This document shows, in pieces, positions 1-64,000 of a DNA stretch of 64,000 nucleotides. The notes below the pieces were generated by a model. It saw nothing but the letters and a program-made list of their open reading frames with translations, searched no databases and was not told the origin of the DNA. Position 1 is the first letter of the stretch, and each line of letters opens with the position of its first letter. Both the position numbers and the translations under genes were made by a program. Source of the stretch: Eledone cirrhosa. Lineage: Eukaryota. The stretch is from assembly GCA_964016885.1 (NCBI GenBank), contig OZ024743.1, positions 302,126,001 to 302,190,000 on the forward strand. The letters run 5' to 3'.

Positions 1-2286
1 GGGGCAAGGGACGACGGTTAACTATAGTAGATGTCGGACGCGATATACGCGTACACCCCTTCCGCCCGACCTTTCAGTGATAGCTTCATCCCAGCCCATT
101 TCTGGGTGAGACTGGCTACACTACCCGTCACCTCGTCCCAATTGTTATCCACCTGGAGGTCTGGCCCGAACCAAACCCCTAGCAACTTTACCGGTCCGTC
201 CGACCACCTCGATTTCTGAGGTGTCCGACACCATCACGGTGATGTCGTCCGCATAAGCCGACACAGCCTTACCGCGTCCTGGTTCGAGCGGGATGCCCTG
301 CAACAGCTCCAGGTTCCGCAGTAGAGGCTCGAGAGTCAATACGTACAGAAGGGAGGAGAGAGGGTTCCCTTGACGAACCGATCGGGAGACCTGAAACGGT
401 TCCGAGAGGTCGCCATTACTATCGAGCAGGTGCCGCTGTGTATTGCAGCGATCCAGCTTCTGAAGACGGGGCCGAAGCCAGCCACCATGAGGACAGCCTC
501 CAGGTACTGATGTTCGACCCTATAGAATGCTTTCGATTGATCTAAATTGATCAGAAACCACCGAAGCCAGGTTTACACCCAACCCTCTCTATGTTGTATC
601 ACATTAGGTGGAGGTTGTCGTGTATGGACCTGCGTGGGATTGCGCAAATTTGCGCCACCCCAAACAAATCCCCGAAGACTAGCGCCAACCTCTTCGCTAA
701 GACCCTGGCCAAAATCTTAAACTCTGTGTTGAGCAGAGTTATGGCCCTGAAATTGTCTAATGTGTCCCTCATGTTCTCGTCTTTCCTTATCAGCGTCACT
801 ACGCCCCCGCTCTCAGAGCTGGGAATACTCCCGTTTTGATGACAGTAACTGTAGAGGGCTTCGAGGAGATTGGACAACAAGTATGGCATATTTACGTAAA
901 GCTCATAGGGCAGACCATCCAAACCGGGTGACTTGCGCCTCATGCAGCCGACAAGTGCATCCTGAATCTCGGCTGAAGTAATTGGGCTTTCGCAGCGCCC
1001 AGCATCAGCCGTCGAGAGTTGTGGTAAGCCATCGAGGTAGGGACTGAAGTCCACCACAATCTCTGATCCGCCACTTCCCCCGAACAACAGAGCAAAATGT
1101 TGGCGAAAGGCCTCACACATCCTCTTGGAATCGCTCAGCTCGTGTCCGTCTCGGTCCGTCAAAGACTGAATCGTGGTTTTATTACCACGCTGCGCCTCTG
1201 CCACGCGGGCCCATCGAACAGATTTGGTTCCCTCGTTTCTCAGAGCTAGCGCCTTAGCTCTGACAATGCAGCCTTCGTATTTCGCATTGAAGAAATGGTC
1301 TAATGCCATTCTCGCCGCTAGCACGTCAGTTGCAATGCCACTACCAATAGCGTCGTCTAACTTATCTACCAACTCCCCCTCCTTTCTATTTGTCTCTAAC
1401 GCTACTTCTTTGCTAAACCCCATCGACATTACTCTAATCTCTCTTTTGAGAGCCCCCCACCATCTATTGTTGTCGACTCCCCCGTCAACTTTTTCTTAAC
1501 TAAATTGTTGACCTGGTCCCTGTAAGCCTTACGTGCCAGAAATTACATGTTTAGCTTCCAGTAACCTACGCGTCTTCTCTAGGTCGACCATACAGATCAC
1601 AAACTTGTGATCTGAATAGGCGACTGTTTCAAAACGTGGACAGCTTACACTCTTTCTGTCTATTTTCCTAATGAATATCCTGTCTATATACGATCTAGAT
1701 GACCCTCTGCAGTTAGCCCAGGTCCACACTCACGCATAAGGGAAATCTAGTCGATAGCTGTCAGACATTTGGAACTGGCTGATCAGGTTCTAGAGGCTTT
1801 TGCACCCCTCGCTCCTATCGGATACTCCCACACAGTCACTGCGTGCGTCTAAGATGACATTCCAGTCCTCCGTTGACAGTAAAGGGCGAGACGTGCCCAG
1901 AAAGTCTTCCAGGCGTCTAAAGATGTCCGGCCGTCCTGCCCCAGTAGAGGCATAGACGGCCACCAGTCTAAAGGCCCCACCTTCGTATTGTTAACGTCCA
2001 GGATCACCAACTTCCCGTCCGGGTCCCGGAAGATCGATCTTACCTCGAGATCCAGGCCTTTCTTAAACAGCACTGCCACCTCTCCTCCCATTCCCGGCCG
2101 GCTAACAGATGCAAATAACTGATAGTCGTCGAAAATGGGGGCTAGTGTGCGCGTGTCGGACATCATGGTCTCGCTGACGGCAATTACATCCATTTCTAGA
2201 GACCTGAGGTCATTGAGCAGGTGACCCTACTTCCAGGACGATCCCAGACCTCGAACATTTAAACATCCTACTCTTAATACGGCCAT
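1..2286 (-). pseudogene. ORF2 (APE endonuclease + reverse transcriptase), disrupted
   Basis: Starts CCAACATGGCC (MAVLRVGCLNVRGL); fragments DVIAVSET, SYIDRIF, YSDHK, KSPGLDGLPYE, NFRAITLLNTEFKILA, AYADDIT; stops and frameshifts. Confidence 0.9.
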
Positions 2287-2321
2287 GTTGGCAGGTTAAA
2301 AAGAGAGAGAGGAAAGGTTTA

Positions 2322-4255
2322 CTTACCGTCCGGGCACTTGTGAAGGTCGGGTTGTTCGACCTGCATAGTTAGTGGGGTTTCTTTTGGGAACCTCTTTAAA
2401 ATCTTGAAGTTGGTTTTACGTTTGGGGTTCCCATGTCCCGAGGAAAGCTGTCTCGTATTGATTTGTATACAATGATCGACATTCACACCAGAACCAAATC
2501 TTCCGGCACGCGAAATGTGCTCGATTCAAAAATTTCCCCTTCTTTTTGTATATTTTCACTTCGTTCTACGAGGGCCATCAGTTCCTTGTTGGCCCTCCTG
2601 ACGAGCACGAAGTTTTATATGTTTTGTTGGTGTCATATTATTTATTTGCGTGGCTGTGGTGGTGATGGTTTTCGTGGTGTTGTTTCGATTGTGTCTGTGT
2701 TTGTTGTGAGTGCGGTGTCTGTGGTTTCAGATGTTTGTGTGTATATTTGTTCATTGGTCTGTATAGGTTGTTTGCGTTTGGAGGATTCTGGTGATGTTGG
2801 TGTTATTGCAGGGATGATTGCGTGGGTGGTGTCTGCGTTTTTTTTATTGGGGGCGATTTTGTGCTTTGTTGAGTTTTTTTTTCTTTTTGTTTTTTCCTTT
2901 TTTCGTATTTTGGGGCATTTTGGTTTTCCCTCATCTTCACTACTGGTAGATGAGGGGTATGTGTCTGTAAGTGTGTCTGTACGTATATTTATGGTTTTAT
3001 TGGTGTGTATTTTTGTGGGGAGGGGGAATTTGACAACTTTCCTCGTTTCCCCCCTGGGTGGTCAATGTTGGTGGTGGTCTTTCTATTGGTGTTGTTCTTG
3101 CTTGTTTTTGCCGGTGCTGGTGTTGGTTGTGGTCCTCTCGCCGGCGTCGGCAGCAGTAGTGCCTTTCGACCCCTTGCCTCTTTCAGCAGTTGAGGGCAGA
3201 AGGCTCGCAAATGGGTTTTTCCCCACAACCAAAACACTGTGGCCTTTTGCCTTCGGTCATAATGTGAATGACCGTCCCATTCTGAAGGCGGATGTGGTCC
3301 GGGATTGTCTTCACATTCTCGGGCCTGATCTGGAGGAGGGTCTCCAGGTCAACCCCGGACCAGTCCTCTTTGGCCGTTCTGGTCACTTCTATAGGGACTG
3401 TATCCGTCCCCTCCACAATCACACATCCCAGAAGCCACCACATTTCAAGTCCTGGTGGAATTCTGGGTATGCGGAGACGGGCCGTTCTTTTTCCCATATG
3501 GGAGGGGTACATTATGACCTTGCTGGTTTTGCAAGGAGTCATAGCGTGTTTCATAGCGAGGGCTTCTGACTTGAACAACACCGAAATGGTGCCGTACTGT
3601 CTACCCCTCTCTATGTATTCGGTGTCTTCTCTGATGCACCTCACTGCGACTTCGACATCTTCTTGTGGGATTAAAGCTTCCCTTTTGGTTTGTGCTGAGA
3701 TGCATCTATAATGCACCGTTCTGTGCTCCACTGGCTCAATAGCTTCTACTGTGACAGTTAAGTTGGCCCAAATTTGCTCTTGCTTGATGAGCTTCCATGC
3801 CTGGGCCAAATTTTCAACTTTGTTTGAGAGGTCCATGTTGAAGCATGGCCTCTTTTATGCTGCTGCCGCAGCGAAAGTGTTCTTCTTGTTTTCGTTGGGG
3901 GTGTTGTTGTCGTTGTCGTTGTTATTGTTGGTGTTGTTGTTATCACTGTCGCTGTTATCATTGTTGTCACTGTTGCCACCGTTCTCGGTGAAGTTGGTAT
4001 TGTTGCTGTTGGTGTTGTCACTTTTTGTTTTCATGTTAGTGGTGTTGATATTGTCGTTGCATTTGTTATTTTCTTTTTGTTATCTGTATTTTCGTTGTCG
4101 CTGTTAATGTCATTTTTATCAAAATTAGATTTCTCATTGGTATCATTGGTGTCTTGTTTACATTGTTTGTGGTGGTGTTTGTGTTATCAATTTGTGTTAA
4201 TTTCGCTGTACCGCTCCTCTCAACCTCTACGTCGTTGTGGCACGGCAGCAGACAT
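2322..4255 (-). pseudogene. ORF1 gag-like protein with CX2CX4HX4C zinc knuckle, frameshifted; boundaries approximate
   Basis: ORFs 3183-3836 and 2989-3237 join to give CFGCGEKTHLRAFCP; Thr/Asn-rich low-complexity N-terminal region. Confidence 0.75.
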
Positions 4256-4782
4256 ATCGCTGGGGGGGGGGGGGGGGGGGGCTCAAGCATGTTTTTTTTC
4301 TTCGTAAATTTTTTAACATGTAAAAAAAGTTCAAATATTTGGGCCAAAAGGCCCAAATATTATACTATCTTCTTCATAGGGCAAGGTCTAATGGCTTATA
4401 TCCTTTACACAACAAGAAATATTTAACAACAAATAATTTTATGAGGCAAATAAAGCGACTTACTGGGAGCGAGCAAAATACGTCCGATTAGTTCTTTATT
4501 GGCCACAAGGGCTGACATCAAGAAAAACATGACAGACGACACAGGATGGTACAGGACGGTACGATGTGGATTTTGTGCGTGTAAAGATTTTTATTATTTT
4601 TATAAATAAAGAAAAAAAAGGCACAGAAACATATAAACAATAAAAGTGAAAATTGAAGCAATGAAAAATTCGCCAATAGGGGTAATCCTCCGAGGGTTAC
4701 TCGTGGCGAAAACCACACAATAGACCACGGCCATCCTGACCACCAGGGCAAGCGCCCTCTCTCAATTTTTCCATTTTTCAAA

Positions 4783-7700
4783 CTACAGGCCTATATTTAG
4801 AGCGGTCCCGTTCACTCGGACCATTCTCGCTACATTGACCCACCTTTCAGCAAACTTGCTAGAAAGCAGAACTTGCCTCTCCACCCTGATTTTCCTCTTC
4901 AAGTGAAACTTGAATAAGTTAGTTAGGGATTCGCCGAAGAGGAAAGTGTCTGTCGTTAACCCTTTCAACCTTTTCCACCACACAATCTCTTTCGCCATGG
5001 CCACCAGGCAGATGAAAACCGCCTGCCCTTCCCCCTCGAAGGAAGACGGCGAGATCCTCTGCACAATGGACTCAGTCGAGAACCGGATCAGTCCTATACG
5101 CGACAGCAACTGTTCGACATAGCTCCACAAGTCAGCAATGCTCGGGCACTGAACGAGTGCGTGCACGGCGGTTTCGTCGCTCTGCGCGCATCTCGGACAG
5201 GCTGTCCTGACGGCACTTCTTGTAGAGCTATCTCGAACCGCAAACTCCCCGGTAGCACTGCCGGGCCAGGGATTTTTGGAAGTTATCCATAGGCCCTGGG
5301 CTGAAAGTTCTCCGTTAGAGCGCAAATGGCTGATCTTCTTCGACGCCCAGAATCTCTCCGAGAATGTCGTCGCTCTTCCCATACGCTAGTCCTCTATAGA
5401 ACGCGGGAGTGGGTGTTCCACCGATACTGGTGCCTCGCTGGCAGAGGGTGGTGAGCGCCTGGAGACATTCCAGTTTCCAAGCGCTATCCCTCGGTCTTTT
5501 CCTGACCCAGGACTGCACCTCCGTCAAGGAGACGAGCTGTGGGAAAACGTGCCGGGCGAACGGCGACCACACCTGTTCACCGTCAAGGAAGCACCAGAGG
5601 TTCCGCAGCTTCATGAGCCATGGCATGCCCAGTCCTCCACGCAACGGGTGTTGACAGCAGATGGATCGTTTGACCATGGGAGCGCGTCTCTTCCACAAAA
5701 AGCTGTAATGAAGGCGCTTCATTTTGGTGAGAGTTGGGCCAGGGAAAGAGATGATGGTGAGGCGGTAGGAGATGACGGATGCGATGTACGTATTCGCCAC
5801 ATCCGCCCGGCCTTTCGGGGACAGCTTGTCTCGGCTCATTTCTGGTTGAGGGAGGCCACCTTGCTCGTCACCTCGTTCCAGTTTTTCTCCATCTGGGGGT
5901 CCGGTCCGAACCAGACCCCGAGCAATTTAACCGGTCCGTCCGACCAACGCCCCACGACGCTGTCGGACGGCATGGACTTGACTATCCAGGTGCCGAGTTG
6001 CAAGCCACCGATTTTTCCTGGTTTATCTTTGCTCCTGTCATCGCTTCGTATTTCTTGAGAGCGGTGCTGAGCATCTGGATGTGTCTGGTGCACGTCAATA
6101 CCACGGTGAAGTCGTCGGCGTATGCCGACTCGGATTTCCCGCATCCATCCTAGTTCGAGTGGGACTCCCTCATTGGCCCCAGTTTGTGTAGTAACGGCTC
6201 GAGAGCTTATACGTACAAGAGGGACGAGAGGAGACAACTGTGGCGGTCCGAGCGCATGATGCTGAACGGCTGCGACAGGTGACCGTTCTTCCTCACAGCC
6301 GAGCAGATGTCGCTGTACAGCGCAGCGATCCAACCCCTGAAAACGGGCCCGTAAGCGACTGCCTCGAGGACCGCCGCCATTGTGCCGATTGTCGACCCTA
6401 TCAAATGCTTTGGATTGATCAAATTTGATAAGGCCCCACCCGTGCCAGGTTCCTTAACCACCCTCTCTACGATGTATAGCATGAGGTGGAGGTCGTCCTG
6501 CATGGATCTGTCCGGAATAGCGCATGTCTGCGCCTCTCCCACCAGACCCTTGGCGACAAGTGCCAAACTCGTTCCTAAAATCTTGAACTCGGCGTTTAGC
6601 AGGGTTATAGGCCTGAAGTTATCGATAACAACACCCTTGATCGGATCTTTTCTCTGCAGCGCCACCGCTTCTTGGCTCACACAACTGGGAAAGCTCCCGT
6701 TCTGCTGTCAGTTGCAGTAGACGGCTGCCAAGAGGTCACCGAACAAGTCTGGCATAAATGCATAAAGCTCATAGGGCAGACCATCCAAAACTGGCGATTT
6801 ACCCCTCGTGCAATTAGCCATCGCTTCCCGTATTTCACCGGCTGTTATTGGCTTTGCGCAACACTGCACTGCGATCGTCGAGAGCCGACGCAGTCCGTCG
6901 ATGTATGCACTGAAGTCCATACCCCGATCCGGCCCGCCGCTGTTCCCAAACATTTCAGCAATGTGCTGCTGAAAAACCTCACAAACGTGCTCGTCTTCGA
7001 GCAACACGCGCCCGTTTTGGTCAGATGAAGGCTGAATTGTGGTTTTGTTGCCACGTCGCGCCTCTAGCACGCAGGTCCATTGGACGGCTTTCTTCCCCTC
7101 GTGTTTCAGAGCACGCGCTCTAGCTCGGTCAACGCATCCTTCGTGTTTTGCGTTGAGTAATTGGTCGAGTGCCAATCTCGCCAGTCCTAAAGGCCTCTTC
7201 TAGCTTTCTGACTAGCTCTCCCTATACTCTATTTTTCTCTATCGCTACTCCTTTGCTAAACCTAATCGACTCTACTTTAATTGCCCTTTTCAGGGCAAAC
7301 TCCCACCTGTCGTTGATGACCGCTCCCGTCAACGTCCGCTTAACTAATATGCTAATTCGGTCTCTGTAGGCTTTGCGCGCGGGGAATGATGCGTTCAGCT
7401 TCCAATAACCAGGTCCTTGTCTCTGAAATCTGTCTATGTCGATCTCACATATCAAAGATGTGTGGTCTGTGTAATCGACTATTTTAAATTGTGGACAACC
7501 TATACTAGCCTTATCTAGTTCCCTGCAGAATAACCTATCTAGATACGATCTGGATGACGCGATGCGGTTTGTCCATGTCCACATTGGCACATTCGGGTGA
7601 TCCAGTCGATACCTGTCAGACAGTTCAAAATGTCTGAGTAGATTGGTGAGGCTCTTGCACCCTCCTCGCCTATCCACTAGCCCCACACAATCGCGGCTTG

Positions 7701-8139
7701 CATCCATTATACCGTTCCAGTCGCCCACTAATACTAAAGAGCGGGTCGTTCCAAGAAAGGTCTCTAGACGTCTGAACAAATCTGGCCGTCCTGCCCCAAT
7801 TGGGGCGTAGACGGATAGTAGCCTGAAAGCATTGCCTTCGCTGCCGGTCACGTCCAGAACCACCGGCTTACCAGCTGGATCCAGGAAGATGGCCCGTATG
7901 GCGAGATCCAAGCCTCTCCAAAAAAGGACGGCAACCCCTCCTCTCGATCCTGGACGGCTGGGAGATGCGTATACATCGTAGCCGCCGGAGATCCGTGTGA
8001 AGGCTCGTGCTTCGGATTCTGGTCTCGTTGATGGCCACCACATCTATGTTTAGTGACCTGAGGTCGTTGAGCACATTACCCTGCTTTCAAGATGACACCA
8101 GGCCACGTGCATTTATACTGCCTATCTAAGTACGGCCAT
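4783..8139 (-). pseudogene. ORF2: APE endonuclease, RT and C-terminal CCHC zinc finger, multiple frameshifts
   Basis: LVGDWN, SYLDRLF, YTDH, GPGYWKLN, NFRPITLLNAEFKIL, GGLGMP, CPRCAQSDETAVHALVQCP. Confidence 0.92.
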
Positions 8140-8174
8140 GTTGGATGAGAAACGGGACAAGTGAGAAAGGGTCA

Positions 8175-10148
8175 CTTACCTTGATCGTGTGGTGAAGTGA
8201 CAGTAGAACCGTCCCTTTGACTGCTCATGGGGGTTTCCAAGAGGATGTCAGTGTATATCCTCTTGGTAACTGACCCTCTGAAATCTCCAACTGCATTGAG
8301 GAATTTTTGTTTTAAAAGTTTGTACACTTCTATTTTGATATCAGTGATGCTTATGTTTGTCGGGAGAGTTCATGGAGTTGGTGGGGTGTAGTAGTTTTTT
8401 TCTGTGATGTCTGTGTGCTGCTTTATATATTGTATGAGTTCTTTATTTGCCATGTTTAAGGCTGTGTACTTTTTGGGGGGAGGGATGATTTTGTTGCTGT
8501 TTTCTTCTTATTGCTGATTGGTGTGTGTGTTTTATTTTGTTTCCGTTATTGGTGTTTTTGGTGATGCTGGTGGTAGTGTGGTTGTTGTGGGCAGTGGTGA
8601 TGGTGATGGTGGTATTGCTTGCAACCTTTACCCCTCTTTGTGTGCCTTCGCTTTTGGAGGGTGAAGCTAAGGTCGTTTTTTTCTTTTTTTGTGGCAGACC
8701 GTGATATATTCCGTTGGCGTCTGGGAGGGGTATGTGCTCAACGGCTGTAGGTGGTTGTAGTGGAGCCCTCGCCGGCAAGTTTTTTGCTGGTGCAGCCACT
8801 GCAAATGTAGCTACTGGTGTTTGCCGCTACTGATACTGCTGCTTTAGTTATCCGTGGCCTTGGTACAGGTGCCACGGACGTTACCCTCCTACTTCACCGT
8901 GGAAGGGACATCTGTGTTTGTTGCCTGCCCTGCTCTTGGTAGTAGCGGACCAGGTATTAGAAGGAGAGGGGCCTGCTTCTTCGCTGTCTTCTGCGGGAAA
9001 AAAGGCCCTGAGGTGACCCTTTGGCCCACATAGATAACATGTCGGCCGTCTTCCTTCTACGCCTATAGGGAGTCGGAGTCCTTCCTCGATGTCTATGATA
9101 TCTGGGATAGCGTTAATACATTCCTGGTCAGTTTGTATAAGCATTTGCATGCCTATACCTGACCAGTTCTCTCTCCCTATTTTCTCTATATGCAGCATGG
9201 TGGTGCTATCCTCGATGCCAGCAAGGACAGACGCGGCCAGCCAAGGTATGGGCACGTCGGGTGGGACCTGGGTCACTTTGACCCTCACAATTTTCTGGCC
9301 TCAGTAGGAGGGCACCAAGGCAATCTACTCACTCTTTAGCGTTTCCAAAGAGTGAGACTTCGCTTCTTGGGGGGGGGGGGGGTACGTCTACCTTGGCGTC
9401 CTTTCTGCCTCGGGTGATGTGGGTTTTGCGTACCCAGATGCACCACAAGGCCTTTTGGATTTGAGCCTCACTGGCTCTCTCCACCCGATGTGACATTTTG
9501 CTTATGGTGCGGTAAGTTACCGTCCGTAGCTGCTGGTCCTCGAAAAATCGGGTGGAGGTTTCAAGGAAACTCTATTGGCGTTTCTTGTCACCATGGCCCT
9601 TGCCATAGCCATCTCCTCCTCTGTGACTAACTTTGGTTAGATATTTCGGGCGACACCTGCAAAAGAAGGGGTCCTTTTTTCAGCAGTACCACTATTGCTG
9701 CCGCTACTGGTCCTGCTGGTGATGCTATGATCGCTGTTACAGGTATCGATTTCATTGTTGATGTTTTGTTTATACTGTTGTTACTGTTATTGTTTTTGTT
9801 TTCGTTGATACTGTTGCTGTTGTTACGGTTATTGTGGCTGTTGTTATTATTGTTGTTGTTGTTGATACTGTTCCTGCTATTATTGTTGTGGGGCTGTTGT
9901 TATTGTCATTGTTATTGTCGTTCTCGTCCTTAACGATGTTATTTTTGTTATTGTCGTTCTCGAACTTACTGCTGTAATTTTTGTTGTTGCTATTGTTATT
10001 GATGGTGTTGTCGTTGGTATTGTTTGTGTTAGAAATATTTGGTAATTTTAAATCTGTAACAATATCATTAAAAATTCTATTGTTCCTCTTTTCCTTCGTA
10101 ATATTTTCTTTTAAATTTACCTTCGCTAGAACGCTGTCTTGTTGACAT
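8175..10148 (-). pseudogene. ORF1 gag-like, disrupted; boundaries approximate
   Basis: EGRRPTCYLCGPKGHLRAFF is homologous to copy 1 EGKRPQCFGCGEKTHLRAFC. Confidence 0.7.
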
Positions 10149-10222
10149 GCTGGCAAAGTCTCCTTCTCTCGGTGTGGTCTGACAGCGCTCTCTCTCTTTC
10201 TTGTGTTATCCGTGTTGAAAGA

Positions 10223-10400
10223 ATTTTTTTTTTCAAATAATATTTTTACACAATACGACACCCCGTAAAGGGGTGCCGTATTATTTACAAGTGAACCCCT
10301 GTATTAGGTGGGTCACTTCTTCTAAACTTTTATCATGTCTAAAACTTGAATAACAGGTTTAGAACGTTTGAAAACGAGGTAAACTGTTGAAAAAAAACTC
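10223..10400 (-). mobile_element. Probable 3' end of a third Tx1-like element (hairpins + poly(A))
   Basis: Hairpins at 10252-10282 and 10289-10318 followed on the minus strand by an A tract, the same architecture as the 3' end of copy 2. Confidence 0.45.
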
Positions 10401-10445
10401 GAGGCTTCACCTTCAATAATCCTTCACCTTCAATCATAATAATAA

Positions 10446-10530
10446 TTGTTTCTACATTTGGCACAAGGCCAGCAATTATCCAGTACATTACTGGTACATT
10501 ATTTTATCGACCCTGTAAGGATAAAAGGCA
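10446..10530 (-). mobile_element. tRNA-derived SINE, 3' fragment
   Basis: TGTTTCTACATTTGGCACAAGGCCAGCAATT...TTTTATCGACCC is shared with copies at 22041, 41458 and 60338. Confidence 0.8.
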
Positions 10531-11689
10531 ATATTCAGAAGAAGAAGAAGAAGAAGAAGAAGAAAGGAGTATTACACATTATTTTTCTTCATTTTTGTGT
10601 ATCTCCTATTTCCGCCCGCACGCAATCTTATAGACACATTCATTGGACACTTTACGTAATTGTACCTATGAGGCTTAATACATTCTTAAGAAGATTAACA
10701 CAAACTGTGTAAGGCACAATTAGCTATCAACGCTAAATTATATTATAACAAATTTAAATGGTGAAATAAATGATAAATATAAATCTGCTAGAAGTAGATA
10801 TATGAAGCGTCAAAAAAAAAAACACTTGGAACCAATTCCTGAGAATCAGCAAACAACATACTGACAAGAATATTTATGAAACAATAATGGAACAAGAGCA
10901 TATCTTCTGCATACGGAAAATTCTGCGAATATCCATTGGAATATGCCGGTTATGTTCTTTTACTTTTCCAAGATATAAATGTTATTTGTATAGAAATTTT
11001 CCCGACATTTGAACGGGCATCTCTTCAGAAACGTTCAAGTAAATTTAGATGAAATTTCATTAGATGATTATACTATATATGTATCCATTCTCTGTCGTGA
11101 AGGTACTGTAAATTATTAAATCTCAGAAAAATATAAATGGTTGATTAATTATTTCCACACGTTAGAAATTTCCTCTACAGATATTTTATTTAAAGAGATG
11201 GATTTTTAGCGAACATAATAATTTCATTTCATACGTGTGATACAACTCGCGTACACGTTTAGGCTGGAATACGTTAAACACAGTACCAACCGAAACAGGC
11301 TGACTCTCTGAGGGGAAAGCCGACAGGTACATTACACAATCAACTTTTCTTGCTAACTGATGCCAGAATGTATTGTTTACATAAGATTAAACATTGTTTT
11401 TGTTTGAGCGCACATTGTTGACAGCGCTTTAAGACAATGATACAAATTGACCATGTTCTGTATAGAATTTTACATACACTATCACTTTATGTACCAAGTA
11501 TAATACAGATATTTTCTGACGCAGGAAATGGAACAATATAACTACAACTTATTTATAATTAAAGAGTTTATTTGTTAATTTAGACTTGCTTCAATTTTCA
11601 CTATCTAAGTTTCCAACTGATTTATTGAGATAGTTTCATCCAAACGAAGAAAATTCGCATGTTATATGTTTGATGTGAACTGATGTGCT

Positions 11690-13782
11690 TATAGCGAGGA
11701 TACTGGGTGTATGAATGTAACAAAACGAAACATGGTTTGTGTATATAATATTTAATTAACGGTAGATAGAATACTTGACATGTCAAAGATAGATGTTAGA
11801 ATGAAACAAAGTTAGTAGTTACCGTTTTGATTGCCAGGCAAACGCGGCTGGCAGAGGGCGCCTGGCTAAGGCCAGGCGCCTGTTGGCCAAATTAATGGCA
11901 GAGCCAAATGAGAGGCTCTTCGACCTGGTGCCGAAAAGGCAAAGAGAGGAAGGAAGCTTAAAGTTGTTAGTTTTATAGGGCTGTGACCGGAAGTCGCAGA
12001 AAGGGTTCCACCTCCCGTCTAGATCCCAATCAAAACAAGGGAGACAACCGCTACATAACCTCCCGCCAGAATTTTAGTGTATAAAAATCGAAATGAAAAC
12101 ATGTAGCAAGTTGGCGAGAATGTTGTAACAGGCATGAAAATTACGACAAAAGAATGTTTGGAAAAATCAATGATAGATATCAAGGTAGCCAACCGCTCTT
12201 GGCCAGAGAACGACTGGACATCCATCTATCCATCACCCAAAGATACAATGTAATAAAGTAAAAGTAATAGAAGAGCTCAAAGTTCAAAATATAGTTCACA
12301 GGTGTGCAATCACATGACAGCTGGAAAGAAAGTGTGTTCCAGAGAATGAATGCAGGTGGTTTCTGTTCTGTGGTATATCGTGAAATTTCCAACCTCCGAA
12401 TGGATTTTCTCACAGGAAGAGTGCTGCAAAAATAAATTCTCTGGCTTTGGTGAAGCTGTGTTGATGTATTGCTGTTGCTGTTATATTGCTGTTGCTGCTG
12501 CTGTTGTCTCGCTGAGTGAGCGTATTCGGTGTTTAAATTCACAGTAAAAAAATTTTTTTTTAGAAAAAAATGAGTTGCGCAAAGTGCTAGAAATAGCAGC
12601 CGAAGTTGATGGTCGATGTTGAGAATGCGTTGACCTGGAAGGGTCAAGAGGCCAGCGACCAGAGAAATAAGCATTCTTAATAAATGCGCGGTTATCAACG
12701 GTAAATTTACATTGTAAATTTATAAACCGGCAAATAGAAGAATATAGCTTAAGGCGAAGAATCCCTGGTGATAAATGGCGTGCGGCTGTCTGTGAGTAGA
12801 GACATCTCAGTGAATCGAGAATTTATGCTGCCTACACGTGCCAATACCTGGTTGAAAAAAAAATATTTCTAACGCGCGAGAAAATGATAGTGCAATTTTG
12901 AAAGTGACAATGATGAAAAAGAAAGGCTTCAATCAGCATAATCATTGGTGTGAACTTTTGAAAAAAACAAAAAACTTGAACGATGAAGAAAACGATGAAC
13001 AAAAGGCAATGGTTCATCGAAAATAAATGTTCCTGTTGAAATGTTTTTTAAAGAATATCAGACTTCTTTTTTTTTTTTTGTGTTTTGAAAGAGTTCGTTG
13101 TAAGAAACGAGAAACATATATATATATCGTGAAATGTTTTTTTTGTTTTGAAAGTGTTCGTTGTAAGAAACGAGAAACATATATATATATATTGGTGAAA
13201 TACGACAGTTAATTGATGCGTGAGAGAAAAAGTATGTCTGTGCGAATTCCACATGTGCGTGTGTGCGTGTCCTTGAGTATTTTCATAGTTTGTCGCTAAA
13301 TTTGCTGTGTATTCGTAATGTTACTCACAAAACCAGATGTGCTATTTTTTCTTTTTTTGGGGGTGACCACTTATAGCGATGAACGGCTGCGTGTTCGTAT
13401 CACGTCAGGGTCACCAATATAGCGAGGATACTGGGTGTATGAATGTAACAAAACGAGACTGGTTTGTGTATATAATATTTAATTAACGGTAGATAGAATA
13501 CTTGACATGTCAAAGATAGATGTTAGAATGAAACAAAGTTAGTAGTTACCGTTTTGATTGCCAGGCAAACGCGGCTGGCAGAGGGCGCCTGGCTAAGGCC
13601 AGGCGCCTGTTGGCCAAATTAATGGCAGAGCCAAATGAGAGGCTCTTCGACCTGGTGCCGAAAAGGCAAAGAGAGGAAGGAAGCTTAAAGTTGTTAGTTT
13701 TATAGGGCTCTGACAGGAAGTCGCAGAAAGGGTTCCACCTCCCGTCTAGATCCCAATCAAAACAAGGGAGACAACCGCTACA
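11690..13782 (-). mobile_element. Non-autonomous LTR retrotransposon (TRIM-like), no coding capacity
   Basis: LTRs 11690-12055 and 13418-13782 with few differences; minus-strand termini TGTAGCG...CGCTATA; 4-bp TSD TGCT (11686-11689 and 13783-13786); tRNA-Trp PBS ending at 13416; purine-rich tract GGCGGGAGGTTA (12056-12067) before the 3' LTR; CCCTATAAAA in the LTR. Confidence 0.92.
13385..13416 (-). promoter_or_regulatory. Primer-binding site complementary to the tRNA-Trp 3' end
   Basis: Plus strand GGCTGCGTGTTCGTATCACGTCAGGGTCACCA resembles the tRNA-Trp 3' half including CCA; lies 1 nt from the 5' LTR. Confidence 0.85.
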
Positions 13783-13828
13783 TGCTAAAACAGCTTTTGA
13801 CCTACAAAAATGTTACAGGCCATCGTTA

Positions 13829-14140
<312 letters not shown>

Positions 14141-14704
14141 AAATGTTCTTTCCGTACCACGGAAGAATTTAGAAATCTCCAAAACTTGAAAACGCCCACC
14201 ACTTCTCTCAACTCTAAGAACGAGATCTTTAGATGTTGGCTACACCTGAAATCGCATCTACTTTTTAACTGGATTAACATACCTGCGTTTAATCCACCAC
14301 CTTCAGCTTCTTCTTTACTCATCACGCCTTCCACCCACAACCAATTTCATTACCTTTTGAAATTATACTTTCTACCAAGCATATACTTTTTCTATCTCAT
14401 CCTTCTCTATATTTCTTTCGAAGTATATCCCCCCCCCCTTACTATGTACCTTACCTTTAATACATACAAAACTTTATCATTTACCCATATCCCTTTTTAA
14501 CTATATAACCTTACTCAGATCTCATCACAAACACTTTCCCTCTTTTACATCCCCTTTCTCGCTTACCTCATTTTATTAATCGTTTTTATTATTTTATTTC
14601 ACTATTACTTACCCACTAGGTGTTTAAGTGTACACTTAAGGTTGTATTTGGGCGCATATGCAGACAGACTTATGTGTACTTACATATTTACGTGTTTTTA
14701 TTCA

Positions 14705-15170
<466 letters not shown>

Positions 15171-15627
15171 AATTTCCAACCCGCTCGCTCTTTCGAAAAT
15201 ATCCTTACTATATATATATATATGTATGTGTGTTTGTGTGTATATATGTATGTAATCATTTGTTTATATATATTTGTATTTTTGTATGCGTGTGTTTGTG
15301 TATATATATTTGTTTTGTATATATGTTTTTATATACGTCTATAGACTTACGTATATATTCATTTGTATGCGTGCGTTAATTTCTTATTGCGTGAGTGTGT
15401 GCGCACGCGGATTTGTACGTATGTACTTGGGTCATGTACCTTTGAAATTCATTTATTGATTGTAGGGTTTTTTGTATGTGTATGCGTGTGGATGTGTGTG
15501 TTTTGTGTGTATGTGTGTGTATATATGCGTTTATATATGTGTATATATATGTATATGCATGCACATATGTGTGTATGTGTACGTATATCTATTTTATATA
15601 TATATTCATATATATATATATATATAT

Positions 15628-15691
<64 letters not shown>

Positions 15692-15694
<3 letters not shown>

Positions 15695-15866
15695 GGAACG
15701 AGTAGGACCTCGATGGCTGAGCTCAAGACGTTTCGACGGCTAATTCTCACGGCTTGAGCTCAGCCGTCGGGGTCCTACTCGTTCCTATTACCCACTCTAC
15801 TACCCTAAGTATTGAGTACGTTGGTTCGTTTGGTCCACCTGGTTCCTTACCACATTTCCTTCGTTA
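15692..15866 (+). mobile_element. PLE pseudo-LTR tail fragment with fold-back, inserted in (TA)n
   Basis: Reverse complement of the 36763-36900 terminus of the PLE at 36.8-40.2 kb; inverted repeat 15692-15788. Confidence 0.75.
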
Positions 15867-15882
15867 TATATATGCGAATGAG

Positions 15883-18360
15883 TGTTTAACCATCGTCTCA
15901 GTGTGTTTGGCCTTTAACGTTTGTTATAGCTCTGGTTCATCTGAATCATTGAGCACTTGCCGCACATCTAGGAGGTTGTTTTTCGTCATTTCGTGGGCTG
16001 AAATGCGGATCTTGATAATTTATGTTTGTATTATTCTCCAGACTCTAGCTATTGACCAGTTAATTTTCTTGATTTTTCAGTTGATTCTATTGACTTATGA
16101 ATAGCTTATGTTAATTTTAATCCTTCTGTTGAGAACTCTATTCGATTTGTGATGTTTTTGCATTATTGCAAAAATATACACAACTGAATTCATTCGCCTG
16201 ATATAGGGGTTGCCTCCCTTGCCTATCCCCACGTGGGGTCAGCAATAGTCAGTCCTTGTATTAACATTGAACTAAAACCTGTTGAGAAAGTAGCTTCCTT
16301 GTTCAATCATCTTACCAGAAGCCTGACATTATTTATGTAAGCGGACGGTACATGATTTTGGAGCCGCAGAAACCCATATATTGGATTTTACCAACCTTCC
16401 AGGGGTCCGAGTAAATTTTCAATACCCGAATTACTTGATCGTTTTTTGGGGCTAAGCGAAATATTGTTTAACCATCGTCTCAGTGTGTTTGACCTTTAAC
16501 GTTTGTTATAGCCCTGGTTCATCAGAATCATTGAGCACTTGCCGCACATCTCGGAGGTTGTTTTACGTTATTTCGTGGGCCTAAATGCGAATCTCGATAA
16601 TTTATGTTTGTATTATTCTCCAGACTCTAGCTATTGACCAGTTAATTTTCTTGATTTTTTAGTTGATTCTATTGACTGATGAATAGCTTATGTTAATGTT
16701 AACCCTTCTGTTGAGAACTCTATTCGATTTGTGATGTTTTTGCATTCTTGCAAAAATATACACAACTGAATTCATTCGCCTGATATAGGGGTTGCCTCCC
16801 TTGCCGATCCCCACGTGGGGTCAGCAATAGTCAGTCCTTGTATTAACATTGAACTAAAACCTGTTGAGAAAGTAGCTTCCTTGTTCAATCATCTTACCAG
16901 AAGCCTGACATTATTTATGTAAGCGGACGGTACTTGATTTAGGAGCCGAAGAAACCCATATACTGGATTTTACCAACCTTCCAGGGGTCCGAGTAAATTT
17001 TCAATACCCGAATTACTTGATCGTTTTTTGGAGCTAAGCGAAATATTGTTTAACCATCGTCTCAGTGTGTTTGACCTTTAACGTTTGTTATAGCCCTGGT
17101 TCATCAGAATCATTGAGCACTTGCCGCACATCTCGGAGGTTGTTTTACGTTATTTCGTGGGCCTAAATGCGAATCTCGATAATTTATGTTTGTATTATTC
17201 TCCAGACTCTAGCTATTGACCAGTTAATTTTCTTGATTTTTCAGTTGATTCTATTGACTGATGAATAGCTTATGTTAATTTTAATCCTTCTGTTGAGAAC
17301 TCTATTCGATTTGTGATGTTTTTGCATTATTGCAAAAATATACACAACTGAATTCATTCGCCTGATATAGGGGTTGCCTCCCTTGCCTATCCCCACGTGG
17401 GGTCAGCAATAGTCAGTCCTTGTATTAACATTGAACTAAAACCTGTTGAGAAAGTAGCTTCCTTGTTCAATCATCTTACCAGAAGCCTGACATTATTTAT
17501 GTAAGCGGACGGTACTTGATTTTGGAGCCGCAGAAACCCATATACTGGATTTTACCAACCTTCCAGGGGTCCGAGTAAATTTTCAATACCCGAATTACTT
17601 GATCGTTTTTGGGGGCTAAGCGAAATATTGTTCAACCATCGTCTCAGTGTGTTTGACCTTTAACGTTTGTTATAGCCCTGGTTCATCAGAATCATTGAGC
17701 ACTTGCCGCACATCTCGGAGGTTGTTTTACGTTATTTCGTGGGCCTAAATGCGAATCTCGATAATTTATGTTTGTATTATTCTCCAGACTCTAGCTATTG
17801 ACCAGTTAATTTTCTTGATTTTTTAGTTGATTCTATTGACTGATGAATAGCTTATGTTAATTTTAACCATTCTGTTGAGAACTCTATTCGATTTGTGATG
17901 TTTTTGCATTCTTGTAAAAATATACACAACTGAATTCATTCGCCTGATATAGGGGTTGCCTCCCTTGTCTATCCTCACGTGGGGTCAGCAATAGTCAGTC
18001 CTTGTATTAACATTGAACTAAAACCTGTTGAGAAAGTAGCTTCCTTGTTCAATCATCTTACCAGAAGCCTGACATTATTTATGTAATTTATGTAAGCGGA
18101 CGGTACTTGATTGAGGAGCCGCAGAAACCCATATACTGGATTTTATCAACCTTCCAGGGGTCCGGATACAGTTTTACTACCCGAATTACTCGATCGTTTT
18201 TTGGGCGAATGATTGTTTAACCATCGTCTCAGTGTGTTTGGCCTTTAACGTTTGTTATAGCTCTGGTTCATCTGAATCATTGAGCATTTGCCGCACATCT
18301 CGGAGGTTGTTTTTCGTTATTTCGTGGGCCGAAATGCGAATCTCGATAATTTATGTTTGT
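15883..18360. repeat. ~582-bp tandem repeat, about 4.25 units
   Basis: TGTTTAACCATCGTCTCAGTGTG recurs at about 15883, 16465, 17047, 17629 and 18213; diverged relative at 32470-32780. Confidence 0.95.
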
Positions 18361-18774
18361 AACTATATATATATATATATATTTTGTTCTTATTTATTTT
18401 TTTATTTAGTCATTCCTACTTGCTTACTCCTTCCCAAAGTTAAGTGTATATATATGTGCATATGTATGTGAATGTATTTTTGTATATATCTGTGTATATG
18501 TATGTGTATGTATGTATGTTCCTGTCCATATTTCTTTGTAGACGCTAATATGTTTGTTTGAGTTTACCTCTACATACTTTTTAGTATATGCGCGAAGTTG
18601 TTTGTGTGTATGTTTACGTTCTGGATATTTAAATATGTATATATATATATAAAGATATACATTTTATTATTTGTTTCCTCTATTTCCTTTTCACCGGCTT
18701 TTTCAGCCTCACTTTCAAATTTCCTAAATTTTATTTTCAAATCCATATTTAATAAAAACACCATGTTTTTTTTA

Positions 18775-18816
18775 TTTATTCTGACGACTGAAGACAGAAA
18801 CCACTGGTAAATGAAA
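18775..18816 (+). ncRNA. Hammerhead-like motif (type I, short stem II)
   Basis: TTTATT-CTGACGA-CTGAAGACA-GAAACC-ACT-GGTA-AATGAA: stems I and III pair, GUA site. Confidence 0.5.
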
Positions 18817-18871
18817 TATTTATCTTATGTTGTTTATTACATAACTCTCTCTCTATATATATTTATATATT

Positions 18872-18977
<106 letters not shown>

Positions 18978-19717
18978 TATATATACCGTTTCCACTTCAT
19001 TTATAGGCGACTGTGTAGTAAATTAGATGATTAAGTTGAATTGTCAGGATTTTGAAAGTTCTTGTGTCATAAAAGGAATATAGACAAATTAATTTATACC
19101 ACAGCTCAAAGTCTTGTGTTGTTCGCTGCATTCATAAATTATTTATGTAATTTAGACATGTCATATATACACATCTATCCGGTTTCCCATTGATATCCCT
19201 GGCAAGCATTTATCTGAATGTCAGTTAGATAGGAAATCGTTTGTATGTGTACGTACTCATAACTACTATCTCATACATTTCGGGATAAGTGGCATTGGAT
19301 TTGCAGTTACACTTATAGAAGGAATGTTGACATTTATTAACTCCGTAGTCATCCGATAACACTCTTGGAATTATGCGTGTAATTACTTTCTCTCACCTTA
19401 TAAACATAAGGTAACTTATCGAGATTAGAAACTTATTAATCACAATATATTGAGAAGCTTCTTAGGCCTAACTTTAATCAAACAATCTCTTATGTTTTAA
19501 CTAAATATTCAAATATATCTAATAATCATTAAATCTTTCTCGTCCGAATTGTCATTGGGTAAATGCCGTATAAAGCTATTGTAAGACACAAGTACATACT
19601 ACTGTGGCGGATGTATTTTATAAAGAAGAAATTATCTAACAGTTAAAATACACTAATTGAACGTAGTATAATCTGGTTGAAACGCCGCTGATAATGCAGT
19701 ATATTCCATTGCATGAA

Positions 19718-19970
19718 GGCGCGTGGCTCTGTGATTTGGCTCAACATCGTAAGGTTGCGAGTTTGATTTCCGACGGCGCATTGTGTCCATGAGGAAGGCA
19801 TTTTATTTCACGTTCCTACAGTCCTCTCAAGGCGGCGAATTAGCAGAGTCGTAAGAACGTCGGATATAATGCTTCGTGGTATTTGTTCCGGCTCGCTATT
19901 CTCTAAGTTCAAATCCCACCGAAGTCAACTTTCCCTTTTACGCTTTAGAGGTCGATAAAAAAAATTTGGT
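19718..19970 (+). mobile_element. Two adjacent or nested degenerate tRNA-derived SINEs
   Basis: tRNA-like head at 19718; second head from about 19831 with AGTTCAAATCCCACCGAAGTCAACTTT...GTCGATAAAA matching the 60338 copy. Confidence 0.65.
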
Positions 19971-21242
19971 CTAATACTGTGGTCAATTCATCAGATTTCT
20001 GGAAGAAATCTGCTGTATTCAGGCCTGAAAAGTCATGGACTCCGACAAGCTTAACATTCCCAATACCCTAACCTTAACCTTACCACTCTATCAGGATTTA
20101 CGTGACCATACCATACCAATCAACTCATATGGCAATAATGAGTTATACCTATAATTCGAATGGCCTGTCTTATCACAGTCCATGTCCCGATGAATATCCC
20201 TAAGAAATACGTTAAGGATACGCTTGTCTGTTGAATGCTCGGTCACATGTATGTTAATTTCACGAGCTGGATGTTCTGTTGATTGGATCAACAGGAAGAC
20301 TCTTCTTCGTATACGACGGAGTGCCAGCTGTTTACATTATAGCATTAAAGTCACTGTAACATAATACACTAGATAAATGGAAAGCATCATCATCTCATTT
20401 AGTTTTTTAAAAAAAGTAGCGATATATTTCTATCAATATAACCTTAATATATGATGGCTTCACATAAAAAAAAATGTAACAAATATCAATCCAACATATT
20501 CGGTCACCTCGAAATCAAATCTTCTATTTCCACTACTGTATTATATCACAGTCTACATATATATAACCTTAAATGATGTTCAATTATTTGTTATTGCATA
20601 AATGTTAGTAAATATCATCCGCATAAGTATCTTCCCAGAGACATTGGCTATAATGATCCCAATACAATCGTTAATATTTATTTAAATGTTTCAACGATCG
20701 AAAATTAATTCCAAAGTGAAAGTTGCAACTAGAGTATTGGAGACGAAATACAACGTAAGGAATTACATGATATAGTCCGGTATTGATTGCCACTCTAAGA
20801 TGTGTCCTTGCTAATATGTTAGTTTAATTAAATCTAGACGAAGGTAGAATCGTATTCTCTCACGTAGGGAAATTTAATTATAAATACAATATTTCTTCTC
20901 AAGACTTTTCTGCAAAGTTAGTCGTAAAAGTTTAAAATAAATTAGAAATAGCTAAATAATTTCCAGAAACAACCATAATAAATATCTCTCATAAATTTCA
21001 CAAGGAACGGAATTTTCTAACATGGCAGACTCCACATAATTACCTTCATTTTAATTCAACACTTCTGTATCAAAGCCAATGCCATAAATTATTATTCAAA
21101 ATATACCGCAATATTGAGTTATGTAACAAGAAATTAAAGAGTTATTATAAGCGTGAAGTCTTTACTATATTTTGGAGAAAATATCCATCTTAAAACATGG
21201 GAGTCAGATGTTCATCCTGCACATATAAATTATCCTCCCAAT

Positions 21243-21396
21243 CAATGCCGGATTTATCATTGTCGTTAGATGACCTTAAGCAGAGGGCACCCATGGCTAG
21301 GGAGGGGACCGTCTTCCTACCCCCCAAAAAGCTTTACCTCTATTCCGGCTCAGGTAACAACTAGCACAGGGACTCATTTGTCCTAAATTCTGCACT
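21243..21396. mobile_element. Possible small MITE
   Basis: Imperfect TIRs CAATGCCGGATTTA / TAAATTCTGCACTG; no TSD seen. Confidence 0.3.
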
Positions 21397-22040
21397 GATT
21401 TCATCGCTAGTAACCATGCAGTAATGATTTCTAATTATCCTTCCAGATTAACTAATAACTTGACAACCATCAAAAATGTATTTGTTCATTTAAAGATACT
21501 ATTTATTTCGTTAACACCAATGACTCTTTGTTATTTCAATGGAATTCTTATACAGGTCGAGTACAAATATAATCAATGTCTAAATATCTTTTCATTTATA
21601 GCTGTTCACTACATAAATAAATTATTTTGGAAAAATACATATATAAAAAAAAAAATATTGAATTCATACATATATACTTCATAGTTTATTCTTGCTATTT
21701 CGGAAACATTCTAACTACCGCAAATGTAATGAAGCAGATTTTAAGCATACAACTCCTGAGCTATAGATCGAATATTATTTCACATTTCATGCGTAAGTGT
21801 GTGATAGTGAACGGAATATACATTTTAGAATCAAGCACCTCAACTGCTGGTAGATACCGAAAGTTCAAGGATAATGTTCGTATAACTATTATATCAGTTC
21901 TTATACAGTTTGTTAATATATATATATGTGTGTGTGTGTGTGTGCGTGTGCGCGCGCATGTGTGTGTGTGTGTGGAAAAATATGATTTACACCAACATAG
22001 GACAGCTTAGGAATGTAGGAGTTAATCTAAATAAAATAGT

Positions 22041-22165
22041 TGTTTCTACATTTGGCACAAGGCCAGCAATTACCCAGTACATTACTGGTACTTTATTTTA
22101 TCGACCCCATAAGGATCAAAGGCAAAGTTGACCTCGGCGGGATTTGAACTCAGATCGTAAAGGGC
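22041..22165 (-). mobile_element. tRNA-derived SINE (5' truncated)
   Basis: Reverse complement of 60405-60526. Confidence 0.8.
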
Positions 22166-23747
22166 CATATAATCTAAATAAAATAATGTCATGTTGTTTT
22201 GCAGTTTGAATAGATTTTCCATATATTTAAGAGATATGTATCATAATTCAAAAACGAGCGCATCTATCTTAAACCGAAACAAATATTAGTCATGGTTTAC
22301 ACTCTGAAGTGTGTGGCATGTATAACAGGAATATAATATAGTGTTTGGATGAATACCCATTATTTCGTAGCGCGTAGTCTTCCATATATTATGAACTATA
22401 TATTTCCGACTGGAATAATGAACATGGAATATTTCTGATACAAAATTTACTTTCCATAATATATCTGTATGCCATTCCTCTATTTCAATCACATCAGCGT
22501 AAACTATGAACTATGCAATTATCACTGAATTTTTAATAAGTACCCGTAAAAGAAACGCTTCAGTTGAATTCAAATCACTAAAAATTAATGATTCGTTCAA
22601 CATTGACAACAGCTGATATTTTCCTCCAATCATCACATAATTACTTTTTTATAGTATGAATTTAATTTCTATAGGAAATATTTTAATTTATCATGACACC
22701 ACACCAACAATCATCTAAACAGGGCTTTGTTTTATGGTAATTTATAATTGATTGAGACTGGTTTTAAATACTGACGGCGAATTTCATTTAATAAAATAGG
22801 CATAGAAAATACGTTTTACTAAGTACAGCTCAATTTTCTGATCGTATGAAGCATGGGCTTATTAATATAGAAGTAATCCCAAAGTGGGTGAGGTGAGCTT
22901 AATCGTAAACATATTTTCATCCTCTATTCGTATTATTTTGATATTGAGAGACTATTATACATTAGCAAGTACAGATATCAATGCATAAATTATATTATAT
23001 AAAATTATTCTTAAACCAAATTCGTCTAATTATATTCAACATGGTTGAATATTTGTTGTTTTCCAGCTGTTTCACTAATTAACATCTTCTATATCAATAA
23101 TAGGATGGCAATCATTATTATCAAGGATGTTGCTCTTAGTTTTTATTACTATAATATTTTACCAGTTTCCTGTTAGATTCTAATACACTGCGTAGCATAC
23201 ATCGTCAAATAGAGCGATGCATAGCAATTGTCATTCATGGTCTAGACGTGTGTTAATATGCTACATGCTTTAATTTCATGTACACTTGTCTTCTTTTATG
23301 TGATCTGGAGCCTCATCTCATTGTGTCGAATTGAGCTGTTATTTCCGTGGCTCTTAATTGCATTTCGTCTCTGTTATAAGGTGAATTTGGTAGCATTTTT
23401 GCTTGTGTAAAGTGTATGCACTGTGGTTTATGTTTTTAATTAAAGAATATGTTTTGGAACGTAGATTGCAAAAGCTATCATTGTTCTGTGGGTTGTTTTT
23501 TTGTACCAGAAGATTATTATCTAGAGTAATGATTATGTTATGTCATGTGATTGTAAAAATTAAGTGTACTACGGGTTAGAACTATAATAATAATCCCGCA
23601 TATACATATACGCACCCACACATATACACACACGCGCGCACACATGTACACACGCACACACACACATACACAGACACATACACACACATACACACACACA
23701 CACACACAAAGACACACACACACACACACACACGCGCACATACACAC

Positions 23748-23785
<38 letters not shown>

Positions 23786-24148
23786 TATTAATATATAAGG
23801 TAACACAGATTCAGAGTTGTATCATATACATATTTAATTACATATTACATAAGTTTCATTGTCGATCATCTTGGAGAATGATCCATTACTTATCAATACT
23901 GACTCTGGAATCGGAAGCTTCTACGATATGTTTTAACATGTAGACACGCGTCAAATAGATTGTTCCTCGAGCTTATCGACAGTGAAACACATGTAATATG
24001 TAACTCAATATGTATGATGCAACACTGATTCTTTGGTCCCTTATATATTCATACTATTAATGCCTGCTCCCAAAGAGCATCGGGTGCTCACCCGGCATGC
24101 CGCCAGCGGACGAAATGTACTTACCCTTACCACACACAAATACACACA

Positions 24149-24263
<115 letters not shown>

Positions 24264-24359
24264 GTATATATATGTATATGTGTATATATGTATATGTATG
24301 TATATGTATATATATGTATATGTATATATATGTATATATATATGTATGTATATGTATAT

Positions 24360-24423
<64 letters not shown>

Positions 24424-24547
24424 ATATGTATACATATACATGTATATATACATACATATATATATATACACATACATATATATATATATATATATACATA
24501 CATATATATATACATACATATACATATACATATATATATATATATGT

Positions 24548-24613
<66 letters not shown>

Positions 24614-24621
24614 GTATATGT

Positions 24622-24799
<178 letters not shown>

Positions 24800-24822
24800 A
24801 TATATATATATGTATATGTATA

Positions 24823-24865
<43 letters not shown>

Positions 24866-24940
24866 GTATATATATGTAGGTATATATATATATATCAATA
24901 AATTATACAATTATAAAAGTTGTGTTCAAATCATTTAATA

Positions 24941-24985
24941 GCTGACAATCGTTTCTTCAAAACTCTCCTTTGGAATCATCGGAGC
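24941..24985 (-). ncRNA. Degenerate hammerhead-like motif
   Basis: Minus strand GCT-CCGATGA-TTCCAAAGGAGAGTTTTGAA-GAAAC-GATT-GTC-AGC; core carries U4C. Confidence 0.4.
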
Positions 24986-25267
24986 ATTATGAATGTTTGC
25001 AAATATAATTCACCTCCCATTCAACTGAACAATAATATAGATACATACAAATTGATGTTGTGAGCAACAGTTTCGTATTTACATGCTGGGATGGATGCGA
25101 CATATATTTTACGAGAATTGTACCATAATTGTACAAGCATTCAAGTTAAAATTAAAATCAAAATTAGATCAAAATCAAAATCTAATCGAAAGTACGGGGT
25201 GGAATACATGCGACAGTTAAAACAAGGGAACAGTCCAAATATTAAAGAGGCATTGAGGAAGAAGTTT

Positions 25268-25747
25268 TGAGAAAGGAAGAGTGCGATAACAATTCATATG
25301 CAGGCGTATGGATATTGTCACTGCGTAGATTATATACATGAGAAGGAGACAAGCAAAGCTATTATGCATATATAGAAGAATAAATACTGCAGTTAGAGCA
25401 CTTGTGTTAATGTATTAGAGTCTATGGTGGGTGTTGGATGTTTATGGTGTTCGAATTAATGTGTGTTGAGAAACATAGAGTTTTTGCAGACTTTTCCATA
25501 CATATGTTGAATTAAACTTTAGTTGGTGTTTATAGTGAGTGTTTTAAGTTAGTTAGAATAATGGATTGTAAATTAGTCTTAATGAATTCATATTCATAGA
25601 CTATATTTGATCAGCCGTTAAATTTTCAATCGTTAATTTCCGGAAGTGTATATAGTTTTGTTTGACTCCTTCTCATGTATATGACCTACGCAGTCACAAT
25701 ATCCACACGCCTGCATATGATTTGTTATCGCACTCTTCCTTTCTCAA
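25268..25747. repeat. Inverted repeat, about 95-bp arms with about 290-bp spacer
   Basis: TTGAGAAAGGAAGAGTGCGATAAC... versus ...GTTATCGCACTCTTCCTTTCTCAA. Confidence 0.8.
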
Positions 25748-26736
25748 GTTTGTGTGCATTTTGAAAACCTACAGTATTATGATAACATCAATTTCTGGTT
25801 GATACCAGTTTTTCGTTTTTCCTTTCACATGAACTAACATACTTTTCATTGGATGTAAGGCCACTCGCTCTCGTGTCATGTCTATAACATTTTATTCAGT
25901 GGATATTGTAGTGGTGCTTAAGGGTAAGAACGATAATATAGATGAGGCAGAAGGAATCTCCCCTTCTAACTCTAACCAGGGGGAAATAAAATGTGTAAAG
26001 TATAACATACCATATGAAATCGGCGAGGTACAAAAATTACCTTAGTACTTCCTAATATCCCATTGTTTAAAGATTATTTGTAGAATGTTATTCTACATTA
26101 TTAATATTATGCACACCTATTAGCATGGTGGTTAATGTCATATTTAATGTTTCTCATCCAGTTTAAATCACTTTAATCTTTCTCGATCTACAACCGAATC
26201 AGAGTTATTGTTCATCTTTCTCTTGTATCTAGCGCCGTACTAACCAACGAAAAAAACATTTTTATTATTATTATCATCATCCTATTCATTGATTTATTTA
26301 CTTGTATTCGCAATAGTGCATTATTCACAAATCTAATTATTGAGAAGTGTTTACGTGGTGTACTTAATAGTTTGGTCGCACATGTGTACTAAGTTTTGAT
26401 GCATCATATATGTGTGTTAATACGAGACGCCTTCAAGCCATTTATATATGTTGTGTTGAAAATCTATGTTACTCTATCACCGAGGACGAGGAACGAATTA
26501 TTAGTAGGAACAGATAATTAATAACGAGGGATTAGTTTGCTGACAGTTTTGACATCAAATGCATGTTTAAATTGGAAAAGCTCCTATAGAGTAACATCTG
26601 CCAGATGGAAATGAAATATGGACTTTATAAATTGAGATGGGTGGTTGATTGGGAGAATCGGTAGAGAGTCTGCTTTGCAGGATAGAGCTACGCCCCTTTA
26701 TGATCTGAGTTTACATCCCACAGGTATCAGAACAAA

Positions 26737-28998
26737 ATGTTGGACCTAGTGTTTAGTAACCACACTAACACTATACATAATATTACAGTGGAAATAAAAA
26801 CCTATCTCTCAGACCATGACATGGTTCATTGTAACCTGATATTCCACCAGCCGAAAGCTAATCCTAGGACCTCTCATTTGATAACATGCATCTCTATAAT
26901 GCCAACATGGATGCAATCATGAACGAGCTATCACATGTTGACTGGTCTTTAAACCCACTAATTTCCACCAACATCAGAACATCTTGACAGATCTGTATAG
27001 ACACTGTTACAAATATACGTGCATAACGCCTCTCCAAAACCTGTGAAAAATCTATATGCAGTACCCCCTCAAAACCAAAAAAACTATCATCAGAAAAATA
27101 AAAAAAGAACAAACAAAAAAATTAACACACTAAAATACTGCCAACAGCAACACACACGTTCGACGGCTATCGCACTACTTTATTCAAATAAATATAACCT
27201 CCAACAATGCATGAAGTTCATCAGCAATAACCAAAAAACAGCTGAAGAGAAATTGGTCATATATAAAATCAAACTCAACTCCAAAGTGCTCTTTTCATTT
27301 GCGAAAAAACACAAGGTCACTGTCTCCACCGCTGGCCCTCTAATTGATGTAAATGGGCCATCCAAGATAATGCCAAAACCATGTCTTTGTTGCAATAAAC
27401 GAAATTAAACACAGTTCAGCAGTAGGCCCCAATAGGTTCCCTGCTTGTGTCTTGAAGGTGTGTCGACAACAACTTGCATCTTCTCTTGCTAATATGTGGT
27501 GGAGATCACTGGATATTGGATATATTCCTGAAAACCTTCTGTCCCAGTTTTCAAAAAGCGAAACAAGTCTCTATCAGTGAACTACCCTCCAATCTCACTC
27601 CCCTCTCATATCATCATGATATTTGAGAGGGTGGTGAATTCACTAATAAACTACTTTCTTGAAAGCGACAGGCTGCTGAACTCCAACCAACATGAGTTCC
27701 GTAATGGATGGGACTGCCTAACGGAGCTGCTGCGTCACATTGATGACGTTTTGAGAGCTTTGGAAGAGGGCGTCTACACTGCTGTCATATACCTTGATTT
27801 CAGCAAGGCCTTTGACGGGGTTGTTCATTAGATACTATTGAAAACACTATCCAATATTGGTGTCTCTGGAAAGTTACTACAGTGTATCAAGTGTTTCCTG
27901 AGAGACGGAACCAAACATGTAATCGAAGGAGTAAAATCAAGCCCAGCCAAAGTCAGCAGTGGCGTCCCACAAGACACTCTGTTGGGCCACTTTCTTTTCA
28001 TCATCTACATTAATGACACTAGTGACATCATCAAGGACAGCAACATGAGAATCTTCGCAGATGATTCCAAGCTTCAAAGAGTCATCAGTGAGATGGGTGA
28101 CCGGACTTGCCTTCAGACATAGCTACTGGCAGAAAGGAACACTATGCTGCTGAATGAGGATAAGTTCGAGTTAATCCACTTTGAAAAAAGGATGCCCAGA
28201 AACTCTCTTCCTTCTGGTGAAACTCTCGCGGCATCCAACAACATCAAAAACATGTGAGTAATTGTGGACAACATAAGCGAGTCCACATATATAAACAAGA
28301 ATGTTGACATGGCCTGCAGCATGTGTTACTGGATTCTCAGAAACTTCCAGTCAATAAAATCCAAACTATTATCATTCTCTTGTCCACATTTGCCCGACCC
28401 CACCGTGAATATAGTTATTCACTGAGGTTTCCCCACATGAGACAAAGTATTATGAAAGTTGAAGCAGCCCAAAGGTGAATTGCAGAAAAGATAGATGGCA
28501 CAACAGGCCCTTGACTTTTGGCGTCGATTAAAAAAGCTCAACCTTTATTCTCTCCACCGTCGCCGCGAGCGCAACATTACATGCATGATGTGGAAAATAT
28601 TCCATCGGCATTGCCCATACGATTTTGGCATCACCTTTAATGTACACCCAAGGCTTGGGCCCCGTGCTATACGCCCACGTGAAGAATCACACTCGCATCT
28701 CATAAAAACAATAGGGCACAATTATTTCACCTCAATTGGCCCCACTCTCTGTAAGATTACACCAAACACATTAAAAGTGAAACCTACCTCATAAATTTAA
28801 GTGGTCTTTGGACAAAATCCTTCCTGACATCCCGGATAAATCTCTACACCCGGATATGTCTCTGTAAACAATAACTCTCTACTTGAGTGGGACATGGTGC
28901 CCAAATCCTGATTCAAAAGACTTCAGTGAGGTGGTGCTATTAAGTTAGACATGGCATGGGCCGTACCGGCCGAAATCTATCGAAGTTAATCAAAGTTA
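26737..28998 (+). mobile_element. CR1/L2-type LINE remnant (end of endonuclease + RT), 5' truncated
   Basis: LDLVFSN, YLSDHDMV, NYPPISL, YLDFSKAFDGVVH, SGVPQDTLLG, FADDSKL, LNLYSLHRRRER; many stops. Confidence 0.88.
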
Positions 28999-29052
28999 TA
29001 TATATATATAAATGTGAAACATGGCGTGCTTCGTTGTTGAGAGTGTGATACA

Positions 29053-29342
29053 TATGAATGAAAATAAACCGAGAAACGGGACTGTTCATCATCAGTCATC
29101 TGCTGACTATCATTGGTATTTCTTCGCCTTAAAGATCAGATACCTCTTTACGTTGCATTACTACTATGTTGTTTGTTCCTGTCCCTCTTTCTCCTTCGAA
29201 TTCGCTCTGTCCCAATAACTTATTTTAGTTATTTGCACGCAATGATTTTGAGGTATCTGATCTTTAATGCGAAGAAATACCGATGATATTCAGCAGATCA
29301 CTGATTATGGACAGTCACGTTTCTCGTTCTATGTTCATTTAT
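29053..29342. repeat. Fold-back/MITE-like inverted repeat, about 95-bp arms
   Basis: GGTATTTCTTCGCCTTAAAGATCAGATACCTC versus GAGGTATCTGATCTTTAATGCGAAGAAATACC. Confidence 0.75.
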
Positions 29343-29352
29343 ATATATATAT

Positions 29353-29580
29353 GAATGAGAAATGAAATTTCGTTTCATTCTTTTCCATTTGCGCCCGGCC
29401 GACTAATGGCAGGATGGTATACGATGCTGACGATAGCTAATAAGCTTGAAATTTCCTGTGTCAGTGTTGAACAAAAAGGCGACGATGGTTGCCTGAACAC
29501 TGTACGGCTTAATTCGGGCTGTTTGTTTGTTTTCAAACAAACAAACCGAACATTATAATAAATGTTCGTAAACCCATGCC

Positions 29581-29676
<96 letters not shown>

Positions 29677-30293
29677 CATGTATGTATATATATACATACT
29701 ACTGTACGTCTGTATATATATATATATATGTGTGCATGTATGTATATATATACATACTATTGTACGTCTGTATACACATTTAAGTATCAGCCGTACTAAG
29801 ATTGAGAAATGAAATTCCGTTTGATTCTTTTCCATTGATCGTTTTCGTTTCGATGCGCGCGGCCGATTAACTCACTCGATATGCAAATTAGTCTGCTCGG
29901 TTGTTAATATGCATGAGGAAAGTATATACTTTCAAACGTTCAATCATCTGGCAGGAAGGTATACGATGCTGACGATAGCTAATAAGCTTGAAACTAGTAC
30001 ATCCTTTATGTGTCAGTGTTGGACAAAGGGGCGGCGATGGTTGCCTGAACAATGTACGGCGTAGTTCGGGGTGTTTATTTGTTTACAAACAACCAAACCG
30101 AACATTATAATAAATGTTCGTAAACCATACGTACATATATATATATATATGTGTGCGCATGTATATATATATATATATACCTACTACTGTACGTCTCTGT
30201 ACATATATGTATGTACGTATGCATACATACTTACATTTAAGTATCAGCCGTACTAAGAGTGAGAAATGAATTTCGTTTCATTCTTTTCCATTC

Positions 30294-30295
<2 letters not shown>
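29353..30295 (+). mobile_element. ~450-bp tandem repeat (about 2.1 units) carrying a hammerhead ribozyme; retrozyme-like
   Basis: TGAGAAATGAA..TTCTTTTCCATT recurs at about 29357, 29803 and 30260; HHR at 29965-30003 and a damaged copy at 29423-29451; (TA)n flanks. Confidence 0.75.
29965..30003 (+). ncRNA. Type I hammerhead ribozyme
   Basis: GATG-CTGACGA-T-AGCT-AATA-AGCT-T-GAA-ACTAGT-A-CATC: stem I GATG/CATC, palindromic stem III, GUA site. Confidence 0.82.
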
Positions 30296-30364
<69 letters not shown>

Positions 30365-30815
30365 AATAAAAGGGAGTTGAGGTTCGATACAAAACAATGG
30401 ATTTAGAGAAAATATGAAGTTGGAAATAGCACGGGAGATATATTTAAAGGTCTCTTTTTCTCTTTTGTTTCGTCAAAGTGACATTATTGAAAAGATAGTG
30501 TTATTAAAATGATAATGTTATTAAAAAAAGAGAGGGACAATTCTTTTTTTTAAATGATTTTTATGAAATATTTAAAGTATATGAGAAAATTACCGGTTTT
30601 GATGTATTAAGATCTATGTTATCAAAATCAGTGAAAAAGGTTAATTAAAAAGAATTGGTAGGAGTAAAGAAAGGTTTAAAATTAAAATCAAAATCGAATG
30701 TTTCTTCCATCATGTTACCTGAAAAGTTGGGCGGGAATGAGAACAAGTTGTTTTGTTGATGTGAAAAATATATATAATATATAAATATATATATTATATA
30801 TATATGTATATTTAT

Positions 30816-30869
<54 letters not shown>

Positions 30870-30871
30870 TT

Positions 30872-31066
30872 ATAGGAACCAGTAAGACCCCGACAGCTGA
30901 GCTCAAGCCGTTTCGACGGCTAATTCTGGACTGAATTAGCCGTCGAAACGGCTTGAGCTCAGCTGTCGGGGTCTTACTGGTTCCTATTACCCACTCTACT
31001 ACCTCAAGTATTGAGTACTTTGGTGCGTTATGGTCCACCTGGTTCCTTACCACATTTCCTTCGTTA
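30872..31066 (+). mobile_element. PLE pseudo-LTR tail fragment with fold-back in (TA)n (further pieces at 31383-31464, 32190-32248 and 32304-32439)
   Basis: Same sequence family as 15692-15866 and 36763-36900. Confidence 0.75.
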
Positions 31067-31070
31067 TGTA

Positions 31071-31287
<217 letters not shown>

Positions 31288-31461
31288 ATATATATATATA
31301 TATGTATATACATATATATAAGTTATATATATATGTATATATATGTATGTATATGTTATATATATATATATATATATATAGCAACCAGTAAGACCCCGAC
31401 AGCTGAGCTCAAGCCGTTTCGACGGTTATGGTCCACCTGGTTCCTTACCACATTTCCTTCG

Positions 31462-31500
<39 letters not shown>

Positions 31501-31569
31501 ATATAAGTTATATATATATATGTATATATATAAGTTATCTATATGTTATATATATATATATATTTATAT

Positions 31570-32110
31570 ATAAAATATTAAACAAATAATGAATAAACAA
31601 TTCCTTATATTAAACAAAAAAAGTTCATTATTTAACGATCGTTTCTAGGATATATATGTGTTAGAGTTGGCATGCATATTCAACAGATCTATGTACAAAA
31701 TTATACAAAATTATACAAACTATCAAGATTAAATATACATACCAACACATATATACGCCGTCTTCAGAAATAATTTCTGAAGACGGCGTATATATGTGTT
31801 GGTATGTATATTTAATCTTGATAGTTTGTATAATTTTGTATAATTTTGTACATAGATCTGTTGAATATGCATGCCAACTCTAACACATATATATCCTAGA
31901 AACGATCGTTAAATAATGAACTTTTTTTGTTTAATATAAGGAATTGTTTATTCATTATTTGTTTAATATTTTATCTTGACTCTGTATACCGTTTATCTTT
32001 CACCGAAAGTGATTTTTCATTACATTTCTTCTTTCCATGATATCCGGAATACATTGAGTTCTTCATACGGATTGGACACTACCGTAAACTCTTGGTAGAT
32101 TTATCTACAT
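31570..32110 (+). mobile_element. About 200-bp-arm perfect palindrome (31570-31974) plus tail; hammerhead-containing, PLE-end-like
   Basis: Arms appear identical, centre near 31772; CTGAAGA at 31777 and GAAACGATCGTT at 31899. Confidence 0.7.
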
Positions 32111-32135
32111 ATATTTATATATATATATATATATG

Positions 32136-32187
<52 letters not shown>

Positions 32188-33884
32188 GTATATTGAGAAC
32201 TTTGGTGCGTAATGGTCCATCTGGTTCCTTACCACATTTCCTTCGTTATAGTTATATATATATATATATATATAGATATATATATATATATATATGTAAT
32301 TCCCAGAATTAGCCGTCGAAACGGCTTGAGCTCATCCGTCGGGGTCTTACTTGTTCCTATTACCCACTCTACTACCCTAAGTATTGAGTACTTTGGTGCG
32401 TTATGGTCCACCTGGTTCCTTACCACATTTCCTTCGTTATAAATATATATATATATATATGTGTGTGTGGGCTGATAGTGATTGAATTAAGGAATTGCAG
32501 AAACCCAAGAAGCTTGATTTACCATCCTTCTAGCGGGTCCGGTGAGTTTTTTACATTCATTTAATTTATTGATTTATTGATATTTTATTTGAGTGACCTG
32601 AATCTTCCTGGTCGTTCTTTTTCGGCTGTACGGGTGATTTTAGGCATTATCTCTATGTGTTGGTAATTTAACGATGGTTATAGCTCTGATTTATACAAAT
32701 TATTGAGCCCTCTGCCACACATATCGGATATTGTTTATCGTTAATTCGTAAGGTGTTTTTCCGATTCTCGATTATTCTACTATATATATATATATATAAC
32801 TTTCTTCTATGTCACATGATTGTGCTGAGTTGCTCCACCCTTTGACGTGTTTTGTTTTTCTGTGTGTGTATATATCTCTGTCAGAGTATGTATCTATACA
32901 TCTGTCAGTGAAGCTTTGTGAGGTAGCGTGTTTAGTCGCTGTTTAATCGTGAAACTTGTATTATTCCATTTGCATTCCCATTTCTGTGCCAACTTCCTTT
33001 CAAAGTATTTTCCCATTATACGTCCTTTTGGCTGTATTACATTACAGACAAGCAAGCAAGCAATTACGGAGATTTCATAGTATATAGATAATGATGTTTA
33101 CAGAAAACTGGCGGTTCGATTACCTTTGTAACTGTGGTTAATCCTGATTTAAGTCGGGATGTATATGTCTATTTATCTATCTGTCTATCTATCTGGAAGA
33201 GTGACAAAACCATATTAAACAAATATTTATTACACCACGCATATTAAGTATATGTTATATATATCAACAAATATGTAAACATTTTTCTAAGCATTTTCGT
33301 TAGGCAGGTATTGAGGTGTAAATAATTTTCTATTTGTGATTATGATATAAGACGCAGTGAAGTGGTGTTGACATTTTGCGTTCGGTCAAGCATAGGCTAT
33401 AACAGAGCATAGACCAAAGGTTCTCAACGGGGGATATGTGCAGCCCGGGGGCGTTTTAGAACACTGGGGGGGGGGGGGGGGGGCGTTTCAAGCTGGGGAA
33501 GGGGGCGCTGTAAGGCTCTTTACTTTGGTAAGTTTTATAAGCGATATTTGTATGTTTTTGAGACAGCCAGTTTGAATGCATTTGAATGAGCATGCAGACA
33601 GCATAACTATAGTTTGACCGCAGCTGTGTGCAGGTGTGCAGGCGTGTCTAGACATTAACTGTTAATTGAGATCCTAAAAATGGAAAAGCCCACAGTCACC
33701 TGGGTCAAGGACACTTTGAACGCAGCCAGTTATAAGCTTATCTTTCCTTCACCGATAACAATGTATTTCATGTCAGAAATTATTGACTCAACCGTAATGA
33801 GTTAACTAACACTATTTAGATCTATGTTATTTCCTATTGTATAAATAATATTACAAATAAAAAATAAAAAAAATAAAAACACAG

Positions 33885-34403
33885 AAGCGAGTAGCACACA
33901 CATGTATGACGACATACAACACATAATAAGATAATACAAACATCTAGGACCACATGCAACACACAGGTAGGTAATAAATACATCTAGGACCACATACAAC
34001 ACATAGGCAGGTAATATAAACATCTAGGACCACATACAACACATAATCAGGTAATACATACAGCTGGGACCACATGCAACACACAAGCAGGTAATACATA
34101 CAGCTAGGACCACATGAAATATATAAGCAGGTAATACATATATCTAGGACTGCATACAACACACAGGCAGGTAATACATACATCTAGGACCACATACAAC
34201 ACATAGGCAGGTAATACAAACATCTAGGACCACATACGACGCATAATCAGGTAATACACACATCTAGGACCATATACAACACAGAAGCAGGTAATACATA
34301 CAGCTGGGACCACATGCAATAGATAAGCAGGTAATACATATATCTTGGACTGCATACAACACACAGACAGGTAATACATACATCTAGGATCACATACAAC
34401 ACG
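33885..34403. repeat. 40-bp minisatellite inside the hAT element
   Basis: CATCTAGGACCACATACAACACATAGGCAGGTAATACATA-like unit, about 12 copies. Confidence 0.9.
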
Positions 34404-34409
34404 CATTAT

Positions 34410-35449
34410 ACCATGTGCTACGGACGGCGCAAGAGCAATGGTCGGCCAACATAAGAGTTTCGTCACTCTTCTGAATAGAGAAAATCTATCTGTATTTGCT
34501 GTTCATTGTGTCATTCATCGACAACACTTGGCTGCGAAGAAACTCAGGAAGCCGCTGAGCAAGTCCTTGCAGGTGGCCATTGATGTCATCAACTTATCAA
34601 ACGGCATTCCCTCAATGAACGAACTTTCCGGCAACTCTGCCAAGTTAATGAGGAAGTATTCGTCAAGTTTCTCCTTCATACTGAAATGAGGTGGCTTTCA
34701 AAGGGCAAGTGCTTTACTCACTTCTTTGAACTCTTCGTCTCTATCATTGAGTTTCTGTGAGAACGCAACATAGAGCTGTACAAGAAAACCCTCGATATGA
34801 GGCAAGACTGCGCCTACCTCACCAGCATCTTCGGCAAATGTAATAGCGTCATTTTGGCTTTTCAGGGGAAGATCACCTTGCTTAAAGTAAGGAATGCTGT
34901 GAAAACATTACTGGCCAAATTGAATGTCATCGAAAGGAATCTTTGTTGACGGGAATTCTATAATTTTCCTTGTGTCGCCAATGTTCAAAATATTGTAAGC
35001 GATGACCAACTTCAAATGTATACCACTCCGTGCGCTACAAGACAACATAAGAGGACGGTTTGTCGACCTTTTGCCGATGGACATCCAAATGTGGATAGCA
35101 GATCCCTTCAAGCTAAAGTCGACAATTTATCCAGGAAGAATTCATTGAACTTTAAGCTGATGACATGATCAAAATTAGATTTCCCAAAATAGGTGAAACC
35201 CTTTTTGGGATGCAAGAGGAAATTCAGCGTTGATTTCCACACCTACATGCAGAGGGTAAGAGATTTGCTCTGCCTATTCCAAGCTCATATTTAGTCGAGA
35301 GGAGGTTTGGTGCTGTTTCCAGACTGAACAGTAAGTCTCGCAACCGCTACAGTGTAATTATACGTGGAGATCTCTGGCTACATCTTAGGAAAATTGAGCT
35401 TCGCGTCAAAGAGTTAGCTAGACTCCATCAAGCTCAAGGGTCCCATTGA
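34410..35449 (+). pseudogene. hAT transposase C-terminal remnant
   Basis: CATDGARAMVG, HCVIHRQHLAAK, HTEMRWLSKG, PSSYLVERRFG, HQAQGSH-stop. Confidence 0.88.
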
Positions 35450-36678
35450 AATGAGATCAAATTTAAAGTAAGTTGATTTATCCGAAAACTTGGATATGCT
35501 GTTGTTACAAAGCAAACTAACATTTATTTTATTTCTAGTTGCAGTCAGACTGTACTGGAAACCATCTACTACAATTCACTTACTCATTTGTTGTATATAT
35601 TTTACCATTTACTAATAAATATACCCTCCTGCGTGGTCATGAAAACCTTTTTCAGTGGTCTCTAAGCTCACAAAGCAGAGGGGCATCAAGTTAGATATCA
35701 ACATTTATTCTGTCCGTTTCATTAAAGAGAAAATTGGAAAGCTTTGAAAATATATAATTGCCAATTTCTTACAGATAAGAGCACTCTTGGGATAGACAGA
35801 GTTGCTCTTGTATAAATGTTCAAAATAGCTGGTATCGCCTGGTGGGAATAACACAAATTCAACTGGTCCTTATTCATAAAAAAAAACATTTATGTTCCTT
35901 TTTTTTTAATTTATATATTTCCTTTCAAGGAATGTATTTATACTCTCAGCTGCTTGCAATGGTATCTTTGGAATATTGTTAATCATTTTTTTTAGTAATC
36001 TACTGATATAAAAATCAGTAGTATATTCAAAGATGGAAAAATAGGGTAGGGGGGAGGCCTTTCGTGATTTCAAGGGACAAAAGAGGGCGTTTGACCTAAA
36101 TGGGTTGAACACCTGTGGCATAGACTATAACGCTGACAATTTATGTGGAGTGGCTTTTCAGCTACTATAGTGGTAGAAGGAGGTGAATTAGATCAGTATA
36201 CTAAAGGAGCTATCATGTGCATTTTTATGTTAATCGCTCTGGTTCCTAAATGGGTTGTAAAACTTTTGGTTAATCTATATTTCATCAATTAGCTCTAAGC
36301 GTTGACTGCGTAAATTATACATCGATCACAATCCCGTTAGTGGCAATAATTCTATTACCTATATTCATTTAAATATGGTGGGTTTCAGGGGAAGGTGTAG
36401 TGTGTTTAAACTATATCGTGTGACGATAGGTGTGATCATGTTCCCAAACGATTTATAAATATAGTCGGTTCAACCGTCAATGCCAAGTGCACGTTTTTAT
36501 GGTCCCATGCCAGAAGTATGCGTGGGAAAATATGAACAATACATAGAATGGAAGCGATCTATAATCAGATGTTTAAGGGACTTTGTTCGGGAAACGGAAA
36601 GCATGCAGGTTAAGGGACAGATAAAATAATGAATCTGTGCATCAACATAAAAGGGCTTCCGACGTGAAGTGATACATG

Positions 36679-36762
<84 letters not shown>

Positions 36763-36765
<3 letters not shown>

Positions 36766-39700
36766 CAAAGGAATTGTGGTAACGAACCAGATGGACTATA
36801 ACGCACCAGAGTAGTCAATACTTAGGGTAGTAGAGTGGGAAATAGGAAAAGGTATGACCCCAACGGCAGAGCTCAACACGTATCGACGGCTATTTCTGGA
36901 CTAAATTAGAATCTTTAGTCTGGTGAATAAATAGCCGAACTTGTCAATGGGGTACTTCCTTATATAGGAAGATTGTAGTTGTCAAGAGGATTGGTTACAA
37001 TTTGTTGTAAATACAAATAAGTCTATCATGGCATTTGGTGGGAGGAAGGGGTAGCTGAACTTGCCTGTAGAACAATAGGGGTGTGAGTGGAGCGGTCAAG
37101 CGTTGAAAGTGATATGTATACAGCAGATTCTAAAGATAGTGTATGAAGTGAAGGAGGGAGGTTATAGAACAGGTAAATCGAATGAGAGTAGGAGAATATA
37201 AAAGATAATAGAAAAAATAAAAATATATATTGTGAGAAATGAATAAAAAATATCACAATGCTATCTTACAATTACAGGTTAATAAGTTGAGAATAGAAAA
37301 AAAAAACTTGTAGAAATTGAGTAGTACCAGAACTGATACAAAATTAAAGGGGTTTAACACGTCTGCTATAAGTAGTTAGTAAAACATATTCGGCCAATTC
37401 TATCTTAAAATTACAGGGGTGGGGGAACTGATGCTACAGAGGCCCGATGGGCTGCATCGGGTAGGCGAAAGGGGAAAAGCAGACGAGGAAAAAAATGGGA
37501 GTGGTAGGAAGTGATAGGATGAGACAGGGGGAAGAAGAAGACACAGAGGAAAAGAAAAGAAAAGAGATACATCTACCTAAGTAAGCTGGGGTTTCCCCTA
37601 ACTTATTTGGCAAGTGTGGGGGGGGGGGTGTATCATACGTTATCTACCAACCCGGGTCATTATGAGGTTTGAGGGCGAGGTAAGTCCTACGCAATCTGTG
37701 TTTGCATGCGGTTACCAGATCGTCTTTTTTGTTTAGGAGTTGGCCCTTTGAAAACAGCATTTGCAATGTTTCCTCCGAGCATAAGTTACACGGACGGCGT
37801 CCTCCAGTCTAAGAGTTAGCTCTGGACAGTAAGCTCCAAGTGAGATTGTAGGTTATATTATTATGTTGGAGGTCCCAGATTGGCACGAAAGTTTAGTGGC
37901 ATGTCGCCGCACCGGGTTTCGGAAAGTATGTCGGTGTTGGTAGAGCCGTGTCTTGAAGTCACACGCGGTTAATCCTATATAAGCTTTGTTGGAGGTGTCC
38001 ATCCTCACGTTGCACTGATAGATAACGTTACGTTCTCGGCATTTGTTGTTGAGGGGGCACGTAGATATATCAGGGCAGTTACATCTCCTGGTCGGCTCTC
38101 CACTGATGTCTAGGTTATTTCTACCATATGGGTTGAGTTTTTGTTGTTTGAGGAGACGATACTTTGTGCGAAGTTGGGTGTGGTGCTGTAAAAGAGTTTG
38201 ATGGTGTTTTTGTTGATTATGGTGTGGTAGTGGGAAGTGTTTTTCGAGGAGTCTTAAGAAGATTTTTCCCGATAGGTGTTGCCACCTCGGCATTATGGGG
38301 AGGATTGAACCAATTACGTTGCGTTAGCGGCGGTGTCGCCTGCTGGTTCCGCTAAGGGAAGCTGGATAAAAGGATATTTCCTCCCGGAAGCCACTCCGCT
38401 TGACGGCCTGGTTGTAATGAGGCGCGTGTTCGTCGAATATCTGCTCATTAGCGGACAAAGGAAATATGCGGAGGGAGATGTTTTTAACCAGATTATTGGT
38501 GATGTTTCTAGGATGGTTAGAGTGGCGGTGGATGTAGTGCAGGTTGTCGTTTGGTTTCCTGTATGGGTAGTACAGATCATTTTCGGAGTTAAGGGTAACA
38601 TTCAGGAAATTGACTCGGGTTAGGGGCGTTTGTATGGTAATTTTAAATCCCCAGTCTCGGAAGAAGTTGATTATTTTTTTACGGACAAGGTCCGTACTAC
38701 TGGGGTTGTACCCTTTGAGGGTGAGTAGCCAATCATCCCGGTACAGTTCACCGCCGAATGCAGGAAATATTTCGGTGAGTTTAAATAGTAGGAATATTCC
38801 TATAAGATCTGTGATCTCAGCAGATTCCCTCGCGTCAATACTGACGCCGAAAGGGGAATCGGGATCTCTCTTTATCCACTTGGAGTTGTCGAAATGTAGG
38901 ACTGTCTTCCTGGCGTGGAGAAGGATATTTCTTTCCTGGTCAATGATGGGTGTGAGTGTTTTGGCAAAGTACAAGGCGGCCGTAAGGAGCTGTAAAGTAA
39001 TAGATGCATAGTAACTCTCTATGTGTAACTGCCCTGATAGATCTACGTGCCCCCTCAACAAAAAATGCCGAGAATGTAACGGGATCTACAAGTGCAACGT
39101 GAGGACAGACATCTCCAACAAAGCTTATACAGGATTAACCGCGTGTGACTTCAAGACTCAGCTCTACCAACACCGACATACTTTCCGAAACCCGATACGG
39201 CGACATACCATTAAACTTTGGGGCCACATCTGGGACCTCCATGATAATATAATCTACAATCTCACTTGGAGCTTACTGTCCAGAGCTAACTCTTAGAGGA
39301 GAGGACGCCGTCCGTGTCACTTATGCTCGGAGGAAACATTACAAATGCCATTTTCGAAGGACCAACTCCTAAACAAGAAATACGATCTGGTAACTGCATG
39401 CAAACACAGATTGCGTAGGACTTACCTCGCCCTCAAACCCCATAACTACGCGGGTGAGTAGACAAGGGTTGATACCCCCCACTTGCCGAATAAGTTACGG
39501 GAAACCCCAGCTTACTTAGGTAGATGTATCTCTTTTATTTTCTTTTCTTATTTGTCTTCTTCTTCCCCTGTCTCATCCTATCACTTCCTTCCACCCCTAT
39601 TTTCTACCTGTCTGCTTTTCCCCTTTAGCCTATCCCGATGCAGCCCATCGAGCCTCTGTAGCATCAGTTCCCCCACCCCTCTAATTTGAAGATAGAATTG

Positions 39701-40200
39701 GCCGAAAAGGTTTTAATAACTACTTGTAGCAGGCTGTTAAACCCCTTTAATTTTGTATCAGTTCTGGTACTACTCAATTTCTACAAGTTTTTTCTATTCT
39801 CAACTTATTAACCTGTAATTGTAAGATAGCATTGTGATTTTTTAAATTCATTTCTCACTATATATATATTTTTTTATATTATATTTTATTGTCTCCTATT
39901 CTCATTCGATCTACTTATTCTATAACCTCCGTCCTCCACTTCATACACTATCCTTAGAATCTGCTGTATAGATATCACTTTCAACCCTTGACCGCTCCAC
40001 TCACACCCCATATTGTTCTACAGGCAAGTTCAGCCACCCCTACCTCCCACCAAATGCCATGATAGACTTATTTGTGTTTCCAACAAATTTTTACCAAACC
40101 TCTTGACAACTACAATCTTCCCATATAAGGAAGTGCCCCCTTGACAAGTTCGGCTATTTATTCACCAGGCTAAACATTCTAATTTAGTCCAGAAATAGCT
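36763..40200 (-). mobile_element. Penelope-like element A (Naiad-like), 5' truncated with about 1.2-kb inverted duplication
   Basis: RT fragment 38324-39015 (ELYRDD, VNFLNVTL, YIHRHSNHP) and GIY-YIG (CNCPDISTCPLNNKC..VIYQ..YIGLT) on minus; inverted GIY-YIG plus 3' region at 39021-40200 mirrors 36890-38080. Confidence 0.9.
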
Positions 40201-40370
40201 GGAGATTCGTCTATTTACCTCAGGGTCATCACACAAGTACTAACGTTTCCACACAGAGAGTATAAATAAAGGAAGGCTAAACGTGCCCACCTCGTGCCAT
40301 CCTTTATATGTTATTGTGTCTGCTGTTTGAAGCGTTAATGTGTGTATGTATATATATCTTTATATGTGTG

Positions 40371-40412
<42 letters not shown>

Positions 40413-40494
40413 TATACTCCTGTCCAATAAACTCTTGAGTGCTACTTATCCGATATTTGCATAGCTTTATTGTGCTACAATAAAACTGACCTCC

Positions 40495-41382
40495 TACATC
40501 CGTAGTAAACAGCTGACGAAAGGAAACTGTTTTTCACTTGTTTACCTCCCGATTACCTTCTAACATTGCCTCACCTCCTTACCTGTATTTTTGTATTTAC
40601 TGCTGTGACCTCCTGTCTACCTGTCTTGCTCGATTTGTTGTCCGGCCGGACTTATGTCCCACCACGCTTTCAGTTCGACTCCCTCCTTCTATTTCTCTCT
40701 CTATCTCTCTCTCTCTCACTCTCTCTATCTCACTCTCTCTCTCTCTATATATATATCTCCCCCTCTCTCTCTCTCTATTTCTCTCTCTCTTCCTCCCTAT
40801 CCATTTTCTTGTTTTCGCCCTGGTCGCACGTGTCGTAAACCCCTTTTGGATTTACTCCCTTCCCCTTCTCCTCCCTCACTCTGTATCCCTCTTATTCACC
40901 TCCTCTGTCTGATACCCCCTCTCAAGTTCGGTTTCTCCGTTTTCCCTTCTCTCTACACTCACTTTACTGAAAATCGCCACGGAAAACATTGCATCTCAAT
41001 TATTACGGCCACCAGATTATAACCATGGGCTTGGTATAACCTGATCTATTTTCTCTTCGTTTACTTACATACATCTACCATTGCCCTGTGTCCCCTCTTC
41101 TATCGGTATCTTTACTTCGTATTTTCGTCTTTTCCTTTTTTTTTATCTTCTTCCCTTTTTTATCTTCTTCCTCTCTTTTCACTATCGCTTCTTTCCCACG
41201 TGGACATTTGATGGATACAATGCCATGGACACATCGATGCTCTGTTTAATCACCGAAACATCTAACATGCGTAGTAAACAGCTGACGAAGGGAAACTTTT
41301 CTTCTCATGTTTACGTCCCGATTACCTTCTCACACTTCGTTTTCAGTAACCACACAGCCTCGCCTCCTTAACTGTATTTTCG
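40495..41382 (+). repeat. Direct ~100-bp repeats (40495-40595 and 41264-41382), each with a minimal hammerhead-like core
   Basis: GTAAACAG-CTGACGA-AAG-GAAAC...TGTTTAC in both copies; stem III poorly paired. Confidence 0.5.
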
Positions 41383-41457
41383 TGTGCGAATGATATATAT
41401 ATAAATAAAATAAACACGAATGATATATATATATATATATATCATTATCTATAAAAG

Positions 41458-41501
41458 TAATGCACTGGGTAATTGCTGGCCTTGTGCCTAACGTAGAAAC
41501 A
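41458..41501 (+). mobile_element. SINE 3' fragment with 14-bp TSD
   Basis: ATTATCTATAAAAG at 41444-41457 and 41502-41515. Confidence 0.8.
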
Positions 41502-42586
41502 ATTATCTATAAAAGGCAGATTTTTGTGTTTGTATGTATGTTTCAATTTTATACATTTACACAATTCCAAAAATATTGAATGAATAATTAAGCAGGATGT
41601 TGTCAAATATTCTACCTTGGGTCATGGGCGAACTTATTGGCTAAACAATGCCCCAATTACGGAAAAATCGATTTATTTCAACAATCGATGATTTCTCCTC
41701 TCTCATATTATATACGTTTGCTATATCTACTCCCTTCATCACCTCCCCTTAAAATTGCTACCTTCTCTTATAAGTGTTTGTGAAAAAGAGAAACATTGAA
41801 AAAAAACATATACACACATATATGTGGGTGCATACACACACATATATGTTTGTATGGTTACGATTGACGTCATAGAAACAGGAACGCGGGAATTTCAATC
41901 AATCAACGCATACACAGTTTGTTTTAGAAATAACAATAGCATATTATGATAAAGAGGGATCATTATCTATATAATGATAAAGAGGGAAAGAGAAACAAAT
42001 ATACACACTAAAAAACGGATATATGTGTGTGTGTTTGTATTAGCGCGTTCAGACTCCATTTCGAAGCTGACTTTCATTTACTAAACTGTAAGTTTTTCAA
42101 TCGGCCTTACACTTTCAAACTATATTTTTCTGTATAAGTAACTTTAACCCTTTATTTTCGACATAAAAATACACACATACATACAAAGACCTGTACAGTT
42201 TTTTTTTTTTTTTGGGGGGGGGGGGGGGGGGGCTTTCTTATCAATCTTTTTACATTCAATTATCAGCCTTATAGTTTTAAAGTCAATTTTTCTGTAGAAG
42301 TAACTTTAACCCTTTCTTTTCGACATAAAAATACACACATACATACAAATACCTGTAAACACATTTTTGAGGCCTTTCTTATCAATCTTTTTACATTCAA
42401 TTACCAGCCTTATACTTTCAAAGTCAAATTTTATGTTGAAGTAACTTTCACCCTTTATTTTTCGATACCCATTTACTTACTAACATTTGTATCACAACAA
42501 CAATAAGAATATTCATAAACAGACAGTAGAATTTAAAAGTCAATTTTTCTGTAGAAGTAACTTTCACCCTTTCTTTTGGACATAAA

Positions 42587-43330
42587 ATGCCACCTAAAAA
42601 GAGAAGTCGCCTCAGTCGACATACCGATTCAGCAGTTGCGCAAAAGGCTACTATAGCAAACGAGTCCTCTGAGGAAAATGCTTCAAGACTTTCACAGACA
42701 GCCTTATGTTCAGCAGAATGTCGAGCCGCTGAAAGTTTCCAACAGCGCACCGCACGCCTAGCCAAAATGGCTTCATACCAGGCTTCTCCCAGGGCTTCAG
42801 AGAGCCGTGAACAAAGGTCGAAACGCCTGGCTAGAAACGATGCGACTAATGCTGTTTCCAGGTCTTTGGAACGTTTAAAACAACGGACGGCTCTCCTTCC
42901 TACGAACGCTGCGGCTATGACTACTTCCATGGCTTCTGAAGATGCAGACGGGCGGTCCATTAGCATTGCAAATATTGCTTATGCTATTGCTGCCAGACCT
43001 TCCCACCAACCACACGACCAATGTTCTACGTTCAAGCGTAACAGTCGACGGCGAGAAGCTGCACGCGGTGTGACGAGCCCCAAGAGCCCTTACTGGCACC
43101 TACGGGCTTTCAAGTATGAGCAAAACGTTAATTACTCAATGCGCTCTGACATAAATATAGGCGAGATACGCTTCAATTGCCAATTCTGCAATGCTACAAA
43201 GTGGGCTGGGGAGCCACCTACAATGTGCTGTTTAAACGGTAAGGTCACCTTGCCCCCTCTTCCTGAACCGCCAGAGCCTTTGAAGGAACTACTGACTGGT
43301 TATACCTCAAGGTCAAAAAAAAAAACCTGA
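42587..43330 (+). pseudogene. Helitron RepHel N-terminal region
   Basis: ESxEQRxxRL-type repeats; NIGEIRFNCQFCNATKWAGEPPTMCCLNGKVTLPPLPEPPEPLKELL. Confidence 0.82.
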
Positions 43331-43349
43331 TCCCCCCAATAAAAAAACG

Positions 43350-44420
43350 ATCCTGGGAGTACTGGAAACACTTTTGTAACGAATTTGATTCTCGCTAAGA
43401 TTCGTCAGGAGAAAAAAATTGCGTTGTCCCTTGCATCGTCCGGGACCGCTGCTACTTTGCTGCCGGGAGGCAGGACAGCACATTCAACCTTTAAACTCCC
43501 TTTGGATTTAGTAAAAACTGAGACACCAACATGCAATATCAGCAAGAGTTCACACAAAGCTATGGTTCTCAAAATATGTTGCCTCATTGTTTGGGATGAG
43601 TGCACAATGGAACACAAGGGTGCCCTTGATGCATTGGACAAGGCCCGGAAAGACATTAGGGATTCTACGGCTCCTATCGGTGGCGTAACCCTTCTGCTAT
43701 CAGGGGATTTTCGGAAAAAGCTGCCTGTCATCCCCAAATGGACAATAACTGATGAAGTGCGTGCCTGTCTTAAGTCGTCCATATTGTGGCTCCAGGTGAA
43801 TAGTTTGTACCTGAGCACAAATATGCGTGCTCATTTGCATGGTGACAACATGTCTGCAGCACAGAACATTTTAGCACTTGGTGAGGGCAAGATCCCTGCG
43901 GATGACAAGGGCGGCATAGCAATCGATACCCTGTGCAACATTGTGGGCAGCCCTTCTCACCTTTGGGAAGCAGTTTTTCATAATGTCTCATCTAACTTTA
44001 AAAACCTCGATTGGCTCAGCGAAAGAGCCATCCTTGCTCCGAAAAATACCATGGTTAATTTTATTAACGAGCAGCTGATTGAGAAGATTCCCGGTAAAGA
44101 GCACATCTTCAAATCAGACTCCGACGATATCGTTAATTATCCGGTTGAGTTATTAAATCTCTTTGAGCCCCCAAGGCTCCCATCTCACATTATTAAGCTT
44201 AGGGTTAGCTGTCCCATTATGCTAATAAGGAACTTGCGTCCACCAAAGCAGTGCAACGGTACTCGCATGTCGTCAAGTCACTGACACCCACTTGATTGAG
44301 GCCATCATTGTAACGGGGTGGGGGAAGAGGGGAGAATGTTTTCATTTCAAGGATGAACCTTTTCCCCTCGGCGTAAGATATCCCGCTCGATTTCCGGTGA
44401 TCACAATTCCCGGTCTACTA
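43350..44420 (+). pseudogene. Helitron PIF1-family helicase, disrupted
   Basis: PGSTGNTF (degenerate Walker A), ASSGTAATLLPGGRTAHS, WDECTM, LLSGDFRKKLPV, ERAILAPKN, MLIRNL..CNGTR. Confidence 0.9.
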
Positions 44421-44611
44421 AATTCGCTATTGGAAGATTATTAACCCATCATTGATTGACCAAAATGCTAATTGGTTCGTAACTTTTAATAACCGGTTCA
44501 ACTGCTTTATGCACTTAATTGATAAGCTTATTCGCTTTCAAACCACGTTTACCTGTATGTAACTTTTCATAGCAAATGAACAAACCCGAGCAACGCCGGG
44601 CTAAACTGCTA

Positions 44612-44695
<84 letters not shown>

Positions 44696-44860
44696 AACAC
44701 AACAAAAAATAACAAGGGATAATTTGTAAAGAGAGAACAACAAAAAATTACGAAGTAACATTAAAAATTGACAAGGACCCTGAATAAAGATATCTTGCAA
44801 TAAGGAGTTGTATATAGTCCATTGAAGAAATCTACTTCACCATTAATATATATATATATA

Positions 44861-45060
44861 TAACGAAAGAAGTGCCGTAAGGGACCAGGTGGACCATAAC
44901 GCACCAGAGTACTCGGTATTTCGGGTAGTAGAGTGGATAATAGGAAAATAGTCAGAAACCCGACAGCAGAGCTCAAGGCGTTTCGACAGATTTTTCCGTC
45001 CAGAAATAGCTGTCAAAATGGCTTGAGCTCTGACGTCGAGGTTCTGACTATTTTCCTATT
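44861..45060 (-). mobile_element. PLE pseudo-LTR tail fragment (relative of element A) with fold-back
   Basis: Similar to 36763-36900; inverted repeat 44939-45060. Confidence 0.7.
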
Positions 45061-45113
45061 ATATATATATACACACACATATATATATATATATATAGTT
45101 TTAATATAGATGA

Positions 45114-45162
45114 GATTCTACAGGACTAGAACTGTTTCATTCATTAGAAATCATCAGGAATC
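45114..45162 (-). ncRNA. Type I hammerhead ribozyme in fold-back 45098-45217
   Basis: GATTC-CTGATGA-T-TTC-TAAT-GAA-T-GAA-ACAG-TTCTAGTC-CTGT-A-GAATC. Confidence 0.8.
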
Positions 45163-45284
45163 ATTTCTAATGAATGAAACAGTTCTAGTCCTGTAGAATC
45201 TCATCTATATTAAAACTGTTATACTCTGCTATGTATTGAGTACCTTACTTACTGTGGTTACCTCCGATTCAACCCGGAATAACG

Positions 45285-45316
<32 letters not shown>

Positions 45317-45436
45317 TATAGACATAGAATATTCGAAAATATTCTGTATGTTTATAATAAACATTTTGAAGACCTAATCGCTATGGAATAGAATACGTCA
45401 CGTATTACAATTAGATTCTCGATAAAAGCAAGGGAA

Positions 45437-45479
45437 GTAATCTACGCGTTTCATTCTTATTAGAAATCTTCAGGACTAC
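45437..45479 (-). ncRNA. Type I hammerhead ribozyme (first of 13 minus-strand copies, every 310 bp)
   Basis: GTAGTC-CTGAAGA-T-TTCT-AATA-AGAA-T-GAA-ACGCGT-A-GATTAC, enclosed by a 16-bp helix ATTCTCGATAAAAGCA/TGCTTTTATCGAGAAT. Confidence 0.85.
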
Positions 45480-48400
45480 ATATCCAGTGCTTTTATCGAG
45501 AATGACACAGCTAGAGACTTATAGAATACTTAGCTGTGTACATGAACTGGTTTGAAAGAGCGGTTGCCGGTCCGGCAGAAATTAGAAATTGGAATAAATG
45601 CTCTGAAATAGCGATATATATGTGAATATAGACATAGAATATTCGAAAATATTCTGTATGTTTATAATAAACATTTTGAAGACCTAATCGCTATAGAATA
45701 GAATACGTCACGTATTACAATTAGATTCTCGATAAAAGCAAGGGAAGTAATCTACGCGTTTCATTCTTATTAGAAATCTTCAGGACTACATATCCAGTGC
45801 TTTTATCGAGAATGACACAGCTAGAGACTTATAGAATACTTAGCTGTGTACATGAACTGGTTTGAAAGAGCGGTTGCCGGTCCGGCAGAAATTAGAAATT
45901 GGAATAAATGCTCTGAAATAGCGATATATATGTGAATATAGACATAGAATATTCGAAAATATTCTGTATGTTTATAATAAACATTTTGAAGACCTAATCG
46001 CTATAGAATAGAATACGTCACGTATTACAATTAGATTCTCGATAAAAGCAAGGGAAGTAATCTACGCGTTTCATTCTTATTAGAAATCTTCAGGACTACA
46101 TATCCAGTGCTTTTATCGAGAATGACACAGCTAGAGACTTATAGAATACTTAGCTGTGTACATGAACTGGTTTGAAAGAGCGGTTGCCGGTCCGGCAGAA
46201 ATTAGAAATTGGAATAAATGCTCTGAAATAGCGATATATATGTGAATATAGACATAGAATATTCGAAAATATTCTGTATGTTTATAATAAACATTTTGAA
46301 GACCTAATCGCTATAGAATAGAATACGTCACGTATTACAATTAGATTCTCGATAAAAGCAAGGGAAGTAATCTACGCGTTTCATTCTTATTAGAAATCTT
46401 CAGGACTACATATCCAGTGCTTTTATCGAGAATGACACAGCTAGAGACTTATAGAATACTTAGCTGTGTACATGAACTGGTTTGAAAGAGCGGTTGCCGG
46501 TCCGGCAGAAATTAGAAATTGGAATAAATGCTCTGAAATAGCGATATATATGTGAATATAGACATAGAATATTCGAAAATATTCTGTATGTTTATAATAA
46601 ACATTTTGAAGACCTAATCGCTATAGAATAGAATACGTCACGTATTACAATTAGATTCTCGATAAAAGCAAGGGAAGTAATCTACGCGTTTCATTCTTAT
46701 TAGAAATCTTCAGGACTACATATCCAGTGCTTTTATCGAGAATGACACAGCTAGAGACTTATAGAATACTTAGCTGTGTACATGAACTGGTTTGAAAGAG
46801 CGGTTGCCGGTCCGGCAGAAATTAGAAATTGGAATAAATGCTCTGAAATAGCGATATATATGTGAATATAGACATAGAATATTCGAAAATATTCTGTATG
46901 TTTATAATAAACATTTTGAAGACCTAATCGCTATAGAATAGAATACGTCACGTATTACAATTAGATTCTCGATAAAAGCAAGGGAAGTAATCTACGCGTT
47001 TCATTCTTATTAGAAATCTTCAGGACTACATATCCAGTGCTTTTATCGAGAATGACACAGCTAGAGACTTATAGAATACTTAGCTGTGTACATGAACTGG
47101 TTTGAAAGAGCGGTTGCCGGTCCGGCAGAAATTAGAAATTGGAATAAATGCTCTGAAATAGCGATATATATGTGAATATAGACATAGAATATTCGAAAAT
47201 ATTCTGTATGTTTATAATAAACATTTTGAAGACCTAATCGCTATAGAATAGAATACGTCACGTATTACAATTAGATTCTCGATAAAAGCAAGGGAAGTAA
47301 TCTACGCGTTTCATTCTTATTAGAAATCTTCAGGACTACATATCCAGTGCTTTTATCGAGAATGACACAGCTAGAGACTTATAGAATACTTAGCTGTGTA
47401 CATGAACTGGTTTGAAAGAGCGGTTGCCGGTCCGGCAGAAATTAGAAATTGGAATAAATGCTCTGAAATAGCGATATATATGTGAATATAGACATAGAAT
47501 ATTCGAAAATATTCTGTATGTTTATAATAAACATTTTGAAGACCTAATCGCTATAGAATAGAATACGTCACGTATTACAATTAGATTCTCGATAAAAGCA
47601 AGGGAAGTAATCTACGCGTTTCATTCTTATTAGAAATCTTCAGGACTACATATCCAGTGCTTTTATCGAGAATGACACAGCTAGAGACTTATAGAATACT
47701 TAGCTGTGTACATGAACTGGTTTGAAAGAGCGGTTGCCGGTCCGGCAGAAATTAGAAATTGGAATAAATGCTCTGAAATAGCGATATATATGTGAATATA
47801 GACATAGAATATTCGAAAATATTCTGTATGTTTATAATAAACATTTTGAAGACCTAATCGCTATAGAATAGAATACGTCACGTATTACAATTAGATTCTC
47901 GATAAAAGCAAGGGAAGTAATCTACGCGTTTCATTCTTATTAGAAATCTTCAGGACTACATATCCAGTGCTTTTATCGAGAATGACACAGCTAGAGACTT
48001 ATAGAATACTTAGCTGTGTACATGAACTGGTTTGAAAGAGCGGTTGCCGGTCCGGCAGAAATTAGAAATTGGAATAAATGCTCTGAAATAGCGATATATA
48101 TGTGAATATAGACATAGAATATTCGAAAATATTCTGTATGTTTATAATAAACATTTTGAAGACCTAATCGCTATAGAATAGAATACGTCACGTATTACAA
48201 TTAGATTCTCGATAAAAGCAAGGGAAGTAATCTACGCGTTTCATTCTTATTAGAAATCTTCAGGACTACATATCCAGTGCTTTTATCGAGAATGACACAG
48301 CTAGAGACTTATAGAATACTTAGCTGTGTACATGAACTGGTTTGAAAGAGCGGTTGCCGGTCCGGCAGAAATTAGAAATTGGAATAAATGCTCTGAAATA

Positions 48401-49387
48401 GCGATATATATGTGAATATAGACATAGAATATTCGAAAATATTCTGTATGTTTATAATAAACATTTTGAAGACCTAATCGCTATAGAATAGAATACGTCA
48501 CGTATTACAATTAGATTCTCGATAAAAGCAAGGGAAGTAATCTACGCGTTTCATTCTTATTAGAAATCTTCAGGACTACATATCCAGTGCTTTTATCGAG
48601 AATGACACAGCTAGAGACTTATAGAATACTTAGCTGTGTACATGAACTGGTTTGAAAGAGCGGTTGCCGGTCCGGCAGAAATTAGAAATTGGAATAAATG
48701 CTCTGAAATAGCGATATATATGTGAATATAGACATAGAATATTCGAAAATATTCTGTATGTTTATAATAAACATTTTGAAGACCTAATCGCTATAGAATA
48801 GAATACGTCACGTATTACAATTAGATTCTCGATAAAAGCAAGGGAAGTAATCTACGCGTTTCATTCTTATTAGAAATCTTCAGGACTACATATCCAGTGC
48901 TTTTATCGAGAATGACACAGCTAGAGACTTATAGAATACTTAGCTGTGTACATGAACTGGTTTGAAAGAGCGGTTGCCGGTCCGGCAGAAATTAGAAATT
49001 GGAATAAATGCTCTGAAATAGCGATATATATGTGAATATAGACATAGAATATTCGAAAATATTCTGTATGTTTATAATAAACATTTTGAAGACCTAATCG
49101 CTATAGAATAGAATACGTCACGTATTACAATTAGATTCTCGATAAAAGCAAGGGAAGTAATCTACGCGTTTCATTCTTATTAGAAATCTTCAGGACTACA
49201 TATCCAGTGCTTTTATCGAGAATGACACAGCTAGAGACTTATAGAATACTTAGCTGTGTACATGAACTGGTTTGAAAGAGCGGTTGCCGGTCCGGCAGAA
49301 ATTAGAAATTGGAATAAATGCTCATGTACACAGCTAAGTATTCTATAAGTCTCTAGCTGTGTCATTCTCGATAAAAGCACTGGATAT

Positions 49388-49430
49388 GTAGTCCTGAAGA
49401 TTTCTAATAAGAATGAAACGCGTAGATTAC
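49388..49430 (+). ncRNA. Type I hammerhead ribozyme (first of 4 plus-strand copies; also 49698, 50008 and 50318)
   Basis: Same motif, read directly on the plus strand. Confidence 0.85.
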
Positions 49431-50513
49431 TTCCCTTGCTTTTATCGAGAATCTAATTGTAATACGTGACGTATTCTATTCTATAGCGATTAGGTCTTCA
49501 AAATGTTTATTATAAACATACAGAATATTTTCGAATATTCTATGTCTATATTCACATATATATCGCTATTTCAGAGCATTTATTCCAATTTCTAATTTCT
49601 GCCGGACCGGCAACCGCTCTTTCAAACCAGTTCATGTACACAGCTAAGTATTCTATAAGTCTCTAGCTGTGTCATTCTCGATAAAAGCACTGGATATGTA
49701 GTCCTGAAGATTTCTAATAAGAATGAAACGCGTAGATTACTTCCCTTGCTTTTATCGAGAATCTAATTGTAATACGTGACGTATTCTATTCTATAGCGAT
49801 TAGGTCTTCAAAATGTTTATTATAAACATACAGAATATTTTCGAATATTCTATGTCTATATTCACATATATATCGCTATTTCAGAGCATTTATTCCAATT
49901 TCTAATTTCTGCCGGACCGGCAACCGCTCTTTCAAACCAGTTCATGTACACAGCTAAGTATTCTATAAGTCTCTAGCTGTGTCATTCTCGATAAAAGCAC
50001 TGGATATGTAGTCCTGAAGATTTCTAATAAGAATGAAACGCGTAGATTACTTCCCTTGCTTTTATCGAGAATCTAATTGTAATACGTGACGTATTCTATT
50101 CTATAGCGATTAGGTCTTCAAAATGTTTATTATAAACATACAGAATATTTTCGAATATTCTATGTCTATATTCACATATATATCGCTATTTCAGAGCATT
50201 TATTCCAATTTCTAATTTCTGCCGGACCGGCAACCGCTCTTTCAAACCAGTTCATGTACACAGCTAAGTATTCTATAAGTCTCTAGCTGTGTCATTCTCG
50301 ATAAAAGCACTGGATATGTAGTCCTGAAGATTTCTAATAAGAATGAAACGCGTAGATTACTTCCCTTGCTTTTATCGAGAATCTAATTGTAATACGTGAC
50401 GTATTCTATTCTATAGCGGTTAGGTCTTCAAAATGTTTATTATAAACATACAGAATATTTTCGAATATTCTATGTCTATATTCACATATATATCGCTATT
50501 TCAGAGCATTTAT

Positions 50514-50584
<71 letters not shown>

Positions 50585-50607
50585 TACACTCACACAAACA
50601 CACAAAC

Positions 50608-50676
<69 letters not shown>

Positions 50677-51164
50677 TATTGTTACATAAACACATATTAC
50701 TTCCATACACATGAATAAACATGCATGCGCCTTTCCGAATGTCTGTACATAACAGAGCTTACATCTATATACACATTAACATAGATATATACCGAAGCAC
50801 ATATGTACCTACAAATACTAGTACACATGCAATTAGATCGATGAATCCGTATAGCCGTCTTCGAATCAAATGTCAACTATAAATATATTTTCATATAATC
50901 ATAGTTATGAATAACAATAAATAGACTACAATATATCTAAATTTGTTTATTCATACTTACATATAGGCAAACATACGCTAAATACAATGAATTATCTATA
51001 CATATATTCCTATTTTTGCCCATATTATATGTTATAGGATTCATATACATAAATATGTAGATAATATGTGAGTAAATAAACAATAATAAAGAGGAAAACA
51101 AAAATATATATACAGGCACGTAAAAACACACCCACACATACACACACACACATATATATATATA

Positions 51165-52258
51165 AATTAAGAATTGTTGCTCTGAAATAGCTATATATAT
51201 ATATGAATGTATATATAGTGTATTTTGCAACACACTGTATGCTTAATAGAAAGCATTTTGAAGACCTTAGGCTATAGTTTTAGAGTAGTGACAGACTCAC
51301 TTACTTTAATTTCAGCAAACAGGGGGAGATAAAGCTGACAAGGCCTTGTTTCTGCATTTATTGATGCTTATCAAATCCAACTTCTCCTCCCGTTTGCTTT
51401 GAACCTGGATGTTTTGGTTATTATAGAATTCTAGTAAATAATCAGGAACTGATTATACAGAGCGTTGCCGGTCAAGCAGAAATTAAAAATTAGAATTGTT
51501 GCTCTGAAATAGCTATATATATATGAATGTATATATAGTGTATTTTGCAACACACTGTATGCTTAATAAAAAGCATTTTGAAGACCTTATGCTATTGTTT
51601 TAGAGTAGTTGTAGACTCACTTACTTTAATTAAGAGCAGCAATTCTAATTTTTTATTTCTGCTTGACCGGCAACCTCTCTGTATAATCAGTTCCTGATTA
51701 TTTATTAGAATTCTATAAGAACCAAAACATCCAGGTTCTCAGAAAACGGGAGGAGTAGTTGGCTTTGATAAGCATCAATAAATACAGAAACAAGGCCTTG
51801 TCAGCTTTATCTCCCCCTGTTTGCTGAAATTAAAGTATGTGAGTCTGTCACTACTCTAAAACAATAGCATATGGTCTTCAAAATGTTTTTTTTTTTATTA
51901 AGCATACAGTGTGTTGCAAAATACACTATATATACATTCATATATATATAGCTATTTCAGAGCAACAAATCTAATTTTTAATTTCTGCTTGACCGGCAAC
52001 TGCTCTGTATAATCAGTTCCAGATTATTTACTACAATTCTATAAGAACCAAAACATCCAGGTTCTCAGCAAACGGGAGGAGTAGTTGGCTTTGAAAGCAT
52101 CAATAAATGCAGAAACAAGGCCCTGTCAGCTTTATCTCCCCCTGTTTGCTGAAATTAAAGTAAGTGAGTCTGTCACTACTCTAAAACAATAGCATAAGGT
52201 CTTCAAAATGCTTTTTATTAAGCATACAGTGTGTTGCAAAATACACTATATATACATT
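51165..52258. mobile_element. ~320-bp sister repeat (about 1.5 direct + 2 inverted units) with U3-A8 hammerhead
   Basis: Shares GTTGCCGGTC..GCAGAAATTA.AAATT.GAAT..GCTCTGAAATAGC and CATTTTGAAGACCT with the 310-bp unit; HHRs at 51333-51378 (-), 51761-51806 (+) and 52087-52131 (+). Confidence 0.8.
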
Positions 52259-52362
<104 letters not shown>

Positions 52363-52384
52363 AATGAAATATGGCGTGCTGCGT

Positions 52385-52810
52385 TGTTAAGATATCGGGA
52401 CAGAGGAAAGTAAACAGACAACATGGTAGTAATGCAACGTAATGAGAGGGAAGGAGAGACAAGTCAATGAATTTGGTGGGCTTAAGTCCGAACAAATCAA
52501 ATAACGAGAAGAGGCAGATACGTCCGATCTACACGAAAAGCGAAAGAAAAGAAGAATTTCACACAGGTCAGACGGGAGGAAATGAGAGAAGGGGAGTTAC
52601 AGTGAGTAAGTGAGTGAAAGTGTGAGAAACAGGCCAGCCGAGAGTGTGTGACCAGCAGTGGGGGTAAAAGAAAGCAAGAGGTAAAGGAGAGGGATGCTGA
52701 TTATCATTGGTATTAAGCCACACTATTAATTGAATTGTCTCTCCTTTCCTCTCTTTACGCTGCATTACTACCATTTGTTTGTTTACTTCCCTCTGTCCCG
52801 ATAACTTAAT
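52385..52810. repeat. Fold-back/MITE-like inverted repeat, about 85-bp arms
   Basis: ATCGGGACAGAGGAAAGTAAACA...ATGGTAGTAATGCA versus TGCATTACTACCAT...TGTTTACTTCCCTCTGTCCCGAT. Confidence 0.7.
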
Positions 52811-52923
52811 TTAGTTATCACTCGCACTGATTTTAGGTATCTAGTCTTTAGTGCGAAGAAATACCAATGATAATCACCAGACTACTAATCATGGACATTC
52901 GTATTTCTTAGTCTATTTTCATT

Positions 52924-53000
<77 letters not shown>

Positions 53001-53032
53001 GTGTGTGTGTGTGTGTGTGTGTGTGTACACAC

Positions 53033-53067
<35 letters not shown>

Positions 53068-53083
53068 TGGAAGCAGAACATTG

Positions 53084-56000
53084 CTTATTGTAATCCAGTG
53101 CGTGGTTAAGATACCCAGTTTCACGGACGGTTTCAACGTACGGTCAGGGGTAACTTCACAAGTTTGTAAGAATCACGTTCAATCTTGGAGTGTAAAGGAT
53201 AAAAGAGAAAACACAGGTAAGCATTAACAAAAGGATTATATCCAGGTATTTAGGACCGTTTCATTGGTAAGTTCAACCTTATATTGCTATACTGCAAATA
53301 TCAGCCACTCAATAATAATTGATGTACACGTCCAAATTTTCAAAATAGTGAATAAGTTACTCTTAACAAGTTCTTAATATATATATATAGAAAACATTTT
53401 TTGGAATTGTATTTGCTAGTATAGAGAGAGAGGAGAGGAATTAGAAAGTGGAGGGACAAAGGGAGTAGTATAGAGAGATAGGAAGGGGGAGAAGCATTAG
53501 GAAGTAGGGTGACAAACAGAGATGGAGGGAAGGGGAATATGTGGAAGGAATCTTTGGTCAGTTTTGATATATGTAGACATGATCACGTTGATTTAGATTG
53601 TAGTGAGTTAAAGAGAATTAAATTATTTATTGAGGGAGGGATGGAGTGGGAGAGAGAGGGTATATATATATATATATAAATAAATAAAATAAAGAAGGGG
53701 GGCGGAGAAAGAAGTGAAGAAAATACATGAAAAAAAGGAGACAGAAGAAAGGAAGAAAACAATAAGAAATAGAAAAGGAATGAAAAGGGGAGGGATACAA
53801 GTATTTTTTTTTGCGAATAATTAAAGGGGTTGTATACAATAAGAGGGTAGAATGTCTAAGTATATGAAGTTTGTCAGGTGGTAGTAAGAGGTTAAGGGTT
53901 CGATTTGCACTTGTAGTGCGAACACTTTTCTTTGAGTCTATGGTTACAATAAATCGATCTGTCGATTTTATTGTTGAGTAACTTATTCTTCGAACTGAAA
54001 ATGTGGAACAGCTCAATGTCACATAATCGACAGCTTCACATAACACTCCGATATGGGGGCGCGTTCGATAATTTTGTCCACTTCAGAGTGTACTGATGGT
54101 TACTTTCCCTCAGTTGCCATGTCTTGTTCGCAATTAAACATTCCCGATGCCGAGAATGTTTAATTGCGTATTGGTGTGTATACCAACGAGCTTTAAATGT
54201 ATTCCCAGTCGCTCCGATGTAATACCATTTCTGATTGTCTGATTCCACTGTGCATTGGTAAACCAGGTTAGACTGCATACATTCGTTATGTAATGGACAG
54301 GTTTCAGGTGTGTGGCAATTACAATTCTTGTCATGGGTAACCTTGGCATTATTAGTGGGCTGCGATGCCTGTGTGTTACGTCTTGTTTGCCTCTTAATGG
54401 GTGGTTGTGTATTAGATATTATGTTGTGTTCAATGGTAATTGTATTATTATTGTTATCAATTTGTGTTCTGGTGTTGCCATGTATCTTTTTAGCGTTAAG
54501 CATCTTAATGTTTGCCTCTATGTTTGGTGCCGTGGAGTAAGCTACTCTAACAGATTGAGTGTTAAGGATTTTGCTGTATCTATGTGAATCTGGAAAGTGG
54601 TTATTTATTATTCTAAAGAAGGTATAGGATAGGTTAGTACTAATAGAGCTGTTAAAAATGGGGTTATACCAAATATATTTTCTACTGCGTGACCTGCATG
54701 ATTTTGATGTTGTATTTCTATTTTCATTACAATGTGTAGTTCTATGCGTAAATGTGTGTGTGCGTGTTTCTGGAGTTTGTTTTATGCGTGTTCGTGTGTG
54801 CTTTGCAGAGGTTTTCATCTATATATTCTACTCTATCTAAGTGGCCTGCCTTGTTTAGTGCGGTATTGTAGTACTCTGCATGATCCTGGAAGATTTGGTG
54901 GTTGGACGAGAGGCGGGATATCCTAAGGGATATGCTGCGTGGAACGGATTTAATCATGGATAGTGGGTGGTTCGAATTACAGTTGATGTATGCTAACTTT
55001 TCATTAATCTTGTGAAAGTGTCTTATAAGTCTCGTATTTAGGTTAAGCGTCGCGTCTAGAAAGTTAACTATTTTAGTGCTATATTCATACGTTATGCTAA
55101 GGCCTAGTTTCCCGATAGTCTTTCTAATATTCTTACGCAGTCTTTCTATGCTCTAGTTATTTAGGTTCTTAACTAGGAGAAGGGCGTCGTCTCTGTAGAT
55201 TCCACCGTGGAGGTCGCTAAACGCCCTCTGTAAATTATGGGATATGTAAATACCTACTAAATCTTTGACTTGAGCCGAGTCATTAGCCCCCATCGTGATG
55301 TCAAAGTTATTTAATCTATCCTTACGTTCCCAATAGGCGTTTTCAAATTTAATTATTGTTTTCCTAGCAGCTAATATAATGTTTATTCGTCGTCTGTTAG
55401 GTCAGAATTGTCTTTGGCGAATGTTAAGGCTTTATCCAAGCTGTTGGAAGATATAGAGGAGTAATAGTCGTTAATATCGAATTGTATAAACTTAGATACT
55501 TTTTTGTTAGCTATATTGTTAAACCATTTCATTGTTTCGGTAGTGTTACACCATAGTTTAATTACTAATTTATTCTTCATTTGGGCTATCACTATGTCTA
55601 ATATATGTTTACTAATTTTCTCAATGTCCGATTTGGACGGGCATATAAGTCTAATTGTGGGGTTATAATCAATATTTACCTCATGGTCCTTGAGATTAAA
55701 TGTAGGGGTACATGGCCTAAGTGGCTCCGTTCTGTCCCCTATTCCTAGGCGTTTGACTATATTGTGTGCCTCGTTGTTGATGTTTATCAGTGCCGTCTCG
55801 TTAGTTTTTTTTTGTATTTCCTATGTAATTCCTTAGTATGAAGCTATTGTATTTATTAATATCCATCGTATACACATTTGAACTTTTGTCCGCTTTGACA
55901 ATAATTCCATTCGTGGTTCGCAGCTTTTTTTGGAATGTATTCATGCCATTCTGGAGTTTATCATTCCTCCGCTTTTTGAATTTGATATTCATAATCATGT

Positions 56001-57406
56001 TCAGTAAGTCCTGTTCAAAAGCATCCACTTGAGGGTTGGTAAGTGGGTTCCTACATGATATGAAGCCGTATGTTTCCTTGTCGCATTCTACGGTGCGACG
56101 GTTACGTCCTTTGTCGAAATAAAAAGTTTTCCATCTAACCCGGCGTATGAAGTCGTTTGTTCGCTGTATCATCCCGAGGATATAATCCTTTCTCAAAGCT
56201 ATAGGAATGTTCTTTAGGGACATACCTATGTAATGCTTTTCCATAGTAGTACCGTATGTTCAGGTGGTTGCACGACCGGTAAGGAGCCTATAGTTAGGGA
56301 AGGAGAAAATTGCTTATTGTAATCCAGTTCGTGGTTAAGACACCCAGTTTCATGGACGGTTTCAACGTACGGTTAGGGGTAACTCCACAAGTTTGTAAGA
56401 ATCACGTTCAATCTTGGAGTGTAAAGGATAAAAGAGAAAACACAGGTAAGCATTAAAAAAAAGGATTTTATCCAGGTATTTAGGACCGTTTCATTAGTAA
56501 GTGCATCCTTATATATGCTACACTGCAAATAGCAGCCACTCAATAATAATTGTTGTACACGTCCTAATTTTAAAAATAATGAATAAGTTACTCTTAACAA
56601 GTTCTTAATATATAGAAAAACATTTTTTGGAATTGTATTTGCTAGTATAGAGAGAGAGGAAGAGGAATTAGAAAGTGGAGGGACCAAGGGGTAGTGTAGA
56701 GAGAGAAGAAGGGGGAGGAGAATTAGGAAGTAGGGTGACAAACTGAGATGGAGGGAAGGGGTATAGGTGGAAGGAATCTTTGATCAGTTTTGATATATGT
56801 AGATATTTGAATTATGTAGACATATATGTAGACATGTTGATATATGTAGACATTTGATATATGTAGATATATATTTAGACATTTTTTAAATATATATATA
56901 TATATATATATATTTATCTCTCTATCTCTCCCCCCCTCTCTCTCTCTTTCTCTCTCTCTCTCTCCATGCCACCCACTATAAACAATTTATTTCTCTTTAA
57001 CTCACTACACTCTAAATCAACGAGATCATGTCTACATATATCAAAACTGACCAAAGATTCCTTCCACATATATCCCTACCTCCATCTCAGATTATCACCC
57101 TACTTCCTAATCCTTCTCCCTTTTCTCTATCTCTATACTACTCAGTTTGTCACTCCACTTTCTAATTCCTCTCCTCTCTCTCTATACTAGCAAATACAAT
57201 TCAAAAAAATGTTTTTCTCTATATTTTAAGAACTTGATAAGAGTAACTTATACAGTATTTTGAAAATTTGGACGTGTACAACAATTATTATTGCGTGGCT
57301 GATATTTGCAGTATAGCAATATAAGGTTGCACTTACAAATGAAACGGTCGTAAATACCTGGATAAAATCCTTTTTTTAATACTTATCTGTGTTTTCTCTT
57401 TTATCC
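53084..57406 (-). mobile_element. Penelope-like element B (Naiad-like), full-length but disrupted, with direct and inverted pseudo-LTRs
   Basis: Direct repeats 53084-53620 and 56312-56805, inverted copy about 56980-57406, flanking an RT + GIY-YIG ORF. Confidence 0.92.
53890..56244 (-). pseudogene. PLE polyprotein (RT + C-terminal GIY-YIG endonuclease), stops and frameshifts
   Basis: SLKNIP..RVRWK, VKADKSSN, FIQFDINDYYSSI, GGIYRDD, CNCHTPETCPL..LVYQ..YIGAT. Confidence 0.9.
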
Positions 57407-57425
57407 TATATATATATATATATAT

Positions 57426-57504
<79 letters not shown>

Positions 57505-57509
57505 ATATA

Positions 57510-57590
<81 letters not shown>

Positions 57591-57629
57591 ATATGTGTGT
57601 GTGTGTTTCCCTGTGTATGCATTTATATA

Positions 57630-57660
<31 letters not shown>

Positions 57661-57799
57661 GCATATATATATATAAACATAAATGTCTGTATGTCTGTAG
57701 GCAATCGATGCATTTCCAGAGTTTACATCCGATTGGCTTCAAATTTGATACAGTGCTTATTTGGCCCCACGAGGAAGTCAAATTCTTTGTATTATGTAC

Positions 57800-59205
57800 T
57801 TTCGCACCGTCCGGTGCATCGAGAAGTAAGTAGTCGCCAACCATGGCGATTAGAGGCCATTTTTCGCTTCCGGGCCAAGTGATCTTCGTTGCCATCAGGT
57901 CTTTCCAAACGTTCATTGCCACGTAATCCTGAGAAAACCCCGCCTTCATTTGCTGTCAGGTGTTTTCGTGTGTCGTTCATATGGCGGGCACAGAATATGG
58001 CCAGCCAGGTTGTACCGGTGCTATTTGACCATCCGTTGTAGCGTCCACGGCTTGCTTCTCCGCAGGGTTTCATCGTTTGGCACTCGGTCTCTCCAGGATC
58101 ATTCCCTCACTCCGCTGGTGGAAAGCGTTAAACCGTCTCTATCTTTGACGTGCACTACCGGGTTTTGCTCGCGTAAAGCATTGTCGGTAGCACCATGCAC
58201 TTGTATACTTACAGGTTGATCCTGGTGCTTATACATGAAGACGACCAGACTGAGTGCATCCGCTGGAAAACTGGCTCCTTTGATGATCCGATGATCCGAT
58301 GATCCGATAGCTGATGTTGACGTGTATGCCATTGCTTGCCAGGATGCTTCTTTGATAGGTGAAGTGATCAACTTATTCCAGGTCTTGTTGGTTGACTTTG
58401 ATCGCTGGACCTGTTTTGTAGGCTGTTCTCAGCACTTTGGTGTTTCTGGTGTTGATTCTCGTGCCGATCTTTGACGCACTGTCTTGCAGGATGTTGTTAG
58501 AGCTTGCACTTGTACTTTCTTCAGCGATGAAAGCAATGTCGTCGGTGAATGCGAGGACCAAATCCCGAAGCAGGAGACGAGAGATGCGATCAGCGACTTG
58601 AGGAACCACAAAGGAGGCGAACTGGATGAGAACTCTACACAATTGCTCAAATTTGGTGTGGATAGCAGCATAACGGCCTTGACAAATTTGAGGAACACTA
58701 CCGGAGGATTTGTCGGGTAACTTTTGAATGGCAACGCAGTGTCATCGTCAAACTGCCGAAGAAAGGAAACCTGGCCGACTGCAACAACTGGCTTGGTATC
58801 ACATTACTATCACCCCCAATCATTTCGTCGTTCTGCACTGTATTGCTGCGTCGACTCTGTGCTCATGGAAATAAAAACTGGCTTCCGAAACAATCAATCT
58901 TGCACCGAAGAGATCTTCACACAAGGCATCATCCTCGAAGAATGTATTGACCTCCAACAACCTTTGGCGGTCAACTGCTTTGATTTCCTAAAGGCATTCG
59001 AGAGTGTGCATCGAGAATCACCGTAAATGATCGCGCACTCGTTCGGTATTCCTGCAAGATTCATCGCTATTTTCAAGGTCCTGTATGCAAATTCCAGCTG
59101 CTCCGTGCGAACTGAGTCTGGTGTGACACAGTTCTTTGACATTGTCTCCGCTGCTGTTCTGTTGGCAGCCGAAGTACCTGGCTTTCGCCGACGACATCGC
59201 TTTTA
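57800..59205 (-). mobile_element. RTE-like LINE remnant with internal inversion
   Basis: Minus 57850-58560: LAFTDDIA..INTRNTKVL; plus 58560-59205: KLPKKGNLADCNNW, GFRNNQSC, DFLKAFESVHRE. Confidence 0.8.
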
Positions 59206-60337
59206 AATATTGCGTATCTGAGAGCTCTAGTTATATCTAAAGAAGGCCATGTTGAAGAGAGAGGGGGACTTAATCGACAGAGGCGAAGGTGGAGGAAGGG
59301 AGATGGAATAGCACTGCTAGTCTTAAAATAGACACAGGGGGTGGCAGGTCTTTATTGACAGAGCAGAATATGGAGGAGGAGAGAGTAAGAAAGAAAGAGA
59401 GAGAGAAAATGAAAGAAACAGAGCGAGAAAGAGAGAGAGAGAAATAGAGAGAGAGAAAGAGAGTGAGAGATATATATAGATAGATAGAGAGAGAGAGAGG
59501 GTGGGAGAGAGAGAGGAATAAAGGGACAGACAGGGTATCAGTGGAATTGTAACATCAGTCATAATAGGAGCCATAATATAAATGTGCTGGTGTTTGTAGT
59601 AGACAGCCGTAGTAGTAGTAGGAATACAGACAAATATTGTGTATTAGTGTGTGAGTGTACGTGTGAATGCGTGCGTGTGTTTGAATGTGCCTATGTATGT
59701 AAAAGAAAAGATAAAGAAGGGTTTGAAAGCGCACCTGGTATATATATATATATATCAAAACAGGCTTTCTTCGTTTCGGCATATCAAAATATTTTTTACT
59801 AGGAATATTTTCCACCCGTTAAATCTCTAATTTTGCCTTATAACAAATGTTTTGTTAATTCAAAACTGAGAAAGTCAGCTTTTTTTTACATGTTATTAAG
59901 ATCATTTATATATATATTCCAACTTCGATTTTCAAATACTTGTTTTTAACACTTTCCGTATATAACGTGAACTGTATCTATATATTTATATGTAGTTTAT
60001 TTCCTATGGCATTTGAACTTTTCAGACCAGCCCAATAAATTCAGTAATTTTCAAAACAAACTCAATTTCTTAATTTATTTTCCTCAATACCCACTCTCAC
60101 ATACACATAATGTCTACTCTCTCCTTTTCTGTCCTTCCATTAATAACTTCTCTACTCTCTCGACCATCTATTGCAAACATCAAATCCTCCACCCATAACA
60201 ATGGTCAAAGAATAAATGTTATAAATCACAACACACAGAGATAATGTGAAATCTTTAACTCCACTCCATCGCCTCTTAACACTCTCTACTCTCACACTCT
60301 ATGTATTTTATTATATTTTATTGTCATTCATTGTCAC

Positions 60338-60526
60338 GGGCGGTGGATTGGCAGTATCGGTTTGAGAGAGGGACACCATGCTTTGAAGCATAGAGTTACA
60401 TCCCTTTGTGATCTGAGTTCAATCCCGCCGAGGTTAACTTTGCCTATCATCCTTACGGGGTCGATAAAATAAAGTACCAGTAATACACAGTGTAATTGCT
60501 GGCCTTGTGCCAAAAGTAGAAACAAT
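60338..60526 (+). mobile_element. tRNA-derived SINE, near complete
   Basis: GGCGGTGGATTGGCAG head, GAGTTCAATCCC B-box-like, tail GCTGGCCTTGTGCCAAAAGTAGAAAC. Confidence 0.82.
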
Positions 60527-60998
60527 TATATGTTATTGTCCTCCTCACGAAAATCTCATGTCTGAGATCTACGGCGTAGAGAATAGTCACTTCCATAATT
60601 CTTTGAATGCTTTAACGAAATCTAATATGTGGATATCCTGTCACAAAAACAAAAGCACTTAACTCCTGATATCATTCGTTTACTGCATGGAGTTCTAAGA
60701 GCGTCGTTGAATCTAACATGGACAAATGCCCCCCCCCCCCATTGTATATATATATATTTGCTGCAAACGAACTACCCGTGTCCGAAGGAACCTGTAGCCG
60801 TAGAATCAGCCAGATCCATACAGTGATCATGTCTCGAAATACCTGCCGGCGAAAAAATTGTAACACGCATTAAACTGAGACCAGATTCATCACTCATTTT
60901 TCCTTTTTTTATACTATCCACACTCTGCTCTGTATGAATACTGAATGGTAATTTTGGCATACCGCCTGTGGAAGCACCATAGCTACCATTATACACAC

Positions 60999-61041
<43 letters not shown>

Positions 61042-61175
61042 TTCATTCCTTGTATTTTGATCATGCTTTATTTTTTATTTTATTTTATTTTTTTTCATTC
61101 GCACCGTTTCGTTTCGCTATATGTCTCTCCACCACTCCTCTACACACCCTTTGAACTCTGTTCCCACACACTTCT

Positions 61176-61208
61176 CACCTGAGGAAGGCCTTATGCCCGA
61201 AACGTCGT
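61176..61208 (+). ncRNA. Degenerate hammerhead-like motif
   Basis: CTGAGGA-AGGC-CTTAT-GCCC-GAA-ACGT-C; stem I only 2 bp. Confidence 0.4.
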
Positions 61209-61297
61209 CTCCCACCAACACCCCACTCTCCAGAGCGTGAAATTAATAAACATTCGTTGTACTGCCTCTCTGTTTTGTCCCTGTTCAAATTTTTCCA

Positions 61298-61373
<76 letters not shown>

Positions 61374-61388
61374 CCATATATATATATA

Positions 61389-61422
<34 letters not shown>

Positions 61423-61423
61423 A

Positions 61424-61473
<50 letters not shown>

Positions 61474-62097
61474 AAAGAATAGAGGTGTAACACACAAGTT
61501 ATTATGTATTGGTAAACGGAATAGAAAATGCTGACAAATTCTTCACAGTTGAAAAATGGTTTAATTAGGAATAAAAGAGTATTAGTGATTGTATGGGTTA
61601 GTATTCAGTTGCAGTTTTAAGTTTTTAAGTTTTTACCGGTTGCGCATTTCTAAATGCTTTTCAAAAATAATTTTGAGATAGAGTGTCCGTGCTGTTTGCT
61701 CTGATCTGATTAGTTTTGGAAATTCTACCTGTTTTTATGTTTAAAAAGTGGCTCCAGCGTTATTTTTGTGTTGCAAAAATGCTTGTGGTCAAAAGAATTT
61801 TGATTGGTCGGTAGAGGTCATGTGAATGTAAAAAGTTGATTTTGCGCCAAGACTGTTTTTATGTTAAAAAAGTGGCTCCAGCAAAAATTCTTGGTCAAAA
61901 CAATTTTGATTGGTCGGTAGAAGTCATGTGGATAAAAAATTGGTTTTGCGCCAAGATTGAGAAATGACTCTTTCACAACAAATATGTGTGTGTGTGTGTG
62001 TATGTGTGTGTGTGTCGTGTGTGTGTAGTAGTAGTAGTAAGGTGTTCGATGCTGCGACAATGGCCAGCAGCGATGTGTGTCAAATGGCTATTAAGAT

Positions 62098-62147
<50 letters not shown>

Positions 62148-62308
62148 CAGAATAATACGAAGGTCAGTAAGAATGTGTCTGAAAGCAATGGGGGGTATTT
62201 TCGCATGTCAAAAGATATTTTTCAGCTTTTGTCTTATATGGAGAAGTGCGTGTGTGTGTGTGTATAAGTCTCTTTGTATGTTGATGTACGCGTGTGTATG
62301 TGTTTGTG

Positions 62309-62349
<41 letters not shown>

Positions 62350-62844
62350 ACCAGTATGTTTTTCCCCCTGGTAAAATGGTGTACATTATTCGATTTTTTC
62401 AGTAAAATCGGTTCTCTTAATAGAACATCAAAAATCTTAACAATAAAAGGTGTGAAATGATATTCACTATATATATATACACATACATATATTCACTACA
62501 TATATATATATGGTGGCTGCCAACTCGTTTTCGAGTACGGCCACTACTTTATATCCATGTAGGAGAACCCCTACCGATGCGCTGAACGAGTGTGACTTTT
62601 TAGTCCAGCCAGCGACTTGAAAACTCTGGTACAAACACTACACTTGTGACAATTACTGACACATAGTGCTGGGCCCATGGTACCATGTGACGACAAGTGC
62701 AGAGAGATCTCCAGATATAAAGCAATGCCTGTGCCGTGAAGCTTTTATAGTGAGCAAAGGCACTGCACAAAGCCAGTCCCACTCTCTTAACCAAGATGAT
62801 ATTTACCAAAAAGAAGAACAAGTCAACATCATTGGATACCATCA

Positions 62845-63116
62845 GGGTTGCAGGTGTTATATCAGAGTTTTCCTTCTCCTAGAATTCTGCCTTGACAAAG
62901 GCTAAGGGGTCATCTCTCCCGGTGATTTTGGATGGCCATTGACTCTTAAGAGCTCCTTAGCCCTTTGACAGGTTTTGTTTTTAGTCCTGCAGGATGTCCA
63001 AAGTCACCCTCCTCACCAAGAAACCTTGGTGGGGTTGCCAGTTTAGTCGCCAACGACCCGACCATGGGACAGGTTGTACTGGGATACATGTTACCAGTAG
63101 CACCAACTGGTGACCT
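62845..63116 (-). mobile_element. Probable RTE-related 5' UTR or SINE fragment
   Basis: Minus strand CTAGGAGAAGGAAAACTCTGA motif, recalled from RTE 5' regions; not verified. Confidence 0.35.
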
Positions 63117-63284
63117 GACATATATATATATATATACATATATACATACATATATATGCACATATATTTTTTTGTATTGCACCATAGAGCATGTGTGTTT
63201 ACGTGTGTCATTGTGTTTATATGTGGGTAGAGATGTGTGCTGATGTAGGTATGTATGTTGACGTGTGTATGTTGTGGGTTCGTC

Positions 63285-64000
63285 TTAGGGAGAAGTGTTT
63301 AGACGGGGTCCGTATTTGTTAATGAAGTAAGATTCCTTGCTGATGCGCTGGGTGTGGGTGGCATTATCTTTAAATTTGTAGAGGGGAAAGATTCTGAATT
63401 TGGGATGATTTTGGGCGGCACAGGTATCAATGTGTTCACTCAGTGGTATTTTTCTGTATTCCCGTATTTTAATTTGGGATCTATGGACAGTCATGCGTTG
63501 GCGGAGGCTGATTTTGGTCTGGCCTATGTATTGTTCTCGACAACCTGAACAAGTTAATACATATATTAGATCTTCCGATGCACATGTGAAATTGTGTTTT
63601 ACTATAAAACGTTGTCCATCTTTGAAATAGAATTCCGAACCCTCTATTAGGTTGATGCAAATGCCACAGTTGGGTCTATCGTATTTGTTTACTGTGGGTT
63701 TCGTTGTTGTGGTTGGCAGTACTTTGGCATGTGTTAAGATGTTTTTCATTGACTTGGATTGTCTTTTGCTCTTTATGATATCGTGTGTTCGTAGAATTTG
63801 GTTCATTCTATGGTCCTTTTTCAATACAGGGATGTTCTGGAGGATGGTGTCAAAGGCCTCATTGTTGAGGGGGTTGTGTGTGGAGATGTATGGAAGAGCT
63901 TTTAGTTTTGGTTGATTTACTTTAGGGTGTCTAAGGTCCTGGGTACTGAGTTTTAGGGCACGTTGGATTCCATTGTCAATTAGTGATGCAGGGTAGTCCC
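63285..64000 (-). mobile_element. Penelope-like element C (Neptune-like), 3' end: RT C-terminus + GIY-YIG, open to the window edge
   Basis: CGICINL..FTCASEDLIYVLTCSGCREQYIGQT..LRQRMTVHR..ESYFINKYGPRLN. Confidence 0.88.

Follow-up and report, generated by a model that had tools for sequence, protein, structure and literature searches.

The repeat that we call family B, present as a single insertion at 51165..52258 of the window (the whole stretch of 64,000 nucleotides analysed here), is made up of non-coding tandem units, carries a type I hammerhead fold whose stems covary (core U3-A8) and shows insertion marks of the Penelope-like element (PLE) type. We consider it likely, with a probability of about 0.78, that family B is a non-autonomous PLE (non-LTR retrozyme) and that it shares with two related families, A and C, an ancestor from which they diverged by gradual change. 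This reading builds on the observed unit anatomy, covariation, subfamily order and insertion signature. The window is (TA)n-rich and lies on contig C4 of the genome, which was searched over 3.0 Gb in 1,796 contigs.

The insertion consists of an inverted and a direct arm, with both 3' ends fused to (TA)n. The inverted arm (51165..51631, minus strand) holds a 5'-truncated part unit, one unit and a tail, the direct arm (51633..52258, plus strand) holds two tandem units with a period of 326 and ends without a tail at the TA tract, and the inversion junction falls at the short palindrome TTAATTAA (51625..51633). This inverted-then-direct layout, given in the initial annotation as a direct-then-inverted architecture in (TA)n, was also seen at other loci. 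The PLE-type tail (51165..51204, minus strand; for the concept see PMC8557442 and PMC11167929) is a TA spacer plus ~27 nt, is confined to the inverted arm and contains in antisense the GCTCTGAAATAGC block that had been listed earlier as one of the conserved blocks. In the direct arm, the 5' conserved block (51951..52045, plus strand) combines tail sequence with the GACCGGCAAC block and is 80% identical to family A and 88% to family C. A long stem I (52064..52152, plus strand) surrounds the third hammerhead copy (52085-52132), and the twin hairpins of the 3' conserved block (52208..52247, plus strand; stems of 6 bp and 8 bp, GCAA forming the loop of the second) stop about 10-12 nt short of the tail-less 3' end. 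The family B unit is ~322 bp long, that of family A 310 bp.

None of the three family B hammerheads in the window is intact. Copy 1 (51333..51380, minus strand; U3 at 51374, A8 at 51369; the cut is predicted to fall between 51337 and 51336) has a C>A change at stem I position 2.2, giving a mismatch at 51376. Copy 2 (51759..51807, plus strand; U3 at 51765, A8 at 51770, extra A at 51786, G12 at 51787, predicted cut after C 51802) has a G>A change in stem II with a mismatch at 51784, and in copy 3 N7 is missing and stem III is mismatched at 52123. Because every copy carries a lesion, the motif written out in the initial annotation is a composite; it is nevertheless the commonest form among 41 motif rows extracted from the 30 best-hit family B loci, some of which overlap.

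Family A forms an inverted array of 13 + 3.9 units of 310 bp at 45304..50519, with its tail at 50494-50519. In a motif scan its hammerhead has a C3-G8 core and a U-U base of stem II, and its mean divergence of 0.7% implies that a helper was active recently. As had been claimed, families A and B share three blocks in the same order and on the same strand, and the scan places hammerhead-like motifs at the equivalent position and strand in both. BLAST of one unit against the other gave 78.7% identity over 155 bp (E 4e-29), and the consensus alignment proposed as a check put the similarity far above 200 dinucleotide shuffles, with the 5' block 80% (z 16.3) and the 3' block 76% identical (z 12.1). 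The scaffold pattern has 16,879 matches in the genome, 98 of the first 100 listed being A-type; excluding A-type letters leaves 1,388. When a fourth scaffold family was sought with a sequence pattern, all 31 matches proved to be A- or B-type at the motif. The family A array directly adjoins the end of a family D copy (45090-45285), a small fold-back insertion in (TA)n with a one-sided tail of about 65 nt; family D has 29 candidates in the genome, and its hammerhead-like core and stem II resemble those of family A.

For covariation, the first 100 non-A scaffold matches along contig C1 yielded 98 distinct units, from which 2 family A units, 14 without an extractable motif and 3 with large indels were removed, leaving 79. 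U3-A8 is present in 73 of these copies, and the core is highly conserved (A9 78, G12 76, A13 79, A14 78, A15.1 76, U16.1 76 and C17 79 of 79), the invariance of positions 4-6 being partly built in by the anchoring of the sample on TGA. The 79 copies have the features of a type I core, namely N3-UGA-N-N8-A, GAAA, U-H and a Watson-Crick 3-8 pair. The named hammerhead structure is paired in 94.5% of cells, compared with 34-51% for slid controls, and its covariation score was reached by none of 500 shuffles. Double-sided changes were found at 10.2-11.2 (44 CG/30 UA), 10.4-11.4 (37 CG/34 UA), 2.1-1.1 (63 UA/11 CG) and two palindrome pairs, and compensatory changes occur in stems I, II and III and in the outer stem; these counts represent roughly six inherited events, not independent sequences. 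All three helices thus covary in family B, albeit through few independent events, and neither the U3-A8 pair nor the stems, whose absence from the consensus had been named in advance as evidence against the initial annotation, are missing. The compensatory stem changes and the faster divergence of the module support the earlier proposal that the fold is selected while its sequence turns over.

Other measures were less favourable. The number of pairs changed on both sides did not exceed shuffles (91 and 315 of 500), and RNAalifold, run on the 79 family B copies, gave no useful consensus and favoured a competing helix over the hammerhead. Rfam searches of the window and of 49300-52250 returned no hammerhead for A or B, only chance matches of microsatellite type, so that the assignment in both families rests on the motif scan and the covariation. 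In the predicted monomer fold the 5' strand and positions U3 to G5 are trapped in pairing with stem III, and this structure lies 0.7-5.9 kcal/mol below the hammerhead. The competing helix is 92.6% paired in its own right, but it leaves unexplained why stems I and III show matching changes on their 3' sides. Stem III is a 12-nt palindrome that self-pairs at a computed energy of about -20 kcal/mol, and compensation (42 AU/25 GC) extends to a palindrome pair that could close only a 2-nt loop. Since this pair is too near to form inside a single hairpin and misfolding is predicted for the monomer, family B hammerheads would probably cut as dimers, as has been described for other metazoan hammerheads (PMC4209133, PMC7229834).

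The tree of family B, rooted by A and C, orders the stem II types as GTAC > GCAC > GCAT and contains wobble intermediates in stems I and III. The A before GAAA, which the initial annotation took for part of the hammerhead, turned out to be a subfamily insertion: G12 adjoins stem II directly in 70 of the 79 copies sampled along contig C1, whereas the extra A is found in 8, all of the window's subfamily, and one row has a shifted G. On the tree the extra A defines one clade (98/87) and is gone again in some descendants; its exact core occurs in 202 copies genome-wide.

Family C, discovered as an insertion at the end of a PLE and represented by 2,670 first-look candidates, has the same scaffold and combines the stem I of family B (TGGCT/AGCT) with the C3-G8 core and U-U base of family A. 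Consensus units were built from 21 units of A, 20 of old B, 15 of window-type B, 8 of GCC-type B and 9 of C. Old B and window B are 96-97% identical in their ends and 84% in the central module, C and B 86-89% and 64-71% (z 10-17), and A and C 75-77% and 54% (z 7.0). Between A and all types of B the values are 73-80% and 49-54%, and between A and window B 76-80% and 49% (z 1.0). The earlier description of the two ribozymes as unrelated therefore holds for the direct comparison, in which the A and B modules are at chance, but not once family C is considered, which bridges them. Given this bridge, the stepwise compensatory change and a module that has diverged further than the ends in every comparison, shallow or deep, saturation is the best reading of the low A-B identity. 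Judged from these alignments, the ribozymes of A and B are likely homologous, and A, B and C likely descend from one ancestor by gradual change. Strong variability of hammerheads within one genome is already known for PLEs (PMC4209133).

The insertion signature seen in the window was examined at 27 distinct loci, of which 18 have both ends resolved, 7 one end and 2 none. Arms read in ribozyme sense stop at the TA tract or 30-40 nt beyond it, and exactly one tail per insertion is present at all 18 loci of the first class. Family C shows the two end types as well, and from its non-TA spacer the tail length can be set at about 35 nt. The published signature of PLEs consists of partial tandems, a truncated copy in inverted orientation and a tail of 30-40 bp on one side (PMC8557442), and the tail reflects two reverse-transcription start sites in an Anolis element (PMC11167929). 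Family B bears the marks of a non-autonomous PLE in its inverted truncated arm, its one-sided 30-40-nt tail and its microsatellite target. Across 62 distinct copies drawn from A, B and C, the twin hairpins show 96.9% pairing and include three double-sided pairs, a covariation made up of only few events, between the families; family B has GCAA as its second loop and family A TTCG. The repeats often land in the (TA)n with which an older PLE-type insertion ends, so that nested clusters build up (for example L112:2385-2440, L299 and L312).

A search of the genome for GIY-YIG domains gave 10,596 first-look candidates, of which 150 were scored and 70 loci examined as possible autonomous helpers. Their translations contain an RT, a CX4CxxC linker motif (in agreement with the pattern CX2-5CxxC) and, at the C terminus, GIY-YIG; in Pfam, RVT_1 scored slightly under the cut-off and GIY-YIG over it. 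By domain content the candidate helpers are of Neptune/Nematis type, the two clades not being told apart, and like family B the elements with RT and C-terminal GIY-YIG end at (TA)n with optional tails. U3-A8 hammerhead-like cores occur in 29 of the 70 loci, in three families, and mostly C3-G8 ones in 11. At least three autonomous Neptune/Nematis-type families (L111-L140, L229-L268) combine U3-A8 hammerhead-like cores with a palindromic ACCGGT stem III, and in a fourth similar motif C replaces A13. The conserved blocks, which the initial annotation proposed to look for in PLE UTRs, were not seen there in the loci examined: by BLAST, none of the 70 GIY-YIG loci carries the A/B/C scaffold as its own UTR or a 3' end homologous to it, the matches being C or D insertions beside PLEs. 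Pfam found no PLE protein among 25 ORFs of the window.

An alternative to gradual change is a module swap, in which another hammerhead-bearing element supplied B (or A) with its core and stem II by template switching onto the shared scaffold. It would account for the chance-level similarity of the A and B modules (z 1.0; core window z 0.3), and possible sources exist, since one autonomous PLE family, at 19 of the 70 loci, has U3-A8 and a GCAT/ATGC stem II near-identical to window B, and family D has a core and stem II near those of A together with a different 3' end. But within B the GCAT stem arose from GTAC by way of GCAC, so that the resemblance to the PLE is of late date and likely a convergence; family C brings the outer stem I, stem I and linkers of the modules into register; and the faster divergence of the module holds within B too, where it needs no swap. 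We regard a swap as quite unlikely, but a short early conversion may have brought U3-A8 into the ancestor of B, or D-like letters into A. Gradual change from one ancestor remains our preferred explanation. What the conserved blocks do is a separate question. The initial annotation had offered two options, cis-signals for the mobilising RT or a promoter, and no result here favours the latter. The blocks hold the 3' end, the PLE-type tail and the two covarying hairpins, which makes them good candidates for RT cis-signals, and the hairpins, lying shortly ahead of the 3' end, speak for an RNA signal read by the RT rather than for a promoter. That the blocks are instead a DNA-level promoter, or that we are dealing with satellite or fold-back DNA of the ordinary kind that spread with no RNA stage, seems to us highly improbable: strict one-sided tails, fixed 3' ends with variable 5' truncation, and covarying hairpins with GCAA/UUCG tetraloops together speak for reverse transcription and for recognition at the RNA level. 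Some room for a promoter is left by the promoters described in PLE pseudo-LTRs (PMC6765202) and by the 5' block, which is 80% identical between A and B, has no detectable covariation and may act as sequence; promoter and RT-signal roles can also coexist.

The extra A raises the further possibility that the hammerhead of the window's subfamily is weakened or dead, the insertion lying between C11.1 and G12, and that these copies spread by RT signals alone. The insertion adjoins the catalytic G12 and was lost again in a descendant subfamily on the tree, and hammerhead mutants did not stop PLE insertion in vitro (PMC11167929). A ribozyme-less form of family B also exists, in which four tandem 163-bp units with the whole module deleted are followed by the tail and (TA)n (L330:1490-2115; C1:56078396-56078907). 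This form failed to spread, its 4 matches all falling at this sole locus, whereas the extra-A lineage was amplified to its 202 exact cores and on the tree yielded a subfamily with a further compensatory change in stem I. Other natural core insertions stay active (PMC3088659). We therefore hold a weak or dead hammerhead in the window's subfamily to be unlikely, if less so than a module swap. The hammerhead insertions named in the available part of PMC3088659 lie after A6, A9 and A13 and near C3, and an A between C11.1 and G12 is not among them; no insertion at this position was found in the literature searched, although an earlier description, for example in Lunse et al. on small PLE hammerhead variants, may exist.

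Under the reading of family B as a non-autonomous PLE, tandem copies would be transcribed and the predicted hammerheads would cut once per unit, probably as dimers. An autonomous PLE, probably of Neptune/Nematis type, may provide the RT/GIY-YIG protein that binds the resulting unit-length or circular RNA via the twin hairpins and the tail region. This protein would nick both (TA)n strands and begin cDNA at two sites separated by about 35 nt, and the product would have one direct arm, one arm that is inverted and truncated, and a single tail. Recognition by the protein would hold the ends of family B in sequence, and the 2-5 times faster divergence of the ribozyme module would follow from its being held in shape only. 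More tentatively, and with less than even confidence, A, B and C may together map a minimal signal for hijacking a PLE RT (the twin hairpins plus a 35-nt tail with two start sites) and may document how a functional hammerhead evolved within a single genome, including an exchange of C3-G8 and U3-A8, an A insertion between C11.1 and G12 that is active and not described before, and a ribozyme that is off as a monomer and on as a dimer.

Family B has the properties by which non-LTR retrozymes are recognised, i.e., a short non-coding tandem unit, one type I hammerhead in each and many dispersed copies. It resembles those of metazoans in its AT-rich tandem units of ~300 bp without an ORF and in having one type I hammerhead per unit and co-occurring PLEs (PMC7229834; bioRxiv 10.64898/2026.07.22.740005); it is unlike them in its U3-A8 core, 12-nt palindromic stem III and extra-A subfamily. 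Axolotl offers a parallel in two related retrozyme repeats, of 330 and 350 bp, whose hammerheads differ, stem II having a U-U base in one of them (PMC7229834). A likely PLE origin of non-LTR retrozymes is already in print (bioRxiv 10.64898/2026.07.22.740005), and the same source reports that 8 of 9 predicted Xenopus retrozymes gave no cleavage in vitro. Unlike in published retrozymes, homology to an autonomous pseudo-LTR was not found here among the 70 GIY-YIG loci. A one-sided tail in retrozymes was not found in the literature searched, nor did a term search of the accessible text of PMC7229834 and bioRxiv 10.64898/2026.07.22.740005 find the signature of an inverted arm with a one-sided tail. 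With Neptune/Nematis-type PLEs family B shares partial tandems, an inverted 5'-truncated copy, a one-ended 30-40-nt tail, an AT-rich target and, close to the 3' end, a hammerhead on the sense strand (PMC8557442, PMC11167929), but it has no ORF, and its hammerhead is full-size with a long stem I, whereas those of PLEs are minimal. Also, the first 3' end of family B lies at a TA tract matching the target, whereas the Anolis element starts at a site without homology to the cut DNA (PMC11167929).

The U3-A8 core stands for family B, but it is not new in nature: natural examples are known (PMC3088659), about 1,300 of them in Schistosoma PLE relics (PMC4209133), in addition to the autonomous PLE loci described above. 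The core pair exchange is the same as in these; what differs is that the C3-G8 sister shows it between homologous ribozymes. The element class and the U3-A8 core were already known. The published case for PLEs moving animal retrozymes consists of co-occurrence and terminal homology, whereas here the insertions themselves bear the PLE signature. The conserved blocks narrow the candidate signal to about 170 nt, testable with purified PLE protein, and the subfamily series provides natural variants for gauging the tolerance of the hammerhead core.

Several other repeats are present in the window. A further type I hammerhead-like motif (29960-30005, plus strand), with a C3-G8 core, U-U at the base of stem II, an AATA loop and a palindromic stem III, belongs to a different TA-flanked repeat, and a lone C3-G8 hammerhead-like motif found by the scan at 18781 (plus strand) has a weak stem II and may be due to chance. 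A TA-flanked fold-back repeat recurs at 30870-31070, 31380-31465, 32200-32380 and 44865-45065; it is also found inserted at the TA ends of several PLE loci and probably represents one more PLE-type family that is non-autonomous. An inverted repeat at 31570-31975 is near-perfect, with arms of about 200 bp, and a related stretch follows the PLE end in L249. Pfam matches of ORF pieces to STPR and PIF1 helicase (42530-44284, plus strand) suggest a Helitron-type fragment, and matches to an endonuclease/exonuclease/phosphatase domain and weakly to zf-RVT (4783-8043, minus strand) a decayed LINE. Two inverted tRNA-like Rfam matches (14923-15065; 32.9 and 31.8 bits) are possibly the head of a fold-back SINE.
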